Below are positions 1 to 64,000 of a DNA stretch of 64,000 nucleotides, in pieces. The notes under the pieces were generated by a model. That model was not told where the DNA came from. It saw only the letters and a program-made list of their open reading frames with translations, and did no database searches. Every line of letters begins with the position of its first letter. Position 1 is the stretch's first letter. A program made the position numbers and the translations under genes. The DNA is from an uncultured Nitrososphaerales archaeon (lineage in GTDB: Archaea > Thermoproteota > Nitrososphaeria > Nitrososphaerales > Nitrososphaeraceae). The stretch is from contig CAVOHZ010000010.1 in assembly GCA_963695855.1 (NCBI GenBank), positions 704,001 through 768,000 on the forward strand. Reading direction: 5' to 3'.

Positions 1-509
1 ATACCTCTGCCTCCGCCTCCAAAAGCAGATTTTAACATTACAGGATAACCAGCGTCTTTTGCAATTTCAGCAGCTTTATCAACATCCTCTACTACTCCTT
101 CACTTCCAGGGATCGTAGGTACTTCAGCTTTTTTCATTAGTTCTTTACATTTCATTTTATCCCCAGCCAATTGCATCGCTTTCGCAGTAGGTCCAATGAA
201 AATGATTCCATGTTTTTTACATTCTTCTGAAAAACCATCGTTTTCAGAAAGAAAGCCGTATCCAGGGTGAATAGCGTCAGCACCAGCAGCATTTGCAATT
301 TCTATTATTTTATCAATACGAAGATAACTTTCTGAAGCGGGGGCTGGACCCAAGCGATATGATTCATCTGCCCTCTTAACATGAATTGCACGATTATCTT
401 CATCAGAATAAACAGAAATCGATTTTATTCCCAATTGTTTACACGCTCTGATCACTCTTAGAGCAATCTCCCCCCTGTTTGCGATTAGTATAGAAGATAT
501 CTTTGACAT
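1..509 (-). CDS. accC: Acetyl/propionyl-CoA carboxylase biotin carboxylase subunit (5' part; runs off window)
   Basis: Manual translation from ATG at 509: MSKISSILIANRGEIALRVIRACKQLG...IHPGYGFLSEN...GGGGRG, the biotin carboxylase motifs; adjacent to the carboxyltransferase gene. Confidence 0.93.
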   Translation of the reverse strand, partial: MSKISSILIANRGEIALRVIRACKQLGIKSISVYSDEDNRAIHVKRADESYRLGPAPASESYLRIDKIIEIANAAGADAIHPGYGFLSENDGFSEECKKHGIIFIGPTAKAMQLAGDKMKCKELMKKAEVPTIPGSEGVVEDVDKAAEIAKDAGYPVMLKSAFGGGGRG

Positions 510-520
510 AATCCAATCTC

Positions 521-2062
521 CTACAAATTTATGTTCCCATGTTTTTTCCATGGCCCGGTTTCTTTTTTACCTGAAAGGCATTCGAGTGCCTGTATAATCA
601 TGGGCCTTGTTTCCATTGGATCAATAACAAGATCTATTATACCCTTTTCAGCGGCTATATATGGATTGGCAAATTTTTTTCTATATTCATCGGCTAATTT
701 CTTTTTTGTTATTTTGAGATCTTTTGAGCTCTTCAAATCTCTCCGGTGAATGATTGTTATTGCCGCTTCCGGTCCCAATACCGCTATCTCTGCTGTTGGC
801 CAAGCATAATTGATGTCTGCCTTCAAATTTTTACTTCCCATGGCAATGTAGGCACCGCCATAAGCTTTACCTATAATACAAGTAATTTTTGGAATTGTTG
901 CTTCACAATACGCATATAATAATTTGCTTCCATGTCGTATTATGCCATTATGTTCTTGATCAGCACCTGGCAAATATCCGGGAGTATCTACAAGAGTAAC
1001 AATTGGAATATTAAAAGAGTCGCAAAATCGAATAAATCTAGCAGATTTATTTGATGAATCAATGTCCATGGCCCCTGCTAGAACCTGCGGTTGATTTGCT
1101 ATTATACCTATAGATCTTCCACCCAACCTAGCAAAACCCACAACTATGTTACTGGCAAATGTTTCGTGTATTTCAAAGAAATCATGATTATCAACGATGT
1201 TATGAATGATTTCCTTAATATCATAAGGATGATATGGATTCTCCGGGAGAATGTTAATAAGATTTGAATCAAGTCTATTAGGATCATCATTTGATTCTAA
1301 TGTTGGTGGATCCTGACGATTATTTTGGGGAAGATATGTCAATAATTTTTTGATTTTTTCCATACAATCATATTCGTTACTTGCAACAAGATGGGCAACC
1401 CCAGATTTCGTAGAATGAGTTATTGCTCCTCCAAGTTCCTCGAATGAGACATCTTGACTCAATACCTCTTTTACCACCTCAGGACCGGTTACAAACATTT
1501 GGCCAACATTTTCCACCATAATTACAAAGTCTGTCATTGCTGGAGAATACACTGCACCACCAGCACATGGCCCTATACTTGCAGTTATTTGAGGAATAAT
1601 ACCAGAAGCAGTAGTATTTCTATAAAATATATCACCATAACCATCCAGGCTCATAACCCCCTCTTGAATTCTCGCACCACCAGAATCCAATATACCTATT
1701 AAGGGGGCACCTACCTTAATTGCCTTATCCATTATTTTGACAATCTTTTTGGAAGCCATTTCGCCAAGTGATCCACCTAAAATCGTGAAGTCATATGCAT
1801 ACACAAAGATCTTTCTTCCATTAATATTGCCAAATCCAGTAATTACTCCATCTCCATAGAATTTTTTCGTTTCCGATTCATCATTTCTATGAGTTACATA
1901 TTTATCCAGTTCAACAAAACTTCCCTCGTCAAGCAGAAGATCTATTCTTTCCCTAGCTGTTAGCTTGCCTTTTGAATGTTGCACATCAACTTTTTCTTGC
2001 CCTCCTCCAGCCTCTGCAAGTTTTTTCATTTCATACAACTTCTCAGATTTATCCTCGTGCAT
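521..2062 (-). CDS. Acetyl/propionyl-CoA carboxylase carboxyltransferase subunit (3HP/4HB carbon fixation cycle)
   Basis: 513 aa; DSGGARIQEG, GPCAGGAVYSP, VDTPGYLPG and KKHGNINL motifs. Confidence 0.95.
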   Translation of the reverse strand: MHEDKSEKLYEMKKLAEAGGGQEKVDVQHSKGKLTARERIDLLLDEGSFVELDKYVTHRNDESETKKFYGDGVITGFGNINGRKIFVYAYDFTILGGSLGEMASKKIVKIMDKAIKVGAPLIGILDSGGARIQEGVMSLDGYGDIFYRNTTASGIIPQITASIGPCAGGAVYSPAMTDFVIMVENVGQMFVTGPEVVKEVLSQDVSFEELGGAITHSTKSGVAHLVASNEYDCMEKIKKLLTYLPQNNRQDPPTLESNDDPNRLDSNLINILPENPYHPYDIKEIIHNIVDNHDFFEIHETFASNIVVGFARLGGRSIGIIANQPQVLAGAMDIDSSNKSARFIRFCDSFNIPIVTLVDTPGYLPGADQEHNGIIRHGSKLLYAYCEATIPKITCIIGKAYGGAYIAMGSKNLKADINYAWPTAEIAVLGPEAAITIIHRRDLKSSKDLKITKKKLADEYRKKFANPYIAAEKGIIDLVIDPMETRPMIIQALECLSGKKETGPWKKHGNINL

Positions 2063-2183
2063 TCGTTTATCATTATGGCACGAACTATATATATATAATT
2101 ATAAAAAGAATATCAAATTACAAATTTACATAATAAAAAATTAAATATAAAATGACCTAAAATCTATAAAGTATCGTATTAGA

Positions 2184-2405
2184 TTAAAAATGTTCTTCAC
2201 GAAGACTAGACCTTCCGCCCTTGGCCCGTCTAAACACGTTCATTCCAAGATTGTAATTTTCAAACAACGATTCTAAAGCCTCGATTTCAGAAACTAATGA
2301 TTGTATTTCATATTTGTTTTGCTCTTCATTTTTCTTTAGGGTATCGAGGCGAGCTCTTTTTTCTGAAAGCAATTTACCAACATTATGTTCATATTCACTT
2401 GACAT
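2184..2405 (-). CDS. Small hypothetical coiled-coil protein
   Basis: 73-aa ORF co-oriented with its neighbours. Confidence 0.6.
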   Translation of the reverse strand: MSSEYEHNVGKLLSEKRARLDTLKKNEEQNKYEIQSLVSEIEALESLFENYNLGMNVFRRAKGGRSSLREEHF

Positions 2406-2425
2406 TCATATACTATTGATAAACC

Positions 2426-2800
2426 TCACGATTTTAATTTTACGATCTTATTCATTTTTTCAAGAACTAGATATTGATATCTACCATAGCAACCAGGATC
2501 ATTAACACAATCATTACAGATAAAAAATAATTTTGGGTCAGTCTTTTCTCCTATGTCCTTATTATCATTTATGAATAAAGAACCTGACGCTTTACAAATT
2601 AAACATTCAGCTTGGGGAGATGACTTTTTTACTTCATGCTCTTCTATTGGACTATTATTCTGGACGTAACAATCGAGATGTTTAATAGATTTCGAGATCT
2701 TCGACCAAAAAGCATAGTCGCCAGATTTAATTAATTTCCCACATACAGAACACTTACCATTAAATTTTACTACCAATTTAATCCAGTCAGATTGACTCAA
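2426..2800 (-). CDS. Hypothetical Cys-rich (Zn-finger-like) protein
   Basis: 124 aa; CSVC...HLDC, CLIC and CNDC motifs; overlaps the rfcL stop. Confidence 0.7.
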   Translation of the reverse strand: MSQSDWIKLVVKFNGKCSVCGKLIKSGDYAFWSKISKSIKHLDCYVQNNSPIEEHEVKKSSPQAECLICKASGSLFINDNKDIGEKTDPKLFFICNDCVNDPGCYGRYQYLVLEKMNKIVKLKS

Positions 2801-4034
2801 CTTTTTTCATCCTCTCTATTTCTTTTGAAAAAGTTTCAAGATATTTAGAATCTAAAGAATAAGTAAAAATAAACTCGTTAATATCAATTTTATTATTGGA
2901 CATAATTTTCAATAAAAAGGGAAAATATAGGGTTCCAAATGTACTTGAAGACACGTGGAAATACTTGGAAAGAATAAGAATAATATTTCTTATCGATTGT
3001 CCTCTAGAAAAAATCGTTCCGATATGATGCCAATTCAAAGCATATTGATTGTATGCAATGCCTTTGTTTTGACATTCGTCAGAGAAGTGTTTTGTGATCA
3101 AGCTATTCATATATCTTAACAAATTCCATAATCTTTTTTCATGGATACGAGAAACAAAAATATCGATACTAGATAAGCTATCCAGCAAAGTTGATAGATC
3201 TCCTATGTTCAATTTGGAGGCAACAAAACTTGTAAATAGAGAGTTAATTATGTCTTTTCTCCGCTCTTCACTGGATAGCCCATACCTAGGATCAGAAAAA
3301 TTCCCATCGAGATTAGATAGTATTTTCATAAATTCATTCTTATTCTCACAAGAGAACAACCCATTGATACCGACCGATATTTCGATTTGAAATCCCGTGT
3401 TTGATAATTGATTATCATAACCAGAACATCTAGACTGTAAAAGATTTATCATTGTTCTAACATCACCCTTACTGAGCTTCACAATGGTTAACTTCTCCTC
3501 TAAAGAAATACGCTGTTGATGATAACCTAGTATATAATTTAAAAACATCAACAACAAATAAGGAGAGATCAATTGAAATTTTATTATTTTACATAATTTA
3601 GACAAATTTTTCATTTTTTGATTTGTAGAATTAGCTGCTAGTATTATAGGAAAGTGTGAGGATGATTTAATAACTTCTATAATAAAATCTAATCCTCCCG
3701 TGTCTTCTCTTCCAGAAATACCATCTACTTCATCTAAGAATAATAATATTTTTTTCCCAAGTAAACTATAATTATTAAGGAGAGGGTTTACCATTTTTTC
3801 TAATTGAATTTTGTTCCTTGCATCGCTAGCATTAAGTTCAACTAGATCATAATTCAATAAAGTAGATAATACTTTTACTAGAGTAGTCTTCCCTAAGCCA
3901 GGTGGACCTAAAAGTAATAATGGTTTTGTTCCAGGAAACCATTTTAAGAGCCATTTTAAAACAGATAATCTAACCTCCTCGTTTCCAATCATCTGCTCGA
4001 ATTTATTAGGCCTATGAATTTCTGTCCAATACAT
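2787..4034 (-). CDS. rfcL: Replication factor C large subunit
   Basis: WTEIHRP, GPPGLGKT, ELNASD and LDEVDG motifs; 415 aa. Confidence 0.9.
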   Translation of the reverse strand: MYWTEIHRPNKFEQMIGNEEVRLSVLKWLLKWFPGTKPLLLLGPPGLGKTTLVKVLSTLLNYDLVELNASDARNKIQLEKMVNPLLNNYSLLGKKILLFLDEVDGISGREDTGGLDFIIEVIKSSSHFPIILAANSTNQKMKNLSKLCKIIKFQLISPYLLLMFLNYILGYHQQRISLEEKLTIVKLSKGDVRTMINLLQSRCSGYDNQLSNTGFQIEISVGINGLFSCENKNEFMKILSNLDGNFSDPRYGLSSEERRKDIINSLFTSFVASKLNIGDLSTLLDSLSSIDIFVSRIHEKRLWNLLRYMNSLITKHFSDECQNKGIAYNQYALNWHHIGTIFSRGQSIRNIILILSKYFHVSSSTFGTLYFPFLLKIMSNNKIDINEFIFTYSLDSKYLETFSKEIERMKKVESI

Positions 4035-4044
4035 GGAATATCGA

Positions 4045-5181
4045 CTATGATAATTTTCTGGTTAATGGACTGATCGTCCTTTCAAAATATTTGAACAGAT
4101 CTCTTTTAATTATATCATTATACCAAAACTGATTATAATGATTAACAGTAAGAAAGAGAAATTCTAAAAATGGTTTTAATTCAAATTCATTGGGAAGGAA
4201 TTCCAATGCTAATTTGGCTTCATCAAGATATATTTCGCTTTTCTTTAGTGTTAGTTCAAAACCTTTCTTGACATTATTTGCAATCAGGGAATAATATAAC
4301 GGCCATGAAGGGATCTTAATGGCACCTTCGTTAATAGAATCTTGCATTTCATTACCACATCCCACTGCTTCACTGGCCTTTGCCATCCCAATATGATATA
4401 TTTCATTCAAAGGTGTTTGATTTAATGCCATATTTCGGCCAGCTGTACCCATAATGGAGCGATATTTTTTATAGCATCCAATCATATGTTCATCTGTGAT
4501 AGATTCTGGTTTGACCTTTAATTTATGGTCTATAAATTGACCTATACGCGCATCTTTAAAACCATCTTCGAAAGCTTTCAGAACATGATCACCACCTTGA
4601 GTGATTTTTTCTCTAGCAATATCCAAAATATACGGATTCATTAGTCGATAATCATCAAGATATTCTAAATCTTCATCTTTATCGAGAATTCTGTCCATAG
4701 GTTCACTAAGGTCGATGGCTATTATATGACCATCAATTACAGATGTCCTCAGTTCATTAGATAAATCCTCTTTAAAATAAGATACAGAGCCATCAAATAA
4801 AGCATTTAAAACTGGAAATGTCATTTTCACAAAATTAGAATTTAAAAGTCGCTGTACACGATCTGCTAAAATTTCTGGCCTGGATAATCTTGCTTTCACA
4901 TTCTCGATTATAGATGAATCTAATCCCATCTCTTGTGAACCCACTTCTTCCACAAATTGAGAGATCGTGTTACTAGGAGTGGAATCTGAAATTATCTTTC
5001 GATGTAAAGAGAGAAGATAGCGTTTGGTAAAATCTTCAAATTCTATTTCATATTTTAATTTGTATTTGTTATATTGTTTGTATCCACGTTCCCTAAGCAA
5101 TACTTGTTTAAGAATATCCTTACCTGCCTTAGTGCTCATGAGGGCACTTTTTGAGAATACAAAATCATCCTTGCTACTCAT
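4045..5181 (-). CDS. Hypothetical protein (378 aa)
   Basis: Long intact ORF between rps7 and rfcL; no motif recognised. Confidence 0.8.
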   Translation of the reverse strand: MSSKDDFVFSKSALMSTKAGKDILKQVLLRERGYKQYNKYKLKYEIEFEDFTKRYLLSLHRKIISDSTPSNTISQFVEEVGSQEMGLDSSIIENVKARLSRPEILADRVQRLLNSNFVKMTFPVLNALFDGSVSYFKEDLSNELRTSVIDGHIIAIDLSEPMDRILDKDEDLEYLDDYRLMNPYILDIAREKITQGGDHVLKAFEDGFKDARIGQFIDHKLKVKPESITDEHMIGCYKKYRSIMGTAGRNMALNQTPLNEIYHIGMAKASEAVGCGNEMQDSINEGAIKIPSWPLYYSLIANNVKKGFELTLKKSEIYLDEAKLALEFLPNEFELKPFLEFLFLTVNHYNQFWYNDIIKRDLFKYFERTISPLTRKLS

Positions 5182-5292
5182 GTATGGTTAGTTCAATAGT
5201 AATTATCAGTATTTATTAACTTTCACATAATAATTAAAAAAAAATAATTGTAATTATATTATAAATTAACAAAAAATAATGATTTTAAATTT

Positions 5293-5901
5293 CTATCTAG
5301 AAGACATAGCAATTCTTTCTTGTTCATTCTTTTTCTTTATTGCATGACTAGTCATATCGTTATTTGAGGCTAGGATAATTTCCTTCGCTAGTGCTTCCTC
5401 AATCATTTGAGGATTTGAATAAGTTGATTCTCTAACTCCTTCTGCAATAAACCTCAGTGCTAAATCAAGTCTTCTGAGGGGAGACACATCTACTGAAACA
5501 TGATAAACTACACCACCATATACAATTCTAGTTGTATCTTCATTAGGTGATGAATTTTCCACTGCGCGTACAAGCAATTCTACAGGATTTTTCCCAGTTT
5601 CGAGAAATATTATGTCGAATGCAGTTTTTACTATATTAAGTGATTTTACTTTTTTTCCACCCATTCTTCCTGTATTTTTTGCATATTTTTTACCAAAATG
5701 CATCAATTTATTAGCTAATCTTTCGATAACATGTACTTCAGCCTTCTTCAATCTTTGATGCTCGTGTCTACCAAATGACACAGGAACAACCATGGATGGA
5801 TTAAGAGAAATTACCCTTTTTAGACCAAGATCATTTATTTCTATATCAGACACATCCCATTTATTAAATAACATTATTTTTGAATATTCTTTTCCACTCA
5901 T
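5293..5901 (-). CDS. rps7: 30S ribosomal protein S7
   Basis: VERLANKLM, VDVSPLRRLDLALR, ERIAMSSR; typical position after rps12. Confidence 0.97.
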   Translation of the reverse strand: MSGKEYSKIMLFNKWDVSDIEINDLGLKRVISLNPSMVVPVSFGRHEHQRLKKAEVHVIERLANKLMHFGKKYAKNTGRMGGKKVKSLNIVKTAFDIIFLETGKNPVELLVRAVENSSPNEDTTRIVYGGVVYHVSVDVSPLRRLDLALRFIAEGVRESTYSNPQMIEEALAKEIILASNNDMTSHAIKKKNEQERIAMSSR

Positions 5902-5903
5902 CT

Positions 5904-6341
5904 TTATCGCCTTGGTTTTTCTTTCCTTCCATAAACTAATTCTTTTAATGACACACCATTAACTTTGAAAACCTGCCACCTTACACCGGGAATATCACCC
6001 ATTGCTCCCCCCATAGAGCCACCAATTCCCTCTACCACGACTTCATCATGCTCATCAACAAAATTTAAAGCTCCATCCCGTGGAAGAAAAGCAGTTATTG
6101 ATTTTCCATTTTTTATTAATTGTATACGCACACATTTTCTGACCGCAGAGTTAGGTTGTTTTGATTCAATCCCAACTTTTTCCAATACTATTCCTCTCGC
6201 TTGAGGTGCCCCTTCCATTGGATTAGTTTTTTTATCCAACATAAGTACCCTTCTTTTATAATATTTATTAGCCCATCTGGAACGTTTCCTTTTTGATTTT
6301 AAAACACGTCCAGCAAACAAGCCTAAAGGAGATTTTGCCAT
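5904..6341 (-). CDS. rps12: 30S ribosomal protein S12 (uS12)
   Basis: [12 protein letters not shown] and GDIPGVRW motifs; ATG at 6341 preferred over the upstream GTG. Confidence 0.97.
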
Positions 6342-6342
6342 T

Positions 6343-6825
6343 TTATACAATCACACCGGTATTATTATTATTTGTTATTTGTTCTGGGCTTAATATTAGA
6401 ACATTCGAAATTTGAAAGTAACGCCTTGCAAGCAACCTAGCTTTTTCCGCATTTCTACCTTCTTTTCCAACTACTACACCTTTTTTTTTGGAATCAACAA
6501 CAACAATAGCTTGTTTAGTACCGTCTATCCTCTTATTAATTTTTATTTCATTTATCATGTCAGAATTAAGTATATTCTTTAAAAATTCATCAACATTGTC
6601 AGAATATTCTACGAGTTCAATTCTTTTTGGAACCACATTTTGGAGCTGTTTGATAGTAGAGCCCCCTTTGCCTATAGCTAAACCCATTTGTCCCTTATTT
6701 ACTACAAAAATAACACGATCCATTTTTTCATCCAATATGCAATCTCTAGCTGTTGCACTTGTGATGCTTTGAAAAAGAGAAATAAGACGTAGTTCATCTG
6801 AAGTTAATTTTATTTTTTCAGTCAA
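6343..6825 (-). CDS. nusA: Archaeal NusA (KH domains)
   Basis: GLAIGKGG and [10 protein letters not shown] motifs; conserved operon position. Confidence 0.95.
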
Positions 6826-7097
6826 TCTTATACATACCTCTATTTGTAATTTTTCCTAATAAATTATTCGTCAAATGATTAACATGCTGTGTAATAAAGT
6901 ATAATTTAAATTTTAATGAAATAATCTTCATTTCGATAATTTAATATGATTTCAAGAATTAGGTAATACTCTTTCTTACTAATTACCGTAGTTTCAGAAA
7001 TGAGAGGTGAAGTTAAAAACTGTTAAAAATCTTCTTGAATTTTACCACATATAGAAATGTAGCAGACAAGTCCAAATAAAATAAAAAAATAAAAAAA

Positions 7098-7406
7098 TTA
7101 TTGATTTTTCATTAGTTCTTTTAAATCTTCGTCCTGAATATTTTTTAAAGAGACAGAAGAAATTCTATAGGATTTATTAAAGAGTCTTCCCAATTTAACC
7201 GAATTTTCTTGCAGATAATAAATCGGGACATTATATTCGGATGCCTGTGTCTCTATAAACTGTTTATCTTTACTATTTACAGTATTTGACAATATTAACA
7301 ATTTTGATCCCTTTATATTCGATTTTACTTCTTTAATTCCCCTTTTGTATTTGTTATTGGATATTGATTCTTTAATTATTTTCTCCAAAATCTTCATTTT
7401 GTTCAT
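7098..7406 (-). CDS. rpl30e: 50S ribosomal protein L30e
   Basis: L7Ae/L30e-like 102-aa ORF between rpoA and nusA. Confidence 0.85.
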   Translation of the reverse strand: MNKMKILEKIIKESISNNKYKRGIKEVKSNIKGSKLLILSNTVNSKDKQFIETQASEYNVPIYYLQENSVKLGRLFNKSYRISSVSLKNIQDEDLKELMKNQ

Positions 7407-10400
7407 TCACCTTCATATACAATTCAACCATTCCAGTTCCAACAGGAACAGTTGCGCCTACAATTACATTTTCTGTAACTCCTTTTAATGCTTCCGTTTG
7501 ACCTTCCATTGCTGCTCTGGCAATAGTAGGAACAGTGATTTCAAATGCCGCTCTAGCTAAAACGGATGTTTTAGTTCCTGCAATGCCATGTCTACCTATC
7601 TGTTGAAGATAGCCTTTAGACGTCATTAGATCTGCAACAAGCATAATATGTCTAATATCTACCTCTAGACCTTGTTCCTCGAGTGTATTTGTGATCTCTT
7701 TGACTAGAGCAGTCCTTGCAGCCTCAATTCCTAAAGTTTGCCATATTTCGTATACATTGTTAGTAGTTATTCTTGAAAGATCAATACCATCTACATAAAT
7801 AATTTTAGCCAAATTTGAGCCTGCAGTTTGTATAACCCATTCATCAATTTGTTTAACTATAGTTACTCTTTCTATATCTGGTACTCCTTTTATCCTTGTG
7901 TTTAAAAGTTTATTCTTTAACAACAGAAAACTTTGTGCATCCAAATCTTCATTCATTTTCATAACAATACTCAATTCCTTTTCATCTAGAATACTATCAT
8001 ATTTCTTTTTAGAACCTTTTAAAATCTCGAATATATCTTTGATATTACAACCTCTTTCAGTCAATTTGTCAGAAGATAAACTAAATTTGATTATACCTCC
8101 ATAATCGATGTCAGTTTTTTCTACAACATCTATAACCTTTGTATGGATAATCTCTTTTGCAACATTTAATGCTTGTTCTCTGGAAAACCGATGTTGTTCG
8201 TCTAGATAGATATCCATTGTAGGAGTGATAGGTTTCTTTCGTGCGTCTACCAGTTCTATTAATCGTGGTAGTCCAAGAGTAACATTTCTTTCCTTTACTC
8301 CCGCATAATGGAATGTTCTGAGAGTCATCTGAGTCCCAGGTTCACCTATAGATTGTGCAGTGACAACCCCGACTGCTTCACCTGGTTCTACCAGTGCTCT
8401 TTCCACAAGATCAATAATCTTTTTAACTACCTTTTCGATACCTAGTTTACTAAGTTTATTATCCAGTAATATAGTTTCAATATTTGATCTTAATTTGGGA
8501 TTAAAATGTGATACATATTGATTTAATATATGTCTAATTTCAGATTCGTCTGCTTTCGTACCTTCATCTACTACAGACTCACTTTCGATAATTCTTGAAA
8601 TATTAACCGCTTCACCATGATCACTTTTAGCTGGGTCAATCCCATCTTCTCCATAAAGATATTGAATAATGTTACCGTGGGGGTCTCTAACTGTTCCATC
8701 ATATTCCATTTTCAAATGTTCGAGAGCATTAATCAATCGTCTTTGCATATAGCCAGATTGTTGTGTTCTTACGGCGGTATCAACTAGACCTTCTCTTCCG
8801 CCCATAGCATGAAAAAAGAACTCTAAAGGAGTTAGTCCATCACGGTAATTTGATTTTACAAATCCCTTAGCGTCAGGATTAGTATCATTTATCCTAAAAT
8901 GCGGCAAAGAACGATTCCGATAGCCCTTGTGAATTCTTTTACCTCGTATTGATTGCTGACCTAAAACCGCAGTCATTTGGCCTATATTAAGGGTTGACCC
9001 ACGAGCACCGGTAGATGCCATTATCACACCCGCATTATCATTCGGAAAAGATCTGTCTGCAAGTCTACCTGCGCGATCTCTTGCACGAGATAACTCATTT
9101 ACTAGGTACAATTCTAGTGCCTCCTCAGGGGAGAGACCCCTAGTTAGTGGCAAAGTTTCATCCTTATATTGAAGAATTAGCTCACCAATTTTATCATAGG
9201 CTTTTTTAATTACTCCAGTAATTTCTTTTTCTGTCTCTTCTGTCAGCCATAAATCAGAATACCCGTACGTAAAACCACGATGAGTAATGAATGTTTTTAA
9301 CATGATAAGTATTGAATTCAGGAACTTCTGGGCAACATCGTTTCCATAATCCTTAGCGATTCTGTGCAAAACACTGTCAGGTTCTTCTGCTCCAATTGAT
9401 GCTTTGTCTATAACTCCACTTATTAGTTCCCCATTTTTGATTACTACATCTTTTCCCTCTCCTTTAATTGATTTGTTCCATTTTGATGTAATAATAAAAT
9501 TAAAGTCATTTGGAAGAAATAGGGAAAAAAGTTGTTTTCCTGTATAAAACTTCTTCCCATCCTTTTCACCTTTATGCATAGGGATAGGTCCTGAATATCC
9601 ACCTAGTAATGCCAAATTAAAGAATTCCTCTTGTAATAATATAGTTTCATCTCTTGTTAAGAGATATGCGCCTGTAATAAAGTCACGTATTCCACCAATA
9701 ATTGGACCGCCGTATCTTGGAGAAATTAGTTGATCTTGAACACTCATAAGCAATGCTGCCTCAGACCGTGCTTCTTCGCTCTGAGGTACATGAAGGTTCA
9801 TTTCATCACCATCGAAATCGGCATTATACGGAGGACAAACAGCTGGATGTAATCGAAAAGTTCTATATGGCAGAACTTTAACATAATGGGCCATAATTGA
9901 CATCCTGTGTAAAGAAGGTTGTCTATTGAAAATAACAATATCTCCTTCAGATAAATGTCTCTCTATAATGTAACCAGGAACTATGGAGTCTGCAACCATT
10001 TGTCTATCGTTTACATAATCGAGTCTTATTTTTACCCCATCGGGTCTTATGATATAGTTAGCTCCAGGGTATGAGTTAGGACCGTTAAAAACTAGTTTCT
10101 TTAATTTTTCTAGATTCCATGATGAGACGGTTTCTGGGATGGTAAGTTTCTTTGCAACTTCATATGGAATACCAACCTCTGAAATAGCAATATTTGGATC
10201 GGGAGAGATTACTGTTCTACTTGAAAAATCTACACGTTTTCCAGATAATGAGCCTCTAAATCTACCTTCCTTTCCCTTTAATCTTTGGGTAAGTGTCTTC
10301 AATGGCCTTCCTGATCTATGATGAGCCTGTGGAATTCCAGAAACTTCATTATCAAAATATGTCGTAACATGATATTGTAACAAGTCTACCAAATCTTGAA

Positions 10401-11199
10401 CAATTAGTGGAGGAGTTCCGGCTTCTTTACTTTCTTTGAGTCTTTGATTGACTCTTATTATATCAACGAGTTTATGAGTAAGATCATCCTCAGAGCGAAT
10501 GCCTGTTTCAAGTATTATAGACGGTCTTACAGTGACTGGAGGGACAGGAAGCACCTGTAAAACAAACCATTCTGGTCTGGCGGTAGTTGGGTCATATCCT
10601 AATAATCTTAAATCATCATCCTTGATATTAGAAAGACGTTCACGAATTGTAATGGGTAATAATCTATTTTCTCCCGCATCAGTTTTTTCAACAAAAATCG
10701 TAGGTTTAGTAAAGATAAGGTCATATTGTTCCTTCTGACAATGGGGACAGATTTTTATTTTTTTGGATTTTTCTATAATCTCATCTTTTATATTTTCTAA
10801 AGTAATTACAGCATATGAAGCTTTTCCAGTCCTTATAGTTCTAAAATGTTCTAATTCTTCAGTTTCTAGTTTTATTCTGTTACAAGATCTACATGTAGTT
10901 AGTAACAATTTATGCACATCATCTACAAATGCGATATGTAATACAGGTTCGGCCAGCTCAATATGACCAAAATGACCTGGACATTTTGCAGAAGTATTAC
11001 CACAAGAAATACATTTTTGACCCGGTTCAAGAGTACCTAGACGGTTATCCATCAATCCACCTTGAACCGGCATTCCATCTTCATCATATGTTTCAGGCGC
11101 GGTGATTTCAGCTACACTAAATTTACGTACTTCAACTGGCGACCAAACACTAAATTTAATACTACCAAGATTTTTAATAGACTCTTCCATTATTATCAC
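7372..11199 (-). CDS. rpoA: DNA-directed RNA polymerase largest subunit (unsplit A'+A'', Rpo1)
   Basis: NADFDGDEMN catalytic motif, CPGHFGH, GEPGTQMTLRTFH; 1275 aa containing both A' and A'' parts (likely start ATG 11190). Confidence 0.98.
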   Translation of the reverse strand: MIIMEESIKNLGSIKFSVWSPVEVRKFSVAEITAPETYDEDGMPVQGGLMDNRLGTLEPGQKCISCGNTSAKCPGHFGHIELAEPVLHIAFVDDVHKLLLTTCRSCNRIKLETEELEHFRTIRTGKASYAVITLENIKDEIIEKSKKIKICPHCQKEQYDLIFTKPTIFVEKTDAGENRLLPITIRERLSNIKDDDLRLLGYDPTTARPEWFVLQVLPVPPVTVRPSIILETGIRSEDDLTHKLVDIIRVNQRLKESKEAGTPPLIVQDLVDLLQYHVTTYFDNEVSGIPQAHHRSGRPLKTLTQRLKGKEGRFRGSLSGKRVDFSSRTVISPDPNIAISEVGIPYEVAKKLTIPETVSSWNLEKLKKLVFNGPNSYPGANYIIRPDGVKIRLDYVNDRQMVADSIVPGYIIERHLSEGDIVIFNRQPSLHRMSIMAHYVKVLPYRTFRLHPAVCPPYNADFDGDEMNLHVPQSEEARSEAALLMSVQDQLISPRYGGPIIGGIRDFITGAYLLTRDETILLQEEFFNLALLGGYSGPIPMHKGEKDGKKFYTGKQLFSLFLPNDFNFIITSKWNKSIKGEGKDVVIKNGELISGVIDKASIGAEEPDSVLHRIAKDYGNDVAQKFLNSILIMLKTFITHRGFTYGYSDLWLTEETEKEITGVIKKAYDKIGELILQYKDETLPLTRGLSPEEALELYLVNELSRARDRAGRLADRSFPNDNAGVIMASTGARGSTLNIGQMTAVLGQQSIRGKRIHKGYRNRSLPHFRINDTNPDAKGFVKSNYRDGLTPLEFFFHAMGGREGLVDTAVRTQQSGYMQRRLINALEHLKMEYDGTVRDPHGNIIQYLYGEDGIDPAKSDHGEAVNISRIIESESVVDEGTKADESEIRHILNQYVSHFNPKLRSNIETILLDNKLSKLGIEKVVKKIIDLVERALVEPGEAVGVVTAQSIGEPGTQMTLRTFHYAGVKERNVTLGLPRLIELVDARKKPITPTMDIYLDEQHRFSREQALNVAKEIIHTKVIDVVEKTDIDYGGIIKFSLSSDKLTERGCNIKDIFEILKGSKKKYDSILDEKELSIVMKMNEDLDAQSFLLLKNKLLNTRIKGVPDIERVTIVKQIDEWVIQTAGSNLAKIIYVDGIDLSRITTNNVYEIWQTLGIEAARTALVKEITNTLEEQGLEVDIRHIMLVADLMTSKGYLQQIGRHGIAGTKTSVLARAAFEITVPTIARAAMEGQTEALKGVTENVIVGATVPVGTGMVELYMKVNEQNEDFGENN

Positions 11200-11204
11200 C
11201 TATT

Positions 11205-14200
11205 TTATAATTTATCCTTAGGAATAAGCCGTGGAGCAATATTAAGACTCATCATTTCTTGCAATAGTAATTTAAATGCATATGCTATCACAATAGTCGA
11301 GATTTTAGCCTTATCACCACATACTCTACAAACATGCCTTCTTTGTTTAATGTCGTAATAAGATAACAGACCACAACGTTCGCATATATTAACTTCTGCT
11401 TTGTCAGATTCTTCAAGTAATCTATCCTTTAACATCATTGAAGCTCCATAAGCAATCAAACAATCTCTTTCCATCTCTCCAAATCTTAAACCCCCTCCTC
11501 TCGCTCTTCCTTCTGTAGGTTGTTTTGTTAACATCTGAACTTGACCTCTAGCTCTACTATGGATTTTATCTGCTACCATATGATGAAGTTTTTGATAATA
11601 AACTATACCGATGTAAACATCTACTGGAAACTTCGATCCAGTTCTTCCGTCGTACATTTCTTCTTTGCCGCTATATTTTAGCCCGTATTGTTCCATAACG
11701 TCTTTAATATCATTTAATTTTTCTCCTAAGAATGCTGAACCGTCAACAACTTTACCGCGCAGGGAAGCGGCTTTACCCGCCAATGATTCCATGAATTGTC
11801 CAACTGTCATTCTTGATGGAAAAGCATGTGGATTAATCATAATATCAGGAACTATTCCATCTTTAGTATATGGAAGATCTTCTTGACTTACCAACATACC
11901 AAGAACTCCTTTTTGTCCGTGTCGTGATGCAAATTTGTCTCCGATTTCGGGTATTCGCATATCTCTCACTCTAATTTTATACATTTTTCCACCCTCAACA
12001 GATTGGGTCATTATTACACTATCAACAACACCATTCTCAGAGGGTCTTACACCTATCGAGGTGTCGCGCCTGTAAGGTCCTTTTACTTCAAATTCCTTAT
12101 ACTCTTCAATGAATCTTGGCGGAGATGTTCTTCCAATCAATATATCCCCACCTGAGACAATTGATTCGTGCATGATGGCACCATCTTGTTCCAATAATCT
12201 ATAAGCTTTTTCGCCCCTAAATCCACGGATATTTTCATCTGGAGAAGGTAATTCAAAAGTATCCTTCATTCCACCAGGATATTGTTTTGCTTCAGCTTCA
12301 TACACACGATAAAAGAATGTTCTACATAATCCTCTCTCAACTGATGATTTATTGAAAACTACTGCATCTTCTATATTATATCCTTCAAAAGGTAGAACAG
12401 CAACAACACAATTTTGCCCTGTAGGACGTTCATCGAGTCCAAGAAGATTTATTGCCTTGGTACTCACTACGGGGACTTGTGGATACAACATGAAATGTTG
12501 ACGCACATACGTACTAGCATTCATTAAAGGTGTAGAAAATCCTAGACTCTGTTTTGCCATAGCACTTTCATAGGTGTTTCTAGGAGATTGATTATGTTCT
12601 GGATATGGAATAACTGAAGCACCTATTCCCAAAATAGATGGAGGATATATTTCCATATGGGTCGTATTATTATCTATAGACTCAGAATCAATTGAAATTA
12701 GAGTGTTTTCCTCCTCGTTGGCATCTACAAGTTCAATGATTCCTATAGAAATTAGGTCGGCCCATGAAAGAAATTTTTTATTGATCTTTTCTACAACTTC
12801 TGATGTCATTAAAGATTTTCCATCTTTAACTATTGCAAGTGGTCTCAAAACTCTTCCCGAATTACAAGAAATATACAATCTCTTCATAGCATTTGAGTTC
12901 AGAGAAGAATAAAAGTAAATCCCAATGTGTGGATGTATTTTTCCGCTTCTTCTAAGAATTCGAAGAGTTATTGCCAAATGCAAACCATCTTCTATATACC
13001 CTATCAATTTGCCATCTACAAAAATTCTACAACCATTTTCTCTTAAATTTTCATCTGCATCATCTATATGTTGTGCTCTTAATTCATATAATTTTTCTAT
13101 TATTTCCGACGAAGAAACACTGACTGAAATTATTGCGGACAGAGCAAGATTCTTCACTAAACCACAATTTGATCCTTCAGGAGTTTCTGCAGGACAAATC
13201 CTTCCAAAGTGAGTAGTATGTAAGTCTCGAGCTTCGAAGTTTGGTTGACTTCTACTTAATGGAGATTGTATACGACGTAAATGACTGATTGTAGACATAT
13301 AATTAGTTCTATCCAGAAGCTGAGTTACACCTACTCTTCCTCTTCCCCAATTACCAGTGGCAATAGCGTTATTTAGCTTATCTGAGATTATTCCAGGTCT
13401 TATAGCAGCGGCAACAGCATTTATTCCTCTTTTTTGACCCGATCTTTCAAGCTGATACTTCATATCTCGTATAAGGTTACGAAATGCGGTTCGAAAAAGA
13501 TCAGCAAGCATTTGACCAGCAAATTTTATAACCTTGTTTCCATAATGGTCCTTATCATCATTATCAATCCAACCTAGTTTTAATTCTATTAATTTAGAAG
13601 CCGCTTCGCCTAAAAATAGAGCTTTTTCCCCACGGTTTTCTGGATTTTTACCTAAATGTGGAAGTAGCCCCCAATCCAATAATGTTTCTGCACGTTTTAT
13701 CTGAAATTCCTCCAGCATTCCCGGAGCAATTCTCTTACTAACATATATTATAGATTCTCTGCTTGAAGGAATCTCGCCAACTTTTTCAAACGACGGTTCC
13801 AATTCGTCCTGAACACGTTCGTTAAAGGAGACAGAATTAGCTATGTCCCGATCAGACTCAAGACCTAATGCTCTTATCAAGGTAATTAATGGAATATCCA
13901 CAGGAGATCCGGGTATTTTAGCAACTATGGAACCGTCTGGTTTCATTATAAGTTCCAGTTTTGCACGATAACCTACAATTGAGGAATATACCTTTGCCTT
14001 ATAGTTAAGAGTACCTGCTGTTTCCTCTGCATCTACAATTATTTTGTTGTAAGATAAATCCTCAAGACCTACAATTACTCTTTCAGAACCATTAATCACA
14101 AAATAACCTCCTGGATCTCGCGGATCTTCCCCTAATTCAATCAATTTCGATTCTGGCAAATTATGGAGAATACAGACATTCGATTTTACCATTACAGGCA

Positions 14201-14564
14201 TATCTCCGATGTGAATAAATCTGGATTCGATTATTCTTCCATCTTCCACTATACTACATTCAAGCATAATTGGAGAAGCATAAGTCAAATTTCTTAGTCG
14301 TGCCTCGACGGGGGCAACATGAGTGATTGAACCATCTAGTTCCATAATTCTAGGGCGTTGTAATTTTATTTTACCAAGTTTCAGTTTATAAGGAAATTCA
14401 GCTGTTTCTATCTCTACTTCATTTACTTCATCAATAATACTTTGAAGTCCAGATTCCATAAATTCATTATAGGAATTAAGGTGTTGTCTAGCTATTCCTT
14501 CACGTCTTAATATATCGTTTATGATTGGCCACATATCAACAGAAGTATTCATTATATTGACCAT
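11205..14564 (-). CDS. rpoB: DNA-directed RNA polymerase subunit B (Rpo2)
   Basis: GDKFASRHGQKG, GGLRFGEMERD and C-terminal Zn finger. Confidence 0.98.
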   Translation of the reverse strand: MVNIMNTSVDMWPIINDILRREGIARQHLNSYNEFMESGLQSIIDEVNEVEIETAEFPYKLKLGKIKLQRPRIMELDGSITHVAPVEARLRNLTYASPIMLECSIVEDGRIIESRFIHIGDMPVMVKSNVCILHNLPESKLIELGEDPRDPGGYFVINGSERVIVGLEDLSYNKIIVDAEETAGTLNYKAKVYSSIVGYRAKLELIMKPDGSIVAKIPGSPVDIPLITLIRALGLESDRDIANSVSFNERVQDELEPSFEKVGEIPSSRESIIYVSKRIAPGMLEEFQIKRAETLLDWGLLPHLGKNPENRGEKALFLGEAASKLIELKLGWIDNDDKDHYGNKVIKFAGQMLADLFRTAFRNLIRDMKYQLERSGQKRGINAVAAAIRPGIISDKLNNAIATGNWGRGRVGVTQLLDRTNYMSTISHLRRIQSPLSRSQPNFEARDLHTTHFGRICPAETPEGSNCGLVKNLALSAIISVSVSSSEIIEKLYELRAQHIDDADENLRENGCRIFVDGKLIGYIEDGLHLAITLRILRRSGKIHPHIGIYFYSSLNSNAMKRLYISCNSGRVLRPLAIVKDGKSLMTSEVVEKINKKFLSWADLISIGIIELVDANEEENTLISIDSESIDNNTTHMEIYPPSILGIGASVIPYPEHNQSPRNTYESAMAKQSLGFSTPLMNASTYVRQHFMLYPQVPVVSTKAINLLGLDERPTGQNCVVAVLPFEGYNIEDAVVFNKSSVERGLCRTFFYRVYEAEAKQYPGGMKDTFELPSPDENIRGFRGEKAYRLLEQDGAIMHESIVSGGDILIGRTSPPRFIEEYKEFEVKGPYRRDTSIGVRPSENGVVDSVIMTQSVEGGKMYKIRVRDMRIPEIGDKFASRHGQKGVLGMLVSQEDLPYTKDGIVPDIMINPHAFPSRMTVGQFMESLAGKAASLRGKVVDGSAFLGEKLNDIKDVMEQYGLKYSGKEEMYDGRTGSKFPVDVYIGIVYYQKLHHMVADKIHSRARGQVQMLTKQPTEGRARGGGLRFGEMERDCLIAYGASMMLKDRLLEESDKAEVNICERCGLLSYYDIKQRRHVCRVCGDKAKISTIVIAYAFKLLLQEMMSLNIAPRLIPKDKL

Positions 14565-14566
14565 TT

Positions 14567-14818
14567 CTAACCTTCTACCACATACCTGTAATATACACTT
14601 TCACCTGCAGTAGGACTTTTCCTAGTTATTCGTAATATATCACCTGGGCGTACGTCCAAGTCTTCTAGGCCCTTATCATTTGACATAATATACGGAAGCT
14701 GATTTGTTCTGACATTAAACTTTCTCAGTACTTGTTCAGCCTCTTCTTTAGAAAGAATTTCATGTTTAGGCTGATAAATGTGGTTGGTTACTTTCACAAC
14801 TTTCTTTTCTACTGACAA
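14567..14818 (-). CDS. rpoH: DNA-directed RNA polymerase subunit H (Rpo5)
   Basis: HIYQPKHEIL...RKSPTAGESVYYRYV. Confidence 0.95.
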   Translation of the reverse strand: MSVEKKVVKVTNHIYQPKHEILSKEEAEQVLRKFNVRTNQLPYIMSNDKGLEDLDVRPGDILRITRKSPTAGESVYYRYVVEG

Positions 14819-15008
14819 ATCATAGCCCCTCTACAAAATTTGGTAAAATAGTCCAATTTTTGGATAAAATATCTTTTGCACAATATTAAATACACAAAGT
14901 TCTGGCAGAAGGAGATATATGTAGTTTCTTACAATATTTAAAATTTATTTTGATTATTAATAGTAAATAATACGTAGGTATATTTGATTGCAAATAGTGA
15001 AAGAAAAA

Positions 15009-15106
15009 GGCCTTCGGAGGGATTTGAACCCTCCTCAAGCGGTTTCTATCTTTTGTAGAAAAAAGACCACAGCCGCCTATACTAACCAGGCTATACTACG
15101 AAGGCC
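15009..15106 (-). tRNA. tRNA-His(GUG) with G-1 and a 23-nt intron at position 37/38 (15044-15066)
   Basis: Reverse complement folds to a cloverleaf: acceptor GCCTTCG/CGAAGGC, anticodon stem GGCGG/CCGCT with CT-GTG-G, T arm GAGGG-TTCAAAT-CCCTC. Confidence 0.93.
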
Positions 15107-15195
15107 ACGCATTCATTGTTAGTAGGTTGTATTAATTAATCTTCAGTCTAGTTAAATATACTTAATTATAATATCATCGGAATTGTCAAGTTAAT

Positions 15196-16018
15196 TCACG
15201 AATTTATAATTCCACGTTTAATTACAGATAGTCCTAGTTTTTCTAACTCATTGCAAATAGCATTCATTCCTATAGAATCACCAGCTAGATGACCAAGAAC
15301 AACTAAGTTCCAATTCCCGTTTGCTTGTCGTAATTTAGTCAACTCATTATAATCAATATGTAAGTAAATGACTGTAGATATTCCATTTTCGAAATATGCT
15401 TTAGCAATATCAAAACCTCCGTTTGAACCAGCTGCAACAACTAAAACCCATTTTCCCAAATTATTTGTAGGTTTTCCATTACATACAGTTATACGCGTTA
15501 ATGAATTCTTGAATTCTGGTATTGCTCCAATTGCATTCACTAAATCAGAAACCGATACCAATTTTGATATTTCAATTTTCCTTAGAATAACTTGCCGCAT
15601 ACATTCATCAAGAGGTTGATGAATATTCAATAATGGCATTTTAAAAAGTTTTGACGTACTCACAATATCGTCATAAATAGCCGAATGTGATCGTAATTCT
15701 ACTTTTTCTTTTATTGTTTTGACTAATGAAATGGCATTTTTTCTCTTTATTCCATTATCAACCATATATTTCACATGTCTATCAAATACCTGATGAAATT
15801 GAAGTAGAGATATTCCTATTGGATGATGTGTTAAAATGCAATCACATTTAAGAGTCTTTGCTAGATATATCGATGTCAGATTGATTTATGTCTACAGAAA
15901 CAAATATCTTTTTAATATCTGTTCCATTTATATGAATTGCGCTATCAGGCGGGACTTTTTTCCAACTAGCAAGTTTTAGACCTATCTGCATAATGTCTTC
16001 TGTACTAATTCCTTTCAA
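15196..16018 (-). pseudogene. Nif3-like dinuclear metal-centre protein, frameshifted near 15870
   Basis: N-terminal part (..IKKIFVSVDINQSDI) and C-terminal part (YLAKTLKCDCILTHHPIG...GHLAGDSIGM) are in different frames; THHP and GH motifs of Nif3-like proteins. Confidence 0.7.
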
Positions 16019-16701
16019 CCGATATAGTATGACAAATGATCGAATTTGAATATTTTTTGTTTTGCAGATATTCTCATTTATCTGTCCATCTTCTTTATGA
16101 TATTGAAAAAAAGTAGACAAAAGTAACCAAAAATACCCTTGGAAATTGCCTTTCAAGTTGATGAATTTACGATTAAACTACCAAAGTCACGTAAAGAATG
16201 TCCTTGATGTATTGAGATCTAATTCCGTCCTTTAGTCTGGTTGACTGCAGACAGGATATAGTTTATAGTTACTGAAAAGATATAATTTGACGAATTTCGA
16301 AATATAATTTATTTTTTTAAAATTGACGCGTATATTAAGATACTTCCTCTTATTTCAGCAATTTTATTTGTTTTTGCTCTTATTTTTTAATAGAAATAAA
16401 AATGACAAAATGTTCAAAGTTAATTTATTTGATTTTTTCATTATAAATAATATTTTTCGGATAACACACTATATTGTATATTCTAAACTAGTTGCAACTA
16501 TATTATTTAATATTATTTAGATCTGAAGAATTTCTTTCGTGATTCGAGTATATGTTCTAAATTATTAACAATTGACAATTTATTAGATCAGAAATTAATA
16601 AAAATTCACAGAAAGAAGATTGTTATAAAAGAAAAAATAGAATTTATTTATAGTATTTAATAGAAAAAAAAATTTAAGTATCATGAATGTATATTATTAT
16701 T

Positions 16702-16857
16702 ATGATTGAACGAAGAAAGAGAAATTTTTATGATGACTTAACTTTAGAAAATATGAAGAGATATTTTCAGGTTGACGATCATTTTGAATTATTGAAATTT
16801 ATTAAAAAACATGGACTAAAAAACGATGATTCTGACCTTAACATAAAAGAACATTAA
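16702..16857 (+). CDS. Small hypothetical protein (51 aa)
   Basis: Manual translation MIERRKRNFYDDLTLENMKRYFQVDDHFELLKFIKKHGLKNDDSDLNIKEH; below the ORF-track cutoff. Confidence 0.4.
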   Translation: MIERRKRNFYDDLTLENMKRYFQVDDHFELLKFIKKHGLKNDDSDLNIKEH

Positions 16858-16918
16858 TTTTTTGAACCTGAGTGACTTAAAGGTCTAGTTGTTTTATATA
16901 AAATAGTGTATTCAGAAT

Positions 16919-17965
16919 TTACGGACAGCTCCTATTATCCTGAAAATATTCTTTGATCCATCGATCAGCATACCTAGAATAATTCTGCAAAACAACAATT
17001 CTAGAAATTTCACTTTCATCCATTAATTTATATTCATTAAGTGTTTTTACTAAAATCTCACCAAAATTTCTTATTTCTTTCATCTCAAGCATATGTTTTT
17101 GTTCCAATCTTTGGGTAGACATTCCGATATGCATATAAGATTTTAATTCTATAAAGTTGGGATTACCAATATTAATTAATTCAGCAAAATCAGACATATC
17201 TTCCAAATTATCGTTGTACCCTCTAATAAGAGTGACTCTTAATACTGTCCTTGTACTAATCTCAGAAATAATTTTAAGAGTGTTTAACCATCTATCCCAC
17301 GCATCTTTATATTTTGGTCTATTAATTTTATAAAACATTTTTTTATTTGAAGCATTAGTAGAGAGATATAATTGCGTTGGAAGTGCATCTTCTTTTATTA
17401 GTTTCTTTATCATTTCAGGTTCTTGACCATTAGTAACAAGAAAGATGGATTTAGTATTTTCTAACGATTTCAAATATTTGATCAAACCTGGTAATTTAGG
17501 ATACATTGTAGGCTCTCCGGAAAGAGATATTGCATAATGCGATGGAAACAAAGATTCATCTAGTTTCTTTTTGTCTGATTTTGAATTTCCGTAGAAACCA
17601 ACAATTAATCGTTCCCTTTCTTTCAATAATTGAGTCACAATAGCATCGGGTTCATCAACTAATTCTTCTGGCATTAATAAGGTATCATAAAATTCAGTTG
17701 GTCTCCAACAATACACGCATCGATTTTCGCAGTTCATTGCAGTTGGAGTCATTTCCATACATTGATGGGTTGAAATTCCATAAAATTTATGTTTATAACA
17801 ATCACCTTCATTATAGAAAGATTTTTTCGTCCAATGACATAATTCTACAGCCGAATGATTGAAAATGCCGTATTTAGCTTTCCTGAGTTTTTTTTCTAAA
17901 CTCGAAGTAATATGGATAACATTATTTTCATTGTCATGATAAACATGTTCATCAGAACAGCTCAT
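16919..17965 (-). CDS. taw1: 4-demethylwyosine synthase TYW1/Taw1 (radical SAM)
   Basis: CHWTKK, CYKHKFYGI, CENRCVYCWR (CxxxCxxC) and SLSGEPT motifs. Confidence 0.93.
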   Translation of the reverse strand: MSCSDEHVYHDNENNVIHITSSLEKKLRKAKYGIFNHSAVELCHWTKKSFYNEGDCYKHKFYGISTHQCMEMTPTAMNCENRCVYCWRPTEFYDTLLMPEELVDEPDAIVTQLLKERERLIVGFYGNSKSDKKKLDESLFPSHYAISLSGEPTMYPKLPGLIKYLKSLENTKSIFLVTNGQEPEMIKKLIKEDALPTQLYLSTNASNKKMFYKINRPKYKDAWDRWLNTLKIISEISTRTVLRVTLIRGYNDNLEDMSDFAELINIGNPNFIELKSYMHIGMSTQRLEQKHMLEMKEIRNFGEILVKTLNEYKLMDESEISRIVVLQNYSRYADRWIKEYFQDNRSCP

Positions 17966-18115
17966 TTATAGCATTAAAGATAGTCAAACTAATTTATACT
18001 TTAAAACTAGTTTGATAAAGTAAAATTTCTTATATAAATATTTGTTCGAATAGCATAATGAAATCTTTAATACATTGATTACTTTTACATATGGGATCAA
18101 AAATATTACACATAG

Positions 18116-18652
18116 TTGAAGACAATCGCGATCGATTTAGATTCAGTTTTAGCCGATGTAATGATTATTTGGATTGAGGAATATAATAGAATTCGTGGTT
18201 CCAATATCATCAAAAATGATATTACTGCCTGGGATATTCACACCATTTTACCGATAAATGATATTGAATGTAATATTCTGTTTTCAATGGTATGGAAAAA
18301 TAGATGGAAAGAAATACCCCCTACAAATAAAAATATAGAAAAAATTATAAGGGATTTGAATAAGGAAAATAGAATTTCGATAATAACTAAAAGAGAAAAG
18401 GATACGATTCCGTTTGTATATGAGTGGCTGAAGTACAATAATATAGGATATGACGACTTATTATTTGTTCCTGACAAAATTCCAAAAAGTGTATATCCAT
18501 TCAATTTTTTGATAGATGATTATCCAAATAATTTAGTAGATATTAAATTTCCAAAAAAAGGAATATTGTTTGATCAACCATGGAATAAAAATTTTAATTG
18601 GCCTAGAAGAATTCATTCCCTAGACGAAATAAGAACAGTTATTTGTTTCTAG
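18116..18652 (+). CDS. 5'(3')-deoxyribonucleotidase-like HAD hydrolase (NT5C family)
   Basis: IAIDLDSVLAD, LIDD and FDQPWN motifs. Confidence 0.8.
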   Translation: MKTIAIDLDSVLADVMIIWIEEYNRIRGSNIIKNDITAWDIHTILPINDIECNILFSMVWKNRWKEIPPTNKNIEKIIRDLNKENRISIITKREKDTIPFVYEWLKYNNIGYDDLLFVPDKIPKSVYPFNFLIDDYPNNLVDIKFPKKGILFDQPWNKNFNWPRRIHSLDEIRTVICF

Positions 18653-18662
18653 TACAAATTAG

Positions 18663-19001
18663 TTAAGAAAATTCCAATTCTATAATTGCTCGGTTTAAAA
18701 GTGAGGAAACGCCTGTATACTTTTTAATAAATTCTATTGTAGATTCAAACGAATCAACACCTCTATATCCTTCATCATACTTCATCAATACAATCCCTTT
18801 ATTTGTCCTAACATATAGTATAAATAAATAGTAATTTCCCAATTTTGTGTCATAATTCTCTACATACTGACTTAATATTATTTCCTCTATATAATACTCA
18901 TGAATGTACTTGATATTAGAAAGAACTTTTTCTGATTTTGTTGGGTTTTTTCCTTCTATTCTGCGAATATCAAAGTCAAGTATTATTTTTTTATTTTTCA
19001 T
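18663..19001 (-). CDS. Hypothetical protein
   Basis: 112-aa ORF overlapping the end of the upstream PurF-like gene. Confidence 0.65.
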   Translation of the reverse strand: MKNKKIILDFDIRRIEGKNPTKSEKVLSNIKYIHEYYIEEIILSQYVENYDTKLGNYYLFILYVRTNKGIVLMKYDEGYRGVDSFESTIEFIKKYTGVSSLLNRAIIELEFS

Positions 19002-20364
19002 ATTCTAAAAATCTGATCCATTCTGGAAACCACAAGTTACTTTCAGGAATGCCAATTCCTTTAGAGAGTAAGGAAGGAGAATTATAGAATATTTTTTCAC
19101 AACCAATCTCCCGAGAAACAAAAAAATTGAGCTGATCTAAATTCGATATTTTACCTACATATTTGTTGGCAAGAAAATCCCTATTATGAGTATACAAACC
19201 AACTTGTCTTCCATCAATAGTGGGAACATAACATACTATCACATTCACTTGTTTTACTCCATTTTTCTTGAGATAGTAAATGGTTTCTCTGGCTGTACTA
19301 CCTGTTTGTATGGTTCCTTGAATTGTAGCAATTTTTCTATTTTTAGTTAAATTTTCTATTATAAATTTTAACGACTTCCCTGTTGTTAAAAGTTTATTTT
19401 TACTTACTTGTTCAGAAAAATCTATCATATGATCAGAGTCATCATACCTGTCTTTTATTACCCCTTCAGATATTTCAAATTTTGAAAATTTGTTCTGTAA
19501 GCTTAATCCCATTCCCAATGCCATAGGTCTAGTATAGTCTGGTTCTGCATAAATGCTATCTAGATCCATCTCTAGGGGCAAACGATCAGCTTGTACTTTT
19601 CCGATATTTTTCCTTATTGAATAAATACTTTTATTGTTAAACATGGAAGTTACATGAGATTCTCGTATAAATTCAAAAGGATCTAGTAATTCTTTGTGGT
19701 CTTCAAGCGTAACTAAATCCTGAACATGATTTTTTAAACTTAACTTCATTAATTGTCCGGGTTTTATATTTACATAATTTAAATGTGGAAAAGATATCCT
19801 TAATGAATTCTCGGATGAAATAACTACAATGTTATCATCGGTGGCCATAATAAGAGGTTTAAATCCAGTACTATTTCGAAAAATAAATATTTCATTCTTC
19901 TTTTTAATAATAATATTTCCCCTGAGATGTCTATCTATAAACTCAGCTGCTTGTTCGCTATTTTTTTTTTCGGTAATTAATTTCATAAAAATATAGAAGA
20001 TTTGATACAATGGATCGAGTTTTTTTGTAGATCCGATGTGCGGATGAAGATATAACTTTTCTGTATCTACAAGAAAACCATCAATAGAGATATCGAGTAA
20101 ATTCATACTGGGAAAAAGAGGCGATCTTTTTGAAAGATATCCTACTGCACAGAATCCAGATAACTTTTTCTTTTTAATGGAAGCTAATAAAACATCGTCA
20201 GGTGGTAAAGAACCTTGGTTTTCGATGACATCGTCACCCATCATCAATTTCCAATAAGCTTTTCCTCTATGTTGAAGCATCCTCATACCACGTATAAGGT
20301 AAAATATGGTCGTATCAGAACTTTTATTTTCGTTGTAGTTATAAACCGCGATTAATCCTGCCAA
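18991..20364 (-). CDS. Divergent amidophosphoribosyltransferase (PurF)-like protein lacking catalytic residues
   Basis: LQHRG, FRNSTGFKPL, VISSEN and FEFI resemble PurF; N-terminal Cys and the VDDS PRPP motif are absent. Confidence 0.75.
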   Translation of the reverse strand: MAGLIAVYNYNENKSSDTTIFYLIRGMRMLQHRGKAYWKLMMGDDVIENQGSLPPDDVLLASIKKKKLSGFCAVGYLSKRSPLFPSMNLLDISIDGFLVDTEKLYLHPHIGSTKKLDPLYQIFYIFMKLITEKKNSEQAAEFIDRHLRGNIIIKKKNEIFIFRNSTGFKPLIMATDDNIVVISSENSLRISFPHLNYVNIKPGQLMKLSLKNHVQDLVTLEDHKELLDPFEFIRESHVTSMFNNKSIYSIRKNIGKVQADRLPLEMDLDSIYAEPDYTRPMALGMGLSLQNKFSKFEISEGVIKDRYDDSDHMIDFSEQVSKNKLLTTGKSLKFIIENLTKNRKIATIQGTIQTGSTARETIYYLKKNGVKQVNVIVCYVPTIDGRQVGLYTHNRDFLANKYVGKISNLDQLNFFVSREIGCEKIFYNSPSLLSKGIGIPESNLWFPEWIRFLEYEK

Positions 20365-20534
20365 AGATCTGTTTTTTGATTGTTAGAAAAGATATAAAAG
20401 TTATCGAGTGCTAAAATGAAGCTAATATTCATAAAAATAATAGAAGGAAACTATCAGCGATGTTACGAAATAATTATAACAGAGAATTTAGCAAAATAAA
20501 AAAATGGTTTAATGTTATATTAGTAAATTAGAAT

Positions 20535-21737
20535 ATGTTAATTGGAATTATTGGGAAAGCGAATGTTGGCAAATCAACTTTTTTTAATGCTTTAACAGAT
20601 CAATCTGTTACGTCAGCAAATTATCCTTTTACCACAATTCAACCAAATATAGGGATTAGTTATCTAAGAAAAAAATGTGTTTGTAGAGAATTTGGTGTTC
20701 AAGATAATCCGATCCACTCAATATGTGTTGATGGGAATAGATTTGTTCCAGTGAAATTAATAGATATAGCTGGTTTAGTTCCAGGAGCTCATTTAGGAAA
20801 AGGACTTGGCAATAAGTTTCTAGATGATGCAAGACAGGCCGATGCATTAGTTCATGTTGTAGATGCTTCTGGATCGACCGACCCCGAGGGACATATAATA
20901 GATATATCCAAGGGAGACCCTCTGTACGATATAAAATTTGTAGAAGAGGAATTTGATCGCTGGCTATTTTCTATAGTTAGCAGAGAATGGAATAAGACTT
21001 CAAGAGATATGATTAGTCAAAAAATGAAAATTGAACAGATACTGACAAAAAAATTGTCGGGTTTGTCTATAAAAATGGACAATATTGTAGAATCCTTGAT
21101 GGAGTTGAATTTAAAGAACAAGAATCCTGATTTGTGGACAGAAGAAGAATTACTATCTTTTGTAAGAATAGTTAGAATGAAATCTAAACCTTTACTTATT
21201 GTTGCCAATAAAATAGACATAAAATCTTCTATGAAAAATATATTGAAGATTAAAAAAGAAATAGACAGAATAGTAATTCCATGTGCTTCAGAAGCAGAAT
21301 TAGCTTTAAGAAGAGGAATGAAAAAGGGACTATGGTATTATTTACCAGGCGATAAGGATTTTCAAATAAAAAAAAAAGACCTCAATGAACAGCAACAAAA
21401 GGCGATATTGATGATTAAATCAATATTGATGGAGAATGGGTCTACCGGAGTCCAGAAAGCCATCAATACTATATGTTTTGATCTCATGAAGATGATTATT
21501 GTTTACCCTGTAGAAGATGATGTTAAATTATCAGACAAAAATGGAAACGTACTTCCACATGCGTTACTAATGCCTAAAGGTGCCACTGCAAAGGATCTTG
21601 CTCAAGCGATACATGCGGATTTGGCAAAGGGGTTTATGTTTGCAATTGATGTTAGAAATAAACAAAGAATAGCAGCAGATTATAAACTGGAGGATAATGA
21701 TGTAATTAAAATAGTTTCATCGACGTCAAGGGGGTAA
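20535..21737 (+). CDS. ychF: Obg-family ATPase YchF with TGS domain
   Basis: GKANVGKST, NYPFTTI, DIAGLV and NKID motifs. Confidence 0.92.
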   Translation: MLIGIIGKANVGKSTFFNALTDQSVTSANYPFTTIQPNIGISYLRKKCVCREFGVQDNPIHSICVDGNRFVPVKLIDIAGLVPGAHLGKGLGNKFLDDARQADALVHVVDASGSTDPEGHIIDISKGDPLYDIKFVEEEFDRWLFSIVSREWNKTSRDMISQKMKIEQILTKKLSGLSIKMDNIVESLMELNLKNKNPDLWTEEELLSFVRIVRMKSKPLLIVANKIDIKSSMKNILKIKKEIDRIVIPCASEAELALRRGMKKGLWYYLPGDKDFQIKKKDLNEQQQKAILMIKSILMENGSTGVQKAINTICFDLMKMIIVYPVEDDVKLSDKNGNVLPHALLMPKGATAKDLAQAIHADLAKGFMFAIDVRNKQRIAADYKLEDNDVIKIVSSTSRG

Positions 21738-22774
21738 TGAAAATGATTTTTAATGATTCAGGTGAAAAACTAGGTTTAGGAATAGAGAGTACTGCTCACA
21801 CTTTTGGTTGTTCGGTAATAAAATTTAAGGAACCACAAAAAAAAGGCGAGATTCTTTCTGAGGAAAGGGGTATATATAAAGCACCATCTGGCTCGGGCAT
21901 CCATCCGAGAGAAGCCTCAAGACATCACACGAACAAGGCACCAGAAATCTTGAGAAATTGTTTGAAAGAAGCAAAAGTTACTCCTAAAGAACTAGATATC
22001 ATTTCATATTCTGCCGGTCCGGGATTGGGACCGTGCCTAAGAGTAGGAGCGGTTGTAGCAAGAACTCTTTCATCGTTTTATAATAAACCATTAATTCCAG
22101 TCAACCATGCTTTGGGACATATTGAATTAGGAATGATGTTAACTGAATGCAAAGATCCTCTAGTGTTATTGGTTTCTGGAGGCCATACAATGATTTTAGC
22201 ATTCTCAAATAAACGATGGAGAATTTTCGGAGAAACGCTAGATATAACAATAGGACAATTATTGGATCAATTTGGCAGACACATGGGGCTTTCTTCGCCA
22301 TGTGGAAACAAAATAGAGGAATTAGCATGGCAATCATCAGGAGAATACATTCAATTACCGTATTCAGTTAAAGGAAATGATGTTTCTTTTTCGGGCCTTT
22401 TGACTTCTACGAAATCACTTATCACTGAAGGTAAAAATGAATTTGATGTATGTTTTTCCTTGCAAGAAACTGCCTTTGCTATGTTAACAGAAGTAGTTGA
22501 AAGAGCATTATCTTTTACAGGAAAAAAACAGGTGTTAATAGTAGGAGGTGTCTCAGCTAATAAACGCCTACATGATATGTTGGAACAGTCGTCTGAAAGG
22601 CAGAAAGCAGAATTACGATCATGTCCTTTAATTTACTCAGGTGATAATGGATCACAAATTGCATGGATAGGTTTATGCGAGTATCAGACTACAGGAAATA
22701 AAACAGATATCAAAAAATCTTTTGTTAACCAATCGTGGAGACTGGATTCAGTAGACGTTAATTGGAGAACCTAG
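21737..22774 (+). CDS. kae1: KEOPS t6A synthase Kae1
   Basis: GIESTAHT, GPGLGPCL, VNHALGHIE and DNGSQIA motifs. Confidence 0.95.
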   Translation: MKMIFNDSGEKLGLGIESTAHTFGCSVIKFKEPQKKGEILSEERGIYKAPSGSGIHPREASRHHTNKAPEILRNCLKEAKVTPKELDIISYSAGPGLGPCLRVGAVVARTLSSFYNKPLIPVNHALGHIELGMMLTECKDPLVLLVSGGHTMILAFSNKRWRIFGETLDITIGQLLDQFGRHMGLSSPCGNKIEELAWQSSGEYIQLPYSVKGNDVSFSGLLTSTKSLITEGKNEFDVCFSLQETAFAMLTEVVERALSFTGKKQVLIVGGVSANKRLHDMLEQSSERQKAELRSCPLIYSGDNGSQIAWIGLCEYQTTGNKTDIKKSFVNQSWRLDSVDVNWRT

Positions 22775-22814
22775 AAATATACACAATAAACTAAAAAAAC
22801 ACTTTTATAATTTT

Positions 22815-23168
22815 CTAATATAGTTTATTAGATTTAACTTTTTCAATCTCTTTTGTCCATTTAGAATTACTGAGAACTCCGAATTTATATATCTCATTTT
22901 TTAAGGTGGTAATTACTGCCTTTTTTATGATGAATCCTTCAGCCCTACAATCATCAATTTGATCAAGAGGTAAATCTAAAAGTAATTTGCCCGTTTGTTT
23001 TGAAAGGGTTGCAAGGGTACCTTCAGTTTTTTCAAAAATAATTCGCTGATTTGTAAGCGTAAGTATTCCGTTTTTTAGCCTGTCTTCGGCACAGTCTTCT
23101 TGAAGAATTAATTTCTCTCCTTTTCTAGGTTTTACAGAACTCACGTTTTTATTATATAGAATATGCAT
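22815..23168 (-). CDS. Hypothetical protein, possible PH/GRAM-like fold
   Basis: GILTLTNQRIIF motif; true start uncertain. Confidence 0.6.
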   Translation of the reverse strand: MHILYNKNVSSVKPRKGEKLILQEDCAEDRLKNGILTLTNQRIIFEKTEGTLATLSKQTGKLLLDLPLDQIDDCRAEGFIIKKAVITTLKNEIYKFGVLSNSKWTKEIEKVKSNKLY

Positions 23169-23792
23169 ATATTATCATTGCATCGAAAACTCATTAAGAA
23201 AGGAGCAGAAGCCGATATTTTTTTAATAGCATGGTACGGAAGAAAGGCGATTTCAAAAATTAGAAATCCAAAGCAATATAGGAACAAATATCTTGATGAA
23301 AATATAAGAAAAAAAAGAACATTACATGAAGCCAATATGATAAGTGCAGTTAAGAACGTGGATATAAAAACACCATCTTTGTTATTTTTGGATCCATTAA
23401 AAGCTGAAATAATAATGGAATACATAGATGGACATAATGTCAAGGATATAATGTCAAGTCAATTGGCTTTAGATATTGGAAAATATACGTCCTTATTACA
23501 TAATAATAACATTGTACACGGTGATTTAACTACTTCAAATTTTATAAGATCTGGTAACGATCTTGTAATTATAGATTTTGGATTATCATTTTTTTCTGAG
23601 AGGATTGAAGATAGAGCGGTTGACTTTCGATTAATTAAAGAGATTTTGAGTAGTGCACATATAGAAATATTCGATCAGGCATATCAGAATTTCATAACAG
23701 GATATTCTAACAATACAAATAACGATATGAAAAAAATATTACGAGTAGTAAGTGAAATAGAGAAAAGAGGAAGATATGCAAGAATAAGTTAG
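23163..23792 (+). CDS. bud32: KEOPS kinase Bud32
   Basis: KKGAEA, HGDLTTSN, IDFGLS and RGRY motifs. Confidence 0.95.
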   Translation: MHILSLHRKLIKKGAEADIFLIAWYGRKAISKIRNPKQYRNKYLDENIRKKRTLHEANMISAVKNVDIKTPSLLFLDPLKAEIIMEYIDGHNVKDIMSSQLALDIGKYTSLLHNNNIVHGDLTTSNFIRSGNDLVIIDFGLSFFSERIEDRAVDFRLIKEILSSAHIEIFDQAYQNFITGYSNNTNNDMKKILRVVSEIEKRGRYARIS

Positions 23793-23817
23793 ACAAGATT
23801 GTTAAAATTATAATTAC

Positions 23818-24889
23818 TATACTGACTAACCAAATATCGTAGATACATTTTTAGCTAACTATTGTAGATACATATTACATTTGCATTCTCAATTAGATAA
23901 GGCATACAGGCGAGAATCCAATCCAGATGTAAGAGAAAGAATACTTCTTGTCAGACGCGTATTAGAAGATAAACAACATATCGTAAATGTAGCAAAAGAA
24001 TTGCATAGATGTAGAGCATGTGCTTACAAATGGTACAAGAGATATACTGAGGAGGGATTAAAAGGATTAAAAGACAAAACAAAAACTCGCAGACCTCCAT
24101 CAGTACCAAAGGATGTAATGGTAAGGATTAGAAAAGAACTAGCAGAAAGCAATACAGGATGAGATTTTAGACAGGTAATGGATCTGATATACAGAAAGAC
24201 AGGAGTAAGATATCATGAGGTACATATCTACTGTCTATTACACAAATGGGGTTTCAAGTCAAAGGTACCACAGAAAAGATTTCTAAATACTGCTTCGGTA
24301 AAGGACAAAAGCAAATTCAAAAGAGTAAAACAGATTCTTGACAGTTTAAAATCAGACTGGACTGTACTTGTACAGGATGAATCCATATTTGTATACGATT
24401 ATCCGATAAAAGGAAAGAAATGGGTTTCTACAGATAAAAGACCTGTTGTAACTGTAACAGGTTCTCGTAAAAAGAATATTGTATTTGGCTCTCTCTTTAG
24501 ATAGTAAACAGCTATTCAAACAATATGATAAATTTAACAGCAATACATTTGTTGACTACTTAAAACATGTACAGTAAAGATTTGGAAAAATCGTCATATT
24601 TGTTGATAGAGTAACACCACATTGTTCTAAGATAACAGTACAGCATCTCGCACAAAATAAAGATACTATCAGATTAGAATATTTTCCTGTTGGATCTCCA
24701 GAATTCAACGTAGTAGAAGAATGCTGGAGACAAGGAAAATACAAAATACTTTCTACTTACTATGCTATGTTTGATGATCTGAAAGACGTTAATTGTGTTA
24801 TAACAGAACTACAAGATTCAAACTGGATATTGTGAAGTACCTGTTAAGGTCTACGAATTAATGTTTTTAAATATGTGGAAGACATTCTA
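23818..24889 (+). mobile_element. IS630-family element with a disrupted transposase (stops/frameshifts)
   Basis: HTH fragment (23881-24162), QDESIF DDE motif, YFPVGSPEFNVVEECW; imperfect terminal inverted repeats beginning with TA (TATACTGACTAACCAAATAT versus reverse complement TAGAATGTCTTCCACATAT). Confidence 0.85.
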
Positions 24890-24921
24890 TGAATAAATTT
24901 CAAAATATAATAAAATTTTTC

Positions 24922-25215
24922 TTAGATCGTTAAATTATAATGTTCTTCTATCTCTCCCTCCATGATGCTTGGGAGCATTTCTTTCAATTTTTCAAAATTA
25001 ACCAGAAATTTATTTCCGCTTTCAGTAATGGTATAATACCTTTTTTCACCGTTTAAAACCTCGTTAATTAAACCACATTTTAATAAAAATTGAATATATA
25101 GCTTACATTGATCGTTACTAAGCATAGCTTTGTACATAACTTTTGTTCGAGTTTCCATCCTTATGCATGATGATAGTATAGCTGCAATAACCTCGTATCG
25201 GCTGCGGTTTTTCAT
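24922..25215 (-). CDS. Winged helix-turn-helix transcriptional regulator
   Basis: RSRYEVIAAIL...TKVMYKAML...YTITESGNKFL pattern of the small archaeal wHTH family. Confidence 0.85.
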   Translation of the reverse strand: MKNRSRYEVIAAILSSCIRMETRTKVMYKAMLSNDQCKLYIQFLLKCGLINEVLNGEKRYYTITESGNKFLVNFEKLKEMLPSIMEGEIEEHYNLTI

Positions 25216-25450
25216 CCATAACTTATAAAGTTTATAATTAATATAACAGATGTGATACTATTAAATAGAACAATATCTTAATTAAATATTAAATATAAAG
25301 TTACTTTTATAACTATTATTCTTTTTGCATAATAGAAATAAATTATACAAATGACTTTATGATTTCTTAAAAATTTCTTTTTTTATAAATTTATATTACA
25401 TTGTAAAGTCAATTCAAGATAATAAAGTTAAGTCAAATTGTCCTGTAAGC

Positions 25451-26463
25451 TGCCTTGTTGCACAACTTGTTCTTCTCAACACATTTAGCTAACCAATTCT
25501 AGTCATATTATGTGAACTGGAGAAATTACAACGAATCTCTTGTTAAACGTGGTGAGGTATTACTGGATTTTGATATTATAGATAACTGGAATACTGAACT
25601 AGAGAAGATGAATAAGGAAAAGGAAGGTAGGAAATTCGTATATCCAGATTCATTTGTCAAGTTATTGGGATACATGAGAGCATACTTTCACTTACCCTAC
25701 AGACAAACTGAAGGAGTAGTAAGAGAACATGCTTCAAACACTTTGCCATCAATTCCAGATTATAGTAACATTAGCAGAAGAATAAATAGACTGGATATCA
25801 AGATTTCTGATGATATAACCAAATCTAACTTGCATGATGATAATTTTGTTATTGCAATTGATTCTACCGGTATAAAGGTATCTAAGAGGGGTGAATGGAT
25901 TAGACACAAGTGGAATGTAAAAAGAGGATATCTAAAGATACATTTAGCAGTCGATATAAAAAAGAAGAGAATTCTATCATTAGATGTTACTAGTGAAGAA
26001 GTACATGATGTAAAAGTACTTCCAAAATTGGTTGATTATATAGCAATAAAACAGAATAAGGTAATAGATACTGCTATCATGGATGGTTCCTATGATAGCA
26101 ACAAGATCTTTCAGTTTCTATCATTTAAAGGCATACAACCAGCAATAAAGGTAAGAAAGAATTCTAGATGCAGAAACAAGACCAATCATTACCTTAGAAA
26201 CAAGATGGTGAAAATGCAGAAGAATGATTTGCAAGAATGGAAAGATAGTGTACGCTATGGACAAAGATGGATGGTAGAATCTGTTTTTTCCTCTATGAAG
26301 AGAATGTTTGGTGAATATGTTACTGCTATCAGGTTAGAGAACATGATAAGAGAGATAATGTTGAAAGCATCGTTGTATAACTGGTTTCAAAGTATAACTG
26401 TTACATAATTATCAATTATATAATAATGAGAACGATTGGTTAAACGAGTTATGCAACAAACCA
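25451..26463 (+). mobile_element. IS5-family insertion sequence, apparently intact (1013 bp)
   Basis: 17-bp imperfect TIRs TGCCTTGTTGCACAACT / AGTTATGCAACAAACCA; 8-bp target duplication CTGTAAGC at 25443-25450 and 26464-26471. Confidence 0.93.
25512..26408 (+). CDS. IS5-family DDE transposase
   Basis: NWRNYNESLVKRG, IDSTG, MDGSYD and RWMVESVFSSMKRMFG motifs; uninterrupted 298 aa. Confidence 0.93.
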   Translation: MNWRNYNESLVKRGEVLLDFDIIDNWNTELEKMNKEKEGRKFVYPDSFVKLLGYMRAYFHLPYRQTEGVVREHASNTLPSIPDYSNISRRINRLDIKISDDITKSNLHDDNFVIAIDSTGIKVSKRGEWIRHKWNVKRGYLKIHLAVDIKKKRILSLDVTSEEVHDVKVLPKLVDYIAIKQNKVIDTAIMDGSYDSNKIFQFLSFKGIQPAIKVRKNSRCRNKTNHYLRNKMVKMQKNDLQEWKDSVRYGQRWMVESVFSSMKRMFGEYVTAIRLENMIREIMLKASLYNWFQSITVT

Positions 26464-26520
26464 CTGTAAGCAAATAATTTAAAGTAATAACAAAATGATA
26501 AATTCAAAATATTTGATAAT

Positions 26521-27093
26521 CTATTGTCCGTATTTTCCCTTATACCATGATATAAATTTCTCTAAAGTTAACCTTCTATGCGAAAACTTGTTTTTTTTGT
26601 TTATAATGTATAATCTGCCCATTGACATATTTGAATTTTCGGGAATAAAAATAGGATCGAATCCCCATCCTCCTTTATGAAGTCGCGTAGAGATTTTTCC
26701 ACAAATTTGGCCAGAAAAAAGTGCTATTTCAGTTCCATCATTATAAGCAAAAATCGATCTAAAATAAGCAGATCGATCAGATTCTCCCTTCATTAGTTTC
26801 AGGATTCCTATATTTCCTATTGTAGCAAAACTGTATGACGAATATTGGCCAGGAAAACCCTTTAAAGATTTAATAAACATTCCATCATCTTCTATTATTA
26901 TTGGCTGTTTAACCATATCATAAGCATATCTAGCTTTTTCTAAAGCAATCATCTCGATATCATCAGATTGTATTTCTATAATATGATGCTTATAAAATTG
27001 TAATTTTGTCGAATTTAATCTTTTTTTTAAAATTGATTCCACCTCCAAAAATTTATTTGAATTACTAGTAACAAAAAACAGTAAATTAATCAT
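26521..27093 (-). CDS. rdgB: Non-canonical purine NTP pyrophosphatase (RdgB/HAM1)
   Basis: TSNSNK, EDDG, GFPG, GWGFDPIF and SHR motifs. Confidence 0.93.
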   Translation of the reverse strand: MINLLFFVTSNSNKFLEVESILKKRLNSTKLQFYKHHIIEIQSDDIEMIALEKARYAYDMVKQPIIIEDDGMFIKSLKGFPGQYSSYSFATIGNIGILKLMKGESDRSAYFRSIFAYNDGTEIALFSGQICGKISTRLHKGGWGFDPIFIPENSNMSMGRLYIINKKNKFSHRRLTLEKFISWYKGKYGQ

Positions 27094-27288
27094 ATTCTAT
27101 CTATAAATATTATAAATAAAAATATTTTCAAATGGTATGTAGCATATACAGATTAACATAAATTCGTAAATCTTTGTTATGTTAACAATAACAATTCCAA
27201 GAACATAATATATATTGCATTAAGTAAATTGTAAACCAACCTATGTTAGGTAATATGTACTATTGATTTCTGATATTCTATACTCATT

Positions 27289-27811
27289 AACATTAATTCG
27301 TAGACCTTAACAGGTACTTCACAATATCCAGTTTGAATCTTGTAGTTCTGTTATAACACAATTAACGTCTTTCAGATCATCAAACATAGCATAGTAAGTA
27401 GAAAGTATTTTGTATTTTCCTTGTCTCCAGCATTCTTCTACTACGTTGAATTCTGGAGATCCAACAGGAAAATATTCTAATCTGATAGTATCTTTATTTT
27501 GTGCGAGATGCTGTACTGTTATCTTAGAACAATGTGGTGTTACTCTATCAACAAATATGACGATTTTTCCAAATCTTTACTGTACATGTTTTAAGTAGTC
27601 AACAAATGTATTGCTGTTAAATTTATCATATTGTTTGAATAGCTGTTTACTATCTAAAGAGAGAGCCAAATACAATATTCTTTTTACGAGAACCTGTTAC
27701 AGTTACAACAGGTCTTTTATCTGTAGAAACCCATTTCTTTCCTTTTATCGGATAATCGTATACAAATATGGATTCATCCTGTACAAGTACAGTCCAGTCT
27801 GATTTTAAACT
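27289..27811 (-). repeat. 523-bp inverted copy of IS630 segment 24343-24865
   Basis: Reads as the reverse complement of 24343-24865; the ORF track shows identical 62-aa and 63-aa ORFs at mirror positions. Confidence 0.92.
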
Positions 27812-27950
27812 AATGATCTAATTTACTCTATTCTGAGTTCCCTTTTGTCCTTTACTTAGAAAGTATTGGTAAATCATTATGTAGTTTTTTTGAAGTAAAA
27901 CCTCACTTATGTAATAATCTTTATATCTATACCTAATCAGTATATTTATA
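27812..27950 (-). pseudogene. Older, diverged IS630 relic continuing from the identical tract
   Basis: Reverse complement aligns loosely to 24220-24342 (e.g. shared gtaaaggacaaaag); boundaries approximate. Confidence 0.6.
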
Positions 27951-28149
27951 ATATTTGTCCATTAATTTAAAGATAATTTTCACTTTCTTTAACTCGTCTT
28001 TCTTATTCTTTTTGGTGTCATTATATATTAAAATAAGGTTGTATTCTAATACGTACATACAATAGAATACATCCATTCTGACTGTAATGATAGTATTAAT
28101 CAAAATTTTCGTTTCTATCCTTGAGATATTTACTGACTCATTTCATCAA

Positions 28150-28520
28150 ACTTTTATGCAATATAAAATAATAGATAATATTTTAATTCAATCGAATTAC
28201 ATGCTCCATAATACAATGTGTCAACGTCCGCATGTACAATATGTTGTCGATAGTTAGATAGAATGGACCTGACAAAATATTACGGACTAACAATTTTTCC
28301 CCTTACATTCAAAGGACTTTCTTATTGATTGGCTTCATATTAAACCAAAAGACAACCAATAAAGATGATCTCCAATATGAACAATAGTTACATCTCTTAT
28401 GAAATTCTTCTTTTTTAACAGGTGTGAGATGATACAAAGCTGTCAAATTTCTTACATAATCTCTTTTTCATTTCTAATGGTTGTCAAAGCTTTGGTGGTA
28501 TCGCTTAAACTTAATTGTGT
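28150..28520 (-). pseudogene. IS6-like DDE transposase relic
   Basis: Degenerate D-x-TIVHIGDHLYWL...PINKKVL and HIVHAD...ACNS fragments resembling the thaumarchaeal IS6-like transposase; boundaries approximate. Confidence 0.55.
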
Positions 28521-28686
28521 ATATTGTGTTCTAAATTGAATGACTATAGATAAATAGCATGACCACGTCTAAAACTGATTTGGTCAAATTGACAGAATTT
28601 TTGTAAGAATACTAATATTGCACAAAATTTGTTTCATCATAAACAGAGTTAATATTAGGGAACTAGAATAATTTGTTTTGTTATTA

Positions 28687-28932
28687 ATGAATTATAGTGG
28701 AAGAGGATATGGTAGAGGCGGAGACAATAGAAGGACATTTGGCTCAAGTCCGAAACCAGTTGAAATGGGAAAAGAATACGAAGTGGAAATATCAGAAATA
28801 AGTAATAAAGGAGATGGAATTGCCAGAATCCAAGGATTTGTAATCTTTGTTGTTGGAGGAAAAGTTGGGCAGAATGTGAAGATAAGAATCACCAGTATCG
28901 GAGAAAGATTCGCAAAAGCAGAAGTTGTGTGA
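28687..28932 (+). CDS. Single TRAM-domain RNA-binding protein (cold-shock-like)
   Basis: PKPVEMGKEYEVEI...GDGIARIQGFVIFV...FAKAEVV with a Gly/Arg-rich N terminus. Confidence 0.92.
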   Translation: MNYSGRGYGRGGDNRRTFGSSPKPVEMGKEYEVEISEISNKGDGIARIQGFVIFVVGGKVGQNVKIRITSIGERFAKAEVV

Positions 28933-28992
28933 ACGTAAATCATTTTATAAAAAATCCACTGTCGGTACAGCACGTTTTAGAAAATAAAAAGA

Positions 28993-29154
28993 TCATTTTT
29001 TACTGGACCTGTAATATTTTTTATCTGGTTTAAATGCCTTACAAGTACAATTGCCAATAAGACACTTCATTTTGTCTTTTGAAGTCCTATCATGATCAAC
29101 TTTTTGGTGTTCACATCTCAAACACTTAACATATAAGTCCAACTCATTGTCCAA
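28993..29154 (-). CDS. Small Cys/His-rich Zn-finger-like protein (53 aa)
   Basis: Manual translation from TTG: MDNELDLYVKCLRCEHQKVDHDRTSKDKMKCLIGNCTCKAFKPDKKYYRSSKK. Confidence 0.6.
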   Translation of the reverse strand: MDNELDLYVKCLRCEHQKVDHDRTSKDKMKCLIGNCTCKAFKPDKKYYRSSKK

Positions 29155-29654
29155 ATGGAATTACCATATTATTTAGCAGAATTAACGCATATAAATTCTA
29201 TATTATGAAGAAATAAAAAACGTTCAGCCGCTTCACTGTATTCGAAAAAACAGAAAATTTAACAATAAACACGATAAAAATTTGATAATAATTCGACTGG
29301 CTGATATTAAAAAACTATATTATGAAACAAAATATGTAATTCAGTAAGATCTTTTAAAAAAATGCCTATCTTACCCTAGGACTAGCAGATCTGTAATTTA
29401 TGGAAAAATACTGTGCTTTTGACACAAAGAAATTCAAAAATTTAAGCATTAATTATCGTACGGACCATTTATATCTTGTAAAGGCATTATTCTCAGAATG
29501 TCTACGAGAAACTGGTCCGTGTATAATGATCGCATAGAACGTGGACACGCCTTGATGGATGGTTCCGTGCAAAACAAGATGAGTTTATCTTTGTTAGGTT
29601 TGTTCAAACTGATTTAATAATTCTCTAAAATGGAGTATACCCAATCATCTAGAT

Positions 29655-30299
29655 TCAGTCGTGATTATGATTGAAATTAAATTCATCTACTATCTGAATA
29701 AGATTATTTATTGATTCAAATCTACCTATTTCATTAAGAGAATGAGCATCGCTACCCAAATGAAATTTCACACCATTTTTTAAAAATATTCTTATCCATT
29801 TCTCAGGGGGTCTACGATATTTTGCATTTAACTCTACAATTTTGTTATTTTCGTTTATGAGCTTACCTATCTCTTCTATTTCGTGATCATATATTTCAAA
29901 ATAATTTTCCGGAGCCAAATGTCCTATTACATCAACATGCTCATTTTTAATAGTTTTTTTGAGGAGCTCTAACCATTTATTTTTATCTTGAAACGTTGTA
30001 TGAAAACTTGCAACAATAAAAAATTTACTTGCAACATTTTCATTGCAATCTATATTTCCATCAGATAAAATTTTTGCCTCAAATCCAGATATTATTTTAA
30101 TTTTATTTTTTTTTTTATATTGTTCTATCTCTTTAATGTAATCACTAATCCATTCAGAGGACCTTCTTACATGTTCTGTAAATGCAATACATTCTAATCC
30201 TATTTTCTCCGCCTCTTCAATAGCATTTTTTATTGTTAAATTAAGATCGGAGTGATCATTATAATTTGTATGGATATGAAAATCTTGTCTAATGTTCAT
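29655..30299 (-). CDS. PHP-domain phosphoesterase
   Basis: DFHIHT, FTEH, GFE, GHL and GSDAH metal-binding motifs. Confidence 0.9.
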   Translation of the reverse strand: MNIRQDFHIHTNYNDHSDLNLTIKNAIEEAEKIGLECIAFTEHVRRSSEWISDYIKEIEQYKKKNKIKIISGFEAKILSDGNIDCNENVASKFFIVASFHTTFQDKNKWLELLKKTIKNEHVDVIGHLAPENYFEIYDHEIEEIGKLINENNKIVELNAKYRRPPEKWIRIFLKNGVKFHLGSDAHSLNEIGRFESINNLIQIVDEFNFNHNHD

Positions 30300-30443
30300 A
30301 CAAGCAATTAAATAATTATTTTATAAAAATCTATAATATCAGAAAAACCCAAAAATTTTTATGTAAATATTCGATGCATCACAAATATGTATGATTCATA
30401 ATTAAATGAACATGTAATTTAATTATTACGTATCAATTTAAAT

Positions 30444-31382
30444 TTGGTAATGATAAATTTGAATGTCCTGGTTCCAGGGGCTGGTGGGCCTGCAGCAATA
30501 AATACAATAAAATCCTTAAGATTATCTAAATTTGATGGACAGATAGTCTCAACAGACTCCGATCCACTTTCAGCTGGTTTTTTCCTTAGTGATTCATATT
30601 ATGTTGTTCCTATTGTAAGCGACAAATCATTTATAGATGTATTGATAAAAATTATTAAAAAAAATAATATTAAAGTTTTGATGCCTTCATCAGGTTATGA
30701 TATCTATCAATATAGTATTAATAATCAGTTATTATCTGAAATGGGCGTGCAAGCAGTAGTAAGCAGGAAAGAAGTTTTAGATGTCTGCCAAGATAAATTA
30801 TTATCATTTAAAAAACTCTCAAACATATTCCCATTTGTTTTTTCAACACTTTACTTTGAGCAAATTGATAAATTTCCTGTTATAGCTAAACCGCGCTTTG
30901 GAAAGGGTAGTAAAGATATTATCAAAATCGAAGATCTCACTGATTTAAAATATGTGACTGCCAAATATAATAATATGATATTTCAAGAATATCTTCCAGG
31001 AGTTGAATATTCAGTTGACGTTCTTTCTGATCTAAATGAAAATCCTCTTATTGCCATTCCAAGAATACGTATTCAAACAAAAGCAGGAATATCTGTCAAA
31101 GGTAAAATCAAGAGAAATCAATATATTGAGAATTTGTGTATGAATTTGGCAAAACATCTCGGAATTAAAGGTCCGTGTGTTATACAATTAAAACAATCTG
31201 AATCCGGAGAATTGAAAATAATTGAAATCAATCCCAGATTTGGTGGAGGTACTTTTTTTTCTACACTTGCTGGAATTAATTTTCCTGCTTTAATTTTAGA
31301 TATGGTTTGTAATAAAGAAATAGTTCTTCCAGAGGTCTCAGAAATTACCATTATGAGATACTATGAAGAAGTAGTACTCTAG
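30444..31382 (+). CDS. ATP-grasp domain protein
   Basis: AKPRFGKGS, QEYLPG and IEINPRFGGG motifs. Confidence 0.88.
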   Translation: MVMINLNVLVPGAGGPAAINTIKSLRLSKFDGQIVSTDSDPLSAGFFLSDSYYVVPIVSDKSFIDVLIKIIKKNNIKVLMPSSGYDIYQYSINNQLLSEMGVQAVVSRKEVLDVCQDKLLSFKKLSNIFPFVFSTLYFEQIDKFPVIAKPRFGKGSKDIIKIEDLTDLKYVTAKYNNMIFQEYLPGVEYSVDVLSDLNENPLIAIPRIRIQTKAGISVKGKIKRNQYIENLCMNLAKHLGIKGPCVIQLKQSESGELKIIEINPRFGGGTFFSTLAGINFPALILDMVCNKEIVLPEVSEITIMRYYEEVVL

Positions 31383-31399
31383 ATAACATAATTTCGCTA

Positions 31400-32260
31400 A
31401 TCCATTAATCTCATTAGATATCTTACAGTATTCACATGATATCATGTTTCTCTAATTACTACGAATGAATATTTCAAATCATCAAACGAAATATTAAGAC
31501 AACAGAAAAGTATTTGGTACTCGCCTTGACTCCAGCAATTCTCTATGGCATTAAAATCTAGTGAACTAGCAAGAAAGTATTCTATTCTTATATTATATCA
31601 TCTTTAATTATTTTAGCTCAAGATGGTTTCAAGTGATTTTGGAACATTGTGAATTTACCTAATCTTTTCTTTACATGGTTTAGATAATCAACAATTGTAT
31701 TAATGGTGAACTTATTATATTGTGCAATTATATGTGTATCCCACAAGAAATAGACGCCCAAACCAAGTCGTTCTTTTGTATGAATCTGGAGCTGTTACAG
31801 TAGGTATTTAATTTTTAGAAATCCATTTCTTCATTCTTATCAAATATTGCTATACAAAGATAAATGATATCGGAATGCCATTTTCTTGGAAATCAGATTC
31901 ATTACTTGTTTGAATATGATCCTCTTTTGTTGTCTTCTAATTCCTGTCATATTTTTAACATTGTAAACTTTATATCCCTATATCAACCACTTCATGTTTT
32001 ATCTTCTACTCTATCTAGTGTTCTTTATGAAATTTATATAATGATCTATCCGTCCACAAACTCGATTTGTTTAGTTGATTTTCTGCAACCCAGCTGCTTC
32101 TAGCTTGTCTACTTCAAAACTTGTTACATACAGCTTACTTTCTTCTATACTTGCATCTTTTCTATATTCATTATCTAGTATAACTCTAATTGAGACAATA
32201 AAACACACCCTAAATTAGGAAACTAACTTGGTTACGCTAAAAACTAGATACTAGTATGAT
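31400..32260 (-). pseudogene. Degenerate IS630-family relic
   Basis: Reverse complement aligns loosely to the IS630 copy at 23.8-24.9 kb (e.g. caatataataagttcaccattaatacaattgttgattatcta versus caatatgataaatttaacagcaatacatttgttgactactta); boundaries approximate. Confidence 0.7.
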
Positions 32261-32490
32261 TATTTATGTTAACTATTGCTTTATTCCAAGACTCAGAAAT
32301 CGATAAGATGATCTAAATTTTTGACAGCAACAAATTAACAAAAATTTTTTCTTATATAAAAGGGAGATTTATCTTTTCAAAATTAATGAAAATCATAGTT
32401 GCGAAACAAAACAATAATTATTATAGTTTATTGATCTCAGAATACCGATAAATCAAACAGATTTTTATAGAGTTTGTAAGAATATGTATT

Positions 32491-33867
32491 CTACCTCCAG
32501 GTTTTATTTTTTATTGTGATTGCAGCATAAATTAACAGCCAAGTAAAAAGGAAAGTTGATAATAAATTCATCAATGGTCTGTAAAACCATCTTGAATAAC
32601 CCGGTCTTCTCAATCTAACGTCAATACCATACATTAAACCTGCAAATGCTGCACCGGAAAGATAAACTAAACCACTAAAATAATCTCCTGATAACGGTAA
32701 CAAAATAAGTGATTTTATAATTATATATGGTCTGAATAATCTCAATACTATAGTGACATAATAAAAAATGGCCGCAGGTAACGGTCTCTGCCAATATATT
32801 GAACCGGTAGCAAATATACTTCTAATAAAACTCTTCCGCCATCGTATTTGTTGTTTGATTAGGGAACCTAAGGTATCTGGAACCCCTATCTCTACATTAA
32901 CCTTTAAACTATATTTTAATTTCCATAACTTTATTTTATTATCATTGAATTCAATAGTTGTCTTATTTCTGCGCATATCCTTATCCAAATCTTTCACCTT
33001 TCCAAGGACAAATGCAGTAAGTCTTCTGTCTGTAGCAAATCTAAAATCGATCCCTAAAAAACGATCGTTAGCCCATTTATCCATATATTGTTTAACTGCT
33101 TCTCTTCTAAAAGCAGATAACGCACCAGAACAACAAGTAAGAGATGAAAAGGAACTCTCCATTCCTTTTAGGATTCTATATTGACCATCAAACCAAACAT
33201 CTTGGATTTTTTCTAGTAAATTGCCTTTTTCCGCATTTCGAACTCTTCCATGCGCTGTAATAGCTCCAATTTCCTTATCTGATAGAAATATTTTAACTGC
33301 ATTTGTGATAGCATCTGTTGTCATATTGCAATCACTGTCCATAAAAAAATAAAACTCGCCTTTTGCTATTTTTATAGCTTCTTTTATAGCGTGTTTTTTT
33401 CCTAAATTTACTGGCAAGTCTATTATAACTAAATTTGGATTACTTTTTTTTATCCGCTCTAGAATAATTGGTGTTTTGTCTGTACTTGCATCATTAACTA
33501 CGATGATTTCTTTATATCCATATGACGAATTTGTGCAAGATTCTATGCATCTTTCTATATTTCCTTCTTCATTTTTAACTGGAATAACAATTGATACTAA
33601 CGGGTTCTCCTTTGAGGGATTGTCTTTCTTAATTTCATTAAAGGGATCTCTATATCGCAAGTATGACAAAGAAAATAAGGTAAATAAAATAAATGTTGTA
33701 AGGACACTATAAAAGCCAACTGTAAAATCTATAATAAAAATCATGAAGTATATTTTTATTATCAAAATAATTGCTATAGCAGCAAGTATAAAATATCTCA
33801 ATACCCATCTCCTGTTACTCATTTCACGAGATTTGATTGACCCTTTTTCCATAATCATTTTTATCAC
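32491..33867 (-). CDS. Processive GT2 glycosyltransferase (hyaluronan synthase/NodC-like membrane protein)
   Basis: NDASTD, MDSD, CCSGALSAFR, TDRRLT and QQIRW (QxxRW) motifs; N- and C-terminal TM segments. Confidence 0.88.
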   Translation of the reverse strand: MIKMIMEKGSIKSREMSNRRWVLRYFILAAIAIILIIKIYFMIFIIDFTVGFYSVLTTFILFTLFSLSYLRYRDPFNEIKKDNPSKENPLVSIVIPVKNEEGNIERCIESCTNSSYGYKEIIVVNDASTDKTPIILERIKKSNPNLVIIDLPVNLGKKHAIKEAIKIAKGEFYFFMDSDCNMTTDAITNAVKIFLSDKEIGAITAHGRVRNAEKGNLLEKIQDVWFDGQYRILKGMESSFSSLTCCSGALSAFRREAVKQYMDKWANDRFLGIDFRFATDRRLTAFVLGKVKDLDKDMRRNKTTIEFNDNKIKLWKLKYSLKVNVEIGVPDTLGSLIKQQIRWRKSFIRSIFATGSIYWQRPLPAAIFYYVTIVLRLFRPYIIIKSLILLPLSGDYFSGLVYLSGAAFAGLMYGIDVRLRRPGYSRWFYRPLMNLLSTFLFTWLLIYAAITIKNKTWR

Positions 33868-34135
33868 AATTTCATCCTTTTATGTTGGTTGACATCTTTT
33901 ATACTATTTTTATTTCAGATACGAAATTCGATATTAAATATAATAGTAGATTATATTTAATCTGATTATCATAAAAATTTATTGCGATGTTAATTTTATT
34001 AAAACAAATAGTGTGAATTTATAATGATTATTAAAGAAAGCATATATAGTTAATATTATTTATTTATATTATTATGTATTTATTGTTCACAAACCATTAT
34101 CATCATAACATAGAAATTTTTACATATTATAATCA

Positions 34136-34882
34136 ATGGATGGAATCCGGGTGCGAAAAATGCAAATAGTAAAGGTTAGTTCTGTATCATTCGAATATGG
34201 TTCGGAGAAAATTCTAGACGATATTTCTTTTAGTGTGAATGAAGGTGATTTTCTGGGGATTATTGGACCAAATGGTGCGGGTAAGACCACTTTATTTTTT
34301 TGTATGCTTGGTTTAATAGATGGGTATACTGGTGAAATAAAAATATTTGGGGAAAATATTAGAAGAAATAAGAAAATTTTAAAGCAAATTGGCTATATCC
34401 CACAAAGAAAATCTATTGACAGAAGGTTCCCACTTACTATAAAAGAATTGGTTTCTCTTTCAATTACAAACAAATCATATGTTGACAATGTGGATAAAGT
34501 CTTAAGATATGTTGACCTTTATGATAATCGAAATAAAATAATCGGTCAATTATCTGGTGGACAGCAACAACGTGTTTTAATTGCGAAGGCACTCGTTAAT
34601 AAACCTAAAATGTTGATGTTAGACGAACCAACAAACGAACTTGATCAAACAAGTCAAGATAATTTCTACCTCTTTTTAAAGCAACTGAATGATGAAGAAA
34701 AAATTTCCATTATATGGACATCACACGATCTCGGCGCAGTAAATCGACTCTCTAATAAAATATCCTGTATTAATAAAAAAATGTTTTACCATGGAACAAA
34801 AGACGACTTCTTCTCTAATGATAATAATTTAAAAAAATACTCTGAATCAGAGATGCAAATTCATATGCATAGTCATTATTAA
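34136..34882 (+). CDS. Zn/Mn ABC transporter ATP-binding protein (ZnuC-like)
   Basis: GPNGAGKT, LSGGQQQR, LDEPT and SHD motifs; His-containing C terminus. Confidence 0.9.
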   Translation: MDGIRVRKMQIVKVSSVSFEYGSEKILDDISFSVNEGDFLGIIGPNGAGKTTLFFCMLGLIDGYTGEIKIFGENIRRNKKILKQIGYIPQRKSIDRRFPLTIKELVSLSITNKSYVDNVDKVLRYVDLYDNRNKIIGQLSGGQQQRVLIAKALVNKPKMLMLDEPTNELDQTSQDNFYLFLKQLNDEEKISIIWTSHDLGAVNRLSNKISCINKKMFYHGTKDDFFSNDNNLKKYSESEMQIHMHSHY

Positions 34883-34915
34883 TAAAATGAGAATTGATGT
34901 TGAATGTTGATTTAA

Positions 34916-35737
34916 ATGCAAGAATTTTTTGATTTTTTTTCGTTCGGATATATTCAACGAGCCTTAATCTCAGGGATTTCAATCGCAATAATGTGTTCAT
35001 TAATTGGATTATTTCTTGTTTTACGAAAACAATCACTTTTTGGGGACGCGATTTCTCATATGGCTTTTGGTGGCATAGCTATAGGAACATATTTGAATAT
35101 TTACCCCTTCTGGACTGCAATAATTTTTTCTGCTTCTTCTGCCCTGGCCATAAATAAAATACGATATTACACTAAGCTTAACGCGGATTCAATGGTTGCT
35201 GTCTTGTTATCTTTTGGTCTTGGAATGGGAGTAACTTTGATAAGCGTATCCGATGGTTTTTCTGTTGATTTATTCAGTTTTCTTTTTGGAAGCATCCTGT
35301 TGGTAAGTTATGAAGATGTATTAATCACAGTTGGAATGGTTATTATTGTTACGTCCATAATTGGTTTATTTTTCAAAAAATTCATTTATGTTACTTTTGA
35401 TGAAGATCAAGCAAAAATTAGTGGTTTGCATGTTGAACAACTTGATTATTTATTTATAGTTTTGGTTGCAATAACGGTAATAGTTTCTATGAAGCTAGTT
35501 GGAATTCTTCTTATATCTTCCTTGATAGTCATTCCAAATATTGCATCACTGATGTTAAATCAAGGTTTTAAAAGAACTCTTTTTATTTCTATAATAATAT
35601 CTGCATGTTCTGTTTTCTTTGGGATAATTCTTTCATATTATTTTAATACTGCTCCAAGTGGCATGATCGTATTGTTATCAGTTGGGATTTTTATTGCAGT
35701 TATAATATCCAAATATTTTTATCAAAATATTGCTTAA
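34916..35737 (+). CDS. Zn/Mn ABC transporter permease (ZnuB-like)
   Basis: GDAISH, FLFGSIL and VGILL motifs; hydrophobic. Confidence 0.9.
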   Translation: MQEFFDFFSFGYIQRALISGISIAIMCSLIGLFLVLRKQSLFGDAISHMAFGGIAIGTYLNIYPFWTAIIFSASSALAINKIRYYTKLNADSMVAVLLSFGLGMGVTLISVSDGFSVDLFSFLFGSILLVSYEDVLITVGMVIIVTSIIGLFFKKFIYVTFDEDQAKISGLHVEQLDYLFIVLVAITVIVSMKLVGILLISSLIVIPNIASLMLNQGFKRTLFISIIISACSVFFGIILSYYFNTAPSGMIVLLSVGIFIAVIISKYFYQNIA

Positions 35738-35846
35738 TTTTTTCAGTCATTCTTCAATAGTCAAATAAATATGTGTGTAATGCCTATCCTTGAATGAAAT
35801 ATCCTTCAATGAAAATAAGATGAATTCTATCCATAAAAAGATGTTA

Positions 35847-36542
35847 TTAAGTCATCTCATTTATAACCTGATCAAATACTGAATATGGATATGCTCCCTG
35901 AATTGCAACAGGCGTAGTACCATTGTATAGAATAAAAGACGGAGTACTTGTTAAACCAATACTTCTTGCTAGCTTATCATTTTCACTTACTAAGGAATTG
36001 TATTTATGTGATTCAACACAGTCAGAAAACTTCATTAAATCAGGCACTCTGACGTTATTAGCAAATTGTTTCAAGTTGTCTTTAGTAATCCACCCTGTAT
36101 TCTCTCCATTTGAATTTCTATACAATTCATCATGATAATCCCAGTATTTTCCTTGTTCTGCTGCACAATAAGATGCCTCAGCTGCTAATGTAGACGCCTT
36201 ATCACTAGGAAGATCGTTTACTATAAAATCTTTGAAAATAAATCTAACTTTTCCAGTTTCCACAAAATTTGTGACCAAAGAATTCTTTGTTTCCTTATTA
36301 AAACGTGCGCAAAACGGACATTGATAATCTCCAAATTCAACTATAGTCAATTTTGATTTATCTTCTCCTATACCAGATGCATTAGCAGTTATTGGTTGAA
36401 GCAAATTACGAATGATATCCTGGGTTTGTTCAGAATCTGGAATAGATTTATTTTTGGGAGCAAAATTGAGAAAACCTAGTAAGGTTCCAAGTAACATTAT
36501 TGCCATGAGTGTAATACTCGCAATTACAATTTTTTTCTTCAT
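35847..36542 (-). CDS. DsbA-family thioredoxin-fold oxidoreductase with N-terminal membrane anchor
   Basis: EFGDYQCPFC and TPSF motifs. Confidence 0.9.
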   Translation of the reverse strand: MKKKIVIASITLMAIMLLGTLLGFLNFAPKNKSIPDSEQTQDIIRNLLQPITANASGIGEDKSKLTIVEFGDYQCPFCARFNKETKNSLVTNFVETGKVRFIFKDFIVNDLPSDKASTLAAEASYCAAEQGKYWDYHDELYRNSNGENTGWITKDNLKQFANNVRVPDLMKFSDCVESHKYNSLVSENDKLARSIGLTSTPSFILYNGTTPVAIQGAYPYSVFDQVINEMT

Positions 36543-36642
36543 ATATTATCAATACAATAAAACTTCTTATTAATCATGTGGCTCATAAATAGGTCGATTA
36601 TGTTCAGAACAATTAAATCTTGGTCTGATTGTTTTTACATAT

Positions 36643-36807
36643 ATGAGCACTGGTGGACTAGGGAGTGTTACCTATGACTGCATGAGATGTGGGACTGGTG
36701 TCACCATAGAGGAATTATCAACATTACCGGAAATAAAATGTATTTGTGGTTTCAGAGTATTTAGGAAAGCTAGACAACCTGTAGTAAAACAAATAAAGGC
36801 AATCTAA
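36643..36807 (+). CDS. rpoP: DNA-directed RNA polymerase subunit P (Rpo12)
   Basis: Manual translation MSTGGLGSVTYDCMRCG...IKCICGFRVFRKARQPVVKQIKAI (54 aa); not in the ORF track. Confidence 0.9.
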   Translation: MSTGGLGSVTYDCMRCGTGVTIEELSTLPEIKCICGFRVFRKARQPVVKQIKAI

Positions 36808-36899
36808 TCAATTTTGGGTCCTTTAGTATTGAAAGAAAATTTAAATTAAATTGATAGGGTATAGTTTATTGCCTTCTTAATATTATAATATATTATTAT

Positions 36900-37073
36900 A
36901 TGAAAATAATATGTCCAGATTGTAAAAAAACTGCTCATTTAGCCGATGATTTTACTCTAGTAAAATGCACGTATTGTTCTCTTGAACTAAGTTATGGGGA
37001 ATACGTCAAATATATCGCATACAAAGATCCTAGGTATAGTGATATTTTGAGTGATTACAAGAGAAACACCTGA
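36900..37073 (+). CDS. Small zinc-ribbon protein (57 aa)
   Basis: Manual translation MKIICPDCKKTAHLADDFTLVKCTYCSLELSYGEYVKYIAYKDPRYSDILSDYKRNT; two CxxC motifs. Confidence 0.75.
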   Translation: MKIICPDCKKTAHLADDFTLVKCTYCSLELSYGEYVKYIAYKDPRYSDILSDYKRNT

Positions 37074-37389
37074 AGGTGCTATAAAAATAAAATACTAGCT
37101 ACAAACACTAGAATTCTAGAAGAATTACAAATTTAATTATTTTTGTACCAATAAAAAAATAAATATCCATAATAATGAAAACAGTATTTACGAAAGGATA
37201 AACTGTAGTTATTCTATATAATAGTGTCTATTAATTTCAAACTAAATTTCTAGAAAACAAAAAAGGATTATATATAATCCTTAACAAAATAATAAAATAA
37301 CCATTTGTAATTTTTTGGCGATAAAATACGATACCCTTGTCAAATAATATGTAAAAATAGGGGTAATCTTAAACTAACCACATCCATTA

Positions 37390-38000
37390 CATCTAGAAAA
37401 TACATTAAGAATAGAAATTTGAGAACTCCTCATAATATTATGCACGAATACAAATAATTGAATCCAATTGGAAAATGCTAGGAATCCAATAAATTTTCCT
37501 ACATAGATAATAATAATGAAATTGTTCCTTTCTATCTTTTGCATATTGCATGGTCGTTTCCATTATCTTCTTTTTAAATAAGGAGCATTTTACTCTTGTT
37601 CCAATTTCAAAGAAGTACAGACATGAGAATATCACCTACTACAATCTCGATATATTACCCCTATCATATTTTCAACTCGCGAATATAGAAAGTGTTCAGT
37701 AACAACTATGTTTCTGCACCTTGAAATGTAAGCACAAATTACAATCTATGCACTACTTGAACTGCTACTCATAACCATCATTTTGCGTTTGCGATTTTTA
37801 CCAATGCAGATACTCTTCATAGATAGATTTGTTTTGGATGAACTTTGTAACCGTTCCTAGCTCATATCAATCGCTTTCTATCTACAAATGGTTTTATGCT
37901 GTTGTTACATTACGAAAACTGAATCCCAAAAAATACAAATATAGTTCATACATGATTATCTGGCTGAATGTGCTTTCAGGTTCTGATAATCCCAATATAG
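37390..38000 (-). pseudogene. IS6-like DDE transposase relic
   Basis: Fragments IMYELYLYFLGFSFRN and METTMQYAKDRKEQFHYYYLCRK with many stops and frameshifts; boundaries approximate. Confidence 0.7.
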
Positions 38001-38134
38001 TATCAGAAAATAGTTAAGATATAGTTTTTTCCTCTGTTTTAACATAACAGCGCCATTATTTATCTGAATATCCCAATTTGGTAGAAGTAGCTACTTATTC
38101 ATTTTTATTATTCTTATTTCTATATTTCTATAAA

Positions 38135-38437
38135 ATGAGTATTAGTGAAAAAAAGATTAATGAATTAAGAACAGGAATGAGAGGAATAAATGTTAAAGTA
38201 AAAGTAGATAGCATATCTGAACCAAGAAATGTTAATTTAAGAACTGGTGGTCAAGCCAAGGTAGCAGATGCTCAAGTGTCTGATGAAACAGGCGTTATCA
38301 AATTATCGTTATGGGATGATCAAATCAATATGATTGAAGAAGGTGATATGATATTGATTGAAAATGGCTATACTCACGCGTTCAGAGGAGAAAATAACCT
38401 CAATATAGGAAAATACGGTAAAATTGTAAAACTATAA
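38135..38437 (+). CDS. ssb: Single-stranded DNA-binding protein (single OB fold)
   Basis: DETGVIKLSLW, IENGY and LNIGKYG motifs; ATG at 38135 preferred. Confidence 0.88.
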   Translation: MSISEKKINELRTGMRGINVKVKVDSISEPRNVNLRTGGQAKVADAQVSDETGVIKLSLWDDQINMIEEGDMILIENGYTHAFRGENNLNIGKYGKIVKL

Positions 38438-38539
38438 CGAAAATAGCATAAAAGACGAAATTTTATATATTCCTAAATTATATCAACGAACAGTCCAGTT
38501 CTGAGATAAGTTATAAATGGGAAATATAGAATCGCAAGT

Positions 38540-39079
38540 GTGAACGATAAGGTATTATCTACAAATAAAATTCCAAGCGGAACGATAGACAATATTAATG
38601 TAGTAATTGAGATCCCTAAGGGCAGTAATATCAAATATGAGGTTGATAGGGAAACTGGTGCACTATTTGTTGACAGGAAATTATTTACGGCAATGTGTTA
38701 TCCAACCAATTATGGTTTCATCCCATCTACACTTGAAGGTGACGGTGATCCTGTAGATGTTTTAGTACTGGGAGAATTCACAGTAATTCCACTTTCTGTT
38801 ATTCGGGCAGTTCCGATTGGTGTCCTATATACTGAGGATGAAGAAGGTCAAGATTCCAAAATTATTGCGATCCCCATAAAAAAAATAGATTCAAGTTTTT
38901 TACCAATAAATGACGTTAGTGATATACCAGATATTACCAAAAAACAGATCGAGCATTTCTTTGAACATTATAAGGAATTAGAAGCAGGAAAATATGTGAA
39001 AATTTCTGGATGGGGAAACAAACAGGCAGCTCAAAAAAAGATTTCAGAAGCTATTGACAGATTTTCTAATTCAAATTAA
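38540..39079 (+). CDS. ppa: Inorganic pyrophosphatase
   Basis: EIPKGSNIKYE, YPTNYG, DGDPVD and FFEHYK motifs. Confidence 0.96.
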   Translation: MNDKVLSTNKIPSGTIDNINVVIEIPKGSNIKYEVDRETGALFVDRKLFTAMCYPTNYGFIPSTLEGDGDPVDVLVLGEFTVIPLSVIRAVPIGVLYTEDEEGQDSKIIAIPIKKIDSSFLPINDVSDIPDITKKQIEHFFEHYKELEAGKYVKISGWGNKQAAQKKISEAIDRFSNSN

Positions 39080-39114
39080 ATTCATATTTGAAGTGGAAAA
39101 ACAAATGTATTATG

Positions 39115-40320
39115 TTATAGTGCCTTAAATTGTTCACTCCATCTCATATAAGCTCTGATCATGTCTATGCTAACACTAGGCTTCCTTATCTTTATTATTT
39201 CCTTAAAATCGTTCATCGATACTGGACGAGGATTAGAATCTTCTTCCAATGCCTTACCGCTATCGAATAATTCATTCACAACACGTAGCTGTGCAGCTTG
39301 GCAAATATCTTTAATATCGCTTGCACTATATCCTTGAACAAGTTTAGCAAGATCTTCAATTTTAAGACCTTTTTCCTTCTTTAAGGGTGCTGTATATTGT
39401 TTAAACAAATAATTTCTTGAATCATTATCGGGTAAAGTAACATAAATTCTCTTTTGAAATCTTCTCAGAAAACCTGCTTCCAAGCTCCATGGTTTATTTG
39501 TTGCACCTATCACGTACAATTTAGATTCTTTGGCTTTGTTATTTATTCCATCCATCTCTGTTAGGAATTGATTTTTAACTCTTATCTCTCCTCCGACCTC
39601 TCCATTTCTTGTACCTAACAGAGAATCTATTTCATCTATGAAAAGTAATATCGGGATATTTTCTGTTTCTAGTAATTTATTGGCCATCTTAAATAACTTG
39701 GAAACGTTTTTCTCAGCCTCTCCTAGCCATTTACTCATCATTGCTGCAGCGTCCACATTTATAAAATATCCATCTATTTCGGCAGCAGCAGCTGCAGCCA
39801 ATAAAGTCTTTCCACATCCTGGAGGGCCATAAAGTAATATTCCACGTGGCCATCCGAGAGGAAAAAGATCAGATCTTTTCATTGGATAAACAATGGATTC
39901 ACGTATGGCTCTTTTAGCGTCATCTAACCCAATAACATCTTGCCATGAAACATTGGGCTTTTCTCTCATAACCAGATTATCAAATTCATCACCAAGTTGA
40001 TCTCTAGACTTTTTCCCGTCCATTGCCATTTTTTTTCCATGACTTTCTTGTTCATTTAAAATTAGGTCATCACTTTTATCATCCTCGAGAATGTTGGACA
40101 TCTGTAATGATTTTATTCTATTCATATAAGCATTAGCTCTTTCCATGTAAATTTTATTTAATTTGTATTCTGGATAAATCTGAATTAACTTATTAAGGGC
40201 CTCTATCGCATGTTGATATAATTGAATAGCTTTTATCCTAGAACCTTGAGAGTCTAACCTTATTGCTTCTGCAGCAAATTTACTAGCACTATTTTCTAAT
40301 TCTTGTGGGGCTAAAATCAT
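39115..40320 (-). CDS. cdvC: Vps4/CdvC AAA+ ATPase (MIT + AAA)
   Basis: N-terminal MIT-like helices; GPPGCGKT, SKWLGEAEK, IDEIDS and ATNKPW...RRF motifs. Confidence 0.9.
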   Translation of the reverse strand: MILAPQELENSASKFAAEAIRLDSQGSRIKAIQLYQHAIEALNKLIQIYPEYKLNKIYMERANAYMNRIKSLQMSNILEDDKSDDLILNEQESHGKKMAMDGKKSRDQLGDEFDNLVMREKPNVSWQDVIGLDDAKRAIRESIVYPMKRSDLFPLGWPRGILLYGPPGCGKTLLAAAAAAEIDGYFINVDAAAMMSKWLGEAEKNVSKLFKMANKLLETENIPILLFIDEIDSLLGTRNGEVGGEIRVKNQFLTEMDGINNKAKESKLYVIGATNKPWSLEAGFLRRFQKRIYVTLPDNDSRNYLFKQYTAPLKKEKGLKIEDLAKLVQGYSASDIKDICQAAQLRVVNELFDSGKALEEDSNPRPVSMNDFKEIIKIRKPSVSIDMIRAYMRWSEQFKAL

Positions 40321-40518
40321 AATTTTTATCGACTATCCTAGAATTAATTTGTATTTTTATTACTATTATGTGAATCTTAATTGTTCAACAAACCAAAAAA
40401 TTTGTACCAAATATTTTGTGGATCATCTACATCACTATAGACTATTAGTTTAAAGGTATTATAAATGAACAATAATTATTTTATCTTCTTATATAAGTGA
40501 TAATAGTTTCAAATATTT

Positions 40519-41793
40519 CTATAAAAACGCGGAAATTGTTTGTTGCTTATTATTATCTTTAATTTTTTTTTGATATTCTAATGATTTCTCTAACATTTTT
40601 AAAATTTTCTTATCCTTAGTTTCTTCTACATAAATTACATAAATCAAAGCACTATTTTTATTATTAGATTTCCTAATTACTCTTCCAATTCTCTGAATCA
40701 ATTGATTCATGTTTTGTGTGTTTGAGACTATTATTGCTATACCTACAGAAGGAAGATCAAATCCTATTTCCAAAGTATGAACTGATAATAGCACAAAAAA
40801 TGATTTGCCCCAATCATCTAAAATTGTCATTCTCTGTCGAGATTTAATTTTGTTGTGAATTACTTCAGCCCTTATACTGGATTTGCTAAGCATCTCTCTG
40901 ATCTTATTAATGGATTCAATGGTTTCACTAAAGATCATTATTTTCTCAGTTGGATGGTTTTTAACAATTTTAATAGTTTCATCCAATTTCGACAAAGTCT
41001 CATTCAGTAATTTTTTTCTTTTCTGAACGTATAAAAACCATTGTTTTGCTAATCTCGACTTTATGCCCCCGTATTTTAATAATCTAGAAATTTCAATCGG
41101 ATTAGAAGATTTCAATTTCAACGATATTTCTCTTATTGATTTGGACATATCTTCATATTCTTTTCTCTCCTTAAAATCTAGTTTTACAGGCCTGATTATT
41201 ACTTCCGGTTCAGTTAATCTTCCATCATCTACAGCTTCCTTAATCATATATTTTCTCACAGGCGGTATCAGCGCAATTATTTTGGAATATTTGGGATCTC
41301 TTTCGTCTATTGTAGCTGTTAGACCCAAGATAGCTTTACTGGAATCTTCTTCTAAAATTGAAAAAATATTGCTTAATTTCTTGGCAGTGGAAGAGACAAG
41401 ATGAACTTCGTCTAATATAACCATTTTAGAGTTTCTGATTAGATCAAAATTTCTTATAATGCTTTGATATGTACTAAACGTTATTTCCTTGATATCTTTT
41501 TTCTCGCCATAGAAAACACCGATACATTCTTTTTTTATACCATATTGATTCAATCTTCTGATATTTTGTGCGATCAATACAATACGTGGGACGACAAAAA
41601 GAATATTAAAAGCACCGTGAGAATTTTCTGTTTTTGCTATTCTTCTAGCACATTCAAATGCTATCTCTGTTTTTCCAGTTCCTGTACTGTAAATGATGGA
41701 TCCTCTATTTTGATTTTTTAACCAAGAATTTACGGCTTCTATCTGATCCTTTTCTAAGTTAAATGGAAATTTTAAAGATGTAATTTCTGACAA
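40519..41793 (-). CDS. SF2 helicase (XPB/Rad25-like)
   Basis: STGTGKT, DEVH, LTAT and QRIGR motifs. Confidence 0.88.
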   Translation of the reverse strand: MSEITSLKFPFNLEKDQIEAVNSWLKNQNRGSIIYSTGTGKTEIAFECARRIAKTENSHGAFNILFVVPRIVLIAQNIRRLNQYGIKKECIGVFYGEKKDIKEITFSTYQSIIRNFDLIRNSKMVILDEVHLVSSTAKKLSNIFSILEEDSSKAILGLTATIDERDPKYSKIIALIPPVRKYMIKEAVDDGRLTEPEVIIRPVKLDFKERKEYEDMSKSIREISLKLKSSNPIEISRLLKYGGIKSRLAKQWFLYVQKRKKLLNETLSKLDETIKIVKNHPTEKIMIFSETIESINKIREMLSKSSIRAEVIHNKIKSRQRMTILDDWGKSFFVLLSVHTLEIGFDLPSVGIAIIVSNTQNMNQLIQRIGRVIRKSNNKNSALIYVIYVEETKDKKILKMLEKSLEYQKKIKDNNKQQTISAFL

Positions 41794-41931
41794 ATACTAC
41801 CGAAATATATCTAATGTGATTAATAATTCTAATCAAATGAACTTGTTTTAGATGGTTATTGCAGACTTTCAATCATGGTTTACAATATTAAAGATTATTT
41901 ATTCGAGTATTTTAATACATAACATCTTTCA

Positions 41932-42438
41932 ATGAATGTATTTGTTTTAATGTTGAAGCAAGACGATCCGACTAAATGTACTGCTGCTAAGTTAAAAAAG
42001 TTTCATCTAATTAATTCAACAACATTCATACCTAAAAACACAATTGTTTTAAATGCATTATCTAAAATTGTGCTGTCCAGAGACGATCTAAATAATGGAA
42101 AATCATTATGTGCTATCGATTGTTCGTGGAATTATATCCAAGAAACACTAAATAAATTTAAAATCATAAAAAAAAGAATCGACAGACGTCTTCCTCTCCT
42201 CCTTGCTGGGAATCCAGTAAATTATACTAAGCTGGGAAAATTAACAACAGCAGAGGCCTTGGCTGGGTCTCTTTATATTCTTGGATATCAATCCAGAGCA
42301 GAGAAATTATTGAATAAATTTAAATGGGGGCACACGTTTTTAGAACTGAATTTGGAAATCCTAAAATCATATAGTGAAACACACAGTCCTGAAGAAATTA
42401 AAAAGATTGAAAAGGAATATTTTCCAAATGTATATTAG
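41932..42438 (+). CDS. tsr3: rRNA aminocarboxypropyltransferase Tsr3
   Basis: DDPTKCT, DCSW, RRLPLLLAGNPVNY and FKWGHTFLELN motifs. Confidence 0.93.
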   Translation: MNVFVLMLKQDDPTKCTAAKLKKFHLINSTTFIPKNTIVLNALSKIVLSRDDLNNGKSLCAIDCSWNYIQETLNKFKIIKKRIDRRLPLLLAGNPVNYTKLGKLTTAEALAGSLYILGYQSRAEKLLNKFKWGHTFLELNLEILKSYSETHSPEEIKKIEKEYFPNVY

Positions 42439-42460
42439 ATAATATATATTTTGTAACAAC

Positions 42461-42745
42461 GTGAGCTAGAGCGCGAGTTACTCATAACGAGAGGAAACTC
42501 CTCCCTCATAGCAGGCACCCAAATTAGCGATAATTAGCTGGAGACAGCTGGCAACGTAACAGAAAAGCTATCTAGAAGAGTCTATATATCTGTGATGGTT
42601 AATCGCCTGAGATCCCCTTACCTAGAATGAAACTGACGACCTGGGTGGAGCAAGGCCAAAACGAGTTATAAGGTTCCTGCACTTACTCAGGTTGGCCGCT
42701 TAGCGAAATCTCGCATAAACAGAAGGAGGGTTATTCCTAGCACAC
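42461..42745 (+). ncRNA. rnpB: RNase P RNA (archaeal)
   Basis: Conserved GAGGAAACTCC (CR-I), ACAGAAA, GAGCAAGGCCAAA and AACAGAAGGAGGGTTA (CR-V); P1 pairing GTGAGCTAG/CTAGCACAC; GC-enriched relative to flanks. Confidence 0.92.
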
Positions 42746-42803
42746 CATTGCTTCAAGTGAGTGTTCTAGCAGTAATTATTTATCTTACATTAATAAAATA
42801 AAA

Positions 42804-43145
42804 TTGTCTTTGGTAACAACGATAACAAAAACAACAACAACGCTAAAAGGAGAAGAAGAAAAGATAGATTCGGTCACTAAATCTTCTAAGCCTTTTATCA
42901 ATAAAATGTTAAAGGATTTGGCAAACAAAAACACAGAAAACGCCAATACTATCTGTAACTATATAATTGCTGAACAAACAGAATTCAATATCAAAGATTC
43001 TACCAAGCTTGGAAGGATAAAGGCACTTGTATATTTATCACGTATCTGCAATGATCAGAATTTTAAAGATATCACAAAACAGGATATTTTGGATCATGAG
43101 AGCGTATTATTTTCTATATTATATTATAAGCTCATATATAATTAA
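42804..43145 (+). pseudogene. N-terminal fragment of a tyrosine integrase (catalytic domain missing)
   Basis: ICNYIIAEQTEFNIKDSTKLGRIKALVYLS...FKDITKQDILD resembles, from memory, the N-terminal domain of Nitrososphaeraceae element integrases; lies immediately inside attL. Confidence 0.6.
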
Positions 43146-43203
43146 ATTACAAAACTTAATCCTATTTTCAAAAATGATATATTGAATAATTTTCTCTTAA
43201 ATA

Positions 43204-43836
43204 TCAAAATGGATTATTTGTATTTGTTCGAAATCTCCATGTGATGGGTGGTCCATATGGACAAGGACCAGGATTTGGTATTCTCTCAATTATACATCGA
43301 TCATTAATATTTTGAAAATTATTTTTAGTCTGCTGTGATTTTTCTACTATATCTTTAAGATTAGAGTAACTAGAACGCAAATTATTTATGGAATTGGCAG
43401 TCTCCAAGATTTCAGAAATATTTTTGTATGGGATATTGTTTTCTTTTAAGAATCGATTTATCTTCAGCAAATAGTTTAATCGAGGTTTATTGTCCTCATA
43501 AATATAGAAAAATTCTGCGTTACTTGATAAAAATAAATATTCTCTCCATAATCGGTCAATTTTAGGGAAATTTAAATCCAAAATAATGGCTACATCGAGA
43601 GCAGATTTGCCTTCTTTAAATAATTTAAAAGCCTGACTACCTTGTGATAACGTTCTTTTTTTATTCTTATCTTTACCTGATTTTAAGGTTGATTTTTCAT
43701 ATTTTTTTATTATAGGTTTTGTATCCCTTATCGATACGTGAGCGATATGGGCTATTTCACTATATGTCCTTCTTTCCTCATGTAACCTTATTACTAAATC
43801 ACGTTTTTCAAATTTATTTAATAATGAAACTTCCAT
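43204..43836 (-). CDS. Hypothetical HTH-containing protein
   Basis: RTYSEIAHIAHVS and AFKLFKEGKSALDVAI HTH-like segments; 210 aa. Confidence 0.65.
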   Translation of the reverse strand: MEVSLLNKFEKRDLVIRLHEERRTYSEIAHIAHVSIRDTKPIIKKYEKSTLKSGKDKNKKRTLSQGSQAFKLFKEGKSALDVAIILDLNFPKIDRLWREYLFLSSNAEFFYIYEDNKPRLNYLLKINRFLKENNIPYKNISEILETANSINNLRSSYSNLKDIVEKSQQTKNNFQNINDRCIIERIPNPGPCPYGPPITWRFRTNTNNPF

Positions 43837-44084
43837 TCTGGGATACTGTTAAAAAAGGGGTTAATAAACAGTTTGGTATTGTATTTTCATTTATTTATCT
43901 TTTATTACCAATTGATACCTACTGATATCATCTATTTTTTCTCATGCTCATTAAAATTTAGAAAAATCATCAACTACATTACTATTTTTTTTTTCCTTTT
44001 TTCTTATCGAAAAAGAATTAACTAATCTATTGCTATTCTAGCATGTTAATTATAAATTTAGGTGATCGATAATGAAATTTGGAA

Positions 44085-44126
44085 GGTTGGAACCACAATG
44101 CGATGCTCGAAGGTTCCCTTGACACC
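44085..44126 (+). repeat. Internal att-like junction, copy of 53176-53220
   Basis: TTGGAACCACAATGCGATGCTCGAAGGTT (44087) versus TTGGAACCCTAATGCGATGCTCTAAGGTT (53179): 26/29, followed by the degenerate core cccttgacacc. Confidence 0.8.
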
Positions 44127-44343
44127 CCTAAATATTATTTTTATATTTTTTTAAAACAATATCATTTTTTATATAATCTTTATAGAGGGTTGTCCACCCT
44201 GTCCACCCTGTCCATTTTTCTATTTTTTCCTGGTAAAATATGGTTGGAGCACCCATAACCGGACAAAAATGTTAAGTATTTTGGTTAGTTATGATATCAT
44301 TATAGCAGTAAATATGATTATTTATGAGGTGAATAGCAAGTAA

Positions 44344-44797
44344 ATGGGTAATTTAACAGATAAAGAGAACCAGATTTTAAAACCTTTAGTAGCCGATTGT
44401 GTTAACTACCGCTTCAATGAGAAGGAAGCATTAGCGTATATTAGAGCAACATTAGGCCGAGAAATATCATCAGATGTCTATTATAATCGAAAAAAGACAG
44501 TAGATAGTGGAGAATATGCAAAAGAATGGCTATCATATTATAGCCGTGTTGGCTTTCTGGTAAAACATAAATAGATTATCGAAGTCTGTGAGATGGTTCA
44601 GAAAGACATGATTAGGAGACTATTTAATAGAACAAAACAAACCCGCAGAAAGGAGGAATCCAGAATTAATAATGAAATTGAGATATGAGATTGGGGAGAA
44701 CGTCAAACTACTGCAAGAATTATCTTTAGGTACTCCAATAATCGCACAGATAAAAGCAAGGATAGATTATGCTGAAGTGCTTCAATCAGGCCAGTAA
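44344..44797 (+). pseudogene. Putative terminase small subunit-like gene (internal TAG and frameshift)
   Basis: Helical ~150-codon gene directly upstream of terL; identity inferred from position only. Confidence 0.4.
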
Positions 44798-46300
44798 CCT
44801 GCTATCTTTGGCTAGCAGGCTAGGCGGTAACGACGACGATAACTATTCAAATCTTTTACAGATATCCAAAGACAAACCATTCTATTTTGAACTCCAACAA
44901 CATAACCATAAAGACGACTGTTTCAACTGTCTAATTGGATGCCCACTAAAGAACAATAAGGAATATCCTCTTTTTGAGTATGAAAAAAATATTATTGATT
45001 CATAAGAGGGAAATCAACACGTATTCATTAAGAAGGCTAGGGGTATCGGAGTAACCGAGTTAATTTTACGTTATCTAGCGTGGTCCTGTTTATCATCTGA
45101 CAGGTTGGAAGGTAAGTCTATATTTCTTGTATCAGGTACTCTTGAAGACTTTTCAAATAATATTAAAATTAGATTAGAGACGTTGTCTGAACGCAATTTT
45201 CCTAATGTTAAGTTTGAATCAAAATATACTGAACTGACAATAGGCAAGACATGGATCAAGGTATTTCCTACAAAGAGGATACGGGATTTAAGAGGCTATA
45301 CTGACGTTTCCTATCTTTTCATAGACGATGCCGATTATTTTGATCCTGCAGAACAATTTGAACTAGAATATGTTATCAAGGCATACGAGAAAAAAATAAA
45401 TGTAAGATAATCCTGGCAAGTACACCTAACAAACCATTAGGATTATTTGATCGCATAGAGAGAAACGAAATATTCAAAGACTTCTTTCATAAAATATTCC
45501 TCCATTATACTGTAGGCCTTAACAAGATATACGATTCTGCTTTCATTGAACGAGAAAAGAATGAGGCATACTTTGAACGTGAATACTTTCTCAAATACCA
45601 GGGTCGCATTGGCAATATCTTCAGTCTGCAGGACATAGATACAGCGGTCCAGTTAGGTGTCCAATACAGCGAGTTGCCTATCAATCATGGGTGTCTGCAT
45701 CCTGCAGGTATTGATCCAGGCTTTAGTTCCTCGGTTACAGCAATAACAGTTTGTGAGATAGACGTAGAGAACCAGATCGTTAGAGTCATACTATCTGAAG
45801 AGCATGACAAGGCCAGACCTTCAGCAATAGCAGACAGGGTATTTCAAATACATACAGAAATACCGCATTGCCTGTTTTTCGTAAGTTCTGCCAACCGTGG
45901 TTTCACAAATGTACTAAAATCCAGGTTCGGAGAATCCTTAACATGGGAAAGATCGGAGGAGGTATCTATTGACGACAATTATGTTATACCGGTTCCATTT
46001 CAAAAAGATCACAAATCAATGTTAGAATGGACTTACAATCTTTTATCAAAAAAGAGGATAGCAATCGATCCCAAGTACCAGAAACTTATCCTATCCCTAA
46101 AATCTGCCTACGGTACAGAGTTCGATCTAGATAAGAATATTACAATATACTCAGATTACTTGGACTGGTTACGCTTAAGTCTAAGAGGCGTAAAACTAAA
46201 ACAGATAGATATGCCTGGAATCCATAAATGCCGAGACTATTTTGTATCTACTTCTGATAACAATTATTATTACTCAGATAGCGAAGACTTTCTCTCATAG
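44769..46300 (+). pseudogene. Terminase large subunit (ATPase + RNase H-like nuclease), disrupted
   Basis: Read through TAA 45003-45005 and an A-run frameshift near 45390: KKARGIGVTE (Walker A-like), LFIDDA (Walker B), IILASTP (motif C), FEREY, GIDPG (nuclease). Confidence 0.8.
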
Positions 46301-46541
46301 TTACTGCCCTAATTGTGAATCTTATGGACATTATAATCTACTAAAGGAACGTATCTATCAGGATTCAGAACTTATTAACGGTGATAAACCCCATGATTCT
46401 GAGAACCGGTTACAGTGCTATCGCTGTGGCCTAATAGTGGTAACGGTCCACGCTAAACAGGACTCAAAAATTACTAGAATAAAGGACGTACCAGAATCAA
46501 TCTATGATACTAAAAAGTTAACAATATTACCGTTTAACTAA
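46242..46541 (+). CDS. Zn-finger hypothetical protein (probably truncated)
   Basis: CPNC and CYRC motifs; start uncertain. Confidence 0.5.
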   Translation: MYLLLITIIITQIAKTFSHSYCPNCESYGHYNLLKERIYQDSELINGDKPHDSENRLQCYRCGLIVVTVHAKQDSKITRIKDVPESIYDTKKLTILPFN

Positions 46542-47034
46542 TGGAGTCAGAATCAAAGAAAGTATAGACAATTAATAAAATCCAGGACAATTAGGAAGAA
46601 TCCGGAAGAAGACGATCCAGATATACAGAGATCTAGAGAAAGGATCAAGATTGATAAGTTACGAATCAACAAACGAAGAAGGATAACCTACAACAAGAAA
46701 CATAACGATACCAATTTTTTGTATAATAATAACCGTTGGAGAGAGGGAAGGAAGGATTACAACAAAGACTACAAATATTCAGATATCTGTCAATCATTAT
46801 GGAGCGAATGACCAACCAGATATTCATTCATTATTTGTTTCTTTCTCTCTCCAACACCACTGTATGAGCCCACGCACTCTAGATAGTGGTAAAACATGTA
46901 CTACGATGATATTAGATTATCGGATGTAGGTCTGATATTCTTTTCATCAACCGAACTAGTTTTCTCACTACAGAGATTGCCAGTGGTATTAATAATATTA
47001 AGTTCTGACTACTTAAATTTTCAATAACAAGAAT

Positions 47035-47235
47035 TCATTTATTTTGTGCTAATTTTTTTCTCTTTTTCAGATAATCATCCAGCGCTTCAGTAACTAACTC
47101 TGTCAAGGTTTTCCTATCATCTATTGCTAAATGTTTCAATTCCCTTAACATCTCATCAGGTAATCTAATCGTGGTCTTACTGATCCCCTCCTCATCCTTT
47201 TCTTCCTTCATTATTAGTTGTTGACTTGTTGCCAT
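47035..47235 (-). CDS. Ribbon-helix-helix (CopG-like) DNA-binding protein
   Basis: KTTIRLPDEMLRELKHLAIDDRKTLTELVTEALDDYL. Confidence 0.85.
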   Translation of the reverse strand: MATSQQLIMKEEKDEEGISKTTIRLPDEMLRELKHLAIDDRKTLTELVTEALDDYLKKRKKLAQNK

Positions 47236-47344
47236 ATAATTTAATATTCATTTCCATGTTTATAATGATTGCCGTTTTGCTGTCAAAACAGATATACATA
47301 TATATTTAAATATTCTCAGGACTAAGAATTAGTAAGAAGTTATT

Positions 47345-48022
47345 ATGGCTAGAAGAGTAGCAGTACTGGTAGAACAGAAGAAGAAAAAAGTACCCGATAT
47401 TTTGAAGGGTTGGAATAACAGAACAGAAGAAAGTTATAGGAAGAATGGTCTTGACGTTCCAGAGCACCTAGATTATCAAAACAAGCATTTTTTGATGTTG
47501 GTTGATGCAGAAAAGTATCCAGTAGAGAAAGAAATAACGAAGATAGTACGGATTAGAGCAATTGACTATAATTCTAAGAGAAAGGAGATGAAAGAATTCC
47601 TTTACGGGTTCGAGAATTGGTATGGGAAGGACTGGCAAGGCCGTAAAGTAGCACCGGTGGCAGATCATGTAGAAGACAGGTACTGGGAGCAGGAGTTAGA
47701 GCCCGTAATAGAGAGAGACCAGATAATAGGATACGATAGAACAGGACAGCATGAAGTCTACTACGTACCATTCAGCAAGAAAGCGGTTGATGACATCATA
47801 GCAAAATCAACCTATGACAACAAGGAACAGATCAAATTACTGGTGAAAACACCTACAATAAAAAATGGTCAGTTCTCTTATGATCAGTTTGTTAACACAC
47901 CATGGGATGAATGTATTACCATGATAATGTATAATGGTGAGCCTTCAAGATATGAGTACCATAAGAAGCAACAGGAGAAGAAAGACGCTGAGCTCGAGAA
48001 ACAGAACAAACAGTACTCTTAA
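47345..48022 (+). CDS. Hypothetical protein (225 aa)
   Basis: Intact ORF divergent from the RHH gene; no motif recognised. Confidence 0.7.
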   Translation: MARRVAVLVEQKKKKVPDILKGWNNRTEESYRKNGLDVPEHLDYQNKHFLMLVDAEKYPVEKEITKIVRIRAIDYNSKRKEMKEFLYGFENWYGKDWQGRKVAPVADHVEDRYWEQELEPVIERDQIIGYDRTGQHEVYYVPFSKKAVDDIIAKSTYDNKEQIKLLVKTPTIKNGQFSYDQFVNTPWDECITMIMYNGEPSRYEYHKKQQEKKDAELEKQNKQYS

Positions 48023-48470
48023 TAATTCTTATTTTATGTTTTGCACGTTGTTATTTCAGTTTGTAACTAAATAAAAAAATGAAAGGATTAGTAATTAGTA
48101 ATTATTTTTACTATAGTTATGGCAACACTACTAATTTTGCGACACTGGTGAAAAATCGGGTAAAAACAGACTGCCTGCTGAATTCGGGTCATGGCGTGTT
48201 GAATTATGGTGATGCTACAATCTTGCGAGTAGATAAACCAAGAATGACAATTTCATCAAAGATTATAAGCAAACTTTTTCATATTATAAAATATAACCAT
48301 GATTGACGAAAGACGCTTGGCAATCAGAAAAAAATCGATATTTCAGCCACTCAGTCAGCGGGAGGCAGCCATTAACATCATCCGCGTTCCGCTTCTCGTC
48401 ATCCTCGTCGTCTTGGCGCAGCACGCGAGCATCATCATGTCATCGGGAAGTAGTTCTGACGGAGGGCAGC

Positions 48471-49115
48471 ATGGCACAATTTGACTGGTACATCGAAGGA
48501 GCCGAGTTCAGCAATTGCAACTGCGACTACGCCTGTCCTTGTCAGTTCGAGTCACCTCGCCCCACGCACGGACACTGTCGCGGCTTCGCGGCCATTCGCA
48601 TCGATAAGGGCCACTTTGGAGACGTGGCGCTCGATGGCCTCGGCGCAGCCCTCCTCTACGCCTGGCCGGGACCGATCTACGAGGGTAACGGTGAGTGTCA
48701 GGCCGTCATCGATGAGCGGGCGGACGGCAAGCAACGAGACGCTCTTACTACCGTGCTGTACGGTGGCGAGACCAAAGAGGGGGCGACCCATTGGTGGGTC
48801 TATCGGATGATGTCAAGCACCGTCCATCCCCCGCTTTTCAAACACATCGATTTTGACGTGAATATCGAGCGCCGAAAAGCACGCATCGTGATCCCCGACA
48901 TGCTCGAGTCCACCGCCCGTCCGATCCGAAGCCCTGCGACGGGCGCTGAACATCGCGTCCGCATAAACCTCCCGAATGGGATCGAGTTCGACCTCGCCGA
49001 GATAGGCAGTGGTACCACCAAGACGATGGCCTCAATCGCCCTCGACCTCAAGGACACCTACTGTCATTTTACTGTTCTGCGCCAGTCTGGCAAGGGGGTG
49101 GTCCGCTCACGATAG
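48471..49115 (+). CDS. DUF1326-family Cys-rich metal-binding protein of bacterial type, high GC
   Basis: MAQFDWYIEG..NCNCDYACPC...G.C; GGAGG Shine-Dalgarno upstream of ATG 48471; roughly 60% GC by eye (sampled 60-nt lines 50-67%). Confidence 0.85.
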   Translation: MAQFDWYIEGAEFSNCNCDYACPCQFESPRPTHGHCRGFAAIRIDKGHFGDVALDGLGAALLYAWPGPIYEGNGECQAVIDERADGKQRDALTTVLYGGETKEGATHWWVYRMMSSTVHPPLFKHIDFDVNIERRKARIVIPDMLESTARPIRSPATGAEHRVRINLPNGIEFDLAEIGSGTTKTMASIALDLKDTYCHFTVLRQSGKGVVRSR

Positions 49116-49618
49116 AATCCGACCGCTGAAGACCAGTGTGATCTTGAAGGGCAGTTAGATGATGGCGGAACTCTATTAAAGACGAATGTAAATCCTGACA
49201 TGGAATATCGTATATGTTTTGAATATGAAGATGGACATGGAAATGACTGTAGTAATCTAACATTAGCAGCAGGGGAAAATAAACTATGTACGGTTAAAAA
49301 CTATATTACCATTGGAACGGTGGTGGGCTAACTCTACATTTTTTTTATTTATTTTTTATTATTACTAAAACACTTGTAATTATTTATTCGTGAAAGTTAT
49401 CCATCAGATGGGCGTGAAGATTCTCCATAAGTTGTGTTACATACTTCTTTTTTTCTTTCTGCATTAAGTTTGGTGCCGCAAAAATACAGTATAGAGATTC
49501 TGGTGGTAACTGTAACGAAATTAATTCAAGTATTTAATAGTATGCAATACGTACGTAACAATGTTCCGTATTATACAACTTTAATAAAATGAAATTGGGA
49601 AGAGTGTTCCGAAACTTA

Positions 49619-50507
49619 GAGCCTATCCCAAAAATAGATAGGAATATAGCTCTTTAGTTTTATATCATACATGGTAATGTTGATTAAGAGTAAAAAGTCT
49701 GTTAGAACAATTACACGTATTCCTGACGATTTATGGAATGCGATTAAAAATATTTTACTAGAATAGAAACCAAGTAACACTATAGGAAGGCCAATTGTTC
49801 CATACAGAAAAGTCCTTGATGGAATAATGTTATCCTCAGAACTGGCTGTCAATGGAAAATGTTATCTAAAGAGTATGTTCTGGTTCAACATCTCATAGAA
49901 GATTTCAAGAATGGAGGCAATCAGGTATTTTTGATAGGGTCTGGACAAGATCGCTACAAAAATATGATACCAGGAAAGGAATCAGATGGAACTAGCAATC
50001 ACTTGATAGTATATCTGTAAAATCGCCTTTAGGGGAGTGATGACTGGACATAATCCAACTGATAGAGGCAAATTAGGAAGCAAAAGACATATTCTAACAG
50101 ATAATGATGGCATTCCTTTGTCTGCACTTATAATATCTGCAAATACTCATGATGCCACTGTTGCAACAAATACAATTGATAATATTGTAATCAGAAGACC
50201 ATCATACAAATCGGATGAGATAAAGAAACAGAATCTATGTCTTGATAAAGCATATCATTCCAAAGAAGTAGAGCAAGAAATTACCAAGAGAGGATACATT
50301 CCTCACATACGATTTAGAAGAGAAAAAAAGAAACACAACAATAAACAGCCAACAAGGAGATGGGTGGTAGAGAGAACAAATTCATGGCACAACAATAGAT
50401 TTAGGAAATTATTTACACGATATGAAAAGAAAGATGAGAACTATCTTGGTCTTGTACAACTAGCCAATAGCCTTATTGTATATAGAGGTTAATTTTGGGA
50501 TAGGCTC
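49619..50507 (+). mobile_element. IS5-family (IS1031-like) element with a disrupted transposase
   Basis: Perfect 15-bp TIRs GAGCCTATCCCAAAA/TTTTGGGATAGGCTC, TTA target duplication; C-terminal ORF 50037-50492 with DRGKLGSKRH, LDKAY and RWVVERTNSW; N-terminal part has stops. Confidence 0.92.
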
Positions 50508-50515
50508 TTAGTTAA

Positions 50516-50731
50516 TCACTCGTAATTATGAGTTGGGCCATCATTCTGTTCGTAGAACTTTACCAGATTAACTAACATTTCGTCATAGGTAGGATTGGAA
50601 TAATATTTAATTGCATGTTCCTTCAATACCCGAAAAGTCTGTTCTGTTATCTGCATGGTCCTGCAGTGCGAAGGAGGATTAACTTGATTCATTTTGGTAT
50701 ATCTACCAACAAGTCTATTATTCCTAGCCAT
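50516..50731 (-). CDS. Small putative DNA-binding protein
   Basis: RTMQITEQTFRVLK...TYDEMLVNLV pattern (RHH-like). Confidence 0.55.
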   Translation of the reverse strand: MARNNRLVGRYTKMNQVNPPSHCRTMQITEQTFRVLKEHAIKYYSNPTYDEMLVNLVKFYEQNDGPTHNYE

Positions 50732-50797
50732 AACGCGATAATAATTAGTTACACGATAGGATATTAAAAATATTTTTAGTTACTTTTTTTTCTAGTG

Positions 50798-50980
50798 TTA
50801 ACACCCTGGAGATACAAGGAAGCTATACCGTGTACATAGTTCACTAAGATTATTTGTAATATCATGAACTACATAATCATATACTGCTATTATTGCTAAT
50901 GCAGATACAAACAGTATAACCAATGCAATTATAATTGTTGTACCATAACTTTTGATTTTATTTTTTTGTTCCGAATACAT
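50798..50980 (-). CDS. Small single-pass membrane protein
   Basis: Hydrophobic stretch TIIIALVILFVSALAIIAVY. Confidence 0.5.
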   Translation of the reverse strand: MYSEQKNKIKSYGTTIIIALVILFVSALAIIAVYDYVVHDITNNLSELCTRYSFLVSPGC

Positions 50981-51063
50981 TTATAGAATATTTACCATAT
51001 AATTCTTCTATTTAAGAATTATAGTACATTCTACAAAACGGTAAAGTTAAAAATTACATACAA

Positions 51064-51506
51064 TTATGCTGTGAAAGTAGAAGGTGTTTTTTTGACAAAC
51101 TCAAATCTTCTTTTTACTTCCACCCTACTGTCTTGAGGTACTTCGTAGTAAACCAACAAATCAAGTAATCCGGTTGTCGAATCTCTATCCCTCTGAGAAC
51201 CGTGTACCTTTCCATTAAGTTCTATTACAATGTCAGATAGAACTTCATATTGTTTCTGCACTTATGTTATTGAACCAGAAAGCAACTCTAAGGAATTAGA
51301 CATTTTCTTCTTTGGATTCCGGGTTTTTTACTACAATAAGTTGAATTAGTGCTATTACTAGTTAGTTTATTTGCGACTCTGTTCGGACAAACATGCTTCT
51401 TTTGTGAAAGAACTTCTCAGTATTCATTAACTGCAGTATTCCAATAGATACGGGTATTGCAACCATATTCACAGGTTTTAGGATAAATATTGCTTTGAGA
51501 ACTCAT
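51064..51506 (-). pseudogene. Hypothetical protein pseudogene
   Basis: MSSQSNIYPKTCEYGCNTRIYWN... continues through stops/frameshift into ORF 51064-51261. Confidence 0.55.
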
Positions 51507-51512
51507 TTCTGC

Positions 51513-51818
51513 TTAGTGTCTTTCATAAGAATCCAGGAGTCTGCTTATCTCTTCGTCATACGATTCACCATGTTGGCGATTCTTTTTTAATCTGCTATCT
51601 GTTTTTCTGGTTATATACATAGTAACCTTCTCGTCTTTTTCGTCTTTTTCAACATAAAACTCACCACCATGTACGTCTAGATGATGATCGTAACAAAGTG
51701 GAATCCTTATCCACTGTATTCCAAGGGGTCCCATATCTACAACGTCGCCCAGGAGCATATAACCGGCTACAGGATTTTCACATTGAAGAATAGAACATAA
51801 TATTGTTGGTGGATTCAT
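51513..51818 (-). CDS. Hypothetical Cys/His protein with RHH-like C terminus
   Basis: CSILQC and LCYDHH motifs; GESYDEEISRLLD. Confidence 0.55.
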   Translation of the reverse strand: MNPPTILCSILQCENPVAGYMLLGDVVDMGPLGIQWIRIPLCYDHHLDVHGGEFYVEKDEKDEKVTMYITRKTDSRLKKNRQHGESYDEEISRLLDSYERH

Positions 51819-51997
51819 TTCTTATGTTTCCCTTCATACTTCTGCAGAATATACTGCATACCTTCCAGAAGCAAAGCATTCAAAGTGATATCATTATCAA
51901 GTGCAATCTGCTTCAGGCGTTTTATATCAGGTGCATCACATCGAAATACCAATTTCTTTGAGTTTGCATCTATCAATAATTCAAGATTCTGTTTCAT
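51815..51997 (-). CDS. Ribbon-helix-helix DNA-binding protein
   Basis: KLVFRCDAPDIKRLKQIALDNDITLNALLLEGMQYIL. Confidence 0.75.
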   Translation of the reverse strand: MKQNLELLIDANSKKLVFRCDAPDIKRLKQIALDNDITLNALLLEGMQYILQKYEGKHKK

Positions 51998-52062
51998 GTA
52001 TTTATATTTCTTGCATGTTGTATTTATAACTTGTTATAATGCTATACTGCTACACTATACCA

Positions 52063-52533
52063 ATGAAACAAACAATTTCTAAACAATTAGCGAAGGAAGA
52101 AAAGAACAACAAGAAGGATAGAAGGGAGGGCAATGGTCGTGTCCTGGCCCTCTCTAGATATGTCTACCGCCTCCAAGCAAAAGACACGTATTATGTCGAA
52201 TCTGAGACGGCGGATAGTAGATATTATTTCGTACGCTTCAACTATTCCTTTACCGGATGATTCTGCAGTTGCAAAGATTACGAATCGAATCGTTCAGAAA
52301 AGTGTAAACACCAATACGCTGTGGAATATGAGATAAGATTCAATACCATTAAGGAAGTTGAACATTTACCGGAAGAAGTAAGCAACGCTAAGAAGACTGC
52401 AGAAAGAAATTACGAAAAGGAATCTATTAGAACATGGAACGAATTAGAGAAAGCAGAAGCAGAAGATACGACAGAGGCCATAGACTACAGGGGCCAGTGC
52501 CTAACCCACCAAGACGACGACTATTCATTCTAA
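52063..52533 (+). pseudogene. SWIM zinc-finger protein with an in-frame TGA (52258-52260)
   Basis: Read-through gives YYVESE...YFV...G*FCSCKDYESNRSEKCKHQYAV (CxC...CxH SWIM motif); both ORF pieces are in the same frame. Confidence 0.75.
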
Positions 52534-52563
52534 CCAACCTTTTATTTATTTGTAAAATCGGAA

Positions 52564-52809
52564 ATGGGCCGGAGACGTAAATTCCGTTGGGTTCCGTTGA
52601 CGTCTATATCCGTCTCAGTGGAAATCCTTGATTTAATACAGATACTTAAAGTCAGAAATGAGACATACGATCACCTTCTACGCGTAACGCTGGCAGAATG
52701 GCAGGACCTGCAGGAGTACCGTCTAGACATGGACCAGGTGATAAGATTGAAAGATACTCAGATCGCAACGCTGGAAAATGAATTGAAGGAAAAAATACCT
52801 AACTTTTAA
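52564..52809 (+). CDS. Small putative DNA-binding/coiled-coil protein
   Basis: TSISVSVEILDLI...NETYDHLLR pattern plus a coiled-coil tail. Confidence 0.55.
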   Translation: MGRRRKFRWVPLTSISVSVEILDLIQILKVRNETYDHLLRVTLAEWQDLQEYRLDMDQVIRLKDTQIATLENELKEKIPNF

Positions 52810-52888
52810 TGCAATTTCTTCATTTATTTATTTATAAATTTATAAATTTATTACTCTAGCGATATCTAGAAGTCATCTGGCTATCTTC

Positions 52889-52913
52889 TCGGGTTCAAAT
52901 CCCGACGGCCCCG
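52889..52913 (+). other. tRNA 3'-half fragment (T arm + 3' acceptor strand), att-like relic
   Basis: TCGGG-TTCAAAT-CCCGA-CGGCCCC-G; no 5' half, D arm or anticodon arm upstream. Confidence 0.8.
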
Positions 52914-53607
52914 TTTCAAATATGGTTCTATTTAATTCCGGAGTAGAAAGCGGTTGTCCGACACACTTTCTTCATTCCGAAAGCGCAAGTTGCCAATACG
53001 AAGTAGGTAAGTGTAATTATGATAAGTGCTTTATCTTTATTTACAATAGAAAATATTTAGAGGTATATTGAACTAATACACGATCGGAAAAATAATTAGA
53101 TTAACTATCCTCTTCTTTCTAGGAATAAATATATCATCTATTTATTTCATTTAGTATGTTGGTATGGCATGGCTTGGTTTGGAACCCTAATGCGATGCTC
53201 TAAGGTTATTCCTTGCACACTATCAATCCAAATGAACGTTCTCAGATCTATTTTTGATGATTAATTTCATGATGCTAAAATCTTATCAAATCATAAAGAT
53301 GTTTAGACCTGATGATATGATATTTAAGTTTGAACCATCAATCTTTTGATAAATACTTATTGCCAGCACACTATTGATAACCAGCAAGTTCAATGTAGTT
53401 TGAGTAACCGTAGAAATCAAGGCTAAATATACTTGATTTGTAATTTCCATTTTTTAACTTGTTTTGTTATTTTATAATATTTTTATAACTAAAATTATAA
53501 ACAAGTTATGTTTAGATTTATAGAAAACAATTTCAATCTTTATAAAAAACCAGATATAAAATAAATATAGTCATGGATTAATATTTTCATGTTATTTCAA
53601 TATGGAA

Positions 53608-55377
53608 TTACTTTGTAACTATTAACATCAATACTATTATTCCAAATGTAACAGATAAGAATATCTTAGTCAAATCCATAGACTTATCCAAGGCTCTCGA
53701 ATAATCTTCAAATTGACCATTGCCCATAACTTTAATTGATGTTTTGCTGTCTAATATTTCGTATTTTGCATTTTTGATTTTTTCTTGTGCTTCAGATAAG
53801 ATTTCAATGAAATATTTTGTTGCGTCATCAAAACTTGTAATTTCTCCAAATGGAAAATATCCCTCGGAAGTCCTAAATCCTGAATTTTCATGCGTATCAG
53901 AGGTACAAATATCTAACAATGTAATGCCCTTTTGTTCAAGATCCTCAATAATATGTTCTCGCAATCCATTTTTCATATTATTTGAATCTATCCAACCAAT
54001 AAAATATTGTTTATCATGAATTTGAATCATAAATATCGATATTCCTGCTTTTCCTAAATCTTTATTATTTATGTCACTTTGGATTCCTCTTGTACTGGAA
54101 TAACTTATTTTAAACTCCGACTGAGGGGAATTTCTTAGATTTCTTAAGCAACTTTTTGCAGCATTTACCATATCATTTCTGCTTGTTTCCTCTAGTTTTT
54201 TCCCCATAGCATTATGGCTATCTACTATTAAAATCTTGTCAAAACCAATTTCTTTTGAATATTTCTCTAATTCAGCTAATATACTTTCTGGAACATCATC
54301 CATACCAACGGGTGAATTGGATAAAATTATAAGAGGTATATTTCCGAATGCAATTCCAGTACAAGTGGAACTTCCATTTGTTATCCTTATAGGAATGGAA
54401 CAAGTAGTTCCATTTTGGATTATATTATATGTTGATAAAGATTCTAAATATTTTACAACCTCTTCACTCGATGGAATATTTAACGAATGATCCGAAACAC
54501 TATGAAATACGATTGATTTATAATCATAGTATTCCCAAATTCTAAATGATAAATTACTTCCTCCTATTGTCTTGAACGGTCCAGGATGTATATCTGGTAA
54601 TACTAAATTTATATTTTCGAAATCATTCCCAAACCTAACAATTCTAGTAAATACCGATGCTTCTCTGGATTTAGAGATCAGAATCCTTTCAATATCTTCA
54701 ACTTTATTTTCTGTCCAGGCAGACATAAAAGCTTGTAAGAGAGAAAAAGTACTTTGAATATATGGACGACCTGATCTATCTACTAATATAGCCCACGCTA
54801 TCCCTAAACCTAATATAATGAAGCCAAAACAGATGGGAAGGGGGTCTGTCAGCCCCTTAAATGAATTTAACGGAGTTATGACAAATAATAAGAGGAATGG
54901 TTGATAGATTGCTGTTTTTATTGCTTTTTTTAGGCCTGCTCCAAAAACTGATGTAAATATACCTATTCTTAACCCAATTGCTACCATCATCCCTTCTATT
55001 ATATGTCCAATAGGAATATTGTCTTTGTTGAATATCATATAGGAAACTATACCCAGAACTAAAATTGCCATCCAAAGAAGATTTGAAAATGCTGAAACAT
55101 GGAGTATCTTGGAAAACTTGTTGACAGGCGTATCACGCAACAAATAAAAATCTAAAAAATAACTACAAATTAAAAAACTTAAACCCAATATAGAATAAAT
55201 GATAATATGAGCTGAATCCTGTAGGAAATAAATTTCTGTTAGTATAATAATTAACAGTGAGCTAATTATAGATATTATTAATGAAACCTTATAAGATGAA
55301 AAGTTTATTCTTGTGAAAGACCATCTTCTGTGGATATTAGAAACACTATCATGGTCCTCTCCCATTACTTGAGCCAC
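53608..55377 (-). CDS. DUF2070-family membrane protein
   Basis: N-terminal TM bundle; HPGPF, DSHNA, DSNN and TSDTH motifs. Confidence 0.85.
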   Translation of the reverse strand: MAQVMGEDHDSVSNIHRRWSFTRINFSSYKVSLIISIISSLLIIILTEIYFLQDSAHIIIYSILGLSFLICSYFLDFYLLRDTPVNKFSKILHVSAFSNLLWMAILVLGIVSYMIFNKDNIPIGHIIEGMMVAIGLRIGIFTSVFGAGLKKAIKTAIYQPFLLLFVITPLNSFKGLTDPLPICFGFIILGLGIAWAILVDRSGRPYIQSTFSLLQAFMSAWTENKVEDIERILISKSREASVFTRIVRFGNDFENINLVLPDIHPGPFKTIGGSNLSFRIWEYYDYKSIVFHSVSDHSLNIPSSEEVVKYLESLSTYNIIQNGTTCSIPIRITNGSSTCTGIAFGNIPLIILSNSPVGMDDVPESILAELEKYSKEIGFDKILIVDSHNAMGKKLEETSRNDMVNAAKSCLRNLRNSPQSEFKISYSSTRGIQSDINNKDLGKAGISIFMIQIHDKQYFIGWIDSNNMKNGLREHIIEDLEQKGITLLDICTSDTHENSGFRTSEGYFPFGEITSFDDATKYFIEILSEAQEKIKNAKYEILDSKTSIKVMGNGQFEDYSRALDKSMDLTKIFLSVTFGIIVLMLIVTK

Positions 55378-55379
55378 TA

Positions 55380-55583
55380 TTATACTGGAAATATGACTCT
55401 GATCAATATAGAAATTGCTATTAACCCTCCAGTAACCCCGAGAACTATTTCTGGTTTTACCTTGACTCCTTTAGTCTCATCCTCAAAAAATCTTAACAAT
55501 CCTGCGCTAGAAGCGGGTAATGGTGCATTCTTCTTTTTACTACTCAATTCGATAAACTTCAGCACAGTATTACTTAAATACAT
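55380..55583 (-). CDS. secG: Preprotein translocase subunit Sec61beta/SecG
   Basis: SSAGLLRFFEDE...P followed by a single C-terminal TM segment; true start probably later than the ORF start. Confidence 0.88.
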   Translation of the reverse strand: MYLSNTVLKFIELSSKKKNAPLPASSAGLLRFFEDETKGVKVKPEIVLGVTGGLIAISILIRVIFPV

Positions 55584-55847
55584 ATCGGTTTATCTAAAGA
55601 CTACTCGAGACTCGAATTTGAAATTATAGCTATATGATTTTGTTAGTCTTTTAAAAGATCCAAACTAAAACTAATATTTAGAATGTTTGAATGTTTGAAT
55701 AACCATTCGCAAGAAATTAAATATTTTCAATTTAGACTCTTGTTTCAGATTGCTTTATATACATAACCAATATGATAGATTTAGTATCTGCACTTTTTAC
55801 TTGGTAAGGCTTAATAAGAACATATGAAAAGAATAGGTAAATAAAAT

Positions 55848-56156
55848 ATGGCGGTTATTTGTAAAAAATGTGGATTACCTGATGATTTATGCCCTTGTGG
55901 TGAACTAGAAAAGGAAGAAACGAGAATCATAATCCGCCTAGAAACAAGGAGATTTTCAAAGACTACTACTTTGATTGAAGGAATTGATCCTAAAATAACC
56001 AATATGCAAAATATTGTAAAAGAATTAAAGAGCCAATTTGCTTGTGGCGGTACAGCAAAAGACGGGTTCATCATGTTACAGGGGGATCATAGAGATGATG
56101 TTAAAGGATATCTAATAAAAAAAGGATTTAATGAAGAGGCAATAGAAGTTCAATAA
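55848..56156 (+). CDS. Translation initiation factor SUI1 (aIF1)
   Basis: CKKCGLP..LCPC, LKSQFACGGT and LQGDHR motifs. Confidence 0.95.
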   Translation: MAVICKKCGLPDDLCPCGELEKEETRIIIRLETRRFSKTTTLIEGIDPKITNMQNIVKELKSQFACGGTAKDGFIMLQGDHRDDVKGYLIKKGFNEEAIEVQ

Positions 56157-56298
56157 TTTGCGCAGTTGAAACAAAGAATTTTTATAGAAACGTCCATTTT
56201 ACAAAAATAGTTTATAAGCTATTATGGCAATATTTATATTGTAGAATAAAACATAAATAATACGGTTTAAGTTATTAAAAAGTTTTATGGTGAAATGA

Positions 56299-57213
56299 AT
56301 GGTTAAAGATATTTCGTTATTTGGTGATCGTTGTCCTAGATGTGGTAAAGGTCCGATGGTAACCGATAATTCCACAGGTGAAATGTTTTGCGGCAATTGT
56401 GGTTTTGTAATCAATGAAAGAATTGAGGAAACCGGACCTGAGTGGAGAGCTTTTTCTAAAGAAGAACATGAAGATAGAAGTAGGGCAGGAATTCCTACTT
56501 CCTTGGCGATGCATGATATGGGACTAGCCACAATAATAGGTCCTATAGACAAGGATGCATCTGGAAAACCATTATCTTCTTCTATGAAAAGCACCATTGA
56601 AAGGTTAAGAACTTGGGATAGTCGAAGTCAGGTACATGAACCGGTTGATCGTAACTTTAGACAGGCGTTCAGTGAGTTAGATCGATTGAAAGATAAATTA
56701 GCTGTTGGCGATGCTGTTATAGAAAAAGCAGCGTATGTGTATAGAAAAGCACTCGAAAAAGGGCTTGTTAGAGGAAGGTCGATTTCAGCATTAGTCGCAG
56801 CTGCATTATATGCTGCTTGTCGTGATACAGAAACGCCCAGGACTCTAAAAGATATAGCAAACGCTAGCAATATTAAGAAAAAAGATGTCGCTAGGTGTTA
56901 TAGATTATTAATCAGAGAGTTGGATTTACGCATGCCTGTTGTCGATCCGGTTAAATGTGTTGCCAGAATAGCAAGTAAGGCTGGATTATCAGAAAAAACA
57001 AAACGTAAGGCGTTAGAGATACTAAAGAAAGCAGAAGAAGGTAAGATATCAGCCGGTAAAGATCCTATGGGGCTAGCAGCTGCGGCTCTTTATGTAGCTT
57101 GTGTAATGAATGGTGAAAATAAGACCCAAAAAGATGTAGCAGAAGCAGCGGGTGTTACAGAAGTGACAATCAGAAATAGATACAAGGGATTAAAAACACA
57201 CTTAAAACTATAA
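56299..57213 (+). CDS. tfb: Transcription initiation factor IIB
   Basis: Zn ribbon, GPEWRAF, two cyclin repeats, GVTEVTIRNRYK. Confidence 0.97.
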   Translation: MVKDISLFGDRCPRCGKGPMVTDNSTGEMFCGNCGFVINERIEETGPEWRAFSKEEHEDRSRAGIPTSLAMHDMGLATIIGPIDKDASGKPLSSSMKSTIERLRTWDSRSQVHEPVDRNFRQAFSELDRLKDKLAVGDAVIEKAAYVYRKALEKGLVRGRSISALVAAALYAACRDTETPRTLKDIANASNIKKKDVARCYRLLIRELDLRMPVVDPVKCVARIASKAGLSEKTKRKALEILKKAEEGKISAGKDPMGLAAAALYVACVMNGENKTQKDVAEAAGVTEVTIRNRYKGLKTHLKL

Positions 57214-57274
57214 TTCTTATTTAATATGTTTTTTACGAAAATGTGGATATTTATGATGATGATTTAACATAGTT

Positions 57275-59650
57275 ATGATTATTCAAAAAATTGTAGTCCT
57301 TTTAATTCCAATTTTAGGTACCATAATACTTTCTTCCTTAAATTCTATTGATTCAAAACCTATTATAAAAGGTCCTTACATAGATGACGTCAAATTCATT
57401 CATTATCTTGATGAGAATGTTGCCTTAGAGGAAATAAAGTCTGGCAATCTAGATATGTATTATTTCCGTGTTCCCTTGGATTTGGTTCCCAGCATTCTTG
57501 CTGATGACGATATTAAATTATATGATAAAGTGTCTGGAACATTCGGTATTCTTCTAAATCCGGCACCGGCAGAAGATGGCAGTATTAATCCATTCCAATT
57601 CCGTGAAATAAGGTATGCTATGAATTTTTTAATTAATAGAAACTTTATTTCTAACGAAATATTGCAAGGATACGGTTTTCCATTATTTGATCCCTTTGGA
57701 CCGCTTTCTCCTGATTATCGTGTGGTAATGGATACTGTCGAATCATATGGTTTTCATTACGATCCCGAATTTGTTTCGAATATAATTGGAAAGGTTTTAC
57801 AACAAAATGGGGCATTTCTTGAAGACAAAAAATGGTATTTTAATGAAAAACCAATTACATTAAAAATTCTCATAAGAAGCGATGACCAACAAAGAAAAGT
57901 ACTTGGTGAATTGATATCATATGAACTCGAGAAGATGGGATTTACCGTGTTAAAAGATTATGGAGATCTAAACAAATCACTAAGAATCTTACAAAATACT
58001 AATCCACAAGATCTTCAATGGAATATATATACAGAGGCATTTACTAGTAACGCATTTTCTAGATATAACGAAGATATAGTCGCTCAGTTTTATGCGCCAT
58101 GGTATGCAAACATGCCGGGTTATCAAAATCCAGGATTCTGGCAATATCAAAATTCAACATTAGATTTTTTGACTCAAAAATTGGTTTTTTCAAACTTTAC
58201 CTCAGAGGGTGAAAGAAATATGTTATTAGAAGAAGCAACAAAGATGGGAATCGAGGAATCTGTACGAATATTTCTAGTAAAGAATATAGATCCTTTTGCT
58301 GCTTCATCCTCTGTTTCTGGATTAGTAAATGATTTTGGAGGAGGAATAGCTAACAAATATTCCTTATTTAACGCTAAATCCAACAAAACGAATTCTCTTG
58401 ATATAGGTGTTAAGCAAATCTATCAAGGAGCATGGAATACTATTGGGGGGTTCAGCGATACTTATAGTAGCAACATCTATTCAAATATAGCTGATAGTTC
58501 AATTCTCCGACATCCTTTTACAGGCGATGTTATATCTATGAGAAATGAGGTCGTAAATGTAACTACGAATGGACCATATAATAAACTTAAAGTCCATCCT
58601 GAAGCAATAATTTGGAATAGTTTCCACGGATGGATACATGCAGATCATAATTCTACTTCTCTAAGTAAGGTAATTAATAAGATACTTTATTCGAATTGGC
58701 ATCACGGGATTCCAATGGACAAATCCGATCTCCTTTATACTTTGTATTTTATGTTTGAATGGGGATCTAATTACGGTGCAGACGATCTTACACAAGATCC
58801 AGAATATACGTCACGTGTAGAAGTAAGTCTTCCTTTAATGAAGGGGATTCGATTTCTTTCTAATGATACTATAGAATCTTTTATTGATATATGGCATTAT
58901 GACAGCAAGGAAATAACAGGATATGCAGGATTGTGGCCACAGGAACCATGGGAAATTTCTGCTGCCACTGAAAGATTAGTCCTTTCAAATGTTCTTTCAT
59001 TTTCCAAATCTCAAGCTACTACAAAAAATGCAGAATGGTTATCGTTAATAATTCCAGGACATGCAAATTTGATAAAAAAAGAATTAATAAAAATGAAAAA
59101 TGAAAATTTTATTCCTTTACCATTAAAAAATATTGTAATTCTGGAAGAGGCAAAGAAAAGATATGATGCAAGCATAAAATGGATTGAAGATCATAAACAT
59201 GCTGTAATAAGCAACGGTCCATTTTTCTTGGACTCGTATAATCCAGCAGGAAGAACCATGGAAATAAAGGCATTCCGTGATCAGACCTATCCTTTTGAAC
59301 AGGGATATTGGTCACATCTAGAAAAACCAAAATCTATTCAGCTAACAAACTTTACAACTGACAAATTTATAAAAATCAGAGAAGAAAAAGTAATCGATTT
59401 TCAAGCTCTAGTTGATAATTCGCCTCAATCCAATATCTCCATTTATTACTTTCTTATTGATTATTCCGGGAAAATAGTGAATTCAGGGACGGCTAAAAAG
59501 ATCAACGATGTTGGATCTTTTCAAATTCAATTGCACAAAAATCTAACTGAAACATTAAGGCAAGGACCGCTTTCATTAAAAATATTTGCGAATACTAACG
59601 AAGCATTGAAACCATTCATTTCAAATAACCTCTACTTAGTCATTAAATAG
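57275..59650 (+). CDS. ABC transporter substrate-binding protein, family 5 (peptide/nickel type)
   Basis: Signal peptide; NPFQFREIRYAMNFLINR, WHHG and SNGPFFL motifs. Confidence 0.85.
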   Translation: MIIQKIVVLLIPILGTIILSSLNSIDSKPIIKGPYIDDVKFIHYLDENVALEEIKSGNLDMYYFRVPLDLVPSILADDDIKLYDKVSGTFGILLNPAPAEDGSINPFQFREIRYAMNFLINRNFISNEILQGYGFPLFDPFGPLSPDYRVVMDTVESYGFHYDPEFVSNIIGKVLQQNGAFLEDKKWYFNEKPITLKILIRSDDQQRKVLGELISYELEKMGFTVLKDYGDLNKSLRILQNTNPQDLQWNIYTEAFTSNAFSRYNEDIVAQFYAPWYANMPGYQNPGFWQYQNSTLDFLTQKLVFSNFTSEGERNMLLEEATKMGIEESVRIFLVKNIDPFAASSSVSGLVNDFGGGIANKYSLFNAKSNKTNSLDIGVKQIYQGAWNTIGGFSDTYSSNIYSNIADSSILRHPFTGDVISMRNEVVNVTTNGPYNKLKVHPEAIIWNSFHGWIHADHNSTSLSKVINKILYSNWHHGIPMDKSDLLYTLYFMFEWGSNYGADDLTQDPEYTSRVEVSLPLMKGIRFLSNDTIESFIDIWHYDSKEITGYAGLWPQEPWEISAATERLVLSNVLSFSKSQATTKNAEWLSLIIPGHANLIKKELIKMKNENFIPLPLKNIVILEEAKKRYDASIKWIEDHKHAVISNGPFFLDSYNPAGRTMEIKAFRDQTYPFEQGYWSHLEKPKSIQLTNFTTDKFIKIREEKVIDFQALVDNSPQSNISIYYFLIDYSGKIVNSGTAKKINDVGSFQIQLHKNLTETLRQGPLSLKIFANTNEALKPFISNNLYLVIK

Positions 59651-59826
59651 TTTTACTAATCTTATATTTATATAGCTTTTTCTGATGCTCTCTTTTTATT
59701 TTTTTGTTTTTTATAATATTATTAATTTTTTATCATGAGATTATGTTGTCAATTATTAGAATATCAAACTATATCGATATCGATATTTTTATATTTTCAA
59801 GTTTTTATTACTTTACATTATATTCC

Positions 59827-60759
59827 ATGAGCTTTTCTATTGCTGTTCCTATATCTGTTTCAACGGCATATAGTCCTGGTCATATTACAGGTTTCTTTGA
59901 AAAACCACCCAATCACTTTAAAGATAATCCTCTTTCTGTTGGTTCTCAGGGTGCTGGTTTTTCAATAAAAAAAGGTGTTACAACTACTGTAGAATTATAT
60001 GAATCATCTAAAATGTCTTATGAAATTTTTATAAATGGTTTGATGGTAAAAAATGCTCCTGTATCTGATTGGATCGTTAGACGCTATATTGAAGAGTGCG
60101 ATTCTAATTTCTTGATAAAAATAAAACATCTCGTTGATATTCCCATTGGTTTTGGTTTGGGTACCAGTGGAGCTGGAGCGTTAAGCTTATCCTATGCACT
60201 TAATCAAGTTCTAGATACAAAGTTTAGTATCGAACAGGCCGCACAAATTGCTCATGTCGCAGAGTTACATTGTAAAACGGGTTTTGGTACTGTGCTCTCT
60301 GAATTTTATGGAGGAATAGAAATTAGAACTAGTTTTGGGGCACCAGGTATTGGAAAAGTCACTAAAATTGAGCCAAAAGATCATTTAGCTATAATTTTGT
60401 GTATCAATCCAATTTTTACAAAAAAAATTCTTCCTACGTATTCAAATAGAGCAAATATATTAGCTAGACAAATGGTGGACCAATTACTTGTTTCTAGGGA
60501 TCTCAAAGATTTTCTAAAATTTTCAAGAAAATTCGCTGATTTTCTAGGCCTAACTAAGGGTATTTGCGCCGCACCATTAAATGAACTTGCTAGTAATGGA
60601 ATATATTCGAGTGTAGCCCTTTTCGGTGAAACTATATTTACTTTGGTACCAAAGAATGAAGAAAAAAAAGTAAGTTCTATCTTAGGTAAATTTCAAGGAG
60701 TTCTGGTTGTTAGTGATATTGATACTAAAGGAGCGGTATTAAGAAATCGTGATCAATAA
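59827..60759 (+). CDS. pok: Pantoate kinase (GHMP family)
   Basis: SPGHITGFF and PIGFGLGTSGA motifs; CoA cluster context; ATG at 59827 preferred. Confidence 0.9.
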   Translation: MSFSIAVPISVSTAYSPGHITGFFEKPPNHFKDNPLSVGSQGAGFSIKKGVTTTVELYESSKMSYEIFINGLMVKNAPVSDWIVRRYIEECDSNFLIKIKHLVDIPIGFGLGTSGAGALSLSYALNQVLDTKFSIEQAAQIAHVAELHCKTGFGTVLSEFYGGIEIRTSFGAPGIGKVTKIEPKDHLAIILCINPIFTKKILPTYSNRANILARQMVDQLLVSRDLKDFLKFSRKFADFLGLTKGICAAPLNELASNGIYSSVALFGETIFTLVPKNEEKKVSSILGKFQGVLVVSDIDTKGAVLRNRDQ

Positions 60760-61513
60760 TCATATCCCGTCAAATCATCCTAGAGCAAAGTCTCTCTATA
60801 TTCGAAATTTACTTGTAACTGGTTTTAAATCTGGATTAGTGGTCCCAGAAGGATTAATGGCACATGGAAGAGGTGAAGCTTTTGATTACCTCATAGGAGA
60901 ACATACTTCTGTCTACGCATCACATGCCATTAAGGCCGCATCATCTCTATTATTATTGGCAGATCATGCGGTAATTTCGGTTAATGGAAATTCTGCAGCT
61001 TTATGTGCTAGGGAAATGGTAGAATTAGCTAATTATTCTAGTGCATTTTTAGAAGTGAATTTATTTTATAAGAGTCGTGATCGGGAATATCTTATTTCAG
61101 AAACACTAAAGAAGAATGGAGCTAATATTGTTCTTGGGCTAGATAAAAAGAATTCTATAGATATTACCGACCTAACTAGCTCAAGAAGACATGTGGATCT
61201 TGAAGGAATATACAAAGCAGATGTTGTATTAGTACCTTTAGAAGATGGGGATAGAACAAGTGCTTTAATCAAGATGAAGAAAAAAGTAATAACAATAGAT
61301 TTAAATCCTCTTTCAAGGACCGCCCAATCAGCCACTATCAGTATTATTGATAACATTGTGCGGGCTATGCCCTACCTCGTTGAAACAACAAAAAAAATAA
61401 AAAACATGAAAAAGAGCTCGCTTGAAAAAATCGTGGAAGAATATGATAATCAATATAATCTGGACAAGTCTATAAAATTAATACGTGAAAATGCAGGCTC
61501 AAAACTTAGATAA
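60749..61513 (+). CDS. pps: Phosphopantothenate synthetase (4-phosphopantoate--beta-alanine ligase)
   Basis: AHGRGEAFDYLIGE, VPLEDGDR and IDLNPLSRT motifs. Confidence 0.93.
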   Translation: MINNHIPSNHPRAKSLYIRNLLVTGFKSGLVVPEGLMAHGRGEAFDYLIGEHTSVYASHAIKAASSLLLLADHAVISVNGNSAALCAREMVELANYSSAFLEVNLFYKSRDREYLISETLKKNGANIVLGLDKKNSIDITDLTSSRRHVDLEGIYKADVVLVPLEDGDRTSALIKMKKKVITIDLNPLSRTAQSATISIIDNIVRAMPYLVETTKKIKNMKKSSLEKIVEEYDNQYNLDKSIKLIRENAGSKLR

Positions 61514-62366
61514 TGGTACTGATAAAAATAGATCAAGAAAATTAACAGTTACTGAGTTCATTTTAATGAAGAATAGAGAAAAAATTTCGATGGTTACTTC
61601 TTATGATTATTGGAGTTCGAAAATATGTGATAAAGCAGGAATAGATGTCTTGCTGGTTGGAGATAGTGCAGGCATGGTAATGCTTGGATATGATTCTACT
61701 GTCCCAGTTAGGATGAAAGAAATGTTGTTATTTACAAGAGCAGTAGCACGTGGTACAAAAAGAGGGCTAATTGTATCCGATATGCCACTTGGATCATATC
61801 AAACAGATACTATGCATGCTATAAGAAATGCAATAAGATTTATCAAAGCTGGTAGCGACGCCGTGAAATTAGAGGGCGGTGTTGAGGTCGCAGACAAAAT
61901 AAAGGCAATTGTCAACTGTGGAATTCCAGTTTTGGGTCACATTGGATTGAAACCACAAACAGCAAAACTCTGGGAGGGATATAAAGTCCAAGGTAATACA
62001 TGCGCTTCTGCTTCTGATCTTATTAAGGATGCAAAAGAGCTGGAAAAAGCTGGGGTTTTTGGAATAGTTCTTGAATTGGTAACATCGGAGATATCGAAAT
62101 TAATTTCAAAAAATGTAAGAATTCCAACAATAGGAATAGGTTCAGGGCCTTATTGTGATGGCCAGGTTCTTGTACTTCATGACATGTTGGGTTTATATGA
62201 TGATATTAAACCTCGGTTCGTGAAAAATTATACTTATATGTCCAAGCATATTTTTCAAGCAACACAGAATTACATAAATGAAGTAAAAACAGGAGTTTTT
62301 CCAGAAGACAAACATACTTTTCATATGAAAAAAGATGAATATAATAAATTAAAAGCGGGAAAATAA
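61485..62366 (+). CDS. panB: 3-methyl-2-oxobutanoate hydroxymethyltransferase
   Basis: LVGDS, AVKLEGG, GHIGL and DGQVLV motifs. Confidence 0.96.
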   Translation: MKMQAQNLDNGTDKNRSRKLTVTEFILMKNREKISMVTSYDYWSSKICDKAGIDVLLVGDSAGMVMLGYDSTVPVRMKEMLLFTRAVARGTKRGLIVSDMPLGSYQTDTMHAIRNAIRFIKAGSDAVKLEGGVEVADKIKAIVNCGIPVLGHIGLKPQTAKLWEGYKVQGNTCASASDLIKDAKELEKAGVFGIVLELVTSEISKLISKNVRIPTIGIGSGPYCDGQVLVLHDMLGLYDDIKPRFVKNYTYMSKHIFQATQNYINEVKTGVFPEDKHTFHMKKDEYNKLKAGK

Positions 62367-62384
62367 ATCATGTAATACTATAAA

Positions 62385-63656
62385 ATGAAATTTAAAAGAA
62401 CCAAGAATTTTCATCCATCAAAGGATATCTCGTGTACATTAGGCGATGAGCTTAAAGGAAAACAGGTAATATTATGTGTTTCTGGCAGTGTCGCCGCATA
62501 CAAAGCCATAGATTTTGCTAGACTTCTCATGAGGCATGGTGCAGATGTATTTGCAGTAATTTCTAAATCTACATCTTTATTATTAAATCCTAATTTTTTA
62601 AAATGGGCTACAGGAAACGAGGTAGTTGCAAAATTAACTGGAAATATGGAACATATTGCTTTGGGAGACTTTGAAATGTCTGATTTAGTAGTAGTATATC
62701 CATGTACTGCAAATACTTTGGGTAAATTCGCATGTGGGATAGATGATACTCCTATTACATCAATTCTTACAGTTTCTCTTGGATCCAAAATTCCAATATT
62801 TATAGCTCCAGCTATGCACGAAGCAATGTATCACAATCCTTTTGTGGTCAATAATTTAGAAACAATAAGACAAAATGGTGTGTCAATAATAGAACCATCC
62901 ATGATTGAAGGAAAAGCAAAAATTGCAACACCTGAAAATGCATTATCTCAAATTTTGAATTTTTTTGCACAATCCAATAATAAAATTTTGTCGAATAAAA
63001 AAATTCTTGTAACCTCTGGAAGTACTATAGAATTTATCGATCCTGTAAGAGTTATATCTAATCTGAGTTCAGGAAAAATGGGTCAAGCACTTGTAAACGA
63101 AGCTTTAAAACAAGGCGCGCATGTTACTCATATATCAGGTAATTCCTTCCTTAAACCTTTAACTAATAGAAATTTAAAAAATATCCAGATTACTACATCT
63201 GAGGATATGTATGAGCAAGTGACATCTGAATTATCTTCTAAGAAATATCATATTGCGATAATGGCTGCTGCAGTCTCTGACTTTAAGGTGAATCAAGTAA
63301 ATAAAAAGAAGATCAGAAGTCGCGGTTATAATAAATTGACAATAGATTTGTTTCCAACGAAAAAGATCATAAATTGCATAAAATTGGTGGATAAGAATAT
63401 TTTTCTTGTAGGTTTTACAGCCTATCATGATGTATCCAATTCATTTCTTATTTCTAGGGCAAATGAAAAATTAAAAGAATCTAATAGTGATATTATTATT
63501 GCAAATGACGTTGGAAGAAAATATTCTACTATTGGTTCAGATTATAATGAAGTATTTATAATTTCTAAAAATAAACCCGTTGTTCATTTACCTCCTGAAC
63601 GAAAAGACCTCATCGCAAAAAAAATATATGAAATAATTGCCTCATACTTGGAATGA
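62385..63656 (+). CDS. coaBC: Bifunctional phosphopantothenoylcysteine decarboxylase/synthetase
   Basis: SGSVAAYK, PCTANT, PAMH, IDPVRVISNLSSGKMG and AAVSDF motifs. Confidence 0.96.
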   Translation: MKFKRTKNFHPSKDISCTLGDELKGKQVILCVSGSVAAYKAIDFARLLMRHGADVFAVISKSTSLLLNPNFLKWATGNEVVAKLTGNMEHIALGDFEMSDLVVVYPCTANTLGKFACGIDDTPITSILTVSLGSKIPIFIAPAMHEAMYHNPFVVNNLETIRQNGVSIIEPSMIEGKAKIATPENALSQILNFFAQSNNKILSNKKILVTSGSTIEFIDPVRVISNLSSGKMGQALVNEALKQGAHVTHISGNSFLKPLTNRNLKNIQITTSEDMYEQVTSELSSKKYHIAIMAAAVSDFKVNQVNKKKIRSRGYNKLTIDLFPTKKIINCIKLVDKNIFLVGFTAYHDVSNSFLISRANEKLKESNSDIIIANDVGRKYSTIGSDYNEVFIISKNKPVVHLPPERKDLIAKKIYEIIASYLE

Positions 63657-63720
63657 ATAATAAATTAACCTTGTTATATATTTTCAATTGAAATTTTTTG
63701 AACAAATTTATTATAATATA

Positions 63721-64000
63721 TTATAATATAACTAGATTATTTCTAAATTTGTTCATTTTTTGTACACCGTTTTTTATTTTGTTATCTATGATCACACTAT
63801 CCTCTATTCTAATACCAAATTTGGACTTTAAATAAATTCCTGGTTCTATTGTTATGGTCATATTATTATTTAAGATCTGGTTATTGTTTCTGCGAATCCA
63901 AGGGGGTTCGTGAACATCCAAACCAATTCCATGTCCTGTAGAATGATTAAATTCTTCATTGTAACCCCTATTCGAAATAAAATCTCTGCAAATTTTATCT
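63721..64000 (-). CDS. Xaa-Pro aminopeptidase (M24), 3' part only
   Basis: HSTGHGIGLDVHEPP, TIEPGIY and GIRIED motifs; runs off window. Confidence 0.9.
   Translation of the reverse strand, partial: DKICRDFISNRGYNEEFNHSTGHGIGLDVHEPPWIRRNNNQILNNNMTITIEPGIYLKSKFGIRIEDSVIIDNKIKNGVQKMNKFRNNLVIL

Follow-up and report, generated by a model that had tools for sequence, protein, structure and literature searches.

Integration of mobile elements into tRNA and tmRNA genes is textbook knowledge, and bacterial islands and prophages were reportedly described in tmRNA (ssrA) and tRNA genes by Williams in 2002. For archaea, to our knowledge, reviews list no targets besides tRNA genes, intergenic sites and protein genes. 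The thaumarchaeal elements of Krupovic et al. 2019 (PMC6563490), whose targets are given in the main text as tRNA genes (39), intergenic regions (15) and protein genes (14), resemble the locus reported here in that a tyrosine integrase adjoins a structural RNA gene at its 3´ end, in the length of att identity (median 17 bp there, 17 bp here), in the host family, in their provirus-like or cryptic cargo and in the occurrence of tandem integrations; they differ in that the RNA genes targeted are tRNA genes, whereas here it is rnpB, the gene of the archaeal RNase P RNA. Neither 'RNase P' nor 'rnpB' occurs in that main text, to which the comparison refers, and an unrecognised rnpB case among the 'intergenic' sites is possible. 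The bacterial islands and prophages in ssrA and tRNA genes (Islander, PMC4383910) likewise integrate into the 3´ portion of genes for small stable RNAs, whereby the target gene is rebuilt and the far island end is recognisable by a displaced fragment, a layout which is alike here; the rnpB element differs from them in the domain of life, in having a ribozyme as target and in an identity block that stops exactly at the gene end. Phage phiEf11 (PMC12540744, 2025) shares with it the use of a housekeeping RNA gene other than tRNA or tmRNA as attB (ffs, 4.5S RNA), which is presented there as a novel target, and the list of RNA-gene targets given there comprises tRNA/tmRNA and csRNA but lacks rnpB; phiEf11 belongs, however, to the bacterial phages, and its core, located in the SRP RNA gene, is 27 nt long, whereas the rnpB element is archaeal and has a 17-bp core. 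The 'suicidal' integrases of the SSV type (PMC7253208; PMC8371274) are also archaeal tyrosine recombinases with RNA-gene targets, yet their attP is located within the integrase gene, and integration splits this gene into Int(N) and Int(C) at the two ends, while whole integrase genes are found beside rnpB. An SSV-type integrase was ruled out here by uninterrupted frames of 477-501 aa next to rnpB; as to in-frame stops, a TAG is located in the frame of the attL core and a TAA just upstream of the attR core. In the openly accessible texts searched, no report of rnpB as attachment site was found, and the caution about novelty voiced in a preliminary description of this DNA was right. The locus would add the catalytic RNA of RNase P to the list of RNA-gene targets, and this in archaea. 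If the switch of target suggested below is true, the archaea would have their first att site in an RNA gene other than tRNA, and rnpB might be used here for the first time in any domain. As rnpB is often left unannotated, 'intergenic' islands beside it may be misclassified.

All positions given here refer to a 64,000-nt stretch of contig CAVOHZ010000010.1, hereafter the window (Table 1). The 10,458 bp between the two repeat cores, 42746 to 53203, are with high confidence a decayed remnant of an integrative element targeting the 3´ end of rnpB; the same interpretation had been put forward in the preliminary description and is supported by an empty site, by a unique repeat and by rnpB-linked integrases elsewhere. 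The rnpB gene matches RF00373 over the full model (1-288; 162.6 bits, E 2.3e-46), whereby the RF00373 structure line flags zero non-canonical pairs in the 3´ strand of P1. The flanking genes, claimed earlier to be housekeeping genes outside the repeats, were identified by family matches as tsr3, DUF2070 and Sec61beta, and tsr3-rnpB synteny is kept in all loci of the genus, just as DUF2070 and Sec61beta are syntenic in relatives.

Table 1. Features of the rnpB locus in the window, with att and trailer assignments according to the reading preferred here.
Feature	Position	Strand	Basis or remark
tsr3 (ribosome biogenesis), left chromosomal flank	41932..42438	+	PF04034, E 1.5e-40
rnpB, archaeal RNase P RNA gene, intact	42461..42745	+	RF00373 (Rfam)
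attL core, 17-bp identity block, final 17 nt of rnpB	42729..42745	+	identical to attB core of G014
Element-borne replacement of rnpB trailer	42746..42767	+	14/22 match to native trailer
Left-arm motif GAGTGTTCT	42759-42767	+	ends element-borne trailer; conserved in left ends of other rnpB elements
Integrase N-terminal fragment	42804..43145	+	homology 42855-43091; catalytic domain lost
Multi-copy 210-aa gene at break point of integrase gene	43204..43836	-	paralogues
Two small conserved element genes	44344-44574, 44769-45005	+	paralogues
Large-terminase-like pseudogene, two frames	45006..46297 (45006-45407, 45362-46297)	+	homologues
Ribbon-helix-helix (CopG-type) gene	47038..47247	-	PF01402, E 1.1e-6
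Conserved element gene, 225 aa	47345..48022	+	paralogues
GC-rich (55-67% GC) bacterial-like insert	48330..49200	+	composition; DUF1326 gene, ORF 48303-49115
Broken IS, DDE transposase in two frames	49820..50492	+	PF01609, E 5e-15; weak DUF4096 match
Right-end module, small genes	50516..52809		50516-50731(-), 51513-51818(-), RHH-like 51818-52033(-), 52039-52260, 52321-52533, 52564-52809
Right-arm motif GGAACCCTAATG, inverted copy of left-arm motif	53181..53192	+	conserved upstream of attR core
attR core, 16/17, A to T at 53214	53204..53220	+	sequence comparison
Displaced native rnpB trailer	53221..53260	+	match to G014 empty site
DUF2070, right chromosomal flank	53608-55377	-	PF09843, E 1.5e-113
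Sec61beta, right chromosomal flank	55380-55583	-	PF03911
TFB	56299-57213		right of DUF2070/Sec61beta

The direct repeat was re-found as first described, with the 39-mers at 42729-42767 and 53204-53242 lying on the same strand 10,475 bp apart and agreeing without gaps at 30 of 39 positions and at 16 of 17 in the core. Its onset is sharp at GGTTATT, no similarity being present upstream of the repeat, and the left core takes in the 3´ strand of helix P1 according to the RF00373 structure line, so that the A to T exchange in the right core would break the P1 pair U42467-A42739. In the genus-mate G014, rnpB and DUF2070 are separated by 622 bp with no integrase, which constitutes an empty site, and the rnpB end and trailer of this genome match the right core and flank of the window with 2 mismatches in 57 nt counted from the core start, whereas the trailer at the left junction agrees with the native one at 14 of 22 positions only. 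As a consequence, the right repeat is identified as attR, the original rnpB end in displaced position, and the left junction as attL, which carries element DNA: attL consists of rnpB, an element-borne look-alike trailer and an integrase gene reading away from rnpB, and attR of a free core copy, the original trailer and the DUF2070 flank. With target direct repeats at both ends, a displaced fragment continuous with the native flank and an empty site in a close relative (one genome), the locus has the make-up of an att-flanked island. G014 is the only genome with a clean empty site, which could either never have been occupied or have been precisely excised. Of three findings that would have refuted the preliminary description according to its own list, none was made: as to the first, the 10 kb are not shared as core, G014 being empty and other genus members having ~2.9-8.9 kb of different gene content between rnpB and DUF2070. 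On insertion, which would have been catalysed by the integrase with a crossover presumably falling within the 17 bp, the trailer of the element would replace the native rnpB trailer and the latter would be displaced to the far end. Since the last base of the 17-bp identity block is also the last base of rnpB, the gene stays intact; of the earlier proposal that the element targets the 3´ end and restores the gene, the first part stands, while rebuilding is not needed and only the trailer is replaced. In the window itself the repeat is not perfect, and the similarity between the trailers is weak.

The integrases found at rnpB have borderline PF00589 scores (27.9 bits for the G018 copy, 29.9 for L087 and 26.5 for L085, at a cut-off of 27.1 bits); their family profile matches P. 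abyssi XerA (4a8e, E 5e-5), and a PDB search with a single integrase sequence returned nothing. An alignment of 10 integrases shows no variation at R215, K247, Y338-x-x-R341-H342, W363 and Y373 (L087 numbering), and going by established motifs we take these columns to be the catalytic R, K, HxxR, H/W and the nucleophilic Y. In the HxxR motif the first H is replaced by Y. Both the family model and the catalytic residues place the family in the tyrosine recombinase superfamily, the window fragment being without catalytic domain. In the full-length tree, nine rnpB-linked integrases and two near-identical ones, for which no upstream sequence is on record, form one clade (SH-aLRT 94) that is sister to a tRNA-Ser integrase, and in the N-terminal tree a branch (84/90) sets the eight rnpB-linked rows, that of the window included, apart from the others. 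Within the Nitrososphaeraceae, the integrase family shows the same arrangement behind tRNA-Ser(GCT) and tRNA-Val(TAC): a tRNA gene is directly upstream at 12 of 19 non-rnpB homologue loci, tRNA-Ser(GCT) in ten cases and tRNA-Val(TAC) in two. The rnpB-linked clade is nested among these relatives and was seen in this genus only. It is suggested, with moderate confidence, that a living archaeal tyrosine-integrase clade has switched from tRNA-Ser to rnpB, where cargo of several unrelated kinds would then regularly be inserted within a single genus of ammonia-oxidising soil archaea. As the clade is nested in tRNA-Ser-targeting integrases and both kinds of site are sequenced, the acquisition of new integrase targets becomes testable. 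We know of no genetic system for ammonia-oxidising archaea, and, if the reading is true, the integrase together with attP could serve these organisms as a site-specific integration tool, the 17-bp site being single-copy, essential and conserved.

Integrase homologues were identified directly 3´ of rnpB in 11 of those 18 genomes of the genus in which the sequence downstream of the gene extends over 1 kb or more, as well as on 13 of 80 metagenome contigs, where rnpB lies 116-205 nt upstream of the integrase; four of these contigs (L085, L086, L087 and L089) carry the uninterrupted frames of 477-501 aa. Among 25 species-representative genomes of the genus no uninterrupted integrase was found at rnpB, the best copies having one (G018) or two frameshifts (G012), and no integrase at all at rnpB in 40 loci of other genera and 13 of other families; scans of viral contigs with the core pattern and with the rnpB-type integrase N-terminus yielded neither a relative nor a free form. 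One may ask whether a single ancient integration in the ancestor of the genus, followed by vertical inheritance of its remains and by unrelated indels, would suffice, so that rnpB is not recurrently used. The prevalence of fragments among rnpB-linked integrases of species genomes, the colinear attL junction common to the window and G019 and the confinement of the clade to one genus would agree with such a scenario, which is nevertheless considered improbable, given the uninterrupted metagenomic integrases, the empty site inside the closest species trio and the split of the integrases into two well-separated subclades with different cargo. Cargo varies among the elements, with a terminase-like module in the window and in G012 and a PriX-like primase gene in L085. 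Of 18 sequences searched, four have an insert (~3.1 to 10.5 kb) that ends at a second copy of the core; this copy is exact at 17/17 in G019 and G017, with one mismatch in the window and two in G012, and the exact repeats likewise speak against one ancient event, as does a tandem second att copy in G012 that is followed by a second integrase remnant. Moreover, the identity between the window and G019 is 82.4% in the integrase fragments, as against 90.7-93.2% in the flanking intergenic DNA; as judged from this divergence of the element beyond its neutral flanks, the insertions in the two genomes are likely independent.

Still less credible is the idea that rnpB-DUF2070 is a general variable region, filled by other means such as IS activity or homologous recombination, whose repeat is a partial gene duplication and not an att site. 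The broken IS, the multi-copy gene and the foreign, GC-rich gene of this interval would fit such a region, and four MAG contigs end right after rnpB; the idea would, however, account neither for sharp 17-bp repeat boundaries in four genomes, nor for an integrase that is always alike in distance and orientation and belongs to a target-specific clade, nor for a right-repeat flank that equals the empty site. The inverted arm motifs around the core are a further point against it: the right-arm motif is conserved upstream of the attR core in the window, G019, G012 and G017, with inverted matches of 10/10 in G019 and 12/14 in G017, and the inverted GRGKGTTCY motifs, ~12 bp either side of the core, are putative protein-binding sites. 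A left-arm-like motif is also found 3´ of rnpB in another genus without integrase and without a second core copy, and as a consequence the left-arm motif may be no binding site but a native feature of the rnpB trailer which the element has copied. In the window, the 17-mer has only two matches at up to 2 mismatches (chance expectation 0.01), and two or more matches occurred in 0 of 100 shuffles; the genome-wide uniqueness check that had been proposed gave the same two places only in the whole 3,548,682-bp assembly, for the 17-mer at up to 2 mismatches on both strands and for the 39-mer at up to 10 mismatches, the 17-mer at 3 mismatches having 7 places. That the repeat is a chance match in AT-rich DNA, as an overall agreement of 30/39 only and a genome of 31% GC might suggest, is refuted by this expectation, by the uniqueness in 3.55 Mb and by the recurrence of the pattern in relatives, and its probability is negligible.

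Taken as the remnant of an rnpB-targeting element, the window copy is dead and no longer mobile on its own, its integrase being cut, its terminase-like gene frameshifted, insertions added and attR mutated. The cargo listed in the preliminary description (integrase fragment, terminase pseudogene, RHH genes and IS) was confirmed or supported by family or homologue matches. The integrase fragment begins 59 nt past the attL core and corresponds to the first ~95 residues of a tyrosine integrase of ~480 aa. It is 56% identical to an intact paralogue over residues 27-107 of the latter and 81% identical to the rnpB-linked copy of G019; with only about residues 27-107 of ~480 left, the window copy has no functional integrase. 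The 210-aa gene at its break point, probably a secondary insertion, has at least nine other copies on six contigs (32-88% identity) and matched no Pfam or PHROG family above threshold. The order of the two small conserved genes is kept by their paralogues in further element copies of this genome, one such pair adjoining a tRNA-Val-linked integrase near C10:1.70 Mb. For the terminase-like pseudogene 129 homologues were found, full-length at ~470-500 aa and some with PF03237 or PF17289, and two intact paralogues exist in the same genome; Pfam and PDB searches with the fragments themselves gave no match, and the capsid or portal families that a tailed-virus-like provirus would have beside a large terminase were absent from the subset of ORFs scanned (10 in Pfam, 10 in PHROGs). 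The 225-aa gene has paralogues of 89% and 76% identity in the same genome and a 41% homologue in the rnpB element of G012. Right-end module paralogues are present in other element copies of the genome as well, and its last three genes have homologues at the right ends of the rnpB elements of G019 and G017, the RHH-like match within the module being weak. The broken IS has many copies in the genome (best 98%), and in the GC-rich insert, whose nearest plasmid DNA match is to Microvirga (66.6%), the DUF1326 gene matches PF07040 (E 9e-54).

The preliminary description had noted that the 3' end of rnpB, the RNase P RNA gene, is repeated in the window and had proposed this gene as the attachment site of an integrated element. 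The repeat proved to be real and far beyond chance, and the proposal of an element integrated at rnpB was both supported and extended. The second copy reproduces the last 17 nt of rnpB except for one base, and an ungapped comparison of the two 39-nt repeats shows identity at 30 of 39 positions. With up to two mismatches allowed, the 17-mer is present in two copies only in the window, where 0.01 were expected, and the same two copies were the only ones identified when both strands of the whole 3.55-Mb assembly were searched. The left boundary of the repeat similarity (GGTTATT) is sharp, the upstream DNA being devoid of any match. DNA located 3' of rnpB was then collected from the genomes of the genus wherever contigs were long enough, rnpB being matched in 22 of its 25 species genomes. 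In G014, a genome that with one other is the most closely related (rnpB identity 98.6%), 622 bp without mobile genes separate rnpB from DUF2070. Over 57 nt, the G014 rnpB end and trailer differ from the right repeat and flank of the window by two mismatches, while the left trailer of the window agrees with the G014 trailer at only 14 of 22 positions; as a consequence, the right repeat was identified as the displaced native end (attR), and the left junction (attL) as rnpB joined to element DNA. The final base of the 17-bp identity block is the last base of rnpB, hence the RNA is left unchanged by integration. In the Rfam alignment, no non-canonical pair was flagged for the 3' P1 strand of the window rnpB. 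The single change in attR is A to T at 53214, which according to our own reading of the Rfam structure would break the U42467-A42739 pair and would fit a fragment freed from selection. At the G014 empty site (locus L032, ~1326-1557), ~229 bp lie between the native trailer and the resumed homology, and this stretch is absent from the window and from G019, a genus-mate.

Recurrence was counted over the 18 genus genomes possessing at least 1 kb 3' of rnpB, and an integrase homologue was found there in the same place and orientation in 11 of them (G000, which is the genome of the window, G019, G012, G017, G001, G004, G009, G018, G023, G020 and G024). A second core was present in 4 of the 18 sequences searched, its distance from the attL core being ~10.5 kb in G000 (16/17 matching), ~7.0 kb in G019 (exact, 17/17), ~7.3 kb in G012 (15/17) and ~3.1 kb in G017 (exact, 17/17). 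In G012 a further left end of the element type and a second integrase remnant come after the second core, an arrangement which suggests tandem accretion; a third att copy was looked for in this genome and not found. One insertion inherited by the relatives would be the alternative to repeated integration, and here the window and G019 were compared: their element junction DNA is 82.4% identical as against 90.7-93.2% for the flanking intergenic DNA, a divergence which favours separate insertions of related elements. A single-protein scan of genome contigs returned six loci, two of which were the already known rnpB cases. In four draft genomes of the genus (G008, G015, G016 and G021) the contigs stop within 130 nt 3' of rnpB, and contig ends at this position would be the expected outcome of a repeated or strain-variable element residing there.

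The window integrase is a stub, which corresponds to residues 27-107 of the intact paralogues (~480 aa) in the same genome, with 56% identity, and is 81% identical to the rnpB-adjoining copy in G019, the rest of the gene being missing. Exactly where the gene is cut stands a 210-aa gene on the opposite strand, of which G000 holds at least nine other copies on six contigs (32-88% identity); it possesses an HTH-like N-terminus and could be a small mobile gene not yet described. G000 also encodes four intact integrase paralogues, one of them beside tRNA-Val. The integrase family is one of tyrosine recombinases: PF00589 scores range from 26.5 to 29.9 bits (cut-off 27.1), and a profile of 10 sequences matches XerA from Pyrococcus abyssi (4a8e, E 5e-5), while a PDB search with a single integrase sequence gave no match. 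Within the alignment of these 10 sequences no variation occurs in the R, K, YxxR-H, W and Y columns, each of which presumably has the catalytic role of the corresponding motif residue. Past the catalytic tyrosine, a C-terminal Cys4 zinc-ribbon (CxxC...CxxC; residues 407-424 of L087:93-1523, a metagenome copy) is conserved in 10/10 and gives a weak Pfam DZR match; such a ribbon is unusual among known tyrosine recombinases. A split ('suicidal') integrase of the SSV type was ruled out, as whole integrase genes adjoin rnpB.

Within a tree of full-length integrases (43 rows, 421 columns, three short rows dropped) the nine rnpB-linked integrases group in a single clade (SH-aLRT 94), which also includes two near-identical contigs lacking upstream sequence. 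Its sister is an integrase linked to tRNA-Ser, and the clade as a whole lies within a set of integrases linked to tRNA-Ser(GCT) and tRNA-Val(TAC). In a tree of the N-terminal part (83 columns), which includes the window fragment, 8/8 rnpB-linked rows fall together on the same side of one branch, the support for which is 84/90 (80% of the bootstrap trees). Of 19 fetched non-rnpB genome loci with homologues, 12 carry a tRNA directly upstream, i.e., tRNA-Ser(GCT) in 10 and tRNA-Val(TAC) in 2. In 40 rnpB loci representing 11 further genera of the family no integrase was found within 2.2 kb, nor was one found at rnpB in 13 loci from other families. Among the 150 strong integrase matches listed from 151 family genomes (140 more exist), two adjoin rnpB, both of them in this genus; the unpublished genomes G073, G111 and G130 count only in these 151-genome tallies. 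The switch in specificity is traceable.

A metagenome scan with the N-terminus of an rnpB-type integrase as query yielded 80 loci that were kept. Upstream of the integrase, rnpB was found at a distance of 116-205 nt in 13 of these and tRNA-Ser or tRNA-Val in 17 (15 Ser, 2 Val); 13 loci offered too little sequence, and nothing was recognised in 37, whereby an Rfam search of 20 'no target' loci added one intron-bearing tRNA (one of the 37). Uninterrupted integrase frames of 477-501 aa are present on four rnpB-linked contigs (L085, L086, L087 and L089), none of which reaches attR, and these intact genes would argue for activity of the rnpB-clade integrases. L085 shows the order tsr3, rnpB, integrase and cargo including a PriX-like primase gene; no homologue of the window's cargo was found among it. 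Within IMG/VR no relative of the rnpB-type integrase N-terminus was detected, and four matches to the core pattern were taken as chance because neither rnpB nor an integrase lies nearby. The best-scoring metagenome integrase relative (L082:1-1200) carries a homologue of the window's right-end gene directly upstream of its integrase with no rnpB core in between. This order would fit a free or tandem form that is circularly permuted, or else an element directed at a different target; as the rnpB core is lacking, L082 was not counted as a free form of the rnpB type but assigned to another target type.

The mechanism is ordinary, namely a tyrosine integrase inserting its element at the 3' end of a gene for a stable RNA. 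In the openly accessible full text that was searched, rnpB was not found described as an attachment site and was mentioned for unrelated uses only, e.g., as phylogenetic marker or gene-list entry. A survey of thaumarchaeal integrated elements gives 39 tRNA, 15 intergenic and 14 protein-gene sites, its main text containing neither 'RNase P' nor 'rnpB' (PMC6563490), and neither term occurs in a review on archaeal tyrosine recombinases (PMC8371274). In a 2025 report, ffs is presented as a novel RNA-gene site, tRNA/tmRNA and csRNA being given as the known ones (PMC12540744). Within the literature searched, rnpB is hence apparently an undescribed target.

The anatomy of the putative attP was derived from the junction sequences. 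The left ends of the elements contain GAGTGTTCT, GAGGGTTCC or ATGGGTTCT at ~12 bp 3' of the core, and at the right ends the inverse motif (GGAACCCT...) precedes the attR core by ~12 bp, the inverted arms matching at 10/10 positions in G019 and 12/14 in G017. In sister elements, a similar TGGGGATTY follows tRNA-Ser. The idea of a purely element-borne GRGKGTTCY arm was weakened by another genus, g18 (loci L166-L173), where a TGGGGATTC-like motif, resembling both the element arm and the sequence after tRNA-Ser in sister elements, lies within the first 30 nt after rnpB, few bases past its end. No integrase was found within 2.2 kb of these rnpB loci, and a single core copy was present in four of five g18 genomes examined, all four being complete or near-complete; therefore, the left arm may be a copy of a native rnpB trailer feature. 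Many elements carry an A/T-rich AATAATTATTTAT-like box between arm and integrase start, which could serve as integrase promoter.

The window copy is a fossil. Its terminase-like frames gave no match in Pfam and PDB sequence searches, and Pfam and PHROGs gave none for the integrase fragment and most cargo ORFs. The designation terminase-like follows precomputed domains of the homologues, which measure 470-500 aa and in some cases possess a Terminase_6N or 6C domain; G000 itself encodes two paralogues that are intact. The GC-rich block has bacterial-like DNA relatives, the nearest plasmid DNA match being Microvirga (66.6%), and looks like a recent bacterial-to-archaeal transfer into the element. 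The G019 and G017 elements share the right-end module with the window copy. On contig C10 of G000, paralogues of the core module, which consists of the small genes, the terminase-like gene, the 225-aa gene and the right-end genes, occur in many copies, one of them at 60-89% protein identity; these cluster at ~1.29-1.30, 1.475-1.497, 1.525-1.530, 1.67-1.70 and 1.76-1.795 Mb, within the final third of C10 and outside the window.

Features of the window, with the cargo of the element in its order after the integrase stub
Feature	Coordinates	Strand	Remark
tRNA-His(GTG)	15008-15106	-	99 nt (ARAGORN); length suggests intron
tsr3	41932-42438		housekeeping flank
rnpB	42461-42745	+	complete archaeal RNase P RNA gene (Rfam, 162.6 bits, model 1-288)
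attL core	42729-42745		last 17 nt of rnpB
Integrase stub	42804-43145
Multi-copy gene	43204-43836	-	210 aa
Two small conserved genes	44344-45005
Large-terminase-like gene	45006-46297		split over two frames
RHH gene	47038-47247	-
Conserved 225-aa gene	47345-48022
GC-rich block with DUF1326 gene	48330-49200		~870 bp; 55-67% GC vs 31% GC genome
Broken IS	49820-50492
Right-end gene	52564-52809
attR core	53204-53220		second copy
DUF2070	53608-55377	-	housekeeping flank
Sec61beta	55380-55583	-	housekeeping flank
TFB	56299-57213		housekeeping flank
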